64,000 bases of DNA from a virus. Taxonomy: Duplodnaviria; Heunggongvirae; Uroviricota; Caudoviricetes. The stretch lies in the IMG/VR virus record IMGVR_UViG_3300021431_000077, positions 103,062-167,061 of that record; one strand, given 5' to 3'. Under the pieces are notes generated by a model. It did not search any database, was not told the origin of the DNA, and saw only the letters and a program-made list of their open reading frames with translations. Positions within the stretch are counted from its first letter, which is position 1, and each line of letters begins with the position of its first letter. Of the stretch, positions 1 to 64,000 are shown one piece after another. Made by a program: the position numbers and the translations under genes.

Positions 1-2
1 AT

Positions 3-311
3 ATGACTTATGGCTATGAACTTAATCGGTTTTATTACGAACAAACTTACAGTTTGGATGCCCTGAAGCAAATGAAAGAAGATATGATTGCTAAGCACAA
101 TCGTTATCTTTATGAAAAAGCACACCCGAAGCCGAAAATCGGGGAAACCTACAATGTCTACCTCTGCGGAAACCACGTAGATACCCTCTACCACGTCACA
201 AACATATCCTCCAACGACAAAGGAGTCTTCTTCACCATCACGAACGAGGACGGTTCGACATCCCTCAAAGAATACTGGGGCTCTGGCAACATCAATTGGA
301 CCAGAGAATAA
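3..311 (+). CDS. hypothetical protein (may be 5'-truncated by the window edge)
   Basis: ORF at window start, co-oriented run. Confidence 0.7.
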   Translation: MTYGYELNRFYYEQTYSLDALKQMKEDMIAKHNRYLYEKAHPKPKIGETYNVYLCGNHVDTLYHVTNISSNDKGVFFTITNEDGSTSLKEYWGSGNINWTRE

Positions 312-320
312 GGAGAGAAC

Positions 321-962
321 ATGAGCTATATTACAGACGTTAATCACATAGAGTGCAATACAATCCAAGATGTGTTTGACAAGTACACATCCAAGGAAGC
401 GAAGCAGGCGTATTCCTATCGCCTCTGCGATGTCACCATGAATGCACTCAGCGGCTCCGACTATGACGACTACTCCTGTGTCGAACCCACCAAGGAAGAC
501 ATTGCCAAGGTGAATCAGGAAATCAAGGCCGATATCGACGCCGATTTACGCAGGGTTGTCAACCTCATGTATGGCGAGTGCTCATCCTATGTGGCTGACA
601 TGACCCAGAAGGGTGTCATGCAGATGCTCTCCGCAACGGACCTTAGACGAATTAAGAGGCTTCTCAGCGGATTCGATGAACTCTACGATATCCACATTAA
701 ATCCGCACCTAGGGGGTTCATCCATAATATTCCAGACCGAGAGCTAGACGAGGGTAATGGACAGATAAACCACTACAACTTAATCTTCCCTATAAGCTCG
801 GACGGCGTTTTCGAGTATATTGCCCCCCTCCGAGCTGCCCTAGACAAGCTGAATTACGGAATAAAGACGGTAGTCACGGATTGCCTCATGGACACCCTAA
901 TCGAAGCGAAGACCCCCGTTAAGATAGAACCTTCCAAGAAAATCAAAAAGGAGAAAAAATGA
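321..962 (+). CDS. hypothetical protein
   Basis: 213 aa ORF, AGGAG RBS. Confidence 0.8.
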   Translation: MSYITDVNHIECNTIQDVFDKYTSKEAKQAYSYRLCDVTMNALSGSDYDDYSCVEPTKEDIAKVNQEIKADIDADLRRVVNLMYGECSSYVADMTQKGVMQMLSATDLRRIKRLLSGFDELYDIHIKSAPRGFIHNIPDRELDEGNGQINHYNLIFPISSDGVFEYIAPLRAALDKLNYGIKTVVTDCLMDTLIEAKTPVKIEPSKKIKKEKK

Positions 963-1174
963 CGGAGGAAGCACTGAAAGAAATTGAAACCATGCGTGAA
1001 AATTTAAGAAAATTATCAGGTTCTCGTGGGCTTATGGAAGTTGGAGTATTTCTTAGATATGGCAAAGGAGTCAGCGGATTGGGAACGAGAGGACTCAGCG
1101 CTTTCAAAAAAGATATGCGTAATTCTTTAAAACGGATAGAAAGATATTTACACGGGGTTACTAATGAAAGATGA
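959..1174 (+). CDS. hypothetical protein
   Basis: ATGA overlap with the upstream ORF. Confidence 0.7.
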   Translation: MTEEALKEIETMRENLRKLSGSRGLMEVGVFLRYGKGVSGLGTRGLSAFKKDMRNSLKRIERYLHGVTNER

Positions 1175-1505
1175 GATTCGAGACATCAAGAATATTGAAA
1201 AATTCGAAAAATATGGTGAAGCCCAAGTATATATCGAAAATATGCAGCTTGACATTCTTTATGAATGTTTCAAGTATTTGGAACCAAACGTAAATATCGA
1301 CGATATTGAACAATGTAACTGGCATGGCTATGAACAGGAATTTTCAATTTGTGTCCATAACCATGATTGTTGCGACTGGGACATTTATACTGTTCCTGCA
1401 AAGGTTTTCGACTACTGGATGGAAGGTGAAAAAGACAAGGCGTTGGACTTTTACAAGAAAACTGTAAAGACAGAAAAGTGGAAAGACCCACGGGAGGCGA
1501 AATAA
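1164..1505 (+). CDS. hypothetical protein
   Basis: ORF in coupled run. Confidence 0.75.
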   Translation: MKDEIRDIKNIEKFEKYGEAQVYIENMQLDILYECFKYLEPNVNIDDIEQCNWHGYEQEFSICVHNHDCCDWDIYTVPAKVFDYWMEGEKDKALDFYKKTVKTEKWKDPREAK

Positions 1506-2089
1506 TGGGCGCAAGCATGACCACCCTAAGGCAAACACTGGAATATATCCGCTCACTCGACCATGACGGATGCCAGAATGAACTGGAACAGATTAGCCAC
1601 GCCCTGTTCACGAGCAATGGCAAAGTGATTCACGACAATATAAGAAACGACAAGATTGTCAGGGAACGCTACGATGATGAAAAACGCCGTTTCACCGAAC
1701 AGATGTTCTCCTATGTCTCCAACGGGCAGATGATACCCGTGGAGCTGGTAAACAGCCTGTGCCGCTTCCTGTACCAGTCCCACAGGCACTGCTTCCCTGG
1801 CTTCATGGGGTTTAACCGAGTTAACGACCGCAAGCACATCACAAGGTGGCTCGACGACATGAAACATCCCGAGGAGGCTTGCGTACATGCCTGTTACATG
1901 ATTCGTAAGTATATCAACGGTAAAGGGGCAACCGACATAATGCTTGGCAACCTCAAGAAAGGGTTCCAGCACTACGGACGTGCCAAGGACCCGAACGAAA
2001 GGATTTGGGCGATGGTTGAAACCATGTTCAGGGCATCAATCCACGAGTATTACTGGACGATGGAAAGTAAGATGCATGACCCGTTCTAA
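1505..2089 (+). CDS. hypothetical protein
   Basis: Start reassigned to ATG 1505 (TAATG overlap, GGAGG RBS). Confidence 0.75.
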   Translation: MGASMTTLRQTLEYIRSLDHDGCQNELEQISHALFTSNGKVIHDNIRNDKIVRERYDDEKRRFTEQMFSYVSNGQMIPVELVNSLCRFLYQSHRHCFPGFMGFNRVNDRKHITRWLDDMKHPEEACVHACYMIRKYINGKGATDIMLGNLKKGFQHYGRAKDPNERIWAMVETMFRASIHEYYWTMESKMHDPF

Positions 2090-2138
2090 CGGAAGCAGGG
2101 TTTAACGAGGCTTCTACAACGAGAGGTTACATCAGTTG

Positions 2139-2426
2139 ATGCGTACTGAACAAATAACAGTTACACCGAACAAGGATGCTCCAATATATACGGCGCAGTT
2201 CCATGCTTGGCTGTATAATGAACTAAAAGAATATATCGATAAGAAGATTATATCTATATTTTACAGTTCAGCGTACGGTTGCGTAGTTACTCTGCGAGAC
2301 ACGCCATCTGAAGAATTGCGAGTTTTGGAAATGTCTCCACTAATGTCCAGGGACGATTTATTATTCAACATCAAACTATGGATTAGACTGAAAACTTCGG
2401 ATGCAGAACACCATGACCGACCGTAA
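2139..2426 (+). CDS. hypothetical protein
   Basis: ORF with GAGG RBS. Confidence 0.65.
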   Translation: MRTEQITVTPNKDAPIYTAQFHAWLYNELKEYIDKKIISIFYSSAYGCVVTLRDTPSEELRVLEMSPLMSRDDLLFNIKLWIRLKTSDAEHHDRP

Positions 2427-2463
2427 GGAATCATAGCCAGTAAAAAATACAGGAGACGCTAAT

Positions 2464-2610
2464 ATGCCAGTTATGGACAAGCTGAGACAATGTGCTGAAA
2501 AAATGGGTTATCATCTAGGCCCTATAGACCAGAAAATGGAAAAGGCTATCGACGAAGCCTTCGACGCAGTCTTTGAAGATGAAGAAAAATCGAATAAAGA
2601 ACAAAAATAA
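2464..2610 (+). CDS. small hypothetical protein (48 aa; not in ORF track)
   Basis: MPVMDKLRQC...EQK, AGGAG RBS. Confidence 0.6.
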   Translation: MPVMDKLRQCAEKMGYHLGPIDQKMEKAIDEAFDAVFEDEEKSNKEQK

Positions 2611-2628
2611 AAAATGTTTCAAAACCCC

Positions 2629-2657
2629 TTGACAGGGGGTTTTAAATTATGTATATT
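2629..2657 (+). promoter_or_regulatory. sigma70-type promoter TTGACA-N17-TATATT
   Basis: TTGACA 2629-2634, 17-bp spacer, TATATT 2652-2657, upstream of the 2695 gene run. Confidence 0.85.
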
Positions 2658-2694
2658 CTTTGTGTAAACAATGAAAACCAACAAAGGACATACC

Positions 2695-2889
2695 ATGAAA
2701 AACAGAAGATTTCCTATCGACACTGGCAAGTTCAAGTGCGTCGAACCGTATTCAGAAAACGGGGTTGAACTTGTCAAGGGGAAGACATACGAAGTGTATT
2801 CCTACGACAGCAGGTTCGTCTATATCTGGGGAATCAAGAACGCAAAGTTCTCACACATGTTCTTCTGGGAACATTTCGAAGAAGCTTAA
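2695..2889 (+). CDS. hypothetical protein
   Basis: First ORF after promoter 2629; AAGGA RBS. Confidence 0.7.
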   Translation: MKNRRFPIDTGKFKCVEPYSENGVELVKGKTYEVYSYDSRFVYIWGIKNAKFSHMFFWEHFEEA

Positions 2890-2915
2890 CCAAACATTAA
2901 ACAAGGAAACCTAAG

Positions 2916-3062
2916 ATGAACCGTAAGGAATTCGAAAAGAAGTACAAAGGCAGCAGCGATGAAATGTTCAAGGACGCCCTCTCCGTCTTCGACTCCCTCG
3001 AAAAAAAGCTGAAGGAAGAGGAAGAGTCCAGATACTACGACTCCGTCATGGGAGCAGGGTAA
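2916..3062 (+). CDS. small hypothetical protein (48 aa; not in ORF track)
   Basis: MNRKEFEKKY...MGAG, AAGGA RBS. Confidence 0.6.
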   Translation: MNRKEFEKKYKGSSDEMFKDALSVFDSLEKKLKEEEESRYYDSVMGAG

Positions 3063-3093
3063 AATCAAACTTAATCAAATTAAAGGAACTACA

Positions 3094-3675
3094 ATGAAAA
3101 ACACGGAATTTATTAACACCAAGATGATTCAGGGCCACCGTTATGCCCAACGATTCGAGACAATCACGGAAAGCATCGGCTACCAAGACGATTTGGACAG
3201 AAGCTTGACCGATTTCGCAAAGAGCCATATCGTCGTCTCGCTTACCCCGTATGTCCATGAACCCCGTGTCAATATCATCGTGGAATACCTCGCTGACTTG
3301 ACCGAGGAACGCATCAATCGGATGTGCGACGACTTCCTCCTGACGATGGCAAGCAAGGACCTGCGAGAAAAGAAGGAACCCAGGTCCAGGGAAGAAATGA
3401 GAAAGGACCCAGAGTTCATCCAGTTCAAGACATGGTGCGAAGACCTCGTATGCTGGGAAGACATGAACGGATTTACTGACAAACCACTTGTCATCGGAGG
3501 TGGAAACTCCATGCCCCCACTCCTCGCCAAACTTGCCGAAGCTCAGGATAAAGAAAATGTCGAACTCTACAAGAAGCTCTTCCCCGAATTCGCCAAGAGA
3601 CTCCATGAGGCGAAAGTGGCCTATTTAGCCAAAAAAGAGGCATTACAAACTATCGTTCTAGGCCAAAGTAACTAA
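3094..3675 (+). CDS. hypothetical protein
   Basis: 193 aa ORF, RBS. Confidence 0.8.
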   Translation: MKNTEFINTKMIQGHRYAQRFETITESIGYQDDLDRSLTDFAKSHIVVSLTPYVHEPRVNIIVEYLADLTEERINRMCDDFLLTMASKDLREKKEPRSREEMRKDPEFIQFKTWCEDLVCWEDMNGFTDKPLVIGGGNSMPPLLAKLAEAQDKENVELYKKLFPEFAKRLHEAKVAYLAKKEALQTIVLGQSN

Positions 3676-3678
3676 CCG

Positions 3679-3954
3679 ATGTCAACCCCAGAGATAATCA
3701 CTGCGCTGGCCCTAATCCTCATCTTCCTGCTCAGAATCGCCTGGGGCCAACACAAGGCGAAAGTCTGGAAAAGGGAGTACGAATCAGCCTTCGCCGAATG
3801 CAACAAGGCGTGGGTAACCTACAAGGAAGCATGTTACAGGAAAGAGAAAACCCTCGAAGAAGAACTCGACTGCGACCCAGCCGAACTCACTTGCCTAAGA
3901 GAGGATTTCCTCAGGAAGCAATCACTGTGGCTATCCCTGTGGCAAAAACAGTAA
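3679..3954 (+). CDS. hypothetical protein with N-terminal TM helix
   Basis: IITALALILIFLL hydrophobic stretch. Confidence 0.7.
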   Translation: MSTPEIITALALILIFLLRIAWGQHKAKVWKREYESAFAECNKAWVTYKEACYRKEKTLEEELDCDPAELTCLREDFLRKQSLWLSLWQKQ

Positions 3955-3982
3955 ACTTAATCCAATTAAAGGAAATGACACC

Positions 3983-4237
3983 ATGTGGACACTCATCGTA
4001 TTCACTGTTCTAGCAACGGGCCATTCTGGCGGCCTGTCCTCCACCTCGGTCCAAGGCTACACCTCCCTCAGAAGCTGCGAAAAGGCAGGGCATGAACTCG
4101 TAACGAAAGCCCCCGAGACAAGGTACTTCTACAACCAGATGGAAAGACCCCTCTTCGGAAGAGATACCACCCAGCTCTATTCAACCGCATATACCGAATT
4201 GGTCAAGTACGGCTACCAGTGCGTCGAGGTAAAGTAA
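3983..4237 (+). CDS. hypothetical secreted/membrane protein
   Basis: MWTLIVFTVLA signal-like N-terminus. Confidence 0.7.
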   Translation: MWTLIVFTVLATGHSGGLSSTSVQGYTSLRSCEKAGHELVTKAPETRYFYNQMERPLFGRDTTQLYSTAYTELVKYGYQCVEVK

Positions 4238-4238
4238 T

Positions 4239-4856
4239 ATGTTCACGAACGATGTAAACTTCTATACCGTCAAGCAGATTGACGACTTCATCGATAGACA
4301 CGCTCCCATCTACGAATGGGGCGTCGCCTCACTCGAACATACCCGTAACATACTCATCGACCGCCTAAAGACCCGTCTCGCCATCGCTAACGGCATGGGC
4401 CACTCAATCAATGGCGAAAAACGTGCCAAAGTCCTCATGGATTTGGGTTTCGCCAACTACAAGAAGGTCATCGACCTGACTATCGGCGACGGCTGGAGCA
4501 GGACCGTCCAGAATCCCCCTCAGGAAATCGAAGAAAAATTCCGCAAGTTCGCAGGCGGTTTACTCGACAAGGTTGGATATGTCACGGAAGCTAAGTTCGT
4601 CTTCTGCGACGAATCAATCGAATTCATGTTCCATACCGAAGATGACCTCGACTACTCATTCGAATACTTCTATGACACCACAGAAGAAATGATAGCCAGT
4701 GTTGGAATCCTAACCAAATCCACTTGGTCAAACGGCCAGAAAAAGCGTGAGTACCTCGCAGGTTCAATCAAGTGTTTCGACCTCGATTCCGCTCTCACAA
4801 TGGTGGAAAACAGCAAAAGTGAACTCGCCGAAAGAATAGCCATCGGCCTCGTATGA
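4239..4856 (+). CDS. hypothetical protein
   Basis: 205 aa ORF in coupled run. Confidence 0.8.
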   Translation: MFTNDVNFYTVKQIDDFIDRHAPIYEWGVASLEHTRNILIDRLKTRLAIANGMGHSINGEKRAKVLMDLGFANYKKVIDLTIGDGWSRTVQNPPQEIEEKFRKFAGGLLDKVGYVTEAKFVFCDESIEFMFHTEDDLDYSFEYFYDTTEEMIASVGILTKSTWSNGQKKREYLAGSIKCFDLDSALTMVENSKSELAERIAIGLV

Positions 4857-5074
4857 AACTCAAAGACTATATCAAAGAAGTCAGGAACCATATCCTGTGC
4901 TATGAATACTCTACCACCTCCGACCTCGCTAACCATATCGTCGAAGAGGACCGTGAGTACATAGAAGAAAACTTCAACAACCATGTACCAACCAACGATA
5001 CCGCCCATCAGGTCTGGAACCGATGGGTTTGTCCCTCAGGTATCGAACCGTTTGTAAACCAAGGAGCAACATAA
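4853..5074 (+). CDS. hypothetical protein
   Basis: ATGA overlap. Confidence 0.7.
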   Translation: MKLKDYIKEVRNHILCYEYSTTSDLANHIVEEDREYIEENFNNHVPTNDTAHQVWNRWVCPSGIEPFVNQGAT

Positions 5075-5352
5075 TGTCCCTCTCATCCATCCCGAAAGAT
5101 AAATCTGACTTCATCACAGTTGACCAGCTGATTGAAGCCCTTACCAAACTCCGTTCCGAACATAACTGTGGCAACCTCCCCGTCGCCCTAAGCCACTGGG
5201 AAGACTTCGACATGGTGGAAACCCATAAGAGCGGCGTAATAACCAGGGTATCTACCACCGACGGCCCAAGGGTCCTCTATGGAAGGTCGATGTTGGAGTC
5301 CATGGAATGCATCATGCTCGATTTTGAACTGTTCCCAGAACATAATTACTAA
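5074..5352 (+). CDS. hypothetical protein
   Basis: Start reassigned to 5074 (TAATG overlap, AGGAG RBS). Confidence 0.7.
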   Translation: MSLSSIPKDKSDFITVDQLIEALTKLRSEHNCGNLPVALSHWEDFDMVETHKSGVITRVSTTDGPRVLYGRSMLESMECIMLDFELFPEHNY

Positions 5353-5365
5353 CAGGAGATAACCC

Positions 5366-6169
5366 ATGACAGTAAAAGCTGTACTCCCCGTTGCCCCAGC
5401 ATGGGGCGAACCGCCCCTCCCTGTCAAGGGCCCACTCAACGACATCCTTGCCAAACAGCTTGTAAAGGATGTACAAAACAGAATGGAGAAAATCGTGTCC
5501 GAACCCCAAAAATCAAAAAATATTTCCATCCCAGAACAGGATATCCCCCCTGTCGATGACCTGTCCTATTCCCTAGTAAAGCTGTACTTCAAGGTCAATA
5601 CTTCCACCAATGAGGACGAAGACGACTATGACTTCTACATGCTCCAACGGGATTACTTTCCAGAACTCCTCTGGGCCTTCTCCATGACCTACATGGGCAA
5701 CCACTTCCCCAACAAGGCGGAAGACCTCCCAGAAGGCGTAAAACCCGCTCAGCACTACCTAGCCTACTCCCCCACGGAAGGCATCCTCCTCTGCGTAGGC
5801 TACTACTTCAAGAACAGCATCCTCCAACGCTCGTCGGCAGAATACTTCAAGGATGCCCTCAAAAAGATTGTCGATAACATCGACGGCCAGTTCCTCGACG
5901 GATGGGGCGAAAACGGATTCCAGTTCAAGCATAAGGATAAGTACATATCCGCACACTTCGAAAGCAAAGTCCGCTATGTCATCGCCGATGTATTCAATGT
6001 TGATTCACTCCATGTCAGATGGGATTCAATCGAAGAGATTGACAACCTCGACTGGATGCTCTCCTATAAGGCCTACTACTGGCTCTATGAACACCAGAAA
6101 TATGGTGACCAGTCCCAAACCCAACTGGATTACCTTACAAAACACAAGGGAAACTACTTCTTCGCTTAA
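5366..6169 (+). CDS. hypothetical protein
   Basis: 267 aa ORF, AGGAG RBS. Confidence 0.8.
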   Translation: MTVKAVLPVAPAWGEPPLPVKGPLNDILAKQLVKDVQNRMEKIVSEPQKSKNISIPEQDIPPVDDLSYSLVKLYFKVNTSTNEDEDDYDFYMLQRDYFPELLWAFSMTYMGNHFPNKAEDLPEGVKPAQHYLAYSPTEGILLCVGYYFKNSILQRSSAEYFKDALKKIVDNIDGQFLDGWGENGFQFKHKDKYISAHFESKVRYVIADVFNVDSLHVRWDSIEEIDNLDWMLSYKAYYWLYEHQKYGDQSQTQLDYLTKHKGNYFFA

Positions 6170-6196
6170 ACCCAAATTGCTTAGGAAGGCGTAATA

Positions 6197-6583
6197 ATGG
6201 AACTTGAACAATTATACCAGTATCTCGGCAGCTATATCCGCAATGGCTATGGCCACCTGAATGTAGCAGTCGAGAATGCGTTTGGAGAAGGTGGAGACCT
6301 TAATTCCATCAGCATTGCAAATGACGGAAAGACAATCTATCTGAAAGAGTCCCATGGCCCTCAGTTTTTTGAAGGGGGCCTCTATGAGGTAGATGCAGGC
6401 AGTTTCTTTATCGCCAAACGGGCTACAGGCGAAGAAGGCCCTGGCATTCATGTGGGTGACCCCATCCTTGAACGTGACGAAGGAAACAAGATGATGCATA
6501 CGATTGCTGGGATTCCCGATAATGCCAGGTTTACTGGAATAGTTGTACATTTCAGTATGCTGGAAAAGGAAAGAGGAACATAA
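6197..6583 (+). CDS. hypothetical protein
   Basis: ORF in run. Confidence 0.75.
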   Translation: MELEQLYQYLGSYIRNGYGHLNVAVENAFGEGGDLNSISIANDGKTIYLKESHGPQFFEGGLYEVDAGSFFIAKRATGEEGPGIHVGDPILERDEGNKMMHTIAGIPDNARFTGIVVHFSMLEKERGT

Positions 6584-6587
6584 CCCT

Positions 6588-6908
6588 ATGAATACCCTAG
6601 AACAAAGATGCATCAACTACATGAAGGCCTATAAGGCACCCAGAGAGGAATTCTTCCAACACCTCTGGGATTCAACCGTCTGCCCAAAGGATTTAGCCAA
6701 GAAAGCTCTAAACCATGCTGGCATCCCGTTTGAAGAAGTCTGGACCCTAAATGCCCGTATCGCCCATAACCCATGTACGGATAAGGATGAACTCTCCATA
6801 GACTGGCTGACAGTTGCATACTACCTAGAACAAAACCATGTCATTACCCTCAGGAATACAGCAGAGGCAAAAGACATGGTAAAACAATACCTTGATTCAA
6901 TCCCATGA
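6588..6908 (+). CDS. hypothetical protein
   Basis: Start at ATG 6588, GAGG RBS. Confidence 0.7.
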   Translation: MNTLEQRCINYMKAYKAPREEFFQHLWDSTVCPKDLAKKALNHAGIPFEEVWTLNARIAHNPCTDKDELSIDWLTVAYYLEQNHVITLRNTAEAKDMVKQYLDSIP

Positions 6909-7114
6909 AAAAACTAATCGTAAATACAATAGCCTGGATTCTCATGATAACAGACTGGGGTACACTCGGCATCTGCTTCTATCTCCTCATGACCGACCAG
7001 AAGGATTCAGCAGGCCTTCCAGCTACCATCTGTGCAGTATCGGCATTCCTCTCAATGGTATTCATGGTGGTCGATGTATGTATCATTGAAGAAGGCGGTA
7101 CTAAACCCCTATGA
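6905..7114 (+). CDS. small two-TM membrane protein
   Basis: Two hydrophobic segments; ATGA overlap. Confidence 0.7.
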   Translation: MKKLIVNTIAWILMITDWGTLGICFYLLMTDQKDSAGLPATICAVSAFLSMVFMVVDVCIIEEGGTKPL

Positions 7115-7119
7115 TAAAA

Positions 7120-7146
7120 ATCCCCTGAGTTAACCACCCAGGGGAT
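7120..7146. terminator. Hairpin between convergent genes (probable bidirectional terminator)
   Basis: ATCCCCTG...CAGGGGAT stem between the + ORF ending 7114 and the - ORF ending 7153. Confidence 0.75.
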
Positions 7147-7152
7147 TCAATG

Positions 7153-7527
7153 TCATCGCTTCAACACATTCTTCAATGCCGTGGTAAGACTCTCTATCTT
7201 CCCGAACATCTCACTTATGGCTACCATCACATTGGTAGATGTAACGGTACAATTCTCCACATAATCCCTGTCCAGCCTCCTTACTCCCCCAAAGTTGTAA
7301 TAGTTCGGGAAGTAAAAGCGGCTGCACCTAGGATTCTCCCACCCGATAGAAAGAAAGGCACTGACTTCCTTGAACTCACCCTTCTTGTTATACTCTATCG
7401 AAACACAGAGGTAACCGTACTTCATATACAGGTAGAAAACACCCTTGCATAACCCGTCCTCGATAAAACCCTGCTTCTTCAAATACTTGCGGAAAGCAAA
7501 AATTTCTCTATCAGTTGGCTTAACCAT
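7153..7527 (-). CDS. hypothetical protein
   Basis: Likely start MVKPTDRE; ends at the convergent hairpin. Confidence 0.7.
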   Translation of the reverse strand: MVKPTDREIFAFRKYLKKQGFIEDGLCKGVFYLYMKYGYLCVSIEYNKKGEFKEVSAFLSIGWENPRCSRFYFPNYYNFGGVRRLDRDYVENCTVTSTNVMVAISEMFGKIESLTTALKNVLKR

Positions 7528-7747
7528 ACAGTGCCTCCAAACATTCGTCAATGCCATCGCCACCCCCTACATAGGAACCCGCCTTACAGTCGAACATCCC
7601 CCAGTGGTCCTCCTGACGTATCAGCTTGATATGAGTATCGGGAAGGCTCACTATCCTACCCGTGCTTGAAACACTTATCTTCCCCTCGTCGAATTCAACC
7701 CCCAGGGTCTTCAAACACTCGATTACACTCTGCTTCAAATCTACCAT
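7520..7747 (-). CDS. hypothetical protein
   Basis: Directly downstream of promoter 7783-7811. Confidence 0.7.
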   Translation of the reverse strand: MVDLKQSVIECLKTLGVEFDEGKISVSSTGRIVSLPDTHIKLIRQEDHWGMFDCKAGSYVGGGDGIDECLEALYG

Positions 7748-7782
7748 TGGAAACCTCTGTTGTTTTAACTAGGTATATTACA

Positions 7783-7811
7783 AATATAACAAATCCATCC
7801 AAGTATGTCAA
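7783..7811 (-). promoter_or_regulatory. sigma70-type promoter TTGACA-N17-TATATT
   Basis: Reverse complement gives TTGACA tacttggatggatttgt TATATT upstream of ORF 7747. Confidence 0.8.
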
Positions 7812-7851
7812 GAGAGATAATAGAGAAAATTAAAAAATATTTTCCAGTTTC

Positions 7852-7874
7852 GGGGGGCAGCGAAGCTGCCCCCC
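7852..7874. other. Perfect 10-bp GC hairpin with GAA loop (contains GCGAAGC)
   Basis: GGGGGGCAGC-GAA-GCTGCCCCCC. Confidence 0.9.
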
Positions 7875-8089
7875 TGCTTGCCACAAAAATCAAAAATTAT
7901 TTTGAACATTAAGAAAATCAAAAATTTTTTGAAGGTGGTTGCAAACCCCTCTTTTAAAATTGGCCAAAAAACGCAAATTTCGCCATAGGTTATTACCCAG
8001 AACGGGATGTTTTTAGGACGTATTGGCGGCGCGGCGCTGTCATAAAATGAAAGGTTTTGGGACTGATTTAATTATGTATATATTGCGAC

Positions 8090-8560
8090 AGGGTTGAAAA
8101 AGAAGGGGTGAAACCTAACCCGTGTTCGTCTGCACAGGTTATCAACAGGTTGCCTACAGGGTTTCGACGGCGGGTTAACACCAGGTTCACACGGGGTTTT
8201 CACCACAGGTTTTCAACCAGATTTCACCCTCCTTTTCAACCCCATTTCAACCATTTATCAACAGTGATTTCAGGCGCCCGATATTTTCAACTTGGGTTAT
8301 GACGATTCGATTGAAACTGGGTTTGAACCCAGGTTAATAACCCAAGTTGAGAATAATGGATGTAAAAAGATGGTTACAACCCTGTTGATAGATTGTTGAG
8401 AAGTTGGGTGAAAACAGATGGTTGAAAGTATGTTGAAAACCTGTTGAAAACCCATGATAAAGATATCAACAAGATATCAACAGGTGTGAATAGATTGTTG
8501 AGAGGGTGGTATGGCAGCCAGCGTGCGGAGCTGGTCAGGGGTGATAACCCAGGTTGAAAA
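8090..8560. repeat. Left-boundary quasi-palindrome of degenerate CAAC/GTTG words with an inverted pair of site cores
   Basis: CAACTTGGGTTAT (8288-8300) and ATAACCCAAGTTG (8337-8349) are inverted around CTGGGTT-TG-AACCCAG (about 8318-8333); TTCAAC words lie to the left and GTTGA words to the right. Confidence 0.85.
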
Positions 8561-8644
8561 TCTATGTATGTAAAAGAAAGTAAACAGAAAGGGGGACGCC
8601 TTTGCAGGCGCCCCCTTGATGATATGAATGAATACGAAAGGTGT

Positions 8645-9547
8645 TTAAGCCACGAGTTCTTGGAACAGGGACTTGGAGATTTCCTTTGGGACAGATAGTC
8701 TATCAACCAAATCGAAGGAATCCTTGTCGGGCCGCAGGATAGCGAACTCACCCGATTCGTGGAAATAGAGCCAAGCATCCAAGTTCATGAAGAACAGGGT
8801 GCAGTAGATTTGGTTTTTGACCTTGTTGGGGTCATTGGAGACATTGAGTATTTCCATATCCTTTGCCACAGGCTCTTCATCATCCACTAGGATAACGTTC
8901 GGGGTGAAGAAGATTTTATGCCCTAGTACAGAACGGGTTTCGCCCATGGTTATGAACCTATTGGCGGGGCCAATGATTGTGTCATTGGCGTTACGTACAA
9001 GCAGGTTCCAGATATGGTTCATATTGGTGGACGAAACCACGTCTGTACACGGCTTGTAAAGGCCATGGGAGACAACCCATTTGGCGGTCATGAGAGATTT
9101 CTTAGTGAGGTTCTCTCGTGAGAGGATATGGGCGGTCAGGTTCAGGATGTCGAGCATATTGGCTACACCTACAGCGAGGTAATCGGACTTGGCTTCCGTG
9201 AGTTTCTCGGAGATATAGGCGGAATCCATATTAACCGACGAGGGGACAGTTATGTGGCCCTTATGGAACTCAACTGAATCCCGTTTGATTTCCTGGAAGA
9301 TGTTGATGTTGTCGTGGAAGCCAGTGGAAACTATGTTGGCAACCTTGTATGCATCAATGATGTTCGGGGTCTTTTGGGAAAGGAGTTGATGAACAATGCA
9401 ACATACTGCTTGCAAGTTTTGGGTAGCAGAGCGAAGGCCGCTGAGCGTGAGTTGCTCAGAGATGTAATCCATAGCATCGTTCCTGTCTTCGGCGAGCATT
9501 TTCTTGACAAGGGATTCGGGATTTGGTTTCGGTTTCTGTGTGAACAT
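8645..9547 (-). CDS. hypothetical protein (last cassette gene)
   Basis: 300 aa ORF, GGAGG RBS, terminator at about 8590-8615. Confidence 0.85.
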   Translation of the reverse strand: MFTQKPKPNPESLVKKMLAEDRNDAMDYISEQLTLSGLRSATQNLQAVCCIVHQLLSQKTPNIIDAYKVANIVSTGFHDNINIFQEIKRDSVEFHKGHITVPSSVNMDSAYISEKLTEAKSDYLAVGVANMLDILNLTAHILSRENLTKKSLMTAKWVVSHGLYKPCTDVVSSTNMNHIWNLLVRNANDTIIGPANRFITMGETRSVLGHKIFFTPNVILVDDEEPVAKDMEILNVSNDPNKVKNQIYCTLFFMNLDAWLYFHESGEFAILRPDKDSFDLVDRLSVPKEISKSLFQELVA

Positions 9548-9655
9548 TGGATTGCCTCCTGATGTTACAAATATACATAATTAAATATGGGAGCGGAGAA
9601 AAATCATAAATTTTTTTTGAGAAAAATCAAAAATTTAAAAAATAAAAATTAAAAA

Positions 9656-10000
9656 TTATTTCAGTTTGGAAACGAGGTTGACAGCAAACTTTTCGATATC
9701 CATGAATCGTCTGTTGATAGCTTCGGCTGTCCGCATGGTGATGGTAGCGGAGGTAGTGAACCTGATGTGACCCTTGGGCTTGGAGAGGTAGGCAACGGTT
9801 CGCAACGAGGTGTCGATGACGATGGCTTCACCGTTGGGTTCGAACGGTGAGAGTACAATGCGTCTGCTTCCGCCTATCTTACGGACGATGGATGAGGCCC
9901 TGTTGGCAACCTGGTCGAAGTAGGTGGTTGAGCCGTCCTGTTCCATGCGCTTTGCTGCGTCGTTGAGTTGTGCTGCGATGAATGCGGGTGTTTCGTTCAT
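9656..10000 (-). CDS. hypothetical protein
   Basis: GAGG RBS. Confidence 0.75.
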   Translation of the reverse strand: MNETPAFIAAQLNDAAKRMEQDGSTTYFDQVANRASSIVRKIGGSRRIVLSPFEPNGEAIVIDTSLRTVAYLSKPKGHIRFTTSATITMRTAEAINRRFMDIEKFAVNLVSKLK

Positions 10001-10231
10001 GATGATATCCTCGTTGTTTCAAACCTTGGTTTCGAGCGGCTGGTGCCAACCCGTGATATGAATATAGTTAATTAAAAGCAAGATGGGTAGGGGTTTGTTG
10101 TGTAAAGTTTTTGTTACAGAGAGGGTGAGCGAGTATAGGGTGGTATGCTGCCACCGGGAACGGAATCGTCGGGGTGATAACCCAAGTTGGAAATCTTTTT
10201 GGAAAAAGGGTAAAAGCCTGTAACAGGCTTA

Positions 10232-10777
10232 TTACTTCTTGGACTGGAAGTGGAGATATTCGGATTTTGAGAACTGGTTTTCCCAACGGATAGAGTAATC
10301 CTTAGGGAGAGTCTTTTCCAGGATTGAAACGACTTCCTTTCTTTTGTAGTATGAGATATCGACCATGCTGATATCGACGGCTTTTCCAACCCTGTGTTTG
10401 GACCATTGGTCATGTCTGTCGAAGGAATCATGTGCGGAGATGATAGTGGGAGTGAAGTCGGGTCCGAACTGGCTTTTGAACACCTTGATAACGTATACTA
10501 GGCCAGCTTCTAGTTGAGGAGTCAGCTCCATGACTACATAACCTTTTTGGAATGTGTTTTCCATTATGTAGTCATGGTTGGAGCCAGTTTGGACGGGGAC
10601 ATCGTAATCATCATTGGATTGAGCAGTCTTGTACTCCTCTGTAGGCTGATAGTATTCAGCGGTGTTATGTTTCTCAGGTACATAGGGGTCGAACACGAGT
10701 TTGACACCTACGATGAGCATGATGATAATCATGATGAGACCGAGAATGATTTTGATTAGGTTTACAAGGCATCCCAT
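10232..10777 (-). CDS. membrane-anchored M15-family (DD-peptidase/Hedgehog fold) Zn metallopeptidase
   Basis: N-terminal TM helix; SKHRVGKAVDI matches SxHxxGxAxD, plus a downstream HFQ third ligand. Confidence 0.7.
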   Translation of the reverse strand: MGCLVNLIKIILGLIMIIIMLIVGVKLVFDPYVPEKHNTAEYYQPTEEYKTAQSNDDYDVPVQTGSNHDYIMENTFQKGYVVMELTPQLEAGLVYVIKVFKSQFGPDFTPTIISAHDSFDRHDQWSKHRVGKAVDISMVDISYYKRKEVVSILEKTLPKDYSIRWENQFSKSEYLHFQSKK

Positions 10778-10795
10778 AATGGGCCTCCAATTGGA

Positions 10796-11131
10796 TTAGA
10801 TTTCTCGGGTGGCAGCTACTTTCCAAGCGAGGAGAGTCGGGTAGAGCTTTTTGGCCTCTTCCTTTGCTTTGGTATCGTAGAGCTTGAAGTTAGCGATGAC
10901 GAATTCGGCTTCATTGAAGTCATCCTGGGGCAACATATTGAGGGGCTTGGCCGAGCAGGTCTTGAAGGTTCCAGGGACTCGGGAAGCTTTGCAGCATTTG
11001 GCGAACCAGATGTTGTCCTTGTTGTGGCGGGATTCGTTGGTCCCTTTACAGAATGTGTTGAACTGGCTGACAGCTTGGCCGTAGGACGGTGCAAGAATGA
11101 TTCCGTTGACGACGATGATGCGCTTATCCAT
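10796..11131 (-). CDS. hypothetical protein
   Basis: GGAGG RBS. Confidence 0.75.
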   Translation of the reverse strand: MDKRIIVVNGIILAPSYGQAVSQFNTFCKGTNESRHNKDNIWFAKCCKASRVPGTFKTCSAKPLNMLPQDDFNEAEFVIANFKLYDTKAKEEAKKLYPTLLAWKVAATREI

Positions 11132-11133
11132 GA

Positions 11134-11478
11134 TTAGTCCTCCTTGAGGTTGATGTTGAGGTAGGTTGTGAACTGGGTGTTATTAACCCTGAATATGGTA
11201 GAGTGGAACGAGGAAGGAATCAGGTTATTGCATTTGAGGTCAGCAACGATGTATTCGACCATGTTGCTAATCAAATCTGTTTCGAGTGGCTGATTCTTCT
11301 TTCCCTTTCTTTTGAAAGTGATGCCGAGGGTAAGGATGGCATGGTTGACCTTGTGCTTGACCTTACCGACGGAGTAGATGTGTTCGGCGAATTTGGTTTG
11401 CAAATCGTTTCTGACGAGGAAGCAAACCTGGTCGAAATCGATAGGTTCAATCCCTGTTTTAGCCTTGTTAGTAATCAT
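11134..11478 (-). CDS. hypothetical protein
   Basis: GAGG RBS. Confidence 0.75.
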   Translation of the reverse strand: MITNKAKTGIEPIDFDQVCFLVRNDLQTKFAEHIYSVGKVKHKVNHAILTLGITFKRKGKKNQPLETDLISNMVEYIVADLKCNNLIPSSFHSTIFRVNNTQFTTYLNINLKED

Positions 11479-11497
11479 GTTAGTAGCCTCGATTGGA

Positions 11498-11749
11498 TTA
11501 GTTTAACTTGTAGACATGGGTAGCGGAGTAGGTATCGTCGCCAGTGGGTTCGCCGAACGGCATGACACGAACCTGGGTGAAGCCGTTGTTTTCCATAACG
11601 TATTTGAGGTAGAGGTGGTCATGCTTCCAGTCGCCCCAATGTACATCGACATTGACTTCGCCCTTGGGGTTGATACCATATTCGTAGTGCAGGTCATTTT
11701 CCTTGAAGACCTTAGCAACTTTCAGTTCAATTTCAATTGGGTTTGCCAT
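11498..11749 (-). CDS. hypothetical protein
   Basis: Start MANPIE with GAGGA RBS. Confidence 0.75.
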   Translation of the reverse strand: MANPIEIELKVAKVFKENDLHYEYGINPKGEVNVDVHWGDWKHDHLYLKYVMENNGFTQVRVMPFGEPTGDDTYSATHVYKLN

Positions 11750-11837
11750 TTGATTCCTCAAAAATTATTAAATTTTTTGTTTACAGAAAAAATATAGAAA
11801 ATTAAAAATAAAAGTGGCTCAGAAAAAATGTAAAAAT

Positions 11838-12212
11838 TTATTTCCAGTCCCTGATTTTGTAGTAGTTGATTGTGTTTTCGAAAGCCTCGGTGATACGGTG
11901 GTTATCTACCTTGTCGAACCCAGGCTGGCCGAGATGGTAGAGGCACAGGGCGCTGTCCCAGAGGCCATCAACGATGAGTGGGCCATAGGTCTCCCAGCAC
12001 TTGCGGTAGACAGCCAGTTCATCACCTCGTCCTGCCCAACGGCCTTCGTCGTTCAGCCATGCTTCCACCTGTGCCTTAACGTCGTCCTGCTCGAAGGTCT
12101 CAATCAGGATGCTGCCACTGCGTCTGGCAAGCTCGTCGATGAGGTCCTCGGTTGGAACCTCTCTGAGCTTGTACTGCTTGCTAGGGTCAGGGATGTAAGT
12201 ATGTCTTTTCAC
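11838..12212 (-). CDS. hypothetical protein
   Basis: GTG start, GAGG RBS, below promoter at about 12247-12275. Confidence 0.75.
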   Translation of the reverse strand: MKRHTYIPDPSKQYKLREVPTEDLIDELARRSGSILIETFEQDDVKAQVEAWLNDEGRWAGRGDELAVYRKCWETYGPLIVDGLWDSALCLYHLGQPGFDKVDNHRITEAFENTINYYKIRDWK

Positions 12213-12454
12213 TGGGTTGCCTCACTCGGTTGATTCTATGCATTTAATATACCTAATTAAAAAGTCGGTGTCAAGCGGAGTTGGCAACTTTTTGTGTAAA
12301 AAATAGTTTACAACCCTCTGATGGGGACGGCGGGCAGAAGGTCAGGGGGTGATAACCCAAGTTGGATATTTTTTGGAGAAAAAAGAAAAGGCCCCCGATG
12401 GGCTAGAAACAACGGAGTCGCCATGGCAACAAACGCCCATCGGGGGAGGAGGAA

Positions 12455-12949
12455 TTACTTATAGAGTTCGGGGAACAGTTCGAGTTGTCCGTAGTTGTTC
12501 CTCTTGTGGAGAGGGGTTTTCTTCACGGGTTTCTTCTTGGTTTTCTTCTTGGTTTTGCCAGCGAGGGTTTTCAACCTGTTGACAACTTCCTTGCGAGTAA
12601 CGCCTTTGAGGGAAGCGTTGATGGCATCGCGGTCTTCGACGGACGTTCTGCGGACTGTGACGCGAACCTTGGTGGTTTCAGTCGGTTGGTAGGTGACTGT
12701 TGAAATCTTGGGGTTCGGACGGCGGCCACGGCTGAGGTAGTATTCGGCGAACGTGGTTTTGCCGTACATGGTGTCCACTTCTACATCACGGGTCTTGATG
12801 TTGTAGCCATCTTCACGCAGGTTGAAGATGCAGGCCGAAAGGCGGGTGATGTGGAGTTTTGTGAACGCATCAAGGGAAGTGATTTTTCCGTACTTCTTGA
12901 TGTATTGCAGGACTCTGTTCTTTTGGTTGTTTCTGTGTTCGGCACTCAT
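12455..12949 (-). CDS. winged helix-turn-helix protein (HTH_39-like) with basic C-terminal tail
   Basis: QKNRVLQYIKKYGKITSLDAFTKLHITRLSACIFNLREDGYNI pattern typical of phage HTH_39. Confidence 0.8.
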   Translation of the reverse strand: MSAEHRNNQKNRVLQYIKKYGKITSLDAFTKLHITRLSACIFNLREDGYNIKTRDVEVDTMYGKTTFAEYYLSRGRRPNPKISTVTYQPTETTKVRVTVRRTSVEDRDAINASLKGVTRKEVVNRLKTLAGKTKKKTKKKPVKKTPLHKRNNYGQLELFPELYK

Positions 12950-12951
12950 GG

Positions 12952-13557
12952 TTATTTCCCCTTTTTGTCTAATTCGATTTGTTTAAGAGTTGCTTCGATG
13001 GCCTGTATTACCTTGAAGTCGCAGATAGCGAACCCGAAAGCATTTTCGTCGCGGATTTTGAATGAGCCGTCGAGATAGACTTCGATAGGGGCGACCCCTT
13101 CTTCGTCATCATTTTTGGTTCGCCAGCAGTCGATGACCCAGCACTTGTCGTAAGTGTCGAAGTAATCGTGGCGGACTTCGGAGTAGAACGGATTTCCCTC
13201 GCCTTTTGATTCCTTGTACCACTTGGACATAAGGTCAACACAATCGTTGATGAAGCGCCTTGTAGGGCAGTTTGGAGTTTCCTTGAAGTTGAGGGCTTCA
13301 AGTTTGAGCAGGGTTTCCAAATGTTTCTTGATAAACTTTTTGTCAATGCCGTGTTCAACGAGGTGTGCAACGAGGTCTTTTTTCGTGATGACCACCGTGT
13401 TGTACTTGGCTACGATAGAGGCATAGACAATATCGTCGGAGACTTTAGAGATAAAGTCCGTGATGGTCTCTTTCGAGACCTGGGGGTTTGTTTTGAGGAA
13501 AGGGTTGACTTTCGTTTTCAGAAAATCAAAAAATGTTTTTGTAACTGTGATTGCCAT
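12952..13557 (-). CDS. hypothetical protein
   Basis: 201 aa, GGAG RBS, own promoter. Confidence 0.8.
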   Translation of the reverse strand: MAITVTKTFFDFLKTKVNPFLKTNPQVSKETITDFISKVSDDIVYASIVAKYNTVVITKKDLVAHLVEHGIDKKFIKKHLETLLKLEALNFKETPNCPTRRFINDCVDLMSKWYKESKGEGNPFYSEVRHDYFDTYDKCWVIDCWRTKNDDEEGVAPIEVYLDGSFKIRDENAFGFAICDFKVIQAIEATLKQIELDKKGK

Positions 13558-13636
13558 GATTGACTCCGTTTGTTGTTTCTGATGATAATATAGATAATTA
13601 AAGTCTTTTTGTCAAGAGAAAAAATGAAAAATATTT

Positions 13637-13945
13637 TTACATAATCAGTTCAATGATGTCGTAGCGGACATCGTAATCGCCGTGGTCAACGATAAGGGAG
13701 TCACAGGATTTCATCTTCTTGATGATTTCCTTGTCATTTTTGATGCTGTGACTGGAATCTGGGAGATGAATGTCGTATCCATCCTCAGTGCTTCCGTCAT
13801 CGTTCAACTCACAGTTATCCATTAAGGAATCGATGATGCTTTGCACCGCTGCATCGTGGCTGAAATACATATAGTTGACCCCTGCTTTCTCAATGGGGCT
13901 TCCGCTGCAGTGTTCAACAACGATAAATTGTCTTTTGTTTTTCAT
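13637..13945 (-). CDS. hypothetical acidic protein
   Basis: AGGAG RBS. Confidence 0.75.
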   Translation of the reverse strand: MKNKRQFIVVEHCSGSPIEKAGVNYMYFSHDAAVQSIIDSLMDNCELNDDGSTEDGYDIHLPDSSHSIKNDKEIIKKMKSCDSLIVDHGDYDVRYDIIELIM

Positions 13946-13960
13946 ACTGCACTCCTTTTA

Positions 13961-14113
13961 TTAAAATTCCTCGTCTTCGCCATCGAGGGTGAAACTGTCG
14001 ATGAAACTGGTGATGTTAGCGACAGCACGAGCCATGCGGCTATCCTCAGTTTCCTTTGCCTTTGCTTTGGCCTTGGTGGTGGAAGATTTCGTTTTCTTCA
14101 AGGTTTTCTTCAT
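13961..14113 (-). CDS. small hypothetical protein (basic N-terminus, acidic C-terminus)
   Basis: MKKTLKKTKSS..., GGAGG RBS. Confidence 0.6.
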   Translation of the reverse strand: MKKTLKKTKSSTTKAKAKAKETEDSRMARAVANITSFIDSFTLDGEDEEF

Positions 14114-14123
14114 GGTTGCCTCC

Positions 14124-14537
14124 TTAAATGTCGAACGAGTTGATGTGGAAAACATCTTTGCGTTCATTGACGAGAACATTGCAAAGATTAACATATTCGG
14201 GAACAGTCACCATGAGCGTGATGATAGAGCCGTCAGCAAGCCCCTGTTCAAGCATGGTGAGGAACTTCTTGCTACGCCCCATGCACTTGATGACTTTGCT
14301 ATCCCACGAGTTGTTATCGTCGGTGTTGTGACGGAACTCAATCGTGATGCTGTCGGGGCCGATACCTTTCTGCGGGTTAGCGTACGAGAACGACTGCTCG
14401 ATTTCAGTCATGATTTCGCTAGCGGCTTCCTTGCGGTCTTTTGTCGGGTTCCAAAACGAGGGTGCAATCAGGTCATCATCGCAGTGGTCTGTGGTGTAAC
14501 AAACGGCCTGATAATATGTAGTCTTTTTCTTTGCCAT
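14124..14537 (-). CDS. hypothetical protein
   Basis: True start MAKKKTT after the AAGGAG RBS (the track start lies upstream of the promoter). Confidence 0.8.
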   Translation of the reverse strand: MAKKKTTYYQAVCYTTDHCDDDLIAPSFWNPTKDRKEAASEIMTEIEQSFSYANPQKGIGPDSITIEFRHNTDDNNSWDSKVIKCMGRSKKFLTMLEQGLADGSIITLMVTVPEYVNLCNVLVNERKDVFHINSFDI

Positions 14538-14564
14538 AGTGGTCTCCTTTGTTTCTATGTTATA

Positions 14565-14631
14565 AATATACCTAATTAAATATGGGTTGTCAATACCTTT
14601 TCCAACTTTTTTGTGTAAAGATTTCGTTACA
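14565..14631 (-). promoter_or_regulatory. Representative cassette promoter (TTGACA-N17-TATATT) with upstream TGTAAA-N6-GTTACA palindrome; about 40 similar promoters between 9.5 and 43.4 kb
   Basis: aatata 14565-14570, tgtcaa 14588-14593, tgtaaa-gatttc-gttaca 14614-14631. The spacer core TTTAATTA(G/T/A/C) recurs, e.g. near 12.25, 13.6, 15.8, 16.5, 17.4, 18.2, 19.3, 20.2, 22.2, 23.3, 23.9, 24.9, 25.6, 27.7, 28.8, 29.9, 31.0, 31.7, 32.6, 33.3, 34.1, 34.5, 35.4, 36.3, 36.9, 37.8, 38.4, 39.0, 39.6, 40.2, 40.8, 41.1, 41.7 and 42.3 kb. Confidence 0.9.
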
Positions 14632-14757
14632 ACCTCTGGGCGGAAACCGTGGGGACAGCTGCAGTCGAGACTAGGGTGATAACCCAAGTTGGAAATCCAG
14701 ATGTGAACGAGAAAAAGCCCCACCCATTCGGGTGAGGCTCGGAGACAAGGGAAACTG

Positions 14758-15006
14758 TTAAACGGTAAATTCTTCTATGGTGAGGTTCACTTCTTCATCC
14801 TCGGCGGTGCGGAAACTATTGCCATACATACAGCCGTCGATAGTAAAGCCGTCCGCATCATTGGGGAATGTCTCTGTCAATATGTCGAAGATGCACTTTG
14901 CTGCCTTTTGACGGGTAGTGCACACTTCTGTGATAATCTCATGTGCGTCTTCGTGAGGGTGAAAGTGAAAGCCAGAAACAACAAAAATCTTTTTCTTTTC
15001 AGCCAT
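14758..15006 (-). CDS. hypothetical protein
   Basis: GGAGG RBS, ends at terminator. Confidence 0.75.
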   Translation of the reverse strand: MAEKKKIFVVSGFHFHPHEDAHEIITEVCTTRQKAAKCIFDILTETFPNDADGFTIDGCMYGNSFRTAEDEEVNLTIEEFTV

Positions 15007-15015
15007 GTTTGCCTC

Positions 15016-15759
15016 CTAATCGTTAAGGAATCCGAGGTCATCATAGAACTCTTGGTCGAGAGAGGGTTCGGGAGCGAGTTTGAACCCGTTTGCTTCCATG
15101 ATTTCATCAGGGATATGGGCAATAGAACGAGGCGGGAAATTAGCCACGATGTAGTCAGCTTCCGTTTCCTTGCCATCAGGGTCAGGTTCATAGTCATAAC
15201 CTGTTCCATACTGTTCGAGGTCAGCCCTAATTGCTTCGGGGTCTTTTGCAAACCAATCGAGGGCGGCCTGCTTAATCTTCGGCTTAAACGCATTAAAGAG
15301 TTGCTTGTAGAACTTGTTGCTTCCCTCTTTTTCCGTGATTTCCTCTGTGTCAATGTCCACGAGGAAATCATTGAAGTAATCATATTCGTGTTGCCCATCA
15401 GCATCCTTGATGGAGATACGGATAAGATAGGTTTTAATCTTCTTGTTGCTAACTACTTCGCCATCGAGGAGGATTGCAAGTTCCTGTGCATCCTCATCAG
15501 TCGGGAGTGCGATTTCAAGGTGGAAGATTGTGGTAAAACAATCGTCGCAACATTCGTCTTCACGCTTAATCTTGATTTCGTATTTGCGACTATTCTTCGG
15601 TTCAGTTTCGTCGAACTCTTCGCACTCAGAATCCCAAGTGTAGAACTTGGAAAGAAATTCCTTGACTTCATTTCGTGCTTCATCAAAGTCGAAAAGGTCA
15701 TTGTGTTCTGTAAAGATGCCGTTGATACCGATGTATTCTTCGTCTATGTGAAAGCTCAT
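15016..15759 (-). CDS. hypothetical acidic protein
   Basis: Start MSFHIDEE after AAGGAG. Confidence 0.8.
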   Translation of the reverse strand: MSFHIDEEYIGINGIFTEHNDLFDFDEARNEVKEFLSKFYTWDSECEEFDETEPKNSRKYEIKIKREDECCDDCFTTIFHLEIALPTDEDAQELAILLDGEVVSNKKIKTYLIRISIKDADGQHEYDYFNDFLVDIDTEEITEKEGSNKFYKQLFNAFKPKIKQAALDWFAKDPEAIRADLEQYGTGYDYEPDPDGKETEADYIVANFPPRSIAHIPDEIMEANGFKLAPEPSLDQEFYDDLGFLND

Positions 15760-15835
15760 GCTTGTCTCCTTTGTTTCTATGCTATAAATATACCTAATTA
15801 AATCGGTATTGTCAAGGGATTTTTTGTAAACTTTT

Positions 15836-16090
15836 CTAAACAACTTTGTAAAGGTCGATGTAGTTGTCGCATCCATCGAGATTCTTGCGGTCGATGGACT
15901 TCTTTACATACCACTTTTGCTTTCCAACCATAACAGGGCGGCAACCCTTGATGGGAGCATAGTCAGGGTCATTGGAAGACAAAGATGCTCCTAACCCTTT
16001 CTTGAAATGCTTTACGATGCTCTTGGCATCCTTGTCCATCAGTTCCTTGATGTCTTCGGGGTCATTGTAGTAAGCGATGTGCTGAACCAT
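15836..16090 (-). CDS. hypothetical protein
   Basis: AAGGAG RBS. Confidence 0.75.
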   Translation of the reverse strand: MVQHIAYYNDPEDIKELMDKDAKSIVKHFKKGLGASLSSNDPDYAPIKGCRPVMVGKQKWYVKKSIDRKNLDGCDNYIDLYKVV

Positions 16091-16112
16091 AATGTTGTCT
16101 CCTTTGTTTCTG

Positions 16113-16436
16113 TTAATTCATGCGTTGCTCTGTGTCTGCTACATCTTCGTCGAAGTACATAGAGCCTAGCCAGCGTGCGGTTTCCCACGCATCCATTACG
16201 AACAGGTCGTATGCCCCACCGCTTGTATCGTCGGAGGGGTCAACAAAGCCGTCAAACTCAGGGATATAACGAACGGTCGTAACATGGTTTGGCCCTATGG
16301 TTACTTCCTTGGTGTAGGTTGCCGTTCTATCGCTCAGGTAGTCCATCGTTCCAGACTGGTCTTTGGCTGTGTAGTCAACCCCCATCTTGGTCAAGTAGGA
16401 TATGAGTTCATCATATTGGTTCTCTGTGGGTTCCAT
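16113..16436 (-). CDS. hypothetical protein
   Basis: Start MEPTENQ after AAGGAG. Confidence 0.75.
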   Translation of the reverse strand: MEPTENQYDELISYLTKMGVDYTAKDQSGTMDYLSDRTATYTKEVTIGPNHVTTVRYIPEFDGFVDPSDDTSGGAYDLFVMDAWETARWLGSMYFDEDVADTEQRMN

Positions 16437-16655
16437 GAGAGGCTCCTTTGTTTCTATGATATAAATATACATAATTAAATTAGTTTCGTCAATAGGGTTT
16501 CCAACATTTTTGTGTAAAGATTTCGTTACACCCTCTGGGCGGAAACCGTCGGGGACAGCTGCAGTCGAGGATAGGGTGATAACCCAAGTTGGAAATCCAG
16601 AGGTAAACAAGAAAAAGCCCCACCCATTCGGGTGAGGCTCGGAGACAAGGGAAAC

Positions 16656-17336
16656 TTACTTCTTAAAGAAATCGGCAGGGACGGTATGCTTCACGATGTC
16701 GAACTCTACACAATCGTCGGCATCGTTATAGGCGGAGATACAGTAGCCCTTCATGCAGTCCTTTGATGTCACCTTTTCATTTTCGAGATTTTCCTGTTCG
16801 ATGTAGTCGTTTACTTCGCTGGCAATGAACTTTGCTGCCTTCTGCTTTTTCTTGAACACATCCGTGTAGCGGTTGTTGTTGATTTCACCGCCTATACGAG
16901 CGTAGGCGACGACGGTAAAGAATGTGATGTTCTTGGCCTTGGTGGTCTTGGGCTTCTTTGGAGCATAGTCAGCCAAGTGTTCAAGGAACTCTTCAAGGTT
17001 GTCCATATCGTCGGCAGAGGGCATAGAGAACTCCATCTGGAACTCCTTGCCCATCTTGTCACCATCAGCCTTTTCTCCTTTTCTACCACCGAGGCGTTCA
17101 ACGAGGGTTACACCATCGGTGCCTGCATAGTAGTTGAAATGGTGCTTACGCTTGTTGCAAGTGAGGGTGACTTCACAGAAGATGTATTCGTCACCTTCCA
17201 CATCGTTCACACGCAATTCTTCAATTTCACAGGTTGTGCCTTTTGGTGCGTGCTTCTTAACAAAGCGCTTGAACCATGTTTCATTAGAACGGCATTCCCT
17301 GATGATAACCAATGTAAGGTTCTTTGTATCAAGCAT
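16656..17336 (-). CDS. hypothetical two-domain protein
   Basis: AAGGAG RBS, own promoter. Confidence 0.8.
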   Translation of the reverse strand: MLDTKNLTLVIIRECRSNETWFKRFVKKHAPKGTTCEIEELRVNDVEGDEYIFCEVTLTCNKRKHHFNYYAGTDGVTLVERLGGRKGEKADGDKMGKEFQMEFSMPSADDMDNLEEFLEHLADYAPKKPKTTKAKNITFFTVVAYARIGGEINNNRYTDVFKKKQKAAKFIASEVNDYIEQENLENEKVTSKDCMKGYCISAYNDADDCVEFDIVKHTVPADFFKK

Positions 17337-17410
17337 TTTTGTCTCCTTTGTTATGCCTATAATATACCTAATTAAAAGATGGTTGTCAAGTGATTTTTTG
17401 TAAAGTTTTT

Positions 17411-17548
17411 TTAAACCTTTTGGGCAACAACGAGTTCGCCATCCTTGATTACAAGCATGGGTGCGGAAAAGTTGGTTTGAACCTTGGTTTCAACCGAGTT
17501 GCTTTCCGCATAGTCGTCACGGAACCAATAAGAATGCCATTTGAGCAT
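17411..17548 (-). CDS. small hypothetical protein (45 aa; not in ORF track)
   Basis: MLKWHSYWFRDDY...AQKV, AAGGAG RBS. Confidence 0.65.
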   Translation of the reverse strand: MLKWHSYWFRDDYAESNSVETKVQTNFSAPMLVIKDGELVVAQKV

Positions 17549-17580
17549 AATATCTCCTTTTTGAAAAAATTAAATTTATT

Positions 17581-17946
17581 TTAGAGTTCGGCGAGTTCCT
17601 TAACTTTCTCGCAAATTTCTGTGGTGTCGAGGTTGCAGGATTTCATATGGATGTCATTGGTCGTGGTTCGTGTAATTGTAACAGCGCACGCACTGCCATT
17701 ATTCATGAACACGAATTTGAACGACCATCTTCCGTGTGCAGGGATGTTTTCAAGGATGTATGCGATTGTAACGGACAAGGTGTCGTCGAGGCGTACAGCG
17801 TTGGAGAAAACCTTTCTTGGGTAAACTCCCTGTGGGGTAACTTTTCCGAGAGAAGCGAATCCGTAAAGTGCGAGGTCTTCAACCGCTCTTGATGTTGCAT
17901 CGAATGCTTTTTTAATGTCTTTGGTTACGTTGATTTTTGCAGGCAT
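17581..17946 (-). CDS. hypothetical protein
   Basis: Start MPAKINV after GGAG. Confidence 0.75.
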   Translation of the reverse strand: MPAKINVTKDIKKAFDATSRAVEDLALYGFASLGKVTPQGVYPRKVFSNAVRLDDTLSVTIAYILENIPAHGRWSFKFVFMNNGSACAVTITRTTTNDIHMKSCNLDTTEICEKVKELAEL

Positions 17947-17950
17947 GGTT

Positions 17951-18187
17951 TTATCTCCCTTGCTTGATAAGTTCCTGGTTTTCGAGGTAAAGGCGTTCAA
18001 GGGCCGCATTGTATTTGGCTTCATTTTCCGCCTCAATTTGCTCTCTTTGTTGAACCCTTGCAGGGTCAGGATTCTTGTTTGTCGCAATGTAAAGCAACAC
18101 TACTGCAAGCACTATCATTATAAGCAAGATGACCTGCGAAATGAAGTGTGTGATGCTCTCCAAGAGGTTGCCAATGAACGTGAACAT
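17951..18187 (-). CDS. small membrane protein
   Basis: TM segment VILLIMIVLAVVLLYIA. Confidence 0.75.
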   Translation of the reverse strand: MFTFIGNLLESITHFISQVILLIMIVLAVVLLYIATNKNPDPARVQQREQIEAENEAKYNAALERLYLENQELIKQGR

Positions 18188-18417
18188 GGTTGACTCCTTT
18201 GTTTCTATGTTCTAAATATACATAATTAAAAGGGAGTTGTCAATAGGGTTTAACAACTTTTTGTGTAAACATTTCGTTACCAACTGGGCGGAAACCCGAG
18301 AAGAACTGGCAGCCCCAGAACAGGGGTGATAACCCAAGTTGGAAATCTGGTTGCAAACCCGTAGAAAGCCCCACCCTTTCGGGTGAGGCTTGATGGAATA
18401 ACATTATGAAAGAAAAC

Positions 18418-18855
18418 TTACTTGTTCGGGTTTGCTTCGCCGAACTTGTGAAGGAAGTGATTTGACTTGCGAGAACATGGGTAGGGGGTACGCTTTCCAT
18501 TCCTGTCTTGCAAGAAGCACTTTACTGGAACATTTACCCATTCCGAGGTGTTTGGCTCGTTATTGACAACATCGTAAAAGCACGCACCCATCGCATTTTT
18601 AGCCGTGCCGAACACGGAAGAATCCATAAGGTTCAAGTCGAACATATGACCGTCAACCTTTCCGCTGTGCCATGTATCTTCGAGGTCGGGATAACCGCCT
18701 ATACCATTTGAGATTTTAGGGTTCCACTTGATAGTTGGTTTACCTGGACGGACGATTTCATATAAGTAGTTGTCTTTGCGAAAACGGGTCTTGATAAGAT
18801 GCAACTCCGCCCCTTTGAAATAATCCGCATACCACGGCTTTGTGTTATTTGCCAT
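18418..18855 (-). CDS. hypothetical protein
   Basis: RBS, ends at terminator. Confidence 0.8.
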   Translation of the reverse strand: MANNTKPWYADYFKGAELHLIKTRFRKDNYLYEIVRPGKPTIKWNPKISNGIGGYPDLEDTWHSGKVDGHMFDLNLMDSSVFGTAKNAMGACFYDVVNNEPNTSEWVNVPVKCFLQDRNGKRTPYPCSRKSNHFLHKFGEANPNK

Positions 18856-18869
18856 AGGTTTCCCCCTTG

Positions 18870-19283
18870 TTATAAAGTGTTAATCTTTTCGATTCCGTTG
18901 GAAATAGCCAAGTCAAGGCTAACCATCTTTGATGCAAGTGTTTCAGTAACCTTTGCAACAGTTTTCAGGTAAGCCTTGCGTTTCTTTACGGTGTCCAGTT
19001 CGTCAATCGGCACATCTTCTTTAATGACAAGGATGCCTTTGTCGTCGTAACTGCTCCAAACGAAAATGAGAACTTCCAAGCGAGAACCCTTGCGGACTTC
19101 CCTGATGCGGGCTTCGGCTTCGCTACCATTATTGTTTACCGTATAAAGGATGCGGCGGTCACGTTCATGTTCGCAAATGTGTTCGCTCTTGTCAATGAGC
19201 GAAATGTTCCATTCGGTGCTTACCCCAGTTCCTTTCGTGGTGTCGCCACCGAAGATAGAAAGTGCATGATGTTCTTTTGCCAT
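18870..19283 (-). CDS. hypothetical protein
   Basis: AAGGAG RBS, own promoter. Confidence 0.8.
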   Translation of the reverse strand: MAKEHHALSIFGGDTTKGTGVSTEWNISLIDKSEHICEHERDRRILYTVNNNGSEAEARIREVRKGSRLEVLIFVWSSYDDKGILVIKEDVPIDELDTVKKRKAYLKTVAKVTETLASKMVSLDLAISNGIEKINTL

Positions 19284-19381
19284 AGTTGTCTCCTTTGTTT
19301 CTATGCTATAAATATACCTAATTAAATTGGTGTTGTCAAGAGATTTTTTGTAAAAGTTTGGTTACGAGAGTTGAGACTACT

Positions 19382-20128
19382 TTAATCTAAAATATCTTGA
19401 ATGGTAGGGGTTTTGGAGAGGGAATGATTACCCTTGCGCCATTCGTCCATATCAATCGTGGTTACTCCGATAACCTTTCGTTCGCTGTAAATATGGTAAA
19501 CCCGATTGTTGACAAGAACCATGAACCATTGGTTAGCCTTGTGGTAAACGGCTCCCTTATATTCATTCGGCAGGGAATTAAATTCTTTTTTATTGAAAAT
19601 ACCGTACAAGCGTATAGGCATACTTACAGGGCATTTGCTACAGTCGATATGGTCGTTCGATTCGCCTGGGCAAGCATCACATCCAGCACTAATGAAGCCA
19701 CAATGACTGCAAACACATTGACCGAACTGAGAGCTAAACGAGGTGTCACACGACGGGCAAACATCGCTGAAACCGTCCTCGTGTACAGAAGCAAACTCGA
19801 TTGGTTTAACCAAGGCCACAATTACATTCACGGTGTAGGTGTCGCCTTTGTAGGTGCATTCCCATTCGCCGAGGTAATCGTCGCTTGCTGGCGTTCCTGC
19901 CACTTCGGAGAGCGCTCCGTATTCGTCAGGCTTAAAGAGGACGGCTTCTGTCCATGCGCCCTCATCTTCGTCCTGCGATGCAACGCACTTCACATCCATA
20001 ACCATCCCATCATCGAAAACGGCGGTGCGGGTGAGTTGTCCGTATTCAGGACGGGTCTTGTTGTCAAGAGCATCCTTGATTTCCTTGTATTCTTTTTTGG
20101 TTAGTGTGATTGTTGCGGTGTGCTTCAT
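19382..20128 (-). CDS. hypothetical protein with Cys-rich (Zn-binding) module
   Basis: CPSC...CSHC...CDAC...CSKC. Confidence 0.8.
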   Translation of the reverse strand: MKHTATITLTKKEYKEIKDALDNKTRPEYGQLTRTAVFDDGMVMDVKCVASQDEDEGAWTEAVLFKPDEYGALSEVAGTPASDDYLGEWECTYKGDTYTVNVIVALVKPIEFASVHEDGFSDVCPSCDTSFSSQFGQCVCSHCGFISAGCDACPGESNDHIDCSKCPVSMPIRLYGIFNKKEFNSLPNEYKGAVYHKANQWFMVLVNNRVYHIYSERKVIGVTTIDMDEWRKGNHSLSKTPTIQDILD

Positions 20129-20327
20129 AAGTGTCTCCTATTTATACCCTAAATATACATAATTAAATTGTTTTAGTCAATAGGGTTTCCAACATTTTTG
20201 TGTAAATTTTCATATACAAACTTCTGGTGGAAACTGTGGGGACGACGGGCCCCCAGTCAAGGGGTGATAACCCAAGTTGGAAATCAAAAAATAAAAAATA
20301 AAAATGCCCCCAATGAGGGGGCGCCTG

Positions 20328-21038
20328 TTAATGGGAACTGCAATAGATTACCTTAACATTTGGGCGGTAACACTTTTTGCATTTTTCACAGGTGATTTTA
20401 TGGTTGAGTTTGGTTCCAACATAAGCCCTGCAATAGTCTGTAGCGTCTATGTAGGTTTCGCCGTCATCATAGACGAAAGCGTGAACATTCGGGTAATTGG
20501 CTACCCTTAAATATTCGTTTACCCCATGCTCATGCCAAATTGAGAAATTGATATGGAAATTATTGGGGAGCGGGTTATTCTCAATAAATTCCACAGCAAG
20601 ATTAAATTGCTTTGTGTACAGGTAGAGAGTGAAATTTGGGTGAAGGGCCGCAAGCAAAGACCACATTTCCAACTCTTGCATATTTTCAATGTCGCCACTC
20701 TGATTTATGCGGACTACATTGAAACGACGGGTAACGGACAGTTGACGGTTCAGGTCTTGGAACACCTTGTCAGGACAGGTGCGAAGCCCTATTGCATTGA
20801 CAGCGTGCCCATACATGGCGGTCTTTGGGTATCTGTTGTAGGACTTGTTTACATAGCACTCTCTTGTGCAGAACTTGCTATTGCGACAAGTGCCACGCAC
20901 CCGCTTATTGAGACGAGGGATATAAAGCAACTCATCGCCTTTAAGGGTAGACCAACTGGCAACACCGTCGCCCAACTTGATATTTTTACCGATGTTGAAA
21001 TGATAAGTGTATTTGTGAGGGTTGAATTTTTTGCTCAT
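20328..21038 (-). CDS. phage GP88-like protein
   Basis: TCRNSKFCTRECY, VRINQSGD and LYLYTK motifs resemble the Gene product 88 family. Confidence 0.7.
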   Translation of the reverse strand: MSKKFNPHKYTYHFNIGKNIKLGDGVASWSTLKGDELLYIPRLNKRVRGTCRNSKFCTRECYVNKSYNRYPKTAMYGHAVNAIGLRTCPDKVFQDLNRQLSVTRRFNVVRINQSGDIENMQELEMWSLLAALHPNFTLYLYTKQFNLAVEFIENNPLPNNFHINFSIWHEHGVNEYLRVANYPNVHAFVYDDGETYIDATDYCRAYVGTKLNHKITCEKCKKCYRPNVKVIYCSSH

Positions 21039-21243
21039 AATAACTCCGTTGTTATTACTTAAAATATAGATAATTAAAATAGATTAGTCAATAGAAAACC
21101 CAAAGTTTTTGGGTTAATTTTTGTAAACATTATTTTATCAAATCGACTCCGCCTGCGGCGAAGCTGGAAAAGGGTGATAACCCAAGTTGGAAATATAAAA
21201 TAAAAAATTTTTTAACCCCTCTTTCGAGGGGTTTGGAAGTAGG

Positions 21244-21672
21244 TTAGTCAATGCAGACTTGGAACCAGGTGTCCGTGTGTTCTATACTGCACATATACAC
21301 TCGGGGTCTGAACTTCCGTGGGAGTTGTTCATGAACACGCTCGAAGAACTGCGACCGAGAAGCTGCGAAATGGGCATAAACATCAAATTCTTTTTTCGTA
21401 TTCATGTCAGTAATGGTGATTTTCTTGAAATCTGCCCAACCACGCTTTTTCATGTGGTGCTGAACATAGACGACAAAATTACAAATACTTTTTACAAGCT
21501 GATGCCTAGCCTTGCTCAAAGTGGATTTTTCATCCTTGTAGTAATCAGGGAGTTTAACACCAGAGTTGCCCGAAGTGTGGAACTCCGTGCGGAACATCTT
21601 GTGGTCGAATGTTTCCCCGATTGTTACACGGGTCTTGTAGTAGCCATCTTCAATGGAAAGTTTGTCATACAT
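21244..21672 (-). CDS. hypothetical protein
   Basis: Coupled to the upstream ORF. Confidence 0.75.
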   Translation of the reverse strand: MYDKLSIEDGYYKTRVTIGETFDHKMFRTEFHTSGNSGVKLPDYYKDEKSTLSKARHQLVKSICNFVVYVQHHMKKRGWADFKKITITDMNTKKEFDVYAHFAASRSQFFERVHEQLPRKFRPRVYMCSIEHTDTWFQVCID

Positions 21673-21675
21673 GGC

Positions 21676-22101
21676 TTACCGCCTTGCTTGCATTTTTTCT
21701 GTGTATTGGATTCCAGCGGACGAAAGCAATTTCTTTGCATTGCTGTATTCGTCTTCGCTCATAGAACCGTCAAAATCCCAGTCCTTTACATACCCTGCAC
21801 TTTGAAGCACCATCAGAACCGCCTTTACAGCCGCATCGTAAGGTTCACGGTCAGTCTTGCAGAACTCTTTGCTGTCATCGGTCAGGTCGATGTAGAAGTC
21901 TTCTCCGCTGTCTTCCTTATTGACATTGAAGTGAATGAGAGTGGGGCTAACGGTAGGGGCTTTGTCTTTGTCGAAGAAGCCCTTAACTACCTTTTCTCCA
22001 CTCTGTTGTTCATAGGTGGCAAGGATTTTATTCACCTGTCCGATGATAGCAGGCGAGATTCTTTTTTTGTTGCTTTTAGTCCAATAATTTGTGTAGCCCA
22101 T
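21676..22101 (-). CDS. conserved phage hypothetical protein (MGYTxYW type)
   Basis: MGYTNYW N-terminus and FCKTDREPYDAAV motif. Confidence 0.75.
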   Translation of the reverse strand: MGYTNYWTKSNKKRISPAIIGQVNKILATYEQQSGEKVVKGFFDKDKAPTVSPTLIHFNVNKEDSGEDFYIDLTDDSKEFCKTDREPYDAAVKAVLMVLQSAGYVKDWDFDGSMSEDEYSNAKKLLSSAGIQYTEKMQARR

Positions 22102-22289
22102 ATTTGACTCCGTTGTTAATGTTTGTTGTTTCTATGTATATAATATACTTAATTAAAATGGGTTTGTCAATAGGTTTTAATAAAATTTTTGTAAAGAATT
22201 AGATACAAACTGGGGTTTAAACCCTGTCGTCATACCCCTGTTGAGACGACGCCGCTACGGGCATGGGGTGATAACCCAAGTTGGAAATC

Positions 22290-22330
22290 AAAAAATAAAA
22301 AATAAAAATCCCCCTCTTTCGAGGGGGCAG
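22290..22330 (-). terminator. Representative intrinsic terminator of array cassettes (GNRA-loop hairpin plus U tract)
   Basis: Minus strand cccccucGAAAgagggggauuuuuauuuuuu. Related hairpins (cccctctttcgagggg, cccctcttgcgagggg, gcccccaatgagggggc, gccccacccattcgggtgaggc) lie just right of nearly every 18-bp site. Confidence 0.9.
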
Positions 22331-22333
22331 GAG

Positions 22334-23218
22334 TCAGGCGATTTTTTGAGGCTTAGGGTAAACCTTGTCAATGAGTTCCATAAACACCGTGTAGATGGTT
22401 TCATCAGGCAAGCCGTTGAGTGCATTTCGCAGATATTGGAGTTTGGAAATGGCGTATTCTCTCTTTTCCTTGATTTCCTGTTTTTTCTTTTCGGCTTCAC
22501 GGAAATACTTTCTTGCGTAAGCACGACCAAATTTTACAAATTCTTTGCGGTCATCTTCGGTCATCAATGTTGCCGAGGCATTGATTTCCTCCATGTTCTT
22601 TTTGGCGGTCGGCACAATATCGTTCAAGAAACGCTCTTTGTGAGCCGCCCCCCACGGCTTATCTTCCCAATAAGGGTCAGGTTCATACCACTTGCGTTCA
22701 TCGTTGCCAATATCGTGGTCGGCAAAGTTCTCTACACTACGAACGCTCGGGAGGGGGTGTTTCTTGCTGTGATACTCATTATCCACAAAGGCATACTTGA
22801 TAATAGCCTTGTTTTCACCGAACTTTTGGTCGGGGTCATCAAGGGTAATGTCAAGGTAGATAAAGCCGTGGTTTTCGGCTTGGTCGAAAATGTCCGATTT
22901 AGCCGTGTCCCAACCCTGCATAATATCATCTACCGTATAGGGAATGAGGTCTGTAGTATCTACAAAGTCTTTCATATCGAAGTTGATAGAAAGATACCGC
23001 TTGAACCTATCCATTTGGTCTTTGTTGATAGCATATCCGCCATGACTACCGCTAATCTCGCTATCCACAAAGGCGATAGCAGAACGCAGACGGCTAATCA
23101 TGCGTTCACCATAGCACCACTGGTAATAAAGCCCAAAGAATGCCTGATGTTTATAGAACTTGTCGCTTGTTTTTTCTTTTGCCCGAACTCGGACAAAAAA
23201 GTTGCTTCTTTCACCCAT
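22334..23218 (-). CDS. conserved phage hypothetical protein
   Basis: 294 aa, single-gene cassette; LYYQWCYGERMISR motif. Confidence 0.8.
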   Translation of the reverse strand: MGERSNFFVRVRAKEKTSDKFYKHQAFFGLYYQWCYGERMISRLRSAIAFVDSEISGSHGGYAINKDQMDRFKRYLSINFDMKDFVDTTDLIPYTVDDIMQGWDTAKSDIFDQAENHGFIYLDITLDDPDQKFGENKAIIKYAFVDNEYHSKKHPLPSVRSVENFADHDIGNDERKWYEPDPYWEDKPWGAAHKERFLNDIVPTAKKNMEEINASATLMTEDDRKEFVKFGRAYARKYFREAEKKKQEIKEKREYAISKLQYLRNALNGLPDETIYTVFMELIDKVYPKPQKIA

Positions 23219-23442
23219 AATTGTCTCCGTTGTTAAGGTTTCTATGTCTATAATATACCTAATTAAAATGGTTTTGTCAATAGGTTTTAACAGATATTTG
23301 TGTAAACATTTAGATACAAGTCTTCGATACCAACCAGCCTCCGCCTGCGGGCGAAGGGGAAAAGGGTGATAACCAAAGTTGAAAATCTGGTTAACCCAAA
23401 GTTAAAACCCCCTCTTGCGAGGGGGGTACATAATCATTAGAT

Positions 23443-23817
23443 TCAAGCTTGATTTTCTTTTTTATATTCCGCAATCTTCTTTACGAACCTGATAGCATTT
23501 CGCTTGCTCTTGAAGAACAAGTCGGTAAGGCACTTGATGTCGTCCTCGTCATACTCGGCAGGATAGCAACGCAGGAACATACCCCTTTGCCCAGCAACGG
23601 AAACGGCTAAGTCCATGAACGCATACTCGGGAACATCTAGGGTAGACGCAGTGTCCTCGGTACACAGGCATTCGCATCCATTAAGGGTGAAACAGACAGT
23701 CCATCCAGTCTTCCACTTGCAGGTATCTTTTGCAAGAGACTCCTCTACAACCCCGACAGGACACTTGCCGTGCCCGCTATCAATATCCATAATGTATATA
23801 GGCTTTTGATTACGCAT
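23443..23817 (-). CDS. hypothetical protein
   Basis: Single-gene cassette. Confidence 0.8.
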   Translation of the reverse strand: MRNQKPIYIMDIDSGHGKCPVGVVEESLAKDTCKWKTGWTVCFTLNGCECLCTEDTASTLDVPEYAFMDLAVSVAGQRGMFLRCYPAEYDEDDIKCLTDLFFKSKRNAIRFVKKIAEYKKENQA

Positions 23818-24084
23818 TGGTTAAACTCCTTTCGTTGTTTCTATGTATATAATATACCTAATTAAAATGGTTTTGTCAATAGGGTTTTAACAGATTTTGT
23901 GTAAAGAATTAGATACAAACAAGGGTTTAAACCCTGGGTGGGCAGCGGCAGAAGGTCAGGGGGTGATAACCCAAGTTGAAAATCAAAAATAAAAAATAAA
24001 AAATGCCGTGAGGAAAGTGTGTTGTGGCTAGGCTGTGTGATGGCCTATTTTTCCTCACGGCAGGGGGCAGGGAGACCCCCGATT

Positions 24085-24513
24085 TTACAAGTGCATTAAC
24101 CTTTGTTTCACCAATGCGAGGTCAACGGATGCCAAAGCCACCTTGAACATACGTTCTTTGACAAGGCTAGGGCAAGGCTCGTCAGTAAGGATGCTTACAT
24201 CACGGATTGTGTCCTGATGCAGAACTTTCTTTTTGCCCTTATGTTCAAGGACGATTTTCCAAACGATGCCGTCTTTGGACTGGGTAAAACGTGTATCATA
24301 ATGGATATAGTCCAATGAGTTCATGCAGGGAGTGATGCTTATGGTGAAGCCGCAACTGATAGGCTTTGCGAACCCTCCGCTATATCCCATAGCCATATAG
24401 CCGACATCAAAGCAAACGCCAAGTGTCTTAATATCGCACTTTTCATCAACGTGTTTTTGCCATTCGTTGATTAACGCCTTTATAGCAAGGATGTTAGGTT
24501 TTCTGAAAATCAT
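24085..24513 (-). CDS. hypothetical protein
   Basis: Cassette gene 2. Confidence 0.75.
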   Translation of the reverse strand: MIFRKPNILAIKALINEWQKHVDEKCDIKTLGVCFDVGYMAMGYSGGFAKPISCGFTISITPCMNSLDYIHYDTRFTQSKDGIVWKIVLEHKGKKKVLHQDTIRDVSILTDEPCPSLVKERMFKVALASVDLALVKQRLMHL

Positions 24514-24527
24514 TTTTTACCCCCTTA

Positions 24528-24875
24528 TTAGAACCAACTGATTCTCACGTTGTTGTAATGTTCGGGAGTTTCTTTGAGCCACGAACGGAACAGTTCAACC
24601 ACGTAGTCCTTTGGGTAGTCCTTGGGTTTGACACCCCATTCCTTGCACTTGCGGTTATACTCCCGCTTCGTCATATTGGCAAGGGTTTCAGTCATGGCTT
24701 TGAACTGTTCTTTGTTGAACTCCCAAATGGCTTCCTCGGAATGGTATTCCCCACCAGTGTAGGAGTCTTCGATATATTCATCGGCAAGGCTTTCAAGCAA
24801 GTCCTGACCCCACGCCAGACCCTCGCTCCCATACAGGATTTCATACCTCGTGATAACGTGTGCTCTTGTAGACAT
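24528..24875 (-). CDS. hypothetical protein
   Basis: Cassette gene 1, GGAG RBS. Confidence 0.8.
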   Translation of the reverse strand: MSTRAHVITRYEILYGSEGLAWGQDLLESLADEYIEDSYTGGEYHSEEAIWEFNKEQFKAMTETLANMTKREYNRKCKEWGVKPKDYPKDYVVELFRSWLKETPEHYNNVRISWF

Positions 24876-25103
24876 ACTGCTTTCTCCGTTGTTTTGTTGT
24901 TTCTATGTATATAATATACCTAATTAAAATTGGTTTGTCAATAGATTTAATAAAAAATTTTTGTAAACTTTTTGATACAGACTGTGCGGAAACCGTGGGG
25001 ACGGCGGGATGAAGGCGCAGGGGTGATAACCCAAGTTGGAAATCTTTTGGTGAACATAGGAAAAGCCCCACCCATTCGGGTGAGGCTTGGAGACAAGGGA
25101 AAC

Positions 25104-25562
25104 TTATCCGTAGCAGGAGAAACGCTGGTCTTTGTCAATGTTTCCGTATTTCTTTTGGAACTCTAAGGCTTTCTTTGTGAGTTTCTTCGGAACCCAAACA
25201 TCGCTGTAATTGATTTCCCAATACCATTCGCCACTGTCGAGGTCATCATAGCAGTCGCCGTCGCCAGTGAAGTAAATTAAATTGACGGTCATTCTTGTCT
25301 TTTCCTTAAAGGCTTCCTTGACCTTATCGTAGGCTTCACGAACCTTGACCCAATTTTCATCTTCCGTGTCGAAGTCACAGCAGCCATCGTTGAAGCCATC
25401 GCCTCCGTCATTGAGGGCATCGCTCATTTCTGCGGCTCCCTCGTCTTCTGCAAAGTTGTCAAACTTTTTCTTGAAAGCGTTGAACAACTTTGCTCCAACC
25501 ACTTTCTTGACGATTTTTTCTTCCACAATTTGGTGGTAAGATTCGATGTTTCCCATTGACAT
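25104..25562 (-). CDS. hypothetical acidic protein
   Basis: Single-gene cassette. Confidence 0.8.
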   Translation of the reverse strand: MSMGNIESYHQIVEEKIVKKVVGAKLFNAFKKKFDNFAEDEGAAEMSDALNDGGDGFNDGCCDFDTEDENWVKVREAYDKVKEAFKEKTRMTVNLIYFTGDGDCYDDLDSGEWYWEINYSDVWVPKKLTKKALEFQKKYGNIDKDQRFSCYG

Positions 25563-25811
25563 AGTAAACTCCTTTGTTAATGCTTGTTGTTTCTATGTAT
25601 ATAATATACCTAATTAAATTGGTTTTGTCAATGGGTTATAAACACTTTTTGTGTAAACATTTCTAAACACGGTAATCCCCAGGGAATCCTGACGCTTCTC
25701 CCGGTTCCAACAGCAGAAGGGTGATAACCCAAGTTGAATATCAGGGGGAAAACAAGAGAAAACCCCCCAAATGGGGGGCATCCCAGGTGTAACCCAGGTT
25801 TAAACCCAGGA

Positions 25812-26735
25812 TTATGCCACCTTTACGGCCTTGATGTGGTCAATGATGTGGATAACATTGTTCATCGGCTTGAAACAGGTGTTCATGAACTGCGAGTCAT
25901 CGTAGCGACCCTTACGGATGCTAGTGTGGGTGATGTAGTCTGTGTAAGCGTTGACGAGTCCCCAAGCGTTGCCCTTATGGTTTTGGTTGTCGTCCGCGTC
26001 AAGCATCTTGACGAAAGCGCTCTTCTGACTTGCAAGCACCAACTTGGCACGTTCATCCGCATTAGAGGGCATCGGGAACAACATATTGACAGCGAGTTCC
26101 AAATCGCTCTTTGCCATCTTGATGCTACTGAACTGCTTTGCCATTTCGTTGAGTTTGCCCATATACTGAGCAACGCCCTGCAAGATATACTTTGCTTCTT
26201 CCATGCGTTCATTAACCCTTGCGGAGTGGCGAATGTTGATGGTGTTTTCAACGTTCTTGAAAGCAAAATTAAATTGATTCTGACAGATAACACGGAGCGG
26301 AGTAATCGCTGCGGACAACTGATACTTTCCGTTGAAAGAATTACGGAAAATAACGTAGGGCTTGAACGTGTCGCCCAAAACATCAACTTCGGGGAGTTCT
26401 GCAATAAGGTAAATCATGCCCGTGTGGGTCATGCCACCCTTGACGAACTTCAAGCCGTCGCTGATGTAGTCCACGAATGCGAAGCCATCACGGTTCTGTA
26501 CCACCTCGTACTTCTCACCAACGACCCCGAGGATATGCTTGTGACCCTTTTCGTCGAGATAGGTGTTAGCAACCATATCATCCACTTTGGTCTTGTCAGC
26601 GAGCCAGAGCGTTTCCTTTGTTACTTCGTAATTGAGCTTTGCCTTTGTGAGAGCATCATCTACCGCTGTGGTATCAAGTGTGGTGCCGATGCTTGCCCAA
26701 GAAGCAATGCGAGGGAGGGTAATAATGTCAGCCAT
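25812..26735 (-). CDS. DUF932 family protein (phage/plasmid-like, TIGR03299 type)
   Basis: LGVVGEKYEVVQNRDGF, FRNSFNG, TPLRVICQNQF, IRHS and WGLVNAYTDY motifs. Confidence 0.9.
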   Translation of the reverse strand: MADIITLPRIASWASIGTTLDTTAVDDALTKAKLNYEVTKETLWLADKTKVDDMVANTYLDEKGHKHILGVVGEKYEVVQNRDGFAFVDYISDGLKFVKGGMTHTGMIYLIAELPEVDVLGDTFKPYVIFRNSFNGKYQLSAAITPLRVICQNQFNFAFKNVENTINIRHSARVNERMEEAKYILQGVAQYMGKLNEMAKQFSSIKMAKSDLELAVNMLFPMPSNADERAKLVLASQKSAFVKMLDADDNQNHKGNAWGLVNAYTDYITHTSIRKGRYDDSQFMNTCFKPMNNVIHIIDHIKAVKVA

Positions 26736-26934
26736 AATGGACTCCTTTGTTTGTGTGATTTGTTTCAATTACATAATTAAATATAGGTAATTGGATTTGG
26801 TTTGTCAAGGGGTAAACCGAATTTATTTTAACTTTTTTCCAACCCCAGCGTCGTCCTGCGGCGAAGGCGGAAAGGGTGATAACCCAAGTTGGAAATCTGG
26901 TGGAAACAAAGTTAAAACCCCTTTCGGGGCTTTG

Positions 26935-27192
26935 TTAAATCTCCACGGTAATATCGTCATAGTCGGCAAGCTTGCTCACCTCTTCTACCAATTCATCAGG
27001 GAGTTCATCATTGTCTTGAATCCACGGAATAGGTATGTAGCTATCTCCGCCGCCAAGCTTGACCTCTCCTGCTTTATACTTGTTTTCAATGCAGGATGAA
27101 TCACCTTTTGCAACCGCTTTGAGTTCATCTTCGGTCAGTTCAACTTCCGCATAAAGGCGAAAGCCAATTTTGTATTTCTTTTCTTTTGCCAT
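26935..27192 (-). CDS. hypothetical protein
   Basis: Cassette gene 2. Confidence 0.75.
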   Translation of the reverse strand: MAKEKKYKIGFRLYAEVELTEDELKAVAKGDSSCIENKYKAGEVKLGGGDSYIPIPWIQDNDELPDELVEEVSKLADYDDITVEI

Positions 27193-27203
27193 GGTATACC
27201 CCC

Positions 27204-27644
27204 TTATTTCATCAATTTTTTCTTAATGTTTTCAAGCGTTTTATCCATCAGCTTATTTAACTCCGCTTTGGTAATGACGGAATACGAAGTTTTAGGCTGA
27301 ACATAGCATGAATCGTCTTCCATAGGGCGGATGCACGGTTCGTCCACGTTGAGGCAAACACGTGCGTATTCAATACAGAAGCAAGTCTTGTACTCCTTGC
27401 TCCACGTGATACGGCGGACAATGCCGTAGGTGGTTACACGCCTGTTCAAGTCAATGATGTCGTTGTGGAAAACCAACACCTTGCCGTCCAACTTCTTGTG
27501 GATGATGTTCAAAATTCGTGTATGGTTTTCGTCCATAAGGTTTTCATTCCAGATAAGACCCGAACCGCCTGCGTAGCCGTAATTGTGATATACGCTAAGT
27601 TCTTTAATCAACTTATCGTCAAACAGTTTTACTGTCCTTGCCAT
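27204..27644 (-). CDS. hypothetical protein
   Basis: Cassette gene 1. Confidence 0.8.
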   Translation of the reverse strand: MARTVKLFDDKLIKELSVYHNYGYAGGSGLIWNENLMDENHTRILNIIHKKLDGKVLVFHNDIIDLNRRVTTYGIVRRITWSKEYKTCFCIEYARVCLNVDEPCIRPMEDDSCYVQPKTSYSVITKAELNKLMDKTLENIKKKLMK

Positions 27645-27851
27645 ATTAGACTCCTTGTTGTTTCTATATTAAATATACCTAATTAAATTCAGTTTGTCAA
27701 GCTTTTTTTAAAAAAATTTTTTTGAGTCGAGGACAAACCTGGTTTCTCCTGGTTCCAACAGCAGAAGGGTGATAACCCAAGTTGAAAACAAAAATAAAAA
27801 ATAAAAAATAACCCCCTCTTTCGAGGGGGCAGGAGTCAGCACAGAGCCAAA

Positions 27852-28349
27852 CTATTCGTGTTTTTGCACTTTGAGGATAACCCATTCTTCCTTGCTGTCT
27901 TTCGTGGCAGGGATAATTCCGATTGCTTTTTCTTTCGCTTTCGTTTCCGCTTCCTTTTCGCTTGCAGCAATGATTTCCATTTGCAGGGCGGCACCAGAGA
28001 GTTCTTGATGAGTCAATTCCACTTCAAACTTGACACTTGCATTTTCAGTTTCATACTGGTACTTTTCAAGCACGCAGTTCTCTATATGTTCACGCAATGC
28101 CCTGGTGATAGGGAACACCGAGGAACGGAAGTCTTCGCCTTTGTACAACGGGTTAGGCGGATAGCCGACAAACATACCGTTCACACCGTCCATAATGCGT
28201 AAACCGCTGATTTGAAGTTGGTTATTAAGAACCACGTTTGCAATCCCCAGCATATTTCCAATCTTCTGATTGAAAGGGAACACCTGAACCGCTGTTACGG
28301 AAAGACATTCAAAGTCCTTTTCTTCTGTTGCTTTCTTTTTTGTAGCCAT
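27852..28349 (-). CDS. spoVG: SpoVG family nucleic-acid-binding protein with C-terminal extension
   Basis: VTAVQVFP...IANVVLNNQLQISGLRIMDGVNGMFVGYP...FPITRALREHIENCVLEKY. Confidence 0.9.
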   Translation of the reverse strand: MATKKKATEEKDFECLSVTAVQVFPFNQKIGNMLGIANVVLNNQLQISGLRIMDGVNGMFVGYPPNPLYKGEDFRSSVFPITRALREHIENCVLEKYQYETENASVKFEVELTHQELSGAALQMEIIAASEKEAETKAKEKAIGIIPATKDSKEEWVILKVQKHE

Positions 28350-28359
28350 AATTGTCTCC

Positions 28360-28749
28360 TTATGAGTTTGCCTGATTATCTGCCAATTCTTCCATATCCT
28401 GAATAATGGTTAAGGCAAGAGCAAAAATCTTTACGATAGGGCGAACCTTTGTTGCCACCACATACTTCATCGCATCTGCGTTGAGAGCGAGGTTGCGGAT
28501 AACCACCTGAACGGCAGGCTCTTTCTTCTTGTGCTTTACCCACATAGGTGCAAGGCAAAGCGAGAACCCCCTAGTCTTGAACTGAAACACGGTGCCGATT
28601 TTCTTCTTGTTGATTTTGGTCTTGACAAGGCTCCCATCACAGCACATTTCAAGCCCGATTTCGGGGCAGGTCTCACTTACATTCTTGAACGCTTTACGAA
28701 CGTCGTGGACTTCGTGAGTGTTGAAGCAGTCTCTTTCATAATAGGTCAT
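28360..28749 (-). CDS. hypothetical protein
   Basis: Cassette gene 1. Confidence 0.75.
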   Translation of the reverse strand: MTYYERDCFNTHEVHDVRKAFKNVSETCPEIGLEMCCDGSLVKTKINKKKIGTVFQFKTRGFSLCLAPMWVKHKKKEPAVQVVIRNLALNADAMKYVVATKVRPIVKIFALALTIIQDMEELADNQANS

Positions 28750-28970
28750 TGGTTTACCTCGTTTTTATACCTATAATATACCTAATTAAATTAGTTTTGT
28801 CAAGGGGTTTTAACCGATTTTGTGTAAAGAATTAGATACAAACTTGGGTTAAACCCTGTCGTCAGAACCCTGTTTGGGACGACTCCTTCCAGGAAAGGGG
28901 TGATACCCCAAGTTGAATATCGGGTTGAAACCTGTTAAAACCCCACCAGTTCAGGTGGGGCAAGTCTAAA

Positions 28971-29390
28971 TTATAACCATTGAGCATTTAATCCAGCAGA
29001 CTTGATTTCCTCAATGGCTCTGTTAATGGTATCATACCGTTCTCTGATATTACACTCAATCTTCTTATTAGTAGAAACCACCAACTTTATTGTTTTGTCC
29101 TTGTTGCGACCCAACCCACTAACGGCAAATGTGTATGGTGCATTTGGGTAGTGAGAACCGTCATAGCCAACGTGGCTAATATACAGGTTTTTCTTCTTGA
29201 TGATAGCCTTTATAGTTTCATACTGGGTTGACAACTCGGTATCAACCGTCATTCTTGAAAGAATGTCTTGAACCCATGATGACAACCCATACACCATTTG
29301 GATATACTCCATTTTTGCTACAAGCTCTTGCGGCACACTAAATGAGTATGTTTTGGCAATTCTATCTCTGCCTTTCGGTGGTCTTCCCAT
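28971..29390 (-). CDS. putative ribbon-helix-helix DNA-binding protein
   Basis: MGRPPK then TYSFSVPQELVAKME...LSSWVQDIL (beta-alpha-alpha pattern). Confidence 0.5.
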   Translation of the reverse strand: MGRPPKGRDRIAKTYSFSVPQELVAKMEYIQMVYGLSSWVQDILSRMTVDTELSTQYETIKAIIKKKNLYISHVGYDGSHYPNAPYTFAVSGLGRNKDKTIKLVVSTNKKIECNIRERYDTINRAIEEIKSAGLNAQWL

Positions 29391-29566
29391 AGATTTACCC
29401 CATTGGTTGATTTCTATAATTTAAGCAATTTTATGTTAATCGTCTTTTCTAATGAAATATACCCTGCGGATTCGTTTGCACTCTGGGCACCAAGCCCTAG
29501 TCCAAGTTCGGCAGGAAATATCTAGCGGAAAATGGTGGTGGCAAACACCGCAACGGAAGATAGGCA

Positions 29567-29872
29567 TCACTTCACCTCGTTGAACTTGTTAAGCACCACC
29601 GCTTCGATGTAGGAACGCACGTCATCTCTCGACGGAGCAACAATGCTTCGTGTATCATCGCCATGAAAGAACGGGTCACTCGGATAAGCCACGAACATAC
29701 CATTCGGGCCGTCCATGATACGCAAGTTACGGATAACAATGGCATCGTTAATCGTAATCACTGCCATGCCCTTTGTGTACATCATCTTTGATGTTTCCTT
29801 GAAAGGGAACACCCTCACTTGTGTTACCTTGATACCGCAATTCGGTTCAATCTCTTGATACTGTTCAGCCAT
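29567..29872 (-). CDS. spoVG: SpoVG family nucleic-acid-binding protein
   Basis: KVTQVRVFP...AVITINDAIVIRNLRIMDGPNGMFVAYPS...VRSYIEAVVLNKF. Confidence 0.9.
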   Translation of the reverse strand: MAEQYQEIEPNCGIKVTQVRVFPFKETSKMMYTKGMAVITINDAIVIRNLRIMDGPNGMFVAYPSDPFFHGDDTRSIVAPSRDDVRSYIEAVVLNKFNEVK

Positions 29873-30063
29873 GTTTAACCTCTCTTGTTTGTTGTTTCTA
29901 TGCTATAAATATAGTTAATTAAATCCGATTTGTCAATAGGTAAAATAAAAAAATTTATCGACAGCATATCGCCTCTTCCTGCTGGCGAAGGCGGAAAGGG
30001 TGATAACCCAAGTTGAAAATCAAAAAGGAAAAAATAAAAATGCCCCCAATGAGGGGGCGAGGC

Positions 30064-30915
30064 TTATTCTTTGGTGAGCAAGTTCTGTTCAGGAGTAATC
30101 ATATTCTTTTCATCCAATGAACTATAATCGCTTACATCGCCAAACACAATACCATCTCTTTGTTCTTCGGTCAGGTATTCTTCGCTGTCAGCGTTCAGGC
30201 GTTCATCGTAGTCCACAAGACCTGTGGCGTGGTTCGGGAAATACCCATCGTCTATGTCAGCGTTGAGCAATCCCAAGCGGTCAAGCATATTGTAGGCTTC
30301 GTCAACATCAATTTCAGATTTGTATTTTTCTTGCCAACCGTTTTCCTTATTGTAGGTATAAATACCATAGTATTCCGTAACCTGTTCTTCTCCCCATTCG
30401 CAACGGAATTCAATGTCGGGATAAAGTTCGCAAATCTTTTTCATCAACCCATTGGCAGGAGAGTAAGCACAATCGGTAGTAAACTCAATTTCACCAGTGC
30501 TGTCCAAATTGGAGTGCAAGTCTTCTTTTGTGTCAATGACTTCGCCATACTCGTTATTGAAAGCGGTGTGGCAAAAACCCCATTTTGAACCCCATACCTG
30601 AACGCAGAACGAATACCAATCGTCATAGCCGTAGTCTTTGATGCATTGCTCCCTTTGCTTGCGTTCGGCTTCCTCGTCATAGTTCGGGTTGTCCTTCATA
30701 TCATCTTTGGTCTGCACGTATTTAGCCATATTAGACAACTTCTGAATACCCTCGGGAATAGGGATAATGCTTTCGCTATTCAAGTCCAAAATGCTATCGT
30801 GCCAATTCCTCTTGTCAAGCACAATAACGTGCTTGTCAATGAAAGTGTGGAGTTGCTTTTTCGCTTCGTCAGTCTTTGCGGTAAGCGTGATAATGTTGTT
30901 GTTCCAATTAGGCAT
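30064..30915 (-). CDS. YubB/DUF1281-like ferredoxin-fold protein
   Basis: MPNWNNN N-terminus, WYSFCVQVWGSKW and FTTDCAYSP motifs. Confidence 0.8.
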   Translation of the reverse strand: MPNWNNNIITLTAKTDEAKKQLHTFIDKHVIVLDKRNWHDSILDLNSESIIPIPEGIQKLSNMAKYVQTKDDMKDNPNYDEEAERKQREQCIKDYGYDDWYSFCVQVWGSKWGFCHTAFNNEYGEVIDTKEDLHSNLDSTGEIEFTTDCAYSPANGLMKKICELYPDIEFRCEWGEEQVTEYYGIYTYNKENGWQEKYKSEIDVDEAYNMLDRLGLLNADIDDGYFPNHATGLVDYDERLNADSEEYLTEEQRDGIVFGDVSDYSSLDEKNMITPEQNLLTKE

Positions 30916-31123
30916 AAGCCATTCTCCGTTGTTTATGTTTCTATGCTATAAATATAGATAATTAAATCTAGTTTGTCAATAGGTTTTAATAAAAAATTTC
31001 TACTGCCAATCCTGTCGTCATACCCCTGTTGGGACTGCTGGTTCACGGGGACAGGGTGATAACCCATGTTGAACCCCAATATTAAAAAAATTAAAACCCC
31101 TCTTGCGAGGGGCGGTTTTGTTC

Positions 31124-31417
31124 TTATTTCAGGCAATTCGCATATTCGGCAGGGATATTCTCGGAAACCCATACACGGCAAAGTGCGTCAGCATAATGCT
31201 CTGCGTAATGTTCGGTCAGTTGGTCATAATCAATGAACTCAGACCAATTATATTTGGGAACACGGATTTTAAGGCTATCACCGCTACTAAAATTGCTTAC
31301 GCCAACGTTAATAACCACTTCTACATTGCCCAAATCGGCAAAGGGAAGTTTGTTAAGAACTTTCTTTTTAAGGCTGTTAAGAAAATCAACAGGTTCTAAT
31401 CTCGGTTCGTTACTCAT
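31124..31417 (-). CDS. hypothetical protein
   Basis: Start MSNEPRL after GGAGG. Confidence 0.7.
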   Translation of the reverse strand: MSNEPRLEPVDFLNSLKKKVLNKLPFADLGNVEVVINVGVSNFSSGDSLKIRVPKYNWSEFIDYDQLTEHYAEHYADALCRVWVSENIPAEYANCLK

Positions 31418-31431
31418 AGTTATACCTCCGT

Positions 31432-31701
31432 TCAGTCGTCTATCAAGTCCACAATGTCCTTTACCGAGAGCCATTCGTGGTGAACATAGCACCCAGCTTC
31501 GTCATCGAGGTCGCCATACTTTTCTTCAATCTTGTCTTTCAACTCATCAGTGTCAATCTCGCCATCGGAGTCGCACTGGTCAATCAAATCGACAATGTTC
31601 TTGACGGAAAGCCATTCGCTATTTCCTGCATAGCAACCGCATTCATCGTCAAGGCTACCATACGTTTCTTCAATTTTGTTTTTGAGCTTTTGTGTGTCCA
31701 T
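31432..31701 (-). CDS. hypothetical protein made of two tandem repeats of about 45 aa
   Basis: DTQKLKNKIEETYGSLDDECGCY...EWLSVKNIVDLID / DTDELKDKIEEKYGDLDDEAGCY..EWLSVKDIVDLID. Confidence 0.85.
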   Translation of the reverse strand: MDTQKLKNKIEETYGSLDDECGCYAGNSEWLSVKNIVDLIDQCDSDGEIDTDELKDKIEEKYGDLDDEAGCYVHHEWLSVKDIVDLIDD

Positions 31702-31924
31702 AGTTTACCTCGTTTGTTTCTTGTTTCTATGCTATAAATATACCTAATTAAATTGGGTTTGTCAATAGGGGTTATCAACTTTTTGTGTAAACTTTTGTAA
31801 ACCGATGTCCAGTCGAGGGCGGAAGCAGAGCTCCTCGACTCCAGGACATCGCAGGGTGATAACCCAAGTTGGATATTCAGCCCTGTAAAAAAGAAATGCC
31901 CCTTTCGGGGCGGTTATTAAAAAA

Positions 31925-32164
31925 TTATTTTTTGACTTCGACATCGCAGGGTTTTACCGCAAGAATAAGACCGCCCTCGCCACTATATTTTGGCAACTCA
32001 TTGCCGCTATCATAGACTTTCCCATTCATACTTCTCTGAACCATATAGCAACCATCGTAGGAAAACAGATATACAAATTCCGTTCCGACAACAAATTGCC
32101 TGCCAATGCCGTAGCACTTGATGTAATTCTTTGCTACAAGAACAGTTCCTTTTTTCAAAGCCAT
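31925..32164 (-). CDS. hypothetical protein
   Basis: Start MALKKG. Confidence 0.7.
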   Translation of the reverse strand: MALKKGTVLVAKNYIKCYGIGRQFVVGTEFVYLFSYDGCYMVQRSMNGKVYDSGNELPKYSGEGGLILAVKPCDVEVKK

Positions 32165-32177
32165 AGTTAAACCCCCT

Positions 32178-32564
32178 TTACAGAAGTCCGTCAAGATAGT
32201 CTCGGCACAACTTACGCATATTATTCTTTGCGGTCATATCGCCCTTGACACGCAGATAATCAAACACAGGCATTTGCGAGTTGAACTCAACTTCGGCTCC
32301 GACTTTTCCCCTCGGTGAACCACCCTTGTCCGCAGGTGCTTTTGTAGCAACCACGTTAAGAATAGTCATATAAGGGTTATGCTTATCAACACACTCTACC
32401 CTAAATTCATCACCAGCAATCCACTTGTGGAAGTCTCCGTGGTCTTGCTTGTATTTTTCGCCAATGACTATGGTATCGCCCTCTTTGACTTTCGCCATAG
32501 ATTCTTTGCAAGCATTGAAGATAATCTTCGTTGCTTTTTCTACAAATTCTGTTTCTTTGCACAT
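32178..32564 (-). CDS. hypothetical protein
   Basis: GAGG RBS, own promoter. Confidence 0.8.
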   Translation of the reverse strand: MCKETEFVEKATKIIFNACKESMAKVKEGDTIVIGEKYKQDHGDFHKWIAGDEFRVECVDKHNPYMTILNVVATKAPADKGGSPRGKVGAEVEFNSQMPVFDYLRVKGDMTAKNNMRKLCRDYLDGLL

Positions 32565-32786
32565 TGTTATACCTCGTTTGTTTCTATGTATATAATATAC
32601 CTAATTAAATTCAGTTAGTCAAGGGTCTAGGCTTATTTTTTATGTAAAGTTTCGTAAACAAGGTGAATGAAACCGTAGGCTCGACGCCGCTACGGGCATG
32701 GGGTGATAACCCAAGTTGAATATCAGGGGGGAATCAGAAGAAAACCCCCTCTTTCGAGGGGGCTTGATGAGGTATTCAGGCAATCT

Positions 32787-33050
32787 TTAAATGACCCTTA
32801 CACACCATTCGTTTGTGTTGTCAATCTTGTTTAATCGGCTAGCCCTTTCCTCGGCTGCCGCCTGCGTATTCCACGAACTATCAAAGTTCGCACTCCAAGA
32901 CGAACCCTTACGAACCATAAACCCATGAGGATAACCATCGGGCGGTTGTATCACGTTTCCGTCAATCGTTGCACCCACTTGATAGCCTAGTACAACTCCG
33001 TCTTTCACAACAGAGTTGCAAGCCAAATAGATAGAGCTTTCCATACTCAT
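32787..33050 (-). CDS. hypothetical protein
   Basis: Cassette gene 2. Confidence 0.75.
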   Translation of the reverse strand: MSMESSIYLACNSVVKDGVVLGYQVGATIDGNVIQPPDGYPHGFMVRKGSSWSANFDSSWNTQAAAEERASRLNKIDNTNEWCVRVI

Positions 33051-33059
33051 AGTAAACCC

Positions 33060-33287
33060 CTAGACGGTAGTTGTGCAGTCCTTGAACGCCCTAATATCGC
33101 TATCTACAAGGTAGGTATCAACATAAGCGTTATCACTATCGGCTTCATCTTCAAAGCAGTCTGCCTTGCTTGCTCGGCTGACTACCTCTTCATCGGACAG
33201 GTCATCTTTGCTACGCACCATAAAGGAATAGCCGTGAGACCTAGACATTACATCTACTTTGTAATAGTAGTATTCGCCACTTTTCAT
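33060..33287 (-). CDS. hypothetical protein
   Basis: Cassette gene 1. Confidence 0.75.
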   Translation of the reverse strand: MKSGEYYYYKVDVMSRSHGYSFMVRSKDDLSDEEVVSRASKADCFEDEADSDNAYVDTYLVDSDIRAFKDCTTTV

Positions 33288-33492
33288 AATTACCTCGTTG
33301 TTTGTTGTTTCTATACTAAATATAGTTAATTAAATTCAATTTGTCAATAATAAAAATAAATTTTTTTTCTCACGGCGGAGGACTCGTGCTTCTCCTGGTT
33401 CCAACAGCAGAAGGGTGATAACCCAAGTTGGATATCGGGGCGAACACGAGAGAAAACCCCCCGCCTTTCGGCAGGGGGCTTCGGACGAGGTA

Positions 33493-34023
33493 TTAGAAAA
33501 GGTAATTTTTTCCGCCCATTGGGTAGTTGCGAGAAAAGCAGGGTTGGAACAATTGTTTAGCCAAGCCCGAGGGGTCATATTGGTATTCTTCTTCGTGCTT
33601 TTCAAGCCATGCTTGCCCACGCTTATTGATAATTTTTATATCAGCATGGTTGGTTCCGTCATGGTGGTAGCCATTGATATGCATCCCATCCTTGTCTTGC
33701 CAAATCTTGATGTTGTCGCAGGAACTGAACAGACCGAGCAGGTCATCCACGTTCTTCAAGACCTTGCCGCCATAGCGTTGACCATTCCAAAGGTCATCAT
33801 AACCCCAAGCCACCATAGGGAACAACTTGCAATACTTCATGTTGCCCTTAAAGTCATCGTGTTCAAGTTGCAGGGTATCATTGACATAGTTCCAATAGTC
33901 TTGCGAACCCTCTTCTTCGGGTTCTCTTTCATTGGCTTCGCAGTTCTCTTTGTATTCTTCGTAGGAAACATCTCGGTTGGTTTCAAGGGCAACCCATTCG
34001 GTAATCTTTTCTTTCTTACTCAT
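33493..34023 (-). CDS. conserved phage hypothetical protein
   Basis: Start MSKKEKIT; LWNG..GG and HHDGTN motifs. Confidence 0.8.
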   Translation of the reverse strand: MSKKEKITEWVALETNRDVSYEEYKENCEANEREPEEEGSQDYWNYVNDTLQLEHDDFKGNMKYCKLFPMVAWGYDDLWNGQRYGGKVLKNVDDLLGLFSSCDNIKIWQDKDGMHINGYHHDGTNHADIKIINKRGQAWLEKHEEEYQYDPSGLAKQLFQPCFSRNYPMGGKNYLF

Positions 34024-34237
34024 AGTGCTTACTCCGTTGTTGTTTGTATCTATAATATACCTAATTAAATTCAGTTTGTCAAGGGTTAGCAACAAATTTT
34101 ATGTAAAGATTTCTAAACACGGTGAATGAAACCGTAGGCTCGACGACGCTACGGGCATGGGGTGATAACCCAAGTTGAATATCGGGAGGGGGCGTAAAGA
34201 AAACCCCTCTTGCGAGGGGGCGAGGTTCAGCGTTGCT

Positions 34238-34495
34238 CTACACCAAGTCCTTATTCACTTCAACGCAGTGTATCTCAAAGGTCAATGTATAGCTTACACT
34301 GTCTTCAATATAGCACGACCATTCGCTCTTTTCTTTTTCGTCAAATTCACCAATGTCTTCGTGTTCAGCAACACTTTCCCACGCAGAACGTATGGCTTTT
34401 TTGCAGTCATCAAACGAACCTGCCGCAATCACCGACACAGTAGAGCCGTCGCAATCTTCGGCACGCAGTTTAGTTGCAACATAGATTTTCTTCAT
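34238..34495 (-). CDS. hypothetical acidic protein
   Basis: Single-gene cassette. Confidence 0.8.
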   Translation of the reverse strand: MKKIYVATKLRAEDCDGSTVSVIAAGSFDDCKKAIRSAWESVAEHEDIGEFDEKEKSEWSCYIEDSVSYTLTFEIHCVEVNKDLV

Positions 34496-34706
34496 AGTTT
34501 ACCTCGTTGTTTCTATATATAATATACATAATTAAATCCATTTTGTCAATAGGGGATAGCAACTTTTTTCTGTCTGGAAGACACCGTGAATGGAATCTGG
34601 GGATTCGAGGATTCTGGTAACAGGGTGATAACCCAAGTTGAATATCGGGCTTGCCAGAAAGAAAGCCCCCTCTTGCGAGGGGACTTAGGAGTTGTATGAC
34701 ACAAAA

Positions 34707-34994
34707 TTACAAGTAAATATCAGTGATGTAAAAGTCGTTGCAATCTTCTTGTTCAAACAGACCAATCAAATCTCTGATACTATAACAATAATAAAAAATA
34801 TCCTCATCGTCATCGGGCAAGTTGTCTTCGCTATAATCACCCTCAATGGCAATGGTCTGTGTTAATTCGCTGTCATCGTCCGTGAAATGAACATTGACCT
34901 CAACACGGGTTAAACCTTGTTCTTCAACTTGTTTAATTTTTTCCTTTATTTCATCGGAAAGCTTATCATAAGTTTCTTGCGTTGCGTCTATCAT
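34707..34994 (-). CDS. hypothetical acidic protein
   Basis: Start MIDATQE overlapping the upstream stop. Confidence 0.7.
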   Translation of the reverse strand: MIDATQETYDKLSDEIKEKIKQVEEQGLTRVEVNVHFTDDDSELTQTIAIEGDYSEDNLPDDDEDIFYYCYSIRDLIGLFEQEDCNDFYITDIYL

Positions 34995-35392
34995 ATTAAA
35001 TACCTCACTTCTTCGGTATCGTAATTTACAACCGTTGAGACAATCCCAATGCCCGACCAAACACGCCACCACTTATGGCAGTTAGGACATTCCCTATCCT
35101 CTTCGCTAATGGTGACTTTCTTGCCCTCGGTGCGTTCGCCTGTCACCTTATCGTACTGGGGTATCGTGTAGTCAAAGTTGCGGGCGGCGAACTCCAACGA
35201 ATCATCGGTAGCTCCGCAGAACGGACACTTGCAGGCTTCTTGGTGAGACTTCAAGGCTAATGCGTGCATGACAATCTGCTTGCCAGCACAAAAGCCGTTT
35301 ACTCGGACTTCCCACCGCCCTTTGTAGAACTTGTTTCGTCTCTTGTCAAAGGACTTGTTTACCTCTTGCGAGGTGTAAGGTAGATGTGACAT
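34991..35392 (-). CDS. hypothetical Zn-ribbon protein
   Basis: CPFC...CPNC. Confidence 0.8.
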   Translation of the reverse strand: MSHLPYTSQEVNKSFDKRRNKFYKGRWEVRVNGFCAGKQIVMHALALKSHQEACKCPFCGATDDSLEFAARNFDYTIPQYDKVTGERTEGKKVTISEEDRECPNCHKWWRVWSGIGIVSTVVNYDTEEVRYLI

Positions 35393-35610
35393 ATTTACTT
35401 CTCCGTTGTGTTGTTTTCGTTGTATTATAAATATACCTAATTAAATTCAGTTTGTCAAGCCCTAAACAGAAAAAACTGGAAAGCTCGTGATTCTCCTGGT
35501 TCCAGCGGCAGAGGGGTGATAACCCAAGTTGAAAATATGGTGGCACACGAGAAGAAACCCCCACCCATTCGGGCAGGGGCATTCAACGAGGTAGGAGGTA
35601 AGCTTGTTCG

Positions 35611-35874
35611 TCAGCTCGGTTCGTCAGCGAGGAACCATTCACCGCAGAAGTCGCCCTCTTCGTTGAGCTTGTCAACAAGATTGTCTGCATCCTCACGGCT
35701 TAAATCCACCTTGAAGTTGATTTGTGCAGGGGAACCATCCACCCACTGTTCATTGGCGGCAATTCCTACAACATGTTGTTCAAGGTGCTTTCTAATCATT
35801 ATGCAAAGATAATTGGCAAAGCCATTCGCATTATCCTTGATTCCATTCTTGACGTTCAAAAAGATTTCTGTCAT
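35611..35874 (-). CDS. hypothetical protein
   Basis: Cassette gene 2. Confidence 0.75.
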   Translation of the reverse strand: MTEIFLNVKNGIKDNANGFANYLCIMIRKHLEQHVVGIAANEQWVDGSPAQINFKVDLSREDADNLVDKLNEEGDFCGEWFLADEPS

Positions 35875-35884
35875 ACGATACCCC

Positions 35885-36298
35885 TTATAGTTTCTCTTTC
35901 TTGGTTACAAAAGTAGCAATAGGTTCAGACTCTTTCTTGCTTCCTTTTACATAGATAAAACACTTGCCAACCGTATATCTCTTGGTGTAATCCTCGCACC
36001 ATTTCAATGCTTCGGCAAGTGAATCAAAGCTATCGGTTTCGTGAAACTCACCGTTTTCATATCTGATACAGAACTCGCATAGGAAAGCCAATCCGTCAAG
36101 TTGGATGAGCCGACCACCGACAAGAAGAAACTCCTTGCCACAATGCCCATTCGCAGGGTCGCACAAGTAGTCTAGTTTCTCTATGGGGTAATCCTTGCCT
36201 AGTGTTTTCTTGGTAAGTTCCCATTGGCTTTCATCAAAGGTAAGTTGTGCGGTCTTCGTTTTGAAAGGGGCAATTACTGTTATTCGTCCAAAGTTCAT
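35885..36298 (-). CDS. hypothetical protein
   Basis: Start MNFGRIT after GGAGG. Confidence 0.75.
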   Translation of the reverse strand: MNFGRITVIAPFKTKTAQLTFDESQWELTKKTLGKDYPIEKLDYLCDPANGHCGKEFLLVGGRLIQLDGLAFLCEFCIRYENGEFHETDSFDSLAEALKWCEDYTKRYTVGKCFIYVKGSKKESEPIATFVTKKEKL

Positions 36299-36544
36299 TT
36301 TAACCTCCGCTGTTCTATATATAATATAGCTAATTAAATTCAGTTTGTCAATAGCCAACATAAAAAAATTTACTGGAAATGAGATGACCCGACGAGATGA
36401 CCCCTCGACGCTGCTCCAGTGTAGGGGTGATAACCCAAGTTGAATATCGGGGAGGGAATCGAAGAAAACCCTCGTCGTTCGACGAGGGCTGTAATGCGGA
36501 AAGTGTAGGGGTGTTTGAGTCTTGGTTAATACCGCATTACCTTT

Positions 36545-36877
36545 CTAAACTCCGTGTTCCTTCGTAAGATAGAACATATCCCACGAACAATTACGCATAG
36601 CCTTCATCTGCTTGCGAGTTGCGGTGTCCTTCCAAAGCACTTTGTGTTCATTCCCGAACATAATGTAGAGAACGGTCTGGGCGAGTATTCGTGAGACCAC
36701 AATATCTGTGAAGTCTCCGTTAAGAAGTTCGGGGTGCTTTTCAAGGCACTCCTTAATCGCACCCCTTACCTTATTCATGTGGATAGAATCCTTGACGAAA
36801 TCAGTCGCATTATCCACAATGGACTTACGATTGAACTCTGTTAAAGACTTCTTGCTAATCTTGATTGCTTTTGCCAT
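36545..36877 (-). CDS. hypothetical protein
   Basis: Single-gene cassette. Confidence 0.8.
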   Translation of the reverse strand: MAKAIKISKKSLTEFNRKSIVDNATDFVKDSIHMNKVRGAIKECLEKHPELLNGDFTDIVVSRILAQTVLYIMFGNEHKVLWKDTATRKQMKAMRNCSWDMFYLTKEHGV

Positions 36878-37130
36878 AGTGATACCTCGTTTGTTTCTAT
36901 ATAATATAGTTAATTAAAATAGGTTTGTCAAGGGGGTGTATCAATTTTTTGTTGGAAAAATCTACTGCCAACCCTGTCGTCAAGACCCCTGTTGGGACTG
37001 CTGGTCCCCAGTGGAGGGGTGATAACCCAAGTTGAAAACCCAGCAGGAACAAAAAAGAACACCGCCGTTCGGCGGTGGGAGCAGTTAGGTGAAAGTTTAG
37101 GGGTGTTAAGTTTGTTTCCTAACCGCTCTT

Positions 37131-37748
37131 TTAAACGAATTTGTTAAAGAATGCTTTGACATTTTCAATTCCCGCCTTAACGGATTCAAGATACTTGTCA
37201 AACAATACTTCACTAATCATATACAAATGACCAATTTTATCCCAATGCCTTTTATGCTTTCCCTTGAACCCGCAGGTTTCCACGTCAGAACTTCTGAACA
37301 AGATAATATGGCTGTTGCTTACCTTACAGAATGTAAGCCATATATATCCCTCGCAGGAATAATAACCACCCTTGACATTACGGAAAGCAGGAATGACAAT
37401 CGGATTTTTGCCATAGCAAAAAGTATTCAATTCCTTATCCCACTTTGCCTTTGAACGCAGGAACAAGTCCTTATGAACAATAGCATAGGTAATATAACTC
37501 TTGCCGTTTCCACTTTCCCATAATGCCTTATACTCAACATTGACTATTTGATAGTCATTGCCAAATGATTCCCGAATAGTCTTGTCAAGTGCAAGCAATT
37601 CATTTGCGGTGAACTCCGTTTCAATCAGTTCATCACCCTTTTTTTGCTCAAAGGACATAGGGATTTGCCTTGCCTGTGCGTGTTCAATAGAGTAGTGAGA
37701 CTTAATGTAGGATTCTCTTTGGCGAGAGTATTTAATGATATGTGCCAT
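37131..37748 (-). CDS. hypothetical protein
   Basis: Single-gene cassette. Confidence 0.8.
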   Translation of the reverse strand: MAHIIKYSRQRESYIKSHYSIEHAQARQIPMSFEQKKGDELIETEFTANELLALDKTIRESFGNDYQIVNVEYKALWESGNGKSYITYAIVHKDLFLRSKAKWDKELNTFCYGKNPIVIPAFRNVKGGYYSCEGYIWLTFCKVSNSHIILFRSSDVETCGFKGKHKRHWDKIGHLYMISEVLFDKYLESVKAGIENVKAFFNKFV

Positions 37749-37973
37749 GTTATTACCTCGTTGTTTGTATCTATAATATAGATAATTAAATCTGTTTTGT
37801 CAAGTATCTAATTAAATTATTTTCATAATCCGCACGGATTATTCCCCTGAACCCTGACGACCGACGGAAGCTCCAGTCAGGACTAGGGTGATAACCCAAG
37901 TTGAATATCGGGTGGAAACAAAGTTTAACCCCCTCTTGCGAGGGGGCTTTGTCGTCAGGAGTAAAGCGACGGA

Positions 37974-38327
37974 TTACGAATTGAAATCTGCAAGATAGCA
38001 GGAAATTACTTTCGCCATTTTGCGAGCAGGGAGAACTGGAATGTCCGAAGCCACCCCCTTGATTGTCAAGGTGGCATATTCCTTGCCATGGTTGTCAATG
38101 CCGTAGGTAATGCTTGCATCGCTGTGAGACCATTTGGTATCAGTCTTGTGCGAGTTGTTTGGCTTGAAAATGGTCTCAACGCACTTGGGAATTACATCGC
38201 TCTTCTGTTTCAAGCGAGTTCCATACTTGAACTCAAATACGAGGTAGCAAAGAACTTCCCTCATGTGGTTGGAGAAATCCTTGAACTTCTTTTGCGTGGT
38301 GGTGTCCATTGTCTTGTATCTAGGCAT
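37974..38327 (-). CDS. hypothetical protein
   Basis: Single-gene cassette. Confidence 0.8.
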   Translation of the reverse strand: MPRYKTMDTTTQKKFKDFSNHMREVLCYLVFEFKYGTRLKQKSDVIPKCVETIFKPNNSHKTDTKWSHSDASITYGIDNHGKEYATLTIKGVASDIPVLPARKMAKVISCYLADFNS

Positions 38328-38567
38328 TGTGTTGCTCCGTTGTTAGGTTGTTTGTTGTTTCTATGTTCCTAATATACATAATTAAATTTAATTTGTCAAG
38401 TATTTTTTGTAACATTTTATCAACATTCTATACCCGAACCCCGAGCGTCAGCGTCAGAGCAGCCCGCGTGCGAAGGCGGAAAGGGTGATAACCCATGTTG
38501 AATATCGGGGCAGAGCGTAAAAAATGCCCCCGTAAAGGGGGCGGCACTTCATCAGGGAGGTAAAAAC

Positions 38568-38930
38568 TTAATCCCACCAATCAGGCTTAGGGTCAGACGA
38601 TTTTTCAAGCGCTTCGCTCAACTTCATTCCGACAGGGATACTAATGTCTCGTTCAACGGCAGGGCAACCGAATTGTCTCAGTTTGGAGAGTTCAGAGAGG
38701 TCAATATCGCCATACTCGCTGAAATCTGGGTTTGCGTTGTTCACCACATAGCCGTAAGCAAGGTTTTCGTTATCCTCGTAGCCTTCAAGGATATACCACG
38801 TCAATGCGTGGGTGAAAGGGCAGAACAGACGGCAGGCGACCTTTGCTTCGCCTTTCAATCCGTCTTGCGAACCGCTAGGGTGTTTCTTCAAGAACTTCTT
38901 GACTTGTGCAGTGATAAGTTTCTGTGCCAT
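38568..38930 (-). CDS. DUF2958 family protein
   Basis: LITAQVKK...LFCPFTHALTWYILEG...YGYV...EYGDIDLSEL...VERD matches the DUF2958 pattern. Confidence 0.8.
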   Translation of the reverse strand: MAQKLITAQVKKFLKKHPSGSQDGLKGEAKVACRLFCPFTHALTWYILEGYEDNENLAYGYVVNNANPDFSEYGDIDLSELSKLRQFGCPAVERDISIPVGMKLSEALEKSSDPKPDWWD

Positions 38931-39133
38931 TTTATTACCTCGTTGTTTGTTTATGTATATAATATAGTTAATTAAATTAGGCTTGTCAATAGGGTTTCAA
39001 ACATTTTTGTGTAAACATTTCGTTACAACCCGAATGAAACCGTCGGGGACAGCTGCAGTCGAGGCTGGGGTGATAACCCAAGTTGAATATCGGGGCGACG
39101 AAAAAAGAAATCCCCTCTTGCGAGGGGCGGTGG

Positions 39134-39367
39134 TTAGTCTTCGTTAATGTAGCACTTTGAATCTTGAACGGCTCCGCAGTGAACGCATTGCTGAATGTAT
39201 TGATGCCCTATTACTCTGTCGCCTCTTGTTATAGTATAGTCCTTGACCGTTTTCCATTGGTGCCTGCATTGATTGGACATCTTCTTGATTGTAATGATGA
39301 TTGCTCCAACGATAGCGGAAACCCCACATACGCCCAATGAGACGATGAAGATTGTTAAGGGGAGCAT
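39134..39367 (-). CDS. small membrane protein with C-terminal CxxC
   Basis: TM segment then CRHQW...CVHC. Confidence 0.7.
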   Translation of the reverse strand: MLPLTIFIVSLGVCGVSAIVGAIIITIKKMSNQCRHQWKTVKDYTITRGDRVIGHQYIQQCVHCGAVQDSKCYINED

Positions 39368-39368
39368 A

Positions 39369-39560
39369 TTATACCCCCTCTGCCATAAACTTACGGAACA
39401 ATTCCATGCGATAGTCTTCCCGCTTTTGGCGTGAGATAAACCCACCCTCTACACGGAACTTGTCCACCCACCGCTCTGCACCTTCCATTACATCACCCCT
39501 TGGGTGCTTCTTTAATTCCTCAATATCTTTGGGAGTCAGTTTAACATTGATGAAAGCCAT
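39369..39560 (-). CDS. hypothetical protein
   Basis: GAGG RBS, own promoter. Confidence 0.75.
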   Translation of the reverse strand: MAFINVKLTPKDIEELKKHPRGDVMEGAERWVDKFRVEGGFISRQKREDYRMELFRKFMAEGV

Positions 39561-39761
39561 ATTATTACCTCGCTGTTTCTATATATAATATAGTTAATTA
39601 AATCTAGTTTGTCAAGCCATTTGAGAACTTTTTTGCCTGTCGTCAGACCCCTGTCGGAATCCTGGTTCGCCAGTGTAGGGGTGATAACCCAAGTTGAACG
39701 GACGACAGACGAAAAAAGAAACCCCCTCTTGCGAGGGGGCACGGAGCAGGACACAAATTTC

Positions 39762-39953
39762 TTATGCGGCTTTTTTCTTTTCCTTTTCCTTATAGCAGGC
39801 GGCACAAATCCAACCGCTTGCTATCTCTTTGTAGTAGGTCTTCTTGCCACAGCCTTGACAGCGGTGCTTCCTATCCCAAGCCTTTTGGTCAAAGTCCTTA
39901 CTGCGTTCAAACGAAGGCTCATCCACAACCTTTGGTATATCTATCCTATCCAT
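39762..39953 (-). CDS. small Zn-ribbon protein
   Basis: CQGC...CAAC. Confidence 0.65.
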   Translation of the reverse strand: MDRIDIPKVVDEPSFERSKDFDQKAWDRKHRCQGCGKKTYYKEIASGWICAACYKEKEKKKAA

Positions 39954-39963
39954 TGCTCACCCC

Positions 39964-40146
39964 CTATTCAAACGAGCCACATTCGCTCATCAAATTGGTA
40001 ATCAAGTGTGCTTGATAAGGGAAGTGATACCCACCCACCGCAACACTCTTGTCGCCAATAAAGGCACAGAGAACACCGCATTCCTTTTTCAGTTCAAGTC
40101 GGCTATCTACCTTCTTGCACTCAGCCACAAATTCGTTCAAACCCAT
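39964..40146 (-). CDS. hypothetical protein
   Basis: Cassette gene 1. Confidence 0.7.
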   Translation of the reverse strand: MGLNEFVAECKKVDSRLELKKECGVLCAFIGDKSVAVGGYHFPYQAHLITNLMSECGSFE

Positions 40147-40357
40147 TTTTACCTACCTTTTTAAGTGAGTTCTATATAATATATAGTAAATTAAATCCGT
40201 TTTGTCAAGTGGTCTAATAAAAAAATTGGCAGCAGACCATTCAGAGGAGACGGCGGGCGAGCTGGGAAAGGGTGATAACCTAAGTTGAATATCGGGCGGG
40301 GCGACAAAAAGAGGGTTGCAACCGAGTTGCAACCCTCCACAACGGAAGTAAGTAAAC

Positions 40358-40735
40358 TTATCTGATTTTAGGAATACTATTTTCCAAATCGCTAATGGAA
40401 CTATAATTGTTTGTACCACCATGACTATCCTTGATGCTAGTCGCAGTGCGGAGCAACACGCCACGCATCGGCCCACTTGCGTTCACATCAATGGTCATGC
40501 CACGGAAGTCACCATAGTTGTAATAGACAATCTGTCCATCGGCACGCTGAATGTAGCCGTAAACATAGTAGTGACCTGTCCTTTGGAGCAGAACCTTTGC
40601 ACCAATCTTCTTGCATACCCTTTTCATAAGGTTGTGGAAAGAGAGTGCTAGACTCATTCCCATAGAGCCACGGGGCATCGTAGTTCCGCTTTCGTTAAAG
40701 AAAACACCTTGCCATTTGCGTTTGAAAGTCTGCAT
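40358..40735 (-). CDS. hypothetical protein
   Basis: Single-gene cassette, GAGG RBS. Confidence 0.75.
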   Translation of the reverse strand: MQTFKRKWQGVFFNESGTTMPRGSMGMSLALSFHNLMKRVCKKIGAKVLLQRTGHYYVYGYIQRADGQIVYYNYGDFRGMTIDVNASGPMRGVLLRTATSIKDSHGGTNNYSSISDLENSIPKIR

Positions 40736-40967
40736 TGTTTTAACCTCGTCTTGATACCTTTAATATACCTAATTAAAAGCATCTTGTCAAGCCCTACCCA
40801 TCATTTTCTTTGTAAACTTTCGCTTACATATCCCGCCGACCCACCCAGCGGCAGCCCCCAGCCTCCGCCGGGCAGCCAGCAGGTAAGGGTGATAACCCAG
40901 GTTGAACATCCGCGTGTTGCCAACAGAAAGGGTCGCAACCGCTGGTCGCAACCCTGGTGAGAGCAGG

Positions 40968-41108
40968 CTACTTCGCACCTACGTGAACTAACAGACCTTC
41001 CCACAAGAAGTAGAAGACCATGAAGTAGGCTGCGAGCACTCCAAGTCCTTCGCCTATGCTTACGAGAACACCTTTATCCTCTCTCTTTTCCTTGACCTTG
41101 ATACCCAT
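40968..41108 (-). CDS. 46-aa membrane micro-protein (not in ORF track)
   Basis: MGIKVKEKREDKGVLVSIGEGLGVLAAYFMVFYFLWEGLLVHVGAK; GGAGG RBS; sole ORF of its cassette. Confidence 0.75.
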   Translation of the reverse strand: MGIKVKEKREDKGVLVSIGEGLGVLAAYFMVFYFLWEGLLVHVGAK

Positions 41109-41366
41109 TTGAAACCTCCGTTGTTGTTCTATATATAATATACACAATTAAAACTACAATGTCAATAGGTTATTAACAATTCTGTGTAAACATTCGGTTA
41201 CAAACCGCCGCCCCAACATCGTTTCCAATCCTGACGATGACCCGACTCCTGATGACCGTCGAATCTCCAGTCAGGACTAGGGTGATAACCCAAGTTGAAT
41301 ATCGGGGTGGGGTCAGGAAAAAACCCATAGGGTTATACCCTATGGGCTAGCAACCGATGACCTAGA

Positions 41367-41495
41367 CTACTTCCCCAAACACTGGAACATAGCCGTATGA
41401 CCGAACGCCAACGGAACCAAGTCCTTGAAGCAGCCTATCGCAGTCGGCTCGTATTCGCCTTTCTCGTTCTTCAAGTAGAGCATATACTTCTTCAT
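41367..41495 (-). CDS. 42-aa micro-protein
   Basis: MKKYMLYLKNEKGEYEP...; ATGA overlap. Confidence 0.65.
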   Translation of the reverse strand: MKKYMLYLKNEKGEYEPTAIGCFKDLVPLAFGHTAMFQCLGK

Positions 41496-41605
41496 TTCGC
41501 TACCGCCTTTACCAAGTAGATTAAACCGATGATTGCATAGAGGAACCAAATAGGTGGAAACAGAACACCGAGAACCACCAATACGATGAGGACTATCAGT
41601 TTCAT
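41492..41605 (-). CDS. 37-aa membrane micro-protein (not in ORF track)
   Basis: MKLIVLIVLVVLGVLFPPIWFLYAIIGLIYLVKAVAK; ATGA overlaps at both ends. Confidence 0.7.
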   Translation of the reverse strand: MKLIVLIVLVVLGVLFPPIWFLYAIIGLIYLVKAVAK

Positions 41606-41685
41606 TTCCTGCTCCCCTTGTAAATGCGTAAGCCCATCTTTATTGCAGTGAGTTTGTCTTTCGTTGTAGGTTTCTTCTGTGCCAT
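41602..41685 (-). CDS. 27-aa basic micro-peptide, KMGLxIY family copy 1
   Basis: MAQKKPTTKDKLTAIKMGLRIYKGSRK; GAGG RBS directly after promoter. Confidence 0.8.
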   Translation of the reverse strand: MAQKKPTTKDKLTAIKMGLRIYKGSRK

Positions 41686-41867
41686 ATTATACCTCGTTGT
41701 TTGTATCTATAATATAGTTAATTAAATCTCGTTTGTCAAGGGGGACAGCGAATTTTTTATCGAAAGCCGCACGCTTCCCTCTGGGACTAGGGTGATAACC
41801 CAAGTTGAATATCGGAGGGAAAACAAAAGATTGGCGGTCTCTTTCGAAACCGCCTTGATAAAGTCCG

Positions 41868-42257
41868 TTAGGAAAATGCCACTTCAATAACCTTTTCCTT
41901 GATGACAGCCAATGCGTCAGTCAGCAGGGGCATACTGAACTCGTGCCTATCCTTGTCTATGCAGGTTATCTCGTTCGTGTAGGTATTAACCCTAACCATA
42001 TACTTCAACGGCTTTCTGCGAGGGTTCGCAACTACACCGAACATCATAGTGAACGCAAAGTCGCCATTGTGTTCTGGTATAGGTTCAAACCCTCGTGCCG
42101 TCATACGATGAAGACCGAATATCTCACGGCATAAATTCTCTTGGTCATACATATCACGAATTGTATCAGCCAACTCGTTCAACTTCGCCACAACATTATC
42201 CATAATATCTATGTTAGCAACGTTAGCGATGAACTCTTTTTGCTTTCTCTGTGCCAT
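41868..42257 (-). CDS. hypothetical protein
   Basis: Single-gene cassette. Confidence 0.8.
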   Translation of the reverse strand: MAQRKQKEFIANVANIDIMDNVVAKLNELADTIRDMYDQENLCREIFGLHRMTARGFEPIPEHNGDFAFTMMFGVVANPRRKPLKYMVRVNTYTNEITCIDKDRHEFSMPLLTDALAVIKEKVIEVAFS

Positions 42258-42467
42258 AAGTTACTCCTTTGTTTCACTTAAAATATACATAATTAAATCC
42301 GTTTTGTCAAGGATTTAATCAACTTTATTTATACCTTTTACTATGGGGTGGTATCACGCCCGCAGCTCCAGTCAGGACTAGGGTGATAACCTAAGTTGAA
42401 AAACATAAAAGAAAAAATAAAAAAGGTTTAACCCTACGGGTTAAACCCTTGTTTTTATCGGAGTTAA

Positions 42468-42890
42468 TTAAAGCTTAACCTTGAAGTGGACAAGGGACTT
42501 GTAAACAACATCTACAAGCTCGTCCTGCAAAGCCTTCGCAGCAAGCCCACGTTGCTTCTCGGTGTTGCGGTTCACCTCGGCTATGGTGGCGTTGAACCCC
42601 CCGAACATCAGACAGCGATAGCCCGTAGGCACAAGCTCCACGGGAGTGACGTTGAGGTAGTAGCTGGACGGGTAACTGTGACCGTCATAGAAACTGCGAC
42701 CCGCCTTGCGGTAGCCCACGCTCAGACGGAGGGCGTTGCAATCGTCCGACCCACTGCCCGTCTCAACCTTCTGCATAGGGAACGGGATGCTAATATCCCT
42801 GCCAAACTTGACTTCAATGCCTGCACAAAGCTCCTGCACCTTCTTATACATTTCGCTTTCAGTATCTACTTCTATACCTTTGAGAATCAT
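42468..42890 (-). CDS. hypothetical protein
   Basis: Single-gene cassette with atypical upstream element. Confidence 0.8.
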   Translation of the reverse strand: MILKGIEVDTESEMYKKVQELCAGIEVKFGRDISIPFPMQKVETGSGSDDCNALRLSVGYRKAGRSFYDGHSYPSSYYLNVTPVELVPTGYRCLMFGGFNATIAEVNRNTEKQRGLAAKALQDELVDVVYKSLVHFKVKL

Positions 42891-43061
42891 TTTACAACTC
42901 CGTTGTTTTCCCTAAGGCAACATCGCCTCGGGACACCCCTTAATATAGGGTGGTATCTCGCCCCCTGTTCAAACTGTTTCAGGGTGATAACCCAGGTTGA
43001 ACATCGGCGGGAACCAATTTAAAAGGGGACCTTTACAGGTCCCCTTCGTTCAAATCGTTTG

Positions 43062-43247
43062 CTAGACCCTTTCAATCTTGTCTTCGTCAGCATGGACGCG
43101 AACCCCGCCCCAACTTCCTTCAAGTTGCCCCAAATCGTCTATGCTTTCTATCACGCCCACCCGCCCGTTATAATGCGGTTCGCCCGCCATTTCAACAATA
43201 CGGATTTTATCACCGACTTTAAAACCTTTTGTATCGTGTTTCTGCAT
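43062..43247 (-). CDS. DUF4314 family protein
   Basis: VGDKIRIVEM..EP....GVIESIDDLGQLEGSW pattern. Confidence 0.75.
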   Translation of the reverse strand: MQKHDTKGFKVGDKIRIVEMAGEPHYNGRVGVIESIDDLGQLEGSWGGVRVHADEDKIERV

Positions 43248-43254
43248 CTTGTTT

Positions 43255-43335
43255 TTACCCGTTTTTCTTATAGATGTTAAGACCCATTTTCTTAGCGGTA
43301 ATTTTCCAAATCTGTTTTGGTTGTTTCTGTGCCAT
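43255..43335 (-). CDS. 26-aa basic micro-peptide, KMGLxIY family copy 2
   Basis: MAQKQPKQIWKITAKKMGLNIYKKNG. Confidence 0.8.
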   Translation of the reverse strand: MAQKQPKQIWKITAKKMGLNIYKKNG

Positions 43336-43552
43336 AATTTTATGCCCTTTTTAGAGTTGAGTTTTTCAGTTTAAAGTGTTCCCTAAGAAACACTACATAT
43401 AATATAGATAATTAAACACGAAAGTGTATATATTGTTTAGCATTTTCTTGTAAACTTTCGTTTACAAAAGGAAGAAAACATCGTTCTGATTCCGACAGCT
43501 TCAGCACAGTTTAGGGTGATAACCCAAGTTAAAAATCGTGGCGGGCAAAAAA

Positions 43553-43762
43553 GAAAAAGGGAGCCTTTCGGCTCCCCCTTTCTCGGAGTTGTTTTTTCTT
43601 TCTTTATTTCCTGCGGGAATAAATCTTCAATCCCATCTTGATTGCAGAAATCTTATCGGAAGTTGTAGGTTTACGAGCCATTGTTTTAATCCTCTTTTGT
43701 TTTATTGTTTGTTTTGTTTGTTAAAAGAAAAGGAAAAAGGGGAGCCTTTCGGCTCCCGATTT
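43553..43762 (-). terminator. Two near-identical terminators (gggagcctttcggctccc) flanking a micro-ORF
   Basis: Hairpins at about 43559-43577 and 43741-43758, each with an A-tract on the + strand. Confidence 0.8.
43604..43681 (-). CDS. 25-aa basic micro-peptide, KMGLxIY family copy 3
   Basis: MARKPTTSDKISAIKMGLKIYSRRK; AGAGGA RBS; between duplicated terminators. Confidence 0.8.
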   Translation of the reverse strand: MARKPTTSDKISAIKMGLKIYSRRK

Positions 43763-43763
43763 C

Positions 43764-45050
43764 CTAGAATTCAGGTTCTTCATCAATCTTGGACTTTGTG
43801 GAAGTTTTCTTTTCCATTCCGTCCAATTTTGTTGCAACCCAACGGAATTCTGCTTTGGATTCCAATTTCTCACGAATGAGAGAAGTTTTCAGAACCATAA
43901 AGAGTTCTTTTTTGGAACCCATAATCGGACTTCCGTCTGCGTGTTTCGTTCCCGTAGGATATTGTTTATCCATGTATTGTTCCAAAGAAGAAAGTTCAGC
44001 GGAAGAAATAACATTTTCATTGCAACGAGAGCGGAATCCCAAAGTTGTAGAAATTGCGTTCACTCCGATGAGAGCCTCCGAGAAATTTTTCGGAATTGCG
44101 GTTCCGTTCAAATATTCCTCACCGCTCGGAATGTCAAAGTTTTCCACCAAAGAGATGAACATCTTTGCAAGTCCGTCCGAGTCAAAGAAGTGAATTTCCA
44201 CAATTTTCTTGGCGAGCCTGTCAAAATGCTTGTTATCATAGCATCCGAACGAGAGAGCCAACATCAAATTTTCGTAGGTTCTACCGCAAGAATGATGACC
44301 GAGGGCTTCGTCGGAAAGTTTCAAATCTTTCAAATGCTTTTTAGAGAACATTTTCCAAAACATTGAAATATTCGGATTTTCATTGACCGCACGCAACACG
44401 CTTGCATCTTCGTAAATCAATTCCAACGGAAAATATCTTCCGCAAGAGCCGAGCATTGCAGGGGAAATTTCAGAAGTTTGCCCCATGAATCCCTCTCTAT
44501 CGCACCCGTTGAAAGCAATAAAGAAATTCACGTCATTATGAAGATGGAAAACTTTGACAATTTTTGTCAAAGCCACCGTCAAAAATGTTCCTTGAACCCT
44601 AGGATTTGCGGCAGAAAATTCATCCAAAAGAACGACCGCCGCATGAGCCTCGGGAAGACCTGTTTTTTCGTCCGTCCAAATGCGGTAGCCCTTAGTATCG
44701 TCGGTGGTCGGCACCTTTGCGTTCGTTGCAGGGTCTACACGATAGAACGGGAGCCAGTTCGGAATCTCGTCCTCACCCGCAAGGTCAAACGAGCCGTCCT
44801 TATTCTTATGCCCCTTGTAAGAGAAGCCGACAATTTCACTCCCGTTCACCCATTGGTTGATAGCAACCGTGATGAACGGCAACTTCCAATCCGTTGCGAG
44901 AGAGCGAACCACCGAGGTTTTACCCATGCCCGGTGCACCCTCCAAGCCGTAAGAGATGATAGTGTGCAAGATGGTCTTATCGTCCACCACCTTGCGGTTC
45001 ACGTTTGCGAGTTCCTTGAACTCCGTTGCAGTAACCTTGATTGATTCCAT
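43764..45050 (-). CDS. AAA+ ATPase (MoxR/dynein-related)
   Basis: Walker A GAPGMGKT, Walker B VVLLDEF, AFN sensor region. Confidence 0.85.
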   Translation of the reverse strand: MESIKVTATEFKELANVNRKVVDDKTILHTIISYGLEGAPGMGKTSVVRSLATDWKLPFITVAINQWVNGSEIVGFSYKGHKNKDGSFDLAGEDEIPNWLPFYRVDPATNAKVPTTDDTKGYRIWTDEKTGLPEAHAAVVLLDEFSAANPRVQGTFLTVALTKIVKVFHLHNDVNFFIAFNGCDREGFMGQTSEISPAMLGSCGRYFPLELIYEDASVLRAVNENPNISMFWKMFSKKHLKDLKLSDEALGHHSCGRTYENLMLALSFGCYDNKHFDRLAKKIVEIHFFDSDGLAKMFISLVENFDIPSGEEYLNGTAIPKNFSEALIGVNAISTTLGFRSRCNENVISSAELSSLEQYMDKQYPTGTKHADGSPIMGSKKELFMVLKTSLIREKLESKAEFRWVATKLDGMEKKTSTKSKIDEEPEF

Positions 45051-45249
45051 GTTAGTAACTCCGATTTAACCCTAAGGCTTCATTGCCTTGGGACACCCGT
45101 TAATATAGGGTGGTATCGAGGCATCGGGCCGTAGGGTGATAACCCAGGTTGAACGTGACGGGGTATATTTAGGGGGTGGCGCGTATAGGGTATTAGCCTA
45201 GGCTAATTTGATATTTGATAAGCGCGGTACTTTTTATTTTTTAAAAGAA

Positions 45250-45370
45250 CAGGGTTTCCAAGCAGGGGTTTCCAAGCAGGGGTTTCCAAGCAGGGGTTTC
45301 CAACCCAGCTTTCAAACAGGGGTTTCCAACCTGGGTTTCCAAGCAGGGGTTTCCAACCATGGTTTCCACC
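45250..45370. repeat. Tandem array of about 9 copies of a 13-14-bp unit CAGG(G)GTTTCCAA(G/C)
   Basis: Directly visible: cagggtttccaag caggggtttccaag caggggtttccaag caggggtttccaac ... ctgggtttccaag caggggtttccaac catggtttccacc. Confidence 0.95.
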
Positions 45371-45656
45371 CAGGGTATCGGGACAGGAATCGGGACACGG
45401 TGTCTCGAACCAAGGTTCACACACGGGAATCGGGACAGCAGGCGCCCGCTGCCAACGATGTTTCAACTTGAAACACACAGGATATCAACAGGTTATCAAC
45501 ACCCTTTCAAAAAATCAAAATCCAAAACTGGGGGCAGAAAAATAGAAAAAAATATTTAAAGCCCCTGTCATACCCTTTGAAAAATTTTTGGTAGGGGGGT
45601 ATATACAGTGGGCTTAAAAAATTTTTTGGGGGTGGGGGGTGTTTTACACTAAAGAG

Positions 45657-45684
45657 ATAACCGTATCGAATTCGACACGGTTAT
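45657..45684. terminator. 28-bp near-perfect palindrome downstream of ssb
   Basis: ATAACCGTATCGAATTCGACACGGTTAT (26 of 28 positions self-complementary). Confidence 0.6.
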
Positions 45685-45718
45685 AAAAGTAAATTGAATT
45701 GAGTTTGAAAACAGGGGT

Positions 45719-46282
45719 TTAGAACGGGAGGTCATCATCCTCTGGTGGAGGAGGGGTTTGGGCCTGGGGTTGTTCCTGAGTTTGGTACATTGCGCTGATG
45801 GGGGTTTGGTAATAGGGGGGTTGAACGGGTTGTGCATCCGTCTGGAACGGGGGTTCCCCACCCGTCGGAAAAGACGGTTGCGCATCTGTCTGGAAAGACG
45901 GTTGTTCAGCCGACGGGAAAGCGGGTTCGGCAGGCTGTTGGTTAAACTGTCTATTACCGAGGAGTTGGAACGTTTCGATTACAACGTCAGTTGCGTAGCG
46001 TTTTTGGCCATTCTGGTCATTCCACGAGCGGTAGGAGAGGGTTCCTTCGATGAAGAGGGGCATGCCCTTGTGGACACCGAGGGATTCGATGACATCTGCG
46101 GTTTTTCCCCATGCGACGAGGTTATGCCAGTCGGTTTGTTCCTTCTGTTCGCCATTTGAGTCTCTGTATCTTCTTGTGGTTGCAAGGGAGAGGGTGGCAC
46201 GTTTGCGGCCCGTTTGGGTGACAGCGAATTCGGGGTCTTTGCCTGTATTTCCTATGAGGAGGACTTTGTTGAGGTAAGCCAT
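45719..46282 (-). CDS. ssb: single-stranded DNA-binding protein
   Basis: LNKVLLIGNTGKDPE...TDWHNLVAWGKTA...FIEGTL; C-terminal DDDLPF. Confidence 0.97.
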   Translation of the reverse strand: MAYLNKVLLIGNTGKDPEFAVTQTGRKRATLSLATTRRYRDSNGEQKEQTDWHNLVAWGKTADVIESLGVHKGMPLFIEGTLSYRSWNDQNGQKRYATDVVIETFQLLGNRQFNQQPAEPAFPSAEQPSFQTDAQPSFPTGGEPPFQTDAQPVQPPYYQTPISAMYQTQEQPQAQTPPPPEDDDLPF

Positions 46283-46364
46283 ATTTTGTTATTCCTTTTG
46301 TTGTTGATGTTTTTGGTTGCAATGGAGGTTTTCACGGCATTTGAAGCAGATGTGGCGTTTGGGG

Positions 46365-46724
46365 TCAACGAGGGTTGTATAGGCACCAGTCGCCAGCAGG
46401 TCCATACGGTTTATTCTGGAAAGACGCCGTAGGCATATGAGACTGCAAGTGCTCGTATCGCCAGATGAGATTTCTGTCTTCCAGTATGATTGTGTCCACA
46501 TTCCCACAGAAGGACAGGGTGATGCACTTGTCAGGGTCATTGACAGCTACCCATGCGTCTTCCCTGAATTGCTTCGATGTAGTGTCGAATATTGCGACAA
46601 AGCAATGCCCACGATAGTCTACGAAGTCGCCGACGAAGTAGAATCGTCGGTCGCCAAATGTGTGTATTTCGTGCAGCTTGGAATGTACCATTTTTGACCT
46701 CGTTTTGGAAGCACCGTTAACCAT
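46365..46724 (-). CDS. hypothetical protein
   Basis: ORF in coupled run. Confidence 0.7.
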   Translation of the reverse strand: MVNGASKTRSKMVHSKLHEIHTFGDRRFYFVGDFVDYRGHCFVAIFDTTSKQFREDAWVAVNDPDKCITLSFCGNVDTIILEDRNLIWRYEHLQSHMPTASFQNKPYGPAGDWCLYNPR

Positions 46725-47046
46725 TCTTGATGCGGTTTACGGCATATTCGACATATCGGGAGATTTCCTCTGGTGTAGCCGAGTCGGTATCGGCTATTAT
46801 GAGGGGAGGGGTTGTTTTGGAGAACAGGGGCACATCACGTTTCCAGAGGGGTTTGTCGTTGAGTTCGTTACCGAGGAGGCCTAGGATATACTTCGGGGTA
46901 CGTTCGATGACTGGGACAAGGTTATCGAAGCTATTTTCGTCAGGGTAGAAGCCGAAGCGGGTACAATCCGTGTTTCCATCTCTGTTGGCAATCATGGAGA
47001 GGTGGTGCTTGCTTCGGCACAGGGTTTCGAACTCTGTTTCGTTCAT
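46717..47046 (-). CDS. hypothetical protein
   Basis: Likely start MNETEFE (GAGG RBS). Confidence 0.7.
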   Translation of the reverse strand: MNETEFETLCRSKHHLSMIANRDGNTDCTRFGFYPDENSFDNLVPVIERTPKYILGLLGNELNDKPLWKRDVPLFSKTTPPLIIADTDSATPEEISRYVEYAVNRIKNG

Positions 47047-47050
47047 GGGT

Positions 47051-47293
47051 TTAGTCCTCTGTTGGTTCATCCAGGAGGTGTTTATCCTCGTCCTTGTCGA
47101 GTTCTTCTTGGAGTTCCTTTTCGTCCCAGATTTCGTCATAGTTTGGGCAGTCTGGGATGCAGACGTACTTATCCTGCCAGTCTTCTGGTTCTGGACATTC
47201 ATCCATTTCAGTAAGGCGTTTGTGGCAAGATTTGCAGACAGCACAGGAGAGGGGGCAATCGACGAATACGCCGTCTTGGCAGATATCAACCAT
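47051..47293 (-). CDS. Cys-rich acidic small protein
   Basis: Multiple Cys pairs; AAGGA RBS. Confidence 0.7.
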   Translation of the reverse strand: MVDICQDGVFVDCPLSCAVCKSCHKRLTEMDECPEPEDWQDKYVCIPDCPNYDEIWDEKELQEELDKDEDKHLLDEPTED

Positions 47294-47307
47294 GGTTTGC
47301 TTCCTTT

Positions 47308-47784
47308 TTAGTTATCTTTGGCGATGCCGTAGGTTGTCCTGAGGGCAGCAAGCTGTGTTGCCGTCTGTTTATAGACCTTGACCATGTCGAGGGCGTAGAG
47401 GATATGGTTTGCGATTCCCTTCAGTGTCTCGATTGGGGCCCATGACGAGTCTTCGGTGTGGAAGTAATCGAGGGGTTCCCAATTCGGTTTTACGTCCATT
47501 TCTCCGTCTTCGTTGCGGTGGATACCGAAGTGCATGATGAGCACTGTCCCGTAGAAGTCGTCACGGGCTTCGTTGTAGTGCATGCAGAAATCGATTCGCA
47601 GGTCATCGAAATCGGTCGATACATGACCTTCGACGGTAATCGGGTTTCGCACGTTCAGTCTTACGGACTTGTTTTCGACGGTAAATCGTGACTTGTCGCA
47701 GACCAGCGGGGCGAGAAGGTCGATTACGTCACCTTTGGCGTTGTCAGCGTCGAGGATAGCCTGTTTTTGTGCAGAATTGTTCAT
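47308..47784 (-). CDS. hypothetical protein
   Basis: Start MNNSAQK; promoter at about 47831-47859. Confidence 0.75.
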   Translation of the reverse strand: MNNSAQKQAILDADNAKGDVIDLLAPLVCDKSRFTVENKSVRLNVRNPITVEGHVSTDFDDLRIDFCMHYNEARDDFYGTVLIMHFGIHRNEDGEMDVKPNWEPLDYFHTEDSSWAPIETLKGIANHILYALDMVKVYKQTATQLAALRTTYGIAKDN

Positions 47785-47855
47785 TGGGATTTCCTTTTTG
47801 TATATGTGGTTTGTATTTGTTTGCATGAACAATATAGATAATTATTTTCTGGCTG

Positions 47856-48533
47856 TCAAGGGGTTTTCTTACCTTTTCTGAAAGATGTTGCCTTCAGGGG
47901 TTCATCCTTGGCAAGGAATTTGAGTGCGAAAGCGAGTCCTTGTGGTTTTGACGTTGGGATGACCTTGACGGTATTTGCGTCGTAGAGCTGGGGTTCAACG
48001 AGTCTGACTGGAGGGCCGAAGTATTTATCAGGGTGTTTGAGGTAGTCTTGGAAACGGGCTTCTGATTTCGCTTTGAGTTCGGCGTATTCTTCCCTACGGA
48101 CTTTATCCCAGTATTGGTAGTTGAAGTTGCGTTGTTCGACTGGCCTTCCATAGAAGTAGTTAACGAGGTCTCTAACCCAGTATTCGACAGCGGCACATTT
48201 TCCGTCCACGTCTCTGTCTGGGGGGATTTCGAACTTAATCCGCTTGTTGATTTTATTGGATATATTTTTGAAGCCTCCGATAGAATCTAGGATTTCGTCC
48301 CCGTTGCGGAGGTTTCTTGTGGCATTTATGACGAACGAGAAGTATCTTCCGTCCTTTTCGATTTTATACAGGTCGGAGTGCGGTCTGGCGTCCATGACCA
48401 GTTCGTCTGCCGACAATTCCCCTTGATTGGTGGTTTTGAACCCGTTTTCTTCGAGGCGTTTGAAGAGGAGTTCGAACGGGGTTTCCTTCCATCCGTTCGG
48501 GAACTCGTTCTTGACCATTGTAAATTCGCTCAT
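47856..48533 (-). CDS. hypothetical protein
   Basis: 225 aa ORF. Confidence 0.8.
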   Translation of the reverse strand: MSEFTMVKNEFPNGWKETPFELLFKRLEENGFKTTNQGELSADELVMDARPHSDLYKIEKDGRYFSFVINATRNLRNGDEILDSIGGFKNISNKINKRIKFEIPPDRDVDGKCAAVEYWVRDLVNYFYGRPVEQRNFNYQYWDKVRREEYAELKAKSEARFQDYLKHPDKYFGPPVRLVEPQLYDANTVKVIPTSKPQGLAFALKFLAKDEPLKATSFRKGKKTP

Positions 48534-48644
48534 TTTTTATCCATGGGTTTAGTTAGATACTTGTCGATTTCATCCCGCAGTTTCTTGTATGCGAGTATTG
48601 CATGCAGTTCTTTCAGTGGCACTGTTTTAGACATAGTTTGTCAC

Positions 48645-49211
48645 CTACTTAGTCATCTTGGGCAAATCGAAGGTGACATTGAGTTTCTTGTTGCAGTGGG
48701 AGCAGTAGACGGAGAATGCGGGGAAGTTGCAGAGGGTTGGGACGTTTTTTTTGAACTCGTTGACTGTTCCGCATTCGCATTTCCACTGCACCTGATATTC
48801 GTCTGGTGCGAAGCAATGGGAGATGAGTTTCCAGCAGACTTCTGGTGCAACTGGATTTGATTTAGGCTTAGGTTTTGGTGGAATAGCGAGTTCCGCATCG
48901 AAGCAGTCCTTGGGTGCTTCAACCACGCCGCAAACTGCTGAGTCGAACTTCTGGGGGATGTCAACGGATTTCCAGTACTTGATTTGGGCCCCGTTGCAAC
49001 TATGGAAGTTGCCTGCTGGGACATCGTAGCAGAGGACATCGCCTTCTTTGCTTTCCGTCCAGGTAAGTGACTTGGCTGGTTTCATCTTGGCTACGATGAC
49101 TGCGGGTCTGAGTTTTTCTGGGTTCTGCCTGTCTTCGAGCAGGGCGAAGATTTCCTGATTCAATGGTATTTCAGTGTTGGAAACGTCGTTCCATCCGTGC
49201 AGTTCAATCAT
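48645..49211 (-). CDS. hypothetical protein with C-terminal Zn ribbon
   Basis: CECG...CSHC; start MIELHG after GGAGG. Confidence 0.75.
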   Translation of the reverse strand: MIELHGWNDVSNTEIPLNQEIFALLEDRQNPEKLRPAVIVAKMKPAKSLTWTESKEGDVLCYDVPAGNFHSCNGAQIKYWKSVDIPQKFDSAVCGVVEAPKDCFDAELAIPPKPKPKSNPVAPEVCWKLISHCFAPDEYQVQWKCECGTVNEFKKNVPTLCNFPAFSVYCSHCNKKLNVTFDLPKMTK

Positions 49212-49222
49212 TGGTTTTCCTC

Positions 49223-49561
49223 CTAGGAGATGCAATTTTTGAGTGATTGTTGTTCAATATCGTCGAACAGGTCTCCCGTGCTGGGGAGTTTACCGTTGGC
49301 ATCGTCGATATAGCGTTCGACGAGTTTCTTGAACTCTTCGTTTCCGCCATAAATCCACATTGTACGATAGTTGAACTGGGTAATGAACTTATGGGTTCTA
49401 TCGGTGTAGAAGGCCATGTTGTGGAGGCCAAGCATTCCGAATTCCTTTTCCTTGTAGAAGACATGAACATCGGAGAAGACTGGCTTGTCGGCATTGTCGT
49501 AAGTGAAGGTGCAGCCTTTGGATTCGAGGTATTTGTGGGCGTCGGAGTATTCCATGTTCAT
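49223..49561 (-). CDS. hypothetical protein
   Basis: Below promoter at about 49579-49607. Confidence 0.75.
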   Translation of the reverse strand: MNMEYSDAHKYLESKGCTFTYDNADKPVFSDVHVFYKEKEFGMLGLHNMAFYTDRTHKFITQFNYRTMWIYGGNEEFKKLVERYIDDANGKLPSTGDLFDDIEQQSLKNCIS

Positions 49562-49603
49562 AACCTTAGGTTTTAACAAATATAACGAAACAACCCCATG
49601 TTG

Positions 49604-49765
49604 TCAAGGGGTTTGTGGTAACTCTTTCTTGCAGTTGGGTTCTCCGCCCTTGCTGTCTGGAATCCAGGTGCATTTCTGGCTTTCGACAATGTCCTTGAAC
49701 CAAGTGGGGAGTTCTTTCGGCAATTCCTCCCCGTCGAGCAATCCTTTTATTTTGACCCGTTCCAT
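49604..49765 (-). CDS. 53-aa hypothetical protein (not in ORF track)
   Basis: MERVKIKGLLDGEELPKELPTWF...; GAGGA RBS. Confidence 0.6.
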   Translation of the reverse strand: MERVKIKGLLDGEELPKELPTWFKDIVESQKCTWIPDSKGGEPNCKKELPQTP

Positions 49766-49776
49766 TGAATCCTCGC

Positions 49777-50454
49777 TTATAGCTGTATAAGCTCATTGGT
49801 CTCGCGTTCTTTTTCTGCAGCTTTTACGAGGGCTTCCATGTTGTCGATATACTGTCTGACGAGGGACGGGTTAAGTTTGCCTCCCGACTGACGCATGCAT
49901 TGCCCGACGAGTTCGTGCTTTGCCTTGTCGTCACCGTTCTGGGCCCTGTGCAGGAGGTCTGGAAACTTGTTGATGATATCGAGGACAGCAATCGGGTCGG
50001 GCATGCACTGGCGGAGACCGATGTTCTTGATGACATCCTCTGGGGTTCCACCCTGTTCGAAGATGATTTCTGCAACCTTCTTTCCAATCTTGGCGTTGAT
50101 AACATTGTCCTTAATCATGTCGAAGACATGGAGGACGTTCTGAATCTTCTCATTTTCCATCGGGTTTCTCATGTTTTTACTCATTTGTTCTATCCATGCC
50201 CATGTCTTACTCAGCAGGCAGCCGTGCATATTTCGTGGATTGAATTCAGTTATGTGATAAATTTCGAAACATTTATCGGCGAGCTTGGCTATCTTCTGGT
50301 AAACCTCTTCCGCAGTAAACTCCGTGCATAGGAGCCACATGGGTTCAATAGGGTGTTGCCAGTCACCGAGCTTCTTGATTGTGTGCAGAAATTCCGTCCA
50401 GTCATCTGGACTTACGTTTGAAGGCTGGCTGTATGTGACAGATACGAAATTCAT
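49777..50454 (-). CDS. fusion: small ferredoxin-like (Cas2/'SinR-family'-like) domain plus GatB/YqeY C-terminal domain
   Basis: C-terminus INAKIGKKVAEIIFEQGGTPEDVI.NIGLRQ...LVGQCMRQSGGKLNPSLV matches GatB_Yqey; N-terminus aligns with ORF 62595-62888. Confidence 0.75.
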   Translation of the reverse strand: MNFVSVTYSQPSNVSPDDWTEFLHTIKKLGDWQHPIEPMWLLCTEFTAEEVYQKIAKLADKCFEIYHITEFNPRNMHGCLLSKTWAWIEQMSKNMRNPMENEKIQNVLHVFDMIKDNVINAKIGKKVAEIIFEQGGTPEDVIKNIGLRQCMPDPIAVLDIINKFPDLLHRAQNGDDKAKHELVGQCMRQSGGKLNPSLVRQYIDNMEALVKAAEKERETNELIQL

Positions 50455-50744
50455 CGCCCCTCCTCTGGGTAAATGTATTCTGGTTTAATCTTGCTGGTTT
50501 TCTCTACGAGTTCGCAATGTTCTTCGTACAGCTTGATGTATTTTCTTGCATCCTCCTCGGAGTAGAACCCGATGCGGTTAGCAAGGCAAAATGCGTCATA
50601 GGTTTCATGCTCGATGTAAACATCAAGTTCCTGATACTCGCTTAAAAAAGCGGGTTCCCACCAGCGGAAGAACAGGAATTTGACCCTCTTGTAGGGAGCG
50701 AAAATTTTCTTTCCGTTATTATACAAGACTTTTATACGCCACAT
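50451..50744 (-). CDS. hypothetical protein
   Basis: Coupled ORF. Confidence 0.75.
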   Translation of the reverse strand: MWRIKVLYNNGKKIFAPYKRVKFLFFRWWEPAFLSEYQELDVYIEHETYDAFCLANRIGFYSEEDARKYIKLYEEHCELVEKTSKIKPEYIYPEEGR

Positions 50745-50747
50745 AGG

Positions 50748-51005
50748 TTAAACTCCTTTCCAGTCGGCTTTGTCGAGGAGCCAGTCGGAGAATGTGATGA
50801 CTGGATTCATAAGATACTTGTGCTCAGTTGATGACCATGGCCTGACGATGCGGTAGAGCATGAATGCTGGCATCAGTGCGAGCTTGGCGAGGTAGTAGAT
50901 ACCGAGAGCGAGCAGGCTGATTAGGGCCGCTGCGATGACGAAGGGGAGTGCAATGATTGATATGAACAGCACTACAACCCAGTGGATTCGTTGTTTGATA
51001 GTCAT
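50748..51005 (-). CDS. membrane protein
   Basis: Long hydrophobic N-terminal half. Confidence 0.75.
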   Translation of the reverse strand: MTIKQRIHWVVVLFISIIALPFVIAAALISLLALGIYYLAKLALMPAFMLYRIVRPWSSTEHKYLMNPVITFSDWLLDKADWKGV

Positions 51006-51008
51006 AAT

Positions 51009-51428
51009 TTACCACGGTTCATGATATACAAGGTCAAGGATTTGCGTCATTTGGTGGTCAAAGTAGTTTTTTAACACGGTGAGACACTGAATTGCACTAT
51101 CAACGGTGATGGCCACTGTGCCATCGCTGTTGACTGACGCTTTCACTTTCTTGAACCAGTCTGGCGAGTCCAGCTTCATCTGAGCGGCCTTTATCCGTGT
51201 GTTACGGACAAAGGTTGCAAAATGCAGACCAAAAACTGCATCGTGTAAATCGTCAACCGAAGATTCGAGAATCATGTCTTTACTGCGGGTTACCCAGTCG
51301 TCTGCATCGAGGTTTGCTTCCTTGCGTTTTTCATCCACGGCCTCACGGGTGAGATAACCTTCATTGACCATCTCTGTTGCATACCGTTCGATTTCGTCGA
51401 GATATTCCTTCGTTATTTTATCTGCCAT
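51009..51428 (-). CDS. hypothetical protein
   Basis: ORF in run. Confidence 0.75.
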   Translation of the reverse strand: MADKITKEYLDEIERYATEMVNEGYLTREAVDEKRKEANLDADDWVTRSKDMILESSVDDLHDAVFGLHFATFVRNTRIKAAQMKLDSPDWFKKVKASVNSDGTVAITVDSAIQCLTVLKNYFDHQMTQILDLVYHEPW

Positions 51429-51430
51429 AA

Positions 51431-51772
51431 TTATCTACCATACCTGCGAGACAACCATTGTTTATCCATCTTATTCCTAGATTTAAGCTTTATGCTTTCT
51501 GGTAATTGCTCAACCAATCTTCGCCTGCTTTCCTGATAACATTCTAGCGCCCATAATTGTCGTGCATAAATTCCTGTCAGTGTAAACAGGCGTATTTCTT
51601 TATACAAGCCAGGGAGTACACGGGTATAATAATACACACTATGGTCTTTATTCGAGTACACCGCAGTGGAACTTCGCCCTTCCCATCCATTGAAGAACCC
51701 CAATGTATAGTATGCCAGTTCAAACGCCTCCTCTTCGGTGAGACATAAGTTTGCTAGTTTACATTTCTTCAT
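51431..51772 (-). CDS. hypothetical protein
   Basis: Below promoter at about 51825-51852. Confidence 0.7.
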   Translation of the reverse strand: MKKCKLANLCLTEEEAFELAYYTLGFFNGWEGRSSTAVYSNKDHSVYYYTRVLPGLYKEIRLFTLTGIYARQLWALECYQESRRRLVEQLPESIKLKSRNKMDKQWLSRRYGR

Positions 51773-51831
51773 GGCAATGATTTATCCGAATAAGTCTTTG
51801 TTGCGGTGTTCTAGGTACGGAATAAATATAG

Positions 51832-52056
51832 TTAATTTTTCTGTTTCGTCAAGTCCCTTCCGCACATAGGGCAAAATTTTATGCCACGGATGGTGCAGAT
51901 ATTAACGGTCTGGTCGTCCGTCGTCTGGATTTCAATATCGTTAAAGTGTACTATCGCCTCGTATGGAAAGCAGCTCATTGGTGCATTGAGGACAACGCCA
52001 CCTGGGTGTTCGCAGTAGAAGCACGGTTGCTTCTTTTTTTCTTCTTCGTTTTTCAT
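51832..52056 (-). CDS. small Zn-finger protein
   Basis: PCFYC...KFCPMCGRDL; likely start MKNEEEK. Confidence 0.7.
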   Translation of the reverse strand: MKNEEEKKKQPCFYCEHPGGVVLNAPMSCFPYEAIVHFNDIEIQTTDDQTVNICTIRGIKFCPMCGRDLTKQKN

Positions 52057-52556
52057 TTGCGATTCCTTTTGCAATCGGGGTATAGGAACCTGAGAGCCTT
52101 GTAGATGCCATCTGGTGCTGACATCCCAGGTATCGGCCCATGACAGTCGAACAGTGCTGGAAACCTGCGGCGGTCCATAGGCATGCGTTCTTTGGGATGC
52201 TTCTTCCGCCATTCCGCTTCTTCCCGTTCCCATTCTTCGAGAGCCTTCTTGCGTTCTTCTTCCCACTTCTTGGCTTCGATGGCACGCTTGGCATCTTCCT
52301 CTGCCCAACGCTTACGGTCTGCAGCGATGTCGTGAATCTTCTTCAACGGGATTCCGTTGGAAAGGATTTCCTTGATGACATAGTTGTCGGGACCGTATTC
52401 CTCGTTATTGAGGCGGCAGATTTCTAGGTCGTAGTCTTCCTTGCTGCGGAAGTAGCCACAGAACCATTGCTTACCGTTCGGGTAGACACGGTAGAGTTCA
52501 AAACAGCGTTCGGAGCCTTGGAGTTTAGCTCCTGTATAGTCAATCATTTTTCTCAT
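52053..52556 (-). CDS. hypothetical protein
   Basis: ATGA overlaps. Confidence 0.75.
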   Translation of the reverse strand: MRKMIDYTGAKLQGSERCFELYRVYPNGKQWFCGYFRSKEDYDLEICRLNNEEYGPDNYVIKEILSNGIPLKKIHDIAADRKRWAEEDAKRAIEAKKWEEERKKALEEWEREEAEWRKKHPKERMPMDRRRFPALFDCHGPIPGMSAPDGIYKALRFLYPDCKRNRK

Positions 52557-52981
52557 TTCAGTTTCTCCGCAAGTTTACGGTAATTCTCTTCGAGGTTTCC
52601 CCAGAATGCAATCCATTCTTTATAGGATTTATGTGCGATGCGTTTGAACGGGTTCGTACGGGTTCTATCGCCATTTTCGGAACAGTAATGCAGGCGAGCG
52701 GTACGGAAATACACATGCCACAGGAATTTGTTTTCCTTCGCTCTTTCCGCTTTTTCAAGGCACAGCGCACGGCGGAGCAGCTTGATTTCCATCGCCTGCT
52801 TTCTGGCGAGCTGCAACCAGTTTTCACGGGCCTTGTCGGTATTGAGTGCATCTTCCTTCAAGTTGGCAAACTCGATTTCTTTTGCTTCGAGTTTCGCTTT
52901 CAGCTCGGCATTCTCGATGCGGAGCTTTTCGTCAGTCTGATTGTTGTTTGAACTGATGTGAAATCGTCTTCCACCTCTCAT
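52553..52981 (-). CDS. hypothetical coiled-coil protein
   Basis: Likely start MRGGRRF (GGAG RBS). Confidence 0.7.
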   Translation of the reverse strand: MRGGRRFHISSNNNQTDEKLRIENAELKAKLEAKEIEFANLKEDALNTDKARENWLQLARKQAMEIKLLRRALCLEKAERAKENKFLWHVYFRTARLHYCSENGDRTRTNPFKRIAHKSYKEWIAFWGNLEENYRKLAEKLK

Positions 52982-53985
52982 GTTTTCTCCTTTTCGTTTT
53001 CGGCAAGCTTCTTGATGTAGTCGAGCATGAACGGGGTGTGCTTTTCGACAAGTTTGCACAGTTCGTCAAATTCGATGACATGCAATTCAGTCAACCCCTG
53101 TTCTATCGTGCTCATCCTAGACAGGTATAAAGAAGACTCTTCGTTGAAGTATGGGTGAAACCCATAGTCAATATGAAGTGTACGCCCAGTCAGGTAAACC
53201 GACTTATCACCATATCCTGTAAGCGTGAGTCCGTCAATCCGCATATATTTACAGTTATTGACATCTTCATCATCCCAGAATACATACTTTCCGCCAAGCG
53301 CCCCAATGATAGCGTTGCGTAGTTGTTTTTCAATGCTTCCGTTCTCTTTGATGATTTTTCTAAGCAGATGTGCCTTACCCTTGGTGCAACGACGAATCAT
53401 GTCGAGCAGCTCTGTATTTTTATCATGTAGCTTCTCGGCAATTTTCGACATTTCCCTGTAGGTTTCAATGTCTGCCTTATAATGAAGGGAATCCATGTAA
53501 AGACCGATTGATTTCGCCACATTTTCGCAAAGTGATTCGTCGGAGTTAATCGTCGGATATTTTCTTAGTTCATTGACCAAGGTGGCAATAGCATTTTGCT
53601 CTTCATGGGATTTCCTACTTATTGCCGCTATCTCGTCAATATGGTTTAACACAACTTCACAGAAAAACTCTTCGCAAAAAGCCATACTGTCTTGCCAATA
53701 TTTGCTTCCGCAGGTTTCCTCTGCCTTCTTTCTTGCAGCCTCCACTTCATCCTTCCATCGAAGACCTGCATCAGGATTTGTCCACCTTTCAGTCAAGGTG
53801 GTTACACGGAGGAATGCAATGAAAAAGTTGATGAAATAGCCTGTACGGTCGCTATAATATCCTAGAATACGCTTTAACCCGTCAAGGGTGTAATCCCACT
53901 CTGGAGGTGGCATGTATGTCATTCCAGACTTAGGTTCTTTTGCGTAAAGCTCTCTTGCTTCTTTCAGAAATTGTTTTGCATCCAT
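52978..53985 (-). CDS. hypothetical protein
   Basis: 335 aa ORF. Confidence 0.8.
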   Translation of the reverse strand: MDAKQFLKEARELYAKEPKSGMTYMPPPEWDYTLDGLKRILGYYSDRTGYFINFFIAFLRVTTLTERWTNPDAGLRWKDEVEAARKKAEETCGSKYWQDSMAFCEEFFCEVVLNHIDEIAAISRKSHEEQNAIATLVNELRKYPTINSDESLCENVAKSIGLYMDSLHYKADIETYREMSKIAEKLHDKNTELLDMIRRCTKGKAHLLRKIIKENGSIEKQLRNAIIGALGGKYVFWDDEDVNNCKYMRIDGLTLTGYGDKSVYLTGRTLHIDYGFHPYFNEESSLYLSRMSTIEQGLTELHVIEFDELCKLVEKHTPFMLDYIKKLAENEKEKT

Positions 53986-53986
53986 A

Positions 53987-54235
53987 CTACTTCTCTTTGT
54001 TTTCCTGCTGCATGTCGTGCAGGGATTTTACGTGGTAGCTGATAGTGTCCTTGCTCAAGTCGGGGAAATAACCAGTTTCCTCGTAGAGTTCGTCAGAAAC
54101 CCATTTGCACTCTCGGCATTGAATCCTTATGCTGAAAATGCCGTAGTCAACCCTTTCCCCGAAACACTCGAATTTGATATCGTTCTTGCATTGAGGGCAG
54201 ACGATGTAGTTACGCGGTTTCATGTCGAACTGCAT
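53987..54235 (-). CDS. Zn-ribbon protein
   Basis: CPQC...CREC. Confidence 0.75.
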   Translation of the reverse strand: MQFDMKPRNYIVCPQCKNDIKFECFGERVDYGIFSIRIQCRECKWVSDELYEETGYFPDLSKDTISYHVKSLHDMQQENKEK

Positions 54236-54244
54236 AGGAACTCC

Positions 54245-54751
54245 TTACTTAGTTTTTACATGGTTCTTTACGGCGTTCACGATACGGATTACATCCTTGT
54301 CAGTAACCGATTCCCACCTTACCTGATAGGACAGGTCATCAAGCGTACCGTTCTCACACGGGGCGACACCCAGCATCGTAGCAAGACCCTTACCATTGAT
54401 AAAGAAAACTGAGTTCTGAATGGCACCCTGCAAATTGAAGGTGTCCTTCGGGAATTTCGAACCGATGTATTTCACGAACTTGACGAAGCTCCAGCGAGGG
54501 ATATCCATATACCGTCTATCGGCTTCGTGCCAAAAACTGTCACCATACAAACGAACCTTGTACTGATTGAGTTCAAGTTCGGCAAGCGGCCTGTCTTCCG
54601 CTTCTGGTCTATAGTCAAACGAATGAATGCGACGGTTGGAATCGGTCGTGTCGAGGACTTCACCCTTGCCCTGTGCAACCCACATGGCGAGTTCCCAATG
54701 AGTCGGGATATTGCTTGTAATCTCTTCTGTTTTAACGTTCTTTTTTACCAT
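54245..54751 (-). CDS. hypothetical protein
   Basis: ORF in run. Confidence 0.75.
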   Translation of the reverse strand: MVKKNVKTEEITSNIPTHWELAMWVAQGKGEVLDTTDSNRRIHSFDYRPEAEDRPLAELELNQYKVRLYGDSFWHEADRRYMDIPRWSFVKFVKYIGSKFPKDTFNLQGAIQNSVFFINGKGLATMLGVAPCENGTLDDLSYQVRWESVTDKDVIRIVNAVKNHVKTK

Positions 54752-55023
54752 GTTAAACCCTCTGGATAAGCGTCATCAAACCCGACATAGAATTTGCCTT
54801 TATAACCCTGTTTGATGGCTTTGTTGATGAAATCGATTGCTTGCTGTTCCGTATGGAAAATCGGGTCATATATGCTTTTGCTGTATATTTCGGCATGTCC
54901 CATGGCGGTATCAGCCGTCATGAGGATATATTGGGACCATCTGAGAAATCCCTTCTTCCACTGGGGAACCCAGCGACCGTGTATTTTCTTGACACGGTGT
55001 GTCTTGTCGATGTAGGTGGCCAT
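54745..55023 (-). CDS. hypothetical protein
   Basis: AAGGA RBS. Confidence 0.75.
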   Translation of the reverse strand: MATYIDKTHRVKKIHGRWVPQWKKGFLRWSQYILMTADTAMGHAEIYSKSIYDPIFHTEQQAIDFINKAIKQGYKGKFYVGFDDAYPEGLTW

Positions 55024-55032
55024 AGTTATCCT

Positions 55033-55728
55033 TTAATCGGTCCAGTTATAAAAGTCCCGTTCCGCATTATGGTCATATCCGCAGTGCATGCAGCGGTAGT
55101 TTCCATCTTCGGTCTTTTTGAATTCTCCGAGCCCACACCATGGGCAATCAGTCGGTTCGTAGTATTCCTTACACGGATTCTTTGGTTTCCTAATGTCCTT
55201 GCTTTTTAAACGGTAGTCGGTCTCCTCCCTGACAACTCGGGTCCATACCCTGTTTTCTCCAAAATGCAAGTACAGTTCTTCCTTTGACATCCGTCTCGCC
55301 TGACACTTGAGCAAGGGATACAATTTCTTTTCCTCTTCCGTATATGTTTCGGTAAGCCACGGAGCTCCGTCTGTGTTGAGATACCTGTTTTCCTTGTCCT
55401 CGTAGGCGGCGAACACCTCATCAAATTTAAAGTATGGGCATTCCCCCTTTGCCAGTTTTTCCAACTGTTCTTTAAGCCAGTTGACTTCGGCCACGGATGC
55501 ACCCTTCGGGCATATATCGTCGATGATGTCGGCGGTATCTCGCCAAGTCTTCGGCGGCTCAAAATACGGGGGTGGATAACCTGATATTGTATCGACCCTG
55601 AGAAGTTCTTCGAGTTTGTCCTTGACGTTTTCATCGAGGTTGGAATCCCCGATGATATCAAGCGCTTCCTCAACATTGCTATAATACTCGTCCCAGTTGA
55701 TTGGGCAAATCGACATTTCACCTACCAT
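55033..55728 (-). CDS. hypothetical protein with C-terminal Zn ribbon
   Basis: CPWC...CMHC. Confidence 0.8.
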   Translation of the reverse strand: MVGEMSICPINWDEYYSNVEEALDIIGDSNLDENVKDKLEELLRVDTISGYPPPYFEPPKTWRDTADIIDDICPKGASVAEVNWLKEQLEKLAKGECPYFKFDEVFAAYEDKENRYLNTDGAPWLTETYTEEEKKLYPLLKCQARRMSKEELYLHFGENRVWTRVVREETDYRLKSKDIRKPKNPCKEYYEPTDCPWCGLGEFKKTEDGNYRCMHCGYDHNAERDFYNWTD

Positions 55729-55730
55729 AG

Positions 55731-55994
55731 TTAAACAATCTCCGATTTGATGTTTTTATCGTAGCACCATTTCCATTTGCTGCAGCTGTTCAGGTAGCGA
55801 GGCACCCTGTTGTGGTAGAAATGATATCCATCCTTGATAGTCTCTTCCGTGTTGTTAGTGTTTGGCATAAGTGTCGTATGGTCCGCTTCGAGGAAACCGC
55901 CGTTAGGGGGCGTGACATAAATCCAAACATTCCTGTCAGGAAGAGCATCAGCAAATGTCCTCCAAGTGATATTAATTGTTTCAAACTTTATCAT
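55731..55994 (-). CDS. hypothetical protein
   Basis: Likely start MIKFETI. Confidence 0.7.
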   Translation of the reverse strand: MIKFETINITWRTFADALPDRNVWIYVTPPNGGFLEADHTTLMPNTNNTEETIKDGYHFYHNRVPRYLNSCSKWKWCYDKNIKSEIV

Positions 55995-56700
55995 TTTCAA
56001 CCTTGTCTTTGTCACCGAACGCCCGTTTTGCTGTATCAAACAGATTCTTTAGCCCATTGCGGTTGTTGTCGATAATTTCCTTGCGTTCTTTCAACCATTC
56101 AAGAGCATCGTCAGGTTCGACAATATAAAGCATTTGAATCTGAGTACCATCAGCGGACATAGGGATTTTGCCAGAGTTAACCTGCTGCTCGACAAGATTA
56201 GCTACGGTAGAAATTCCATTGCTTTCATTAGGCCATACGCCAAAGCCATATTGTTTGGGCTTCTCGTCTGAAACCAGATTCAAATCTATGTAATCGCCTG
56301 TCGCCATTACAGCAGTGTTATAGAACCCACCAAGTTTGACATCGTTCACTAATACTAATCCACGAACAAACTTGTTGTCTCCTGTGACAAATTTGCCACG
56401 CAGCATTTTATACACAACGTCGCAGACATGTTGAACCTTGCTCTCGTAGTTCTTACCAGCTTCGGCTTCTTGCTTACTGAACTCTTCGCATTTCTCGTCA
56501 ATATGCGTCTTTGCATTAGCGAATGATTCTTCATTGCCAGGAAATTTCTTTTCCAAGTCATAGATTGAATACTTGAGATTGCGATACATCTTGGCTTCAT
56601 CGGACTGAACCATTTTCTTTGCAGTCTGGTTGACATCAATGAGTGCGTCGATAAGTTCTTTCGTGTAGCAGAAAGGGGTGCATTTTATGTTATTTAGCAT
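55981..56700 (-). CDS. hypothetical protein
   Basis: Likely start MLNNIKC (GAGGA RBS). Confidence 0.75.
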   Translation of the reverse strand: MLNNIKCTPFCYTKELIDALIDVNQTAKKMVQSDEAKMYRNLKYSIYDLEKKFPGNEESFANAKTHIDEKCEEFSKQEAEAGKNYESKVQHVCDVVYKMLRGKFVTGDNKFVRGLVLVNDVKLGGFYNTAVMATGDYIDLNLVSDEKPKQYGFGVWPNESNGISTVANLVEQQVNSGKIPMSADGTQIQMLYIVEPDDALEWLKERKEIIDNNRNGLKNLFDTAKRAFGDKDKVENDKV

Positions 56701-56702
56701 AG

Positions 56703-57101
56703 TTATCCTCTGTATGTTGCGGGCAATGTGCCGTTTCTTTTTGCCCATTCAATCTTTTCCTTGCATCCGTATTCGCAGTGGCAACGGCAGTCATCACATG
56801 GGCAATCAGAAAGAGCTTCAAAGCGGTACTTCTGCTTGATGTTCGGATATTTCTTGTGGTCAACCTCGCTCAGGAACATCGAGAGAGGGCGGGCACAGAA
56901 AGTAGGCTTTCCGTAAAGAGCCTTGTACACAACAAGAAGTTCCTTTGTCTCAGTATGCTCGGCGAGCCCGATAATCTGATACAGGTACATGTTCGGACTC
57001 TTTTCGAGTTCATTCTTGGTTAGTGTTTCACGCTTGAAGTGCTTGACTATAGCACCTGCAATGAATCCACGCTTCGATGCAACACTTAAATCATAAATCA
57101 T
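56703..57101 (-). CDS. DUF1653 family protein
   Basis: KHFK...[24 protein letters not shown]...[22 protein letters not shown]. Confidence 0.92.
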
Positions 57102-57498
57102 TTTTCGCCTCAGTATCGTTGTCCTTGGGGGTTCTTCTAGGTTTGATTAACAGGATGAGATGGTTTGGTTCAAACGGGTCTTTGTCCGTATAAAGAGCGT
57201 ATCGCCTGTACTTGGACGGAGAAGTGTTCAGGTGAAGTTCCTGCATTGTCGGCTCACCGTTCTCGTCTACGATATTGTACACTGAAGAAATCGCACCAGC
57301 CTGTCCCTTACATGCTTCACGCCTGCTTCCAAGGTCGATATGCAGGCCAGTCTGTTCGTAGAGGTATCTGGCGAACTCGACATCGGTCAACTTTATCCTT
57401 CGATAACCGTACTCGCCTGTATAGTTTGAAACCATGTAATCAAGGCAATGCTTCTCATAACCAGGCATTCCAAGCTTTAATGTTACGACTATGGACAT
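57091..57498 (-). CDS. hypothetical protein
   Basis: Likely start MSIVVTL. Confidence 0.7.
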
Positions 57499-57508
57499 AC
57501 TTCCTCGT

Positions 57509-58417
57509 TTAAATCTCGATGATGAAGTCTTCGTGGTTCGTCGGTTTGGAACCACGTGTTTCTTTGCCGTCTTTGATAATCATGGTGTCGGCATAGGCCC
57601 TATGCTCGCCAGGATATCCGTTCGGGTTGCAAAGAATCGTTATCGTCTTTCCGTTCGGATTGACATAGGTGCAAATCTTCCTGTCGTGAACATGGCCGCA
57701 AACCCAGATGGCATCGTGGTCGAACATGTCGAGGAACTTCTTTCCCTCGAAGTAGAAGTAGGTATTCAGTGGGCTGAGCCTGTATTCGAAATTGATGCCG
57801 ACCTCGATTGGAGCGAAGTGGGTCATCATGATTTTAGGCTGCTTCGCTACGAGTTCGGTCATCATCTTGTCGTAGTGTTCCCAGATTTTATCGGGATTCT
57901 GCTTGAAGTATCTCCAATGCTCGCCGTCGAACCATTCACGCTTCCAAATGACCTTCTTGCTGTGTCCGTAAGCATACGGTTCGACATTGAAGTCGCACAT
58001 GCCCATGCAGCCTGCTACGTTGTCCATCATCCTTCCTTCGAGTAGATGGACATTTCCCAACGTGTTGCAGAACTTCTGTATTGCGGCAATCTTTTCTTCC
58101 GACGTTTTGAACTGTAGGTTAGACTTTGACGGAGTACCGCCACGAACGAGGATGTCGTGGTTTCCGAAGCACATATAGACTTCCTTGTACTTGTTGGAAA
58201 GCCACTTCACCGCCCTTGTGTAGGTAAGCCAGTCATTGGCAACATCGCCTGCGACAACGATTGCGTCAGTCTCGGGATAATCGCAAGAATGCCAGAGGTA
58301 TTCCATCGTATTGAAAACGACATCTTCCTTCACTTCGTCGCCACGAAGTTTTGAAGGCTTGTTCGCATACGAGAACCAAGTGTCTGGATGAAGGTCGGAT
58401 AGGATAAACGCTTGCAT
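57509..58417 (-). CDS. calcineurin-like metallophosphoesterase
   Basis: SDLH, AGD, GNHD, THF and CGHVH motifs. Confidence 0.92.
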   Translation of the reverse strand: MQAFILSDLHPDTWFSYANKPSKLRGDEVKEDVVFNTMEYLWHSCDYPETDAIVVAGDVANDWLTYTRAVKWLSNKYKEVYMCFGNHDILVRGGTPSKSNLQFKTSEEKIAAIQKFCNTLGNVHLLEGRMMDNVAGCMGMCDFNVEPYAYGHSKKVIWKREWFDGEHWRYFKQNPDKIWEHYDKMMTELVAKQPKIMMTHFAPIEVGINFEYRLSPLNTYFYFEGKKFLDMFDHDAIWVCGHVHDRKICTYVNPNGKTITILCNPNGYPGEHRAYADTMIIKDGKETRGSKPTNHEDFIIEI

Positions 58418-58420
58418 AGA

Positions 58421-58708
58421 TTATTTTCCTTTGAGACGGTCTTTCCAGTAGTCACGGGGATTGATTGCCAACTCGCTGTCGGCAACCACGGACAATTCCT
58501 GCTTGCATGTAGGGCATTCCGTCTTGACAACGTATGTATGGCGGTTCCAGAGGCTGGAATCACCCTTTACGGATTCATAAAAGCGGATGTGACGCATGTC
58601 CTGAATGAATGCACAGTGGCAATTCCCGCAACGGAAAGTGATGCCACGACGCTTGCCGAACACGTCTTCGATTTCTTCTGTGGATTTGAGTTCTTTGTAG
58701 TTTTCCAT
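58421..58708 (-). CDS. Zn-ribbon protein
   Basis: CGNC...CPTC; promoter at about 58716-58744. Confidence 0.75.
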   Translation of the reverse strand: MENYKELKSTEEIEDVFGKRRGITFRCGNCHCAFIQDMRHIRFYESVKGDSSLWNRHTYVVKTECPTCKQELSVVADSELAINPRDYWKDRLKGK

Positions 58709-58783
58709 AGACTAAAATATAGTCTATTTAATGCGGTTTGTCAAGAGCATTCTCTTCATTTTCGCATTTATAAGGACGCAATC

Positions 58784-59002
58784 CTACTCATGCAAACATT
58801 TACTTTTACATTCGGGACAAGAAAACGAGAACTCACCTGTAAGTTCCGTTTCACAGAATTTCTGTGACACAACAAACTCACAGCCGCATTTACACTTGAA
58901 CGCCAACTTATTGCCTGATTTCAGCACGGTGACATCACTTTTTTGCCCATAGTCCCTCATAAAGGGGTTTGGAACACCTTTTTTATCCCGTTTGAAAATC
59001 AT
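58784..59002 (-). CDS. Zn-ribbon protein
   Basis: CKCGC...CPEC. Confidence 0.7.
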   Translation of the reverse strand: MIFKRDKKGVPNPFMRDYGQKSDVTVLKSGNKLAFKCKCGCEFVVSQKFCETELTGEFSFSCPECKSKCLHE

Positions 59003-59163
59003 TTTTCATCCTCTTGGTTCAGAACATTTTTCAACGTGTCGGCAAGATTGGTGGCGGCAAGCGCTTCGATAGAGGGAGTTTCCTTCTCCTCTTTCATGTG
59101 CTTTTCCAACCCAGCCTTGTCGTGGCCGAAATCGGCCTTGCAGAATGGACAGCGGAAACCCAT
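58999..59163 (-). CDS. 54-aa Zn-finger-like protein (not in ORF track)
   Basis: MGFRCPFCKADFGHDKAGLEKH...; GAGGA RBS, ATGA overlap. Confidence 0.65.
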   Translation of the reverse strand: MGFRCPFCKADFGHDKAGLEKHMKEEKETPSIEALAATNLADTLKNVLNQEDEK

Positions 59164-59166
59164 AAT

Positions 59167-59430
59167 TTAATCCTCTTCGTAGTAGACAGGTTCTAACCCT
59201 TGGTCATAAGCCATGCTGTTGACAGCAGACTTGAACTGTCTTCTTGAAAATTTTAACAACGCCTTTTCAATCGCAAGCCGTTCTTCAAGGTCTGCGATAT
59301 TTACCAAGTGTTCGCACATCCTCTGATTGTATGCGCCTATTGACTTGGGGCGCATTTCGTCAAAGAACCGTTCCTCGGCTTCAAGGGCATTGTATATCTG
59401 GTTTTCAAACCGATTCATCAAAATTCCCAT
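59167..59430 (-). CDS. hypothetical protein
   Basis: ORF in run. Confidence 0.7.
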   Translation of the reverse strand: MGILMNRFENQIYNALEAEERFFDEMRPKSIGAYNQRMCEHLVNIADLEERLAIEKALLKFSRRQFKSAVNSMAYDQGLEPVYYEED

Positions 59431-59735
59431 TTAGACCGACAATACACATGGTATGGCTTCAATGTCATCGAAGCTTCATGGCTTTTATGGAATGTAGACT
59501 TGCCACCTTGGGTAAGATACATGTTCTGACAATGCCATGTGACAACCTTTGCTGTCCAGCCAGTATTGTAATAGCAGGCGCCATCCTTGGTCATCAGGTC
59601 AGATGCCTTTCGATGGAAGTGCATCAGGGTATCTTTCGTTGCAGGATTCCAGATAACCAATTCCTTGCAGTGGTCATCCTTGGCATACGCACTGCACAGG
59701 GAAATAACTAGAATAAATGCTATAATCAGACGCAT
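59418..59735 (-). CDS. secreted hypothetical protein
   Basis: Signal peptide MRLIIAFILVISLCSAYA. Confidence 0.75.
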   Translation of the reverse strand: MRLIIAFILVISLCSAYAKDDHCKELVIWNPATKDTLMHFHRKASDLMTKDGACYYNTGWTAKVVTWHCQNMYLTQGGKSTFHKSHEASMTLKPYHVYCRSKWEF

Positions 59736-59738
59736 GGG

Positions 59739-60221
59739 TTAACCCTCTTTATCTCTTTGCTTATTATTTGTTCTCCACTTAATCTCGCCATAGCGGAGCA
59801 TATCAGCCTTGTCCATCAGCCGTTCGGCAATTTTAGAAACATCTATTGCAAAGACATCGTCGGTGACTTGGTCAATCAACTCCCAGATATCGTCCGAATG
59901 TGCATAGAACTTCGAGTTTACAAGGTTAGTGATTTCCTTGATGACATCGGCCTTGTGACGGTCAACATAGGTGTACTTCTTCAACAGATGACGGAAACGC
60001 CACTTGAATCTGGTAGATGTAGAACACTGGTCCGCAGTGTACACATCGGCCACCGTCTTCATGTGTTCATCAACATACAGCTTGGCGACAAGCCTCTGAT
60101 TGAAGTAGCACTTGATGTGGAATTCCATTTCATTGGCCATAGCACTCTTGAATTCACAAGCATCGTTAAAGAGCTTGTTGCAATAACGCTTAAAGTATGT
60201 CTGAGTAATCATCGTTGCCAC
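59739..60221 (-). CDS. hypothetical protein
   Basis: ORF in run (GTG start). Confidence 0.7.
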   Translation of the reverse strand: MATMITQTYFKRYCNKLFNDACEFKSAMANEMEFHIKCYFNQRLVAKLYVDEHMKTVADVYTADQCSTSTRFKWRFRHLLKKYTYVDRHKADVIKEITNLVNSKFYAHSDDIWELIDQVTDDVFAIDVSKIAERLMDKADMLRYGEIKWRTNNKQRDKEG

Positions 60222-61070
60222 CTATGCATTTACAACTTCGGGAGGAATAATCGGCTGCACACTGCATATTTGCATGCCAGCAGTTGACCACAGGTTTACT
60301 TCACAGTCGGCAAGGACGCAGTCACACGGGGCTACCACAGATTCGAGACTGTATGTGCTTGTCTGGTTGAGAATATCGAACACGACTTCACCTTTCTTAA
60401 TGGTATCTCCAGGTGCGAACCTGTGCTTGACGAGTCCTTGGTAGTGGGCATGAAGGTTAATCATGTTGTACTGGGCAGGGAGCGTTCCACCAGCCGATGA
60501 CAGGAAGTCTGACCTAGGCGTACCATCAAGTGCCTGCAAAAGTTTCAAAACGAATTCAGTTTGCTTTTCAATGACATCTTTGAAGCCTGGGGCAAACGCC
60601 ATTCCACCAAGTTCCACAGTAAACCCGATGTTGCCGCTGTACACGGCATAGCGTTTGATGGTGTCCGTTTCCGATTCGCAGAGCATGTAATGCAGGCCGT
60701 TCTTGATTGCAAACCTGATGTATGATGCAGCGAACTTGTTGTTAGATACAAGTATTGCATTATCACATGCAGGGGAGTTATGCACATCCACTACGGCATG
60801 TGCCCAAGAATTGATTCTAAGCTTGATAGTTCGTACCATGTCATCCATTGAGTATTCAGAATGGATACCAAACGCCCTATTGAAGTCACGAGTGGGTTCC
60901 TTGGGGTTCGGCATCTCACGGACATTCTCGTTTAAGCCAGGGATGTTTAGTATCTGGTACTCGACTTCCGATTGGTGGTTAGTATTCTTAAACTTGTGCA
61001 ATGCATGCGAAGTGGCATAGACGGCAGCCTGTTCGTTGCCGTGGGTTCCTGAAATAAGGAAGATGTTCAT
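60222..61070 (-). CDS. succinylglutamate desuccinylase/aspartoacylase (M14-like) family protein
   Basis: SGTHGNE, DFNRAF, VDVHN, FTVELG motifs; C-terminal biotinyl/lipoyl-like PGD.IKKGE. Confidence 0.85.
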   Translation of the reverse strand: MNIFLISGTHGNEQAAVYATSHALHKFKNTNHQSEVEYQILNIPGLNENVREMPNPKEPTRDFNRAFGIHSEYSMDDMVRTIKLRINSWAHAVVDVHNSPACDNAILVSNNKFAASYIRFAIKNGLHYMLCESETDTIKRYAVYSGNIGFTVELGGMAFAPGFKDVIEKQTEFVLKLLQALDGTPRSDFLSSAGGTLPAQYNMINLHAHYQGLVKHRFAPGDTIKKGEVVFDILNQTSTYSLESVVAPCDCVLADCEVNLWSTAGMQICSVQPIIPPEVVNA

Positions 61071-61071
61071 T

Positions 61072-61500
61072 TTAACCTGCCTTTACGATTTTGGTTATCT
61101 TTTCGATAATATAAGCGTGGTCGTCACTGAGTTTGAACGTGTCTAGGATATCCTGCTTCACCGTCAATTCACCGACAAAGAGGCGATACAGTTCATAGGC
61201 GACACGGTAACGGCTCTTCTGTTTAAGAACGCCCCTTTTGTCCTTTTTAATAGCGTCCTTCATGACACGCTTCAACTCACGGGCAAGCTGCTTCTTGTCG
61301 CTGCCTTGCATCAGGCGGGCAGCCATTTCGTACTGATTACAAGAAACTAGCTTTCCGAAATCGCCAATAATCCTGTACTTCGGTCTCGAAACTATCTTGC
61401 TAAGAACTGCAAAGATTGCTGCGAGAAGGAAGAGTACGCAGAAGATGATGAACATGGTATCGTCATAAGGGCCGTTTGCTACGACAACATATTGAGTCAT
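61072..61500 (-). CDS. membrane-anchored hypothetical protein
   Basis: N-terminal TM helix. Confidence 0.75.
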   Translation of the reverse strand: MTQYVVVANGPYDDTMFIIFCVLFLLAAIFAVLSKIVSRPKYRIIGDFGKLVSCNQYEMAARLMQGSDKKQLARELKRVMKDAIKKDKRGVLKQKSRYRVAYELYRLFVGELTVKQDILDTFKLSDDHAYIIEKITKIVKAG

Positions 61501-61521
61501 TTTGGATTCTCCTTAAATGAA

Positions 61522-61992
61522 TTAGTCTAACGGAAGGCTGTCAACCTTGAATTCCTTGCATGTCTTGTTAAACGCAGTATTGAGCAGCCATGCAGTCATC
61601 TGTCGTACGCCGTGGGCACGAAGCCTCAACGGAATGCGCCCAGATATGATGTATTTTTCAAGCAGATGCATCATGTTTTTGAGAATGTCGATTTTGAACT
61701 CGGGCTTATAGTGAACCCATCTTGGGGAATTCATTGCGACGAGCCACAGCTTGACTGTCGCCCTACGAAGAATGCCACGCACATCGCTAGGCTTCCTTCT
61801 AACAAGCACACGGTCAATCATCTTGAGATAGTGATTGTAGGCACTATCAGGGTCGTGGCATACCCATTTTTCACGCTCGGTTCCATCCAGTGCAATGTAC
61901 TTTCTGAGGAAAATACTCTTGTTGGGCCACTTCTGGTAGTGGATTCCGTGCATTTTAAGGTCACGGTAGTAGAATTTTAGAACCCTATTCAT
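61522..61992 (-). CDS. hypothetical protein
   Basis: ORF in run. Confidence 0.75.
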   Translation of the reverse strand: MNRVLKFYYRDLKMHGIHYQKWPNKSIFLRKYIALDGTEREKWVCHDPDSAYNHYLKMIDRVLVRRKPSDVRGILRRATVKLWLVAMNSPRWVHYKPEFKIDILKNMMHLLEKYIISGRIPLRLRAHGVRQMTAWLLNTAFNKTCKEFKVDSLPLD

Positions 61993-62385
61993 TTAGACAT
62001 CCTTGTTTTTCAATGAATTGAACATCTTCGTCATATCGACTCCCCTTGCAAGATTAATCACTGCACTCTTGTAGGGACAATCCTTGATAAGGTCATGGGA
62101 AACCAGCAGGTTGATACACTTTTCCAGCTTTTCTTTGGCGGCAACGGCAGCATGTCGAGAATCACGAAGTTCCTTTCTCTTCGTTCTGTAAAAGTCACTC
62201 ATCGATGACCATTTTTTACGTTCTTCAAGAACCTGATTGGACAAGTCCTCGATGATTTTTTCTACGAGGTCGGCAGGGTAGAAATCGACATACTTATGGC
62301 TATATCCACCATGTTCGTCCATGTAAAACGTACGCTTGCTGCCTTTAAGCCTGTTCATCGCTAGTGTCTTTACTGGCATATTCAA
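61993..62385 (-). CDS. hypothetical protein
   Basis: ORF in run. Confidence 0.75.
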   Translation of the reverse strand: MNMPVKTLAMNRLKGSKRTFYMDEHGGYSHKYVDFYPADLVEKIIEDLSNQVLEERKKWSSMSDFYRTKRKELRDSRHAAVAAKEKLEKCINLLVSHDLIKDCPYKSAVINLARGVDMTKMFNSLKNKDV

Positions 62386-62391
62386 CCATCC

Positions 62392-62598
62392 TTATACGAC
62401 CGTTACGGGAATGATGTTCTCTTCACCGCAGTGGGAGCACCAGAGGTGTCCACCCTCGCGGTCATATGTTTTCGCTGTAAAGCGGCCCTTGTTATACTTT
62501 CCGCACTTTCCGCAAATGTATTCAAACTTCGGTGAAATGCCGATTAACATGGTAGGGCTCCAATTCCATGCGCTAAACTTAGTGCATTTTACACTCAT
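62392..62598 (-). CDS. Zn-ribbon protein
   Basis: CGKC...CSHC. Confidence 0.7.
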   Translation of the reverse strand: MSVKCTKFSAWNWSPTMLIGISPKFEYICGKCGKYNKGRFTAKTYDREGGHLWCSHCGEENIIPVTVV

Positions 62599-62888
62599 GA
62601 CTGCGACTCCTGTTTAGGGGTTTCGTTTTTCAGCCAGAGCCAGAATTGGTTGGCTGCCCAACCTTCGACACATTCTGGCTTTATTTCGGTGACAATGAAC
62701 CCTTCGAAAGTACCTGGTTCATACAGGTCATGGAAAATCTCTTCGACAGATTTCTCGCTCTTGACAAACCAGACGGTTTCGATTGGATGATGCCAGTCGT
62801 ATTCCTTCTTGATTTTGCGGAGGAATCGAAGCCACTTCTCGATGTCGGTCTCTGTCTTGATTCCGTATGATACTGAAAATATACGCAT
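62595..62888 (-). CDS. small ferredoxin-like (Cas2/'SinR-family'-like) protein
   Basis: IFSVSY...IKKEYDWHHPIETVWFVKSEKSVEEIFHDL...GW...FWLWL; below promoter at about 62895-62923. Confidence 0.65.
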   Translation of the reverse strand: MRIFSVSYGIKTETDIEKWLRFLRKIKKEYDWHHPIETVWFVKSEKSVEEIFHDLYEPGTFEGFIVTEIKPECVEGWAANQFWLWLKNETPKQESQS

Positions 62889-62923
62889 GTCAAAAATATA
62901 GCAATTAAATTGTTAATTGTCAA

Positions 62924-63076
62924 TTACGGACACCACCACGGGGTAGCGCAACCTTCCTTTTCCTCGGGAGGAGTCCAGTACGGGTTTTCCTCGCCAGAGC
63001 CTGCGAGCAACGGAGCTTCGTTCTCGTAGGAGATGGTCTGCATTTCGGGTTTAGTGTATTCTTTCTTCTTTTTCAT
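62924..63076 (-). CDS. 50-aa RiPP-precursor-like peptide (not in ORF track)
   Basis: MKKKKEYTKPEMQTISYENEAPLLAGSGEENPYWTPPEEKEGCATPWWCP; ATGA overlap with the upstream ORF. Confidence 0.75.
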   Translation of the reverse strand: MKKKKEYTKPEMQTISYENEAPLLAGSGEENPYWTPPEEKEGCATPWWCP

Positions 63077-63312
63077 TGGTTAACTCCATTTGGTTTGTAA
63101 TCCCATTCCACGACCTTATCTTCTTCATAGATATGGCCGAAAGCGTTTTCAAATCCCTTTGGGAAACGCATCTTGGTGATGTGGACATCCTTGATGCGAC
63201 CGCTCGGGTAATACTCGTTTACTGCCCAGCATTCTTCGCCACTGCGTTCAATCCAGTGGGTTGCAATGTCATGTTCATCGACTTCAAGTTCTTCGAAAGT
63301 GTGCTTTGCCAT
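63073..63312 (-). CDS. hypothetical protein
   Basis: AAGGA RBS. Confidence 0.75.
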   Translation of the reverse strand: MAKHTFEELEVDEHDIATHWIERSGEECWAVNEYYPSGRIKDVHITKMRFPKGFENAFGHIYEEDKVVEWDYKPNGVNQ

Positions 63313-63358
63313 TTTTAATCCTTTTTGTCACAAAATGTGTATAGTTTTTGTGACAAAA

Positions 63359-63610
63359 TCATTTGATTCCTTTGAACATTTTGTCGTTTTCCAGCTTCAT
63401 GCGGCGTTCATTCTCTCCCTTGGCCTTCATGGCTGCACCCACACTCAGGAGAAGCACACACAGGATGAGCAAGATTTCGGTTGACGAAGCAACATACCCG
63501 AAGATTTCGACAAGATATTTGACCAGCAATCCAACGAGGTCAAGAGCGACGGCACAGCATACTGCAATGCCAAGCCCACCGAAGAAATACTTTAAGAACA
63601 GCTTAATCAT
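63359..63610 (-). CDS. two-TM membrane protein
   Basis: Two hydrophobic helices. Confidence 0.75.
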   Translation of the reverse strand: MIKLFLKYFFGGLGIAVCCAVALDLVGLLVKYLVEIFGYVASSTEILLILCVLLLSVGAAMKAKGENERRMKLENDKMFKGIK

Positions 63611-63918
63611 CCGATTACCTCGAATACCATCTTCTTGAAGGTTTCCCAGTTTGCATCAAGCTGGTCGTAGATGTCGATTTTACGTTCGGTTTTCGTATCG
63701 GGCCAACCCGTCACGATTACCTCGTATTCGCACTTAGCCCAGAAATAATACTGGCACTTGCGGCGAAGCTCCATTTCAATCAGTTCTTCTGGAGTATACT
63801 TCATGCGGTTCTTATTTTCGTCCCAGACCATCTTGCTGACAAGTTTAAGGTACTTGGCATCATCCTTGCCGTAGGCGCCATCAAGGTTCTTTTTGAGCTT
63901 TTTAAGCTCTTTCAACAA
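63607..63918 (-). CDS. conserved phage hypothetical protein
   Basis: YYFWAKCEYEVIV..WP...ERKIDIYDQL motif. Confidence 0.75.
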   Translation of the reverse strand: MLKELKKLKKNLDGAYGKDDAKYLKLVSKMVWDENKNRMKYTPEELIEMELRRKCQYYFWAKCEYEVIVTGWPDTKTERKIDIYDQLDANWETFKKMVFEVIG

Positions 63919-64000
63919 TGCTTCAACTTGTCCGAATTCAAAGATGTTTTCGAACGTGATTCCATGGCCAAACTGGTTGTAGATGACCTTAAATACAGGT

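Follow-up and report, generated by a model that had tools for sequence, protein, structure and literature searches.

A conserved trio of polycationic micro-proteins at the upstream end of a cassette array in one clade of huge phages

Do three tiny open reading frames (ORFs) passed over by the ORF track of an uncultivated tailed phage encode proteins, and what might such proteins do? The ORFs lie in a 64,000-nucleotide stretch of DNA (the window; positions 103,062 to 167,061 of IMG/VR record IMGVR_UViG_3300021431_000077), where a first-pass annotation had described them as paralogous basic micro-peptides. All three are present on the minus strand with the translations given there. c1 (41602–41685) specifies a 27-aa basic micro-protein of net charge +8 whose stop codon overlaps the next start codon (ATGA), c2 (43255–43335) a 26-aa basic micro-protein of the Trp type with a charge of +7, and c3 (43604–43681) a 25-aa basic micro-protein, also +7, read from a stand-alone ORF with its own Shine–Dalgarno site and a CA-rich leader. 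The three share the motif [D/W]-[K/R]-x-[T/S]-A-x-K-[M/L]-G-L-x-I-[Y/F], and across the family members range from 23 to 28 residues with a pI of about 10.5–11 and net charges of +7 to +8. They are the sole family copies in the 174,804-bp record, and complete relatives of ~420 kb carry exactly three copies each within about 4.5 kb. In total, some 20 related contigs hold ~60 intact copies, three per genome and in constant order; c1 orthologs, for instance, are intact in all relatives, and c1 itself has a GAGGT Shine–Dalgarno site 6 nt upstream.

Substitution patterns among these copies show that the encoded peptides are under purifying selection. Between paralogs, pS is 0.8–0.9 against a pN of 0.25–0.43, and ortholog pairs have omega (dN/dS) values of 0.03–0.18. 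Codon-position entropy, summed over 37 non-redundant members, is 17.2, 16.3 and 33.4 bits at positions 1, 2 and 3, and variation at the third position is about double that at either of the other two. The invariant Gly is written with all four of its codons (GGC, GGT, GGA and GGG) and the invariant Leu with five (TTG, CTT, TTA, CTC and CTA). These measures quantify the earlier impression of differing codons beneath a constant amino-acid pattern, bear out the proposal of selection on the peptide, and identify the ORFs missed by the ORF track as real unannotated genes. The contrary reading, in which the ORFs arise by chance over a repeated DNA or RNA element, could appeal to their falling below the usual gene-caller length, to the highly repetitive cassette region and to an opposite strand that stays open over the ORF in 23 of the 37 members. 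It is nevertheless scarcely credible given the doubled third-position variation and the multi-step switches between synonymous Leu and Gly codons. All of the ~60 copies are intact, each with a Shine–Dalgarno site, and an Rfam scan of the region returned no family. We regard chance ORFs as already effectively refuted by the omega and codon-position statistics; on this comparative evidence c1, c2 and c3 are genuine protein-coding genes.

Searches for relatives place the family in a narrow group of phages. An HMM profile search of 1.84 billion protein representatives yielded 10 hits, all members of this family that had been given spurious N-terminal extensions, as well as a stop-loss variant (P0004); P0010 is the most divergent family member, and among these representatives no larger protein carries the motif as a domain. 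A tBLASTn check against phages, as the first-pass annotation had suggested, gave no match in 50,697 INPHARED phage records, nor did blastn of the 5.5-kb region against phages. Within IMG/VR, a degenerate DNA pattern for A-x-K-M-G-L-x-I-[Y/F] retrieved the same three contigs and chance hits, and the neighbouring ATPase gene, used as a query for more distant relatives, retrieved those three contigs and nothing else. Judged by these searches, the family is limited to a single clade of rumen-type huge phages with genomes of ~420 kb and is kept in every known relative. One related 317-kb contig was binned in a sheep-reticulum 'Bacteroidaceae' metagenome-assembled genome; the TTGACA/TATATT consensus promoters and GGAG-type ribosome-binding sites presumably do not have a Bacteroidota-like look.

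Profile and structure searches linked the family to no known protein type. PHROGs (five members, E ≤ 1) and NCBIfam (all 37 members, E ≤ 10) each returned 0 families, a Pfam scan of family members gave no match, and the single hit of a PDB sequence profile search, covering 13 residues of the EIAV matrix protein (E 0.02), is attributable to chance. Foldseek found no match in the PDB, and the best score of an ESM Atlas feature search (0.82) was uninformative. Small ribosomal proteins such as bL33, bL34, bL36, bTHX and bS21 are alike in size, charge and Met-Ala-Lys start, but this identity was rejected for want of any NCBIfam or Pfam match. Similarly, the pattern h-x-x-A-x-K-h-G-L with its extended segment recalls the opening helix and linker of SAP, HeH and Rho N-terminal (Rho_N) domains, which comprise two helices and an extended linker in about 35 residues, whereas c1, c2 and c3 end after the linker, where the second helix would start, and have no Pfam or PDB-sequence match; an SAP/HeH-like origin had been suggested by L007, a look-alike in an unrelated viral contig that is a chance pattern hit, and Pfam gave no SAP or HeH match. 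The peptides are poor candidates for membrane proteins or type I toxins, with a mean hydrophobicity of about 0 in the best 11-residue window and one-third of residues charged. Secreted signals or RiPP precursors were likewise rejected: the conserved part is central and C-terminal, Cys and a hydrophobic N-terminus are absent, and the genes around them are those for an ATPase and a DUF4314-like protein, along with micro-ORFs. Stp of phage T4 is a 26-residue peptide, and with it and other early or host-takeover phage small proteins the family shares tiny size, an early-type setting and presumed macromolecule binding; unlike them, c1, c2 and c3 are far more basic, occur as three conserved paralogs per genome and, as PHROGs was empty, have no sequence relationship.

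What shape could so short a peptide adopt? AlphaFold2, run with the family alignment, predicts a helix at peptide residues 8–16 followed by a non-helical segment with a core pLDDT of about 90, a confidence that may be over-read for so tiny a peptide, the input being a 34-residue stop-to-stop read that includes 7 non-native N-terminal residues. The model suggests that a floppy basic N-terminal arm leads into a two-turn helix (residues 8–16), with the invariant Gly18 as its cap, and that the L-x-I-[Y/F] stretch beyond it is extended and hydrophobic and gives way to a basic tail. A test of helical amphipathicity is not significant, the hydrophobic moment being no higher than in shuffled sequences.

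Each paralog sits in its own conserved expression context. c1 is the first ORF of a micro-operon, 25 nt behind a TTGACA-17-TATATT promoter of the consensus cassette type (41711–41739, minus strand; 11/12 match) that is kept in 11 relatives, 24–27 nt before the ATG. It is translationally coupled through ATGA to a gene for a 37-aa hydrophobic membrane-type peptide (41492–41605, minus strand), which, unlike c1, c2 and c3, does possess a membrane-spanning segment; this gene is kept in 14 loci with codon-position entropies of 19.2/9.3/34.6, and its Shine–Dalgarno site lies within the c1 tail codons. A 42-aa soluble micro-protein (41367–41495, minus strand), encoded 2–5 nt past the membrane-peptide ORF, completes the operon. 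Coupling of c1 to a 36–37-aa hydrophobic peptide is strict in all 14 loci examined, and together with the three-gene arrangement it raises the idea that the family acts at the inner membrane face as a surface partner of micro membrane proteins, working with the 37-aa peptide in, for example, membrane depolarisation, superinfection exclusion or lysis timing. Basic flanks and a hydrophobic I/M/L/I face could bind anionic lipid. We nonetheless think such a role quite unlikely: c2 and c3 have no membrane-protein neighbour, the predicted helix, interrupted by the invariant Gly, is just about 9 residues long, and the hydrophobic moment is unremarkable.

The other two genes are deployed differently. 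For c2, likewise a first ORF, the promoter is a weaker variant, TATACA-18-TATATT (43401–43430, minus strand), which is kept in relatives, accompanied by an operator-like palindrome and followed by a ~65-nt 5′ UTR with a hairpin; directly 3′ of c2 in every relative is a 61-aa DUF4314-like gene (43062–43247, minus strand; PF14192, E 2.3e-5, under the curated cut-off). c3 follows the first gene of the array, which encodes a 428-aa AAA (AAA_5-like) ATPase ending in an acidic E-x-E-F tail (43764–45050, minus strand), an order kept in all relatives. Between the two lies a terminator hairpin (43740–43757, minus strand), and the same 18 nt recur in a second hairpin downstream of c3 (43559–43576, minus strand) that shows compensatory changes in relatives; this sequence, GGGAGCC-GAAA-GGCTCCC, occurs just twice in the record, once on each side of c3. 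The pairings of c1 with the membrane peptide and 42-aa ORF, of c2 with the DUF4314-like gene and of the ATPase gene with c3 are all conserved, and the three genes occupy cassettes 1, 2 and 5 from the transcription-upstream end of a 39–40-site array. The layout first described for this region thus holds: two genes are first ORFs after a cassette promoter, consensus for c1 and weaker for c2, the third stands alone between two identical hairpins, all lie near the promoter-proximal end, and the host-promoter cassettes fit an early-type placement. The word AACTCCGA, seen ahead of some terminators, shows no enrichment, with 4 occurrences against an expectation of 2.2.

One proposal in the first-pass annotation was a regulatory leader peptide. 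On such a reading the ORFs would act in cis as leader or arrest peptides, with selection bearing on the nascent chain instead of the free peptide. Their translation would then tune either expression of the downstream genes, those for the membrane peptide and the DUF4314-like protein, or read-through at the terminator that follows c3. Both c1 and c2 are first ORFs behind promoters and lie as short ORFs in the 5′ leader of downstream genes, the c1 stop overlaps the next start with the next Shine–Dalgarno site inside the c1 tail, the unit after the c3 terminator has only a weak promoter, and arrest peptides are likewise conserved at the amino-acid level. The RNA and the spacing do not follow suit. 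For 9 c1 units RNAalifold computed −1.6 kcal/mol without covariation, and for 10 c3 units it found nothing beyond the terminator hairpin; regulatory-codon runs are absent, and the tail from I-[Y/F] to the stop is 3–6 residues long and variable in sequence. One motif would need to serve three unrelated downstream contexts, and behind c3 a terminator comes before any gene, the c3 stop codon lying 20–25 nt before the hairpin, beyond the masking reach of a terminating ribosome. As no alternative RNA structure is conserved and the motif-to-stop distance varies, a leader role is unlikely and that proposal finds no support, although the leader position of c1 and c2 and the ATGA coupling of c1 mean that they may contribute in cis to downstream translation.

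In the other proposal, a dosage-amplified early effector, the dosage element is partly supported. Saturated synonymous sites indicate that the paralog copies are old, and the slots bear their own signatures: Trp10 is present in 11 of 11 c2-slot copies, and the c1 tail is Gly-rich with the same codons forming the Shine–Dalgarno site of the next gene. The picture is closer to three paralogs, each wired differently, than to simple amplification. In some genomes, however, a c2-like copy has overwritten the c3 slot, which suggests partial interchangeability.

Basic peptides at the head of a cassette array also invite comparison with other cassette arrays and with nucleic-acid-binding peptides. T4-type phages reportedly carry PeSL-type promoter/stem-loop cassettes (the account of Arbiol et al. 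2010), and these resemble the present array in being built from small insulated units that pair a host-type promoter with a terminator; the likeness concerns the array and not the peptides, and this array has in addition a conserved 21-bp junction site. The peptides could be accessory factors for the array itself, binding the junction site or the terminator hairpins and thereby setting read-through or recombination along the 38 cassettes. Their genes lie at its upstream end, array site and peptides are both conserved across the whole clade, the arms are strongly basic, with the S-P-R-R-K type tail in most c3 copies, and GNRA-loop hairpins bracket c3. Yet 25 residues is very small for sequence-specific binding, profile scans matched the peptides to no DNA- or RNA-binding motif family, the stems of terminators elsewhere in the array are unrelated, and the two hairpins around c3 differ in some genomes, so their identity is not required. 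We rate an array factor as highly improbable.

The amino-terminal arms of lambda N and P22 N are arginine-rich-motif RNA-binding peptides. By analogy, c1, c2 and c3 are likewise basic, about 20–25 residues long with one aromatic, and may fold on a nucleic-acid partner only; GNRA-type loops adjoin c3. The differences are that they are Lys-rich and not Arg-rich, free-standing, without sequence similarity to these arms and without the NusA- or RNAP-binding extension. Taken at its most specific, the analogy would make the trio free-standing polycationic RNA-binding micro-proteins that work like the lambda N arginine-rich arm, as independent 25-residue units, and tune termination or translation across the ~38 cassettes or retarget host ribosomes, with the three paralogs supplying the activity at different infection times. 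So detailed a version is, in our view, improbable.

The broader explanation that we favour, and consider on balance probable, is that c1, c2 and c3 form a new polycationic family of phage micro-proteins, separately translated and trans-acting, that bind a partner in a host-takeover or regulatory role. We infer that they work in trans rather than as leader peptides in cis, and that, being so small and charged, they would fold only on that partner. A small hydrophobic knob would dock into a groove of the partner, and the Lys/Arg arms would hold on to a polyanionic surface, in the first place that of RNA or DNA, otherwise an acidic protein tail or a membrane surface. From charge and composition only, we propose nucleic acid in preference to protein or membrane as the target. 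The putative factor would be produced from the start of infection, its supply kept up by three expression routes: a strong host-type promoter (c1), a variant promoter with an operator-like palindrome (c2) and a position behind the terminator after the ATPase gene (c3).

Millions of phage small genes of unknown function have been predicted (reviewed in PMC11323111), and one more family of small proteins in an uncultivated phage is, by itself, no great surprise. Proteins of fewer than 30 residues nevertheless fall under gene-caller limits and are almost never annotated, and here the comparative evidence is unusually clean, with synonymous change saturated and the peptide core invariant in every member of this clade of ~420-kb phages. 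The position of the genes is also helpful, at the head of a large promoter–terminator cassette array and, for c1, in translational coupling to a 37-aa membrane peptide. Synthetic peptides of this size are cheap to make, so binding tests would be straightforward, and c1, c2 and c3 are good test cases for the roles of ultra-small proteins in huge phages.

The micro-protein ORFs c1 (window 41602–41685, 27 aa), c2 (43255–43335, 26 aa) and c3 (43604–43681, 25 aa) lie on the minus strand exactly as the first-pass annotation had described them, and scanning all six frames of the 174,804-bp record for the motif returns these three copies only. This record represents only part of a much larger phage: related contigs span 279–422 kb, and two relatives rated 100% complete with terminal repeats carry exactly three copies each, inside about 4.5 kb. 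It also codes for 37 tRNAs, a Cas3-like helicase-nuclease, ClpX, a Ro/TROVE protein and an NAD-dependent ligase. Related loci came from 3 IMG/VR contigs, from 17 metagenome contigs, of which several have rumen-type sample names, and from one contig of 317 kb binned in a sheep-reticulum MAG. This last contig (L047, JAFXNA010000004.1) is a near-complete relative of the phage, and its 'Bacteroidaceae' bin may not indicate the host because the TTGACA/TATATT promoters and GGAG ribosome-binding sites of the phage look unlike Bacteroidota signals.

Selection on the peptide, proposed in the first-pass annotation and open to doubt had relatives carried frameshifts or stops, is borne out across these loci. 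A profile search of all their six-frame stop-to-stop segments recovered about 60 family copies, none of them interrupted. Nei–Gojobori counts between paralogs give a pS of 0.8–0.9, far above the pN of 0.25–0.43, and omega is 0.03–0.18 for ortholog pairs; the window's c1 and its ortholog in the related contig L001 are separated by 11 synonymous and 3 non-synonymous differences. Across 37 non-redundant members, M1, A14, G18, L19 and I21 are invariant and A2, K16 and Y22 nearly so, and entropy summed separately for codon positions 1, 2 and 3 amounts to 17.2, 16.3 and 33.4 bits. All four Gly codons occur about equally often at the invariant Gly, codons of both the TTR and the CTN family encode the invariant Leu, and every copy has a GAGG/GGAG-type ribosome-binding site 6–9 nt upstream of its ATG. 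On this sequence evidence c1–c3 form a real micro-protein family that is under strong selection and had escaped annotation, each genome carrying three paralogs wired in different ways. The substitution and codon-position pattern rules out a conserved DNA or RNA element as its source; Rfam holds no family matching the c1–c3 region.

Searching the family profile against 1.84 billion representative proteins returned 10 matches, all unnamed, rare and members of the family itself, and no larger protein bearing the motif as a domain. Nine of the ten carry false upstream starts because gene callers skip ORFs under about 30 codons, and one (P0004), having lost its stop codon, continues through the terminator and array site. 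On the roughly 1-kb Logan contigs of P0004 and P0012, the stop codon of a c3-type copy is replaced and the ORF runs to 102 aa. Pfam, PHROGs, NCBIfam and PDB sequences gave no match to the family, and neither did INPHARED phages, the ESM Atlas or Foldseek. Empty searches and family-only profile matches together indicate, as far as sequence comparison reaches, that the family is new and confined to one phage clade.

Between 8.3 and 45.2 kb of the window, the surrounding array repeats a 21-bp site in 39–40 copies, and the core of this site (YCAACNTRGGTTATCACCC) is retained in all relatives. In most units the site is followed by a promoter of highly conserved consensus TTGACAAAnnnnATTTAATTAnnTATATT and by one to six genes, and terminator hairpins close the units in the region scanned (40.5 to 46.5 kb). 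All relatives share one succession of blocks from the upstream end: an SSB gene, tandem repeats and an array site; an AAA ATPase gene (about 427 aa), a terminator, c3, a terminator and a site; c2, a DUF4314-like gene (61 aa) and a site; a 140-aa gene, a site, a 129-aa gene and a site; and lastly c1, a gene for a 37-aa hydrophobic peptide and a 42-aa gene. Five successive, geneless array sites at about 100-nt spacing occur in the complete 422-kb relative L006 (2308–2735), and such 'empty' junctions fit gain and loss of units at array sites. A second promoter-like word, GATACCACCCTATATTAA, is found at window 45100–45117, 42940–42957, 42338–42355 (degenerate) and, near the far end of the array, 10132–10144. 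It precedes the ATPase and 140-aa genes, the two units without a TTGACA promoter, where a conserved 5′UTR hairpin (CCCnAGGC...GCCTTAGGG) follows it, and the word may signal another class of promoter or another timing. PeSL-type promoter and stem-loop cassettes of T4-type phages resemble this array, not the peptides.

Promoter and terminator contexts differ among c1, c2 and c3, which are therefore expressed in three different ways. A consensus promoter lies 24–27 nt upstream of c1, which heads a conserved micro-operon whose three very short genes (27, 37 and 42 aa; window 41367–41605, minus strand) are packed by an ATGA overlap of the c1 stop with the next start and by a 2–5-nt gap. Gly codons within the c1 K-G-G/S-R-K tail form the Shine–Dalgarno site of the membrane-peptide ORF, and this double use of its codons explains why the tail is slot-specific. 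A conserved [F/Y]-P-P motif lies in mid-membrane in the 37-aa product, whose C-terminal A-I-I-G-L-I-Y is loosely reminiscent of the motif A-I-K-M-G-L-x-I-Y in the basic peptides. c2 has a conserved variant promoter (−35 element TATACA), upstream of which a TGTAAA-N6-TTTACA palindrome can be read directly (43449–43466); downstream, its 5′UTR of roughly 65 nt contains a conserved stem-loop (AGTGTT...AACACT; window about 43375–43396, minus strand) that is present at the corresponding position in 10 relatives, its stem being altered in L006 and L028. No recognisable promoter was found for c3, which comes after the ATPase terminator and a CA-rich unstructured leader of about 45 nt and ends 20–25 nt before its own terminator. 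Slot signatures are stable: every c2-slot copy has Trp10 and every c1-slot copy Asp10. A Trp-type copy occupies the c3 slot of three lineages; that of L006 differs from the same genome's c2 by one residue, suggesting that the original copy was replaced or underwent gene conversion and that the paralogs are partly interchangeable.

A regulatory leader peptide, one option in the first-pass annotation, now appears unlikely. In its favour, c1 and c2 each stand where a leader would in their operons and c1 is coupled to the ORF that follows; against it, alternative RNA pairing or covariation is not conserved around c1 or c3, the motif-to-stop distance varies, one motif would need to serve three unrelated downstream arrangements, and c3 is a terminal ORF. 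Because of the missing RNA switch, the variable tails, the unrelated contexts and the position of c3, we lean towards trans-acting micro-proteins. The peptides have a computed pI of 10.5–11.2 and a net charge of +7 to +8. AlphaFold2, run on the family alignment with a 34-residue stop-to-stop read as query (7 N-terminal residues non-native), predicts a helix at peptide residues 8–16 and then a non-helical stretch, with a conserved-core pLDDT of about 90; the invariant A14, G18 and L19 would fit a Gly-capped helix end with the following hydrophobic residue packed back on the helix. Compared with shuffled sequences, the peptides show no raised helical hydrophobic moment, and the I-K-M-G-L-x-I segment alternates like an amphipathic strand. 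Given their tiny size and high charge, the peptides should fold only on a partner.

As a first guess, trans-acting peptides of this charge and composition would target nucleic acid, a choice also suggested by the S-P-R-R-K type tails found on most c3 copies and by the DNA-metabolism neighbours (the SSB, AAA ATPase and DUF4314-like genes). According to Pfam's description, DUF4314 co-occurs with ParB and methyltransferase domains. The alternatives are an acidic protein surface and a membrane face, the latter involving the coupled 37-aa peptide; a further, unsupported option would be that they act on the sites or hairpins of the array itself. The AAA ATPase (window 43764–45050, minus strand) has a conserved acidic C-terminal tail (...E-x-E-F), with E425 and F428 unchanged across 8 orthologs. 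This tail is reminiscent of the acidic D-D-D-L-P-F tail on the phage SSB encoded next to it (45719–46282) and might conceivably dock a basic peptide. No sequence or profile link was found between the family and known phage small early or host-takeover proteins, SAP/HeH modules, small ribosomal proteins or leader peptides. The nearest known phage small protein in size is the Stp peptide of T4, reportedly of 26 residues. Phage small genes with unknown function number millions (PMC11323111, a review of the class), and by kind c1–c3 are phage small proteins of early or host-takeover type.
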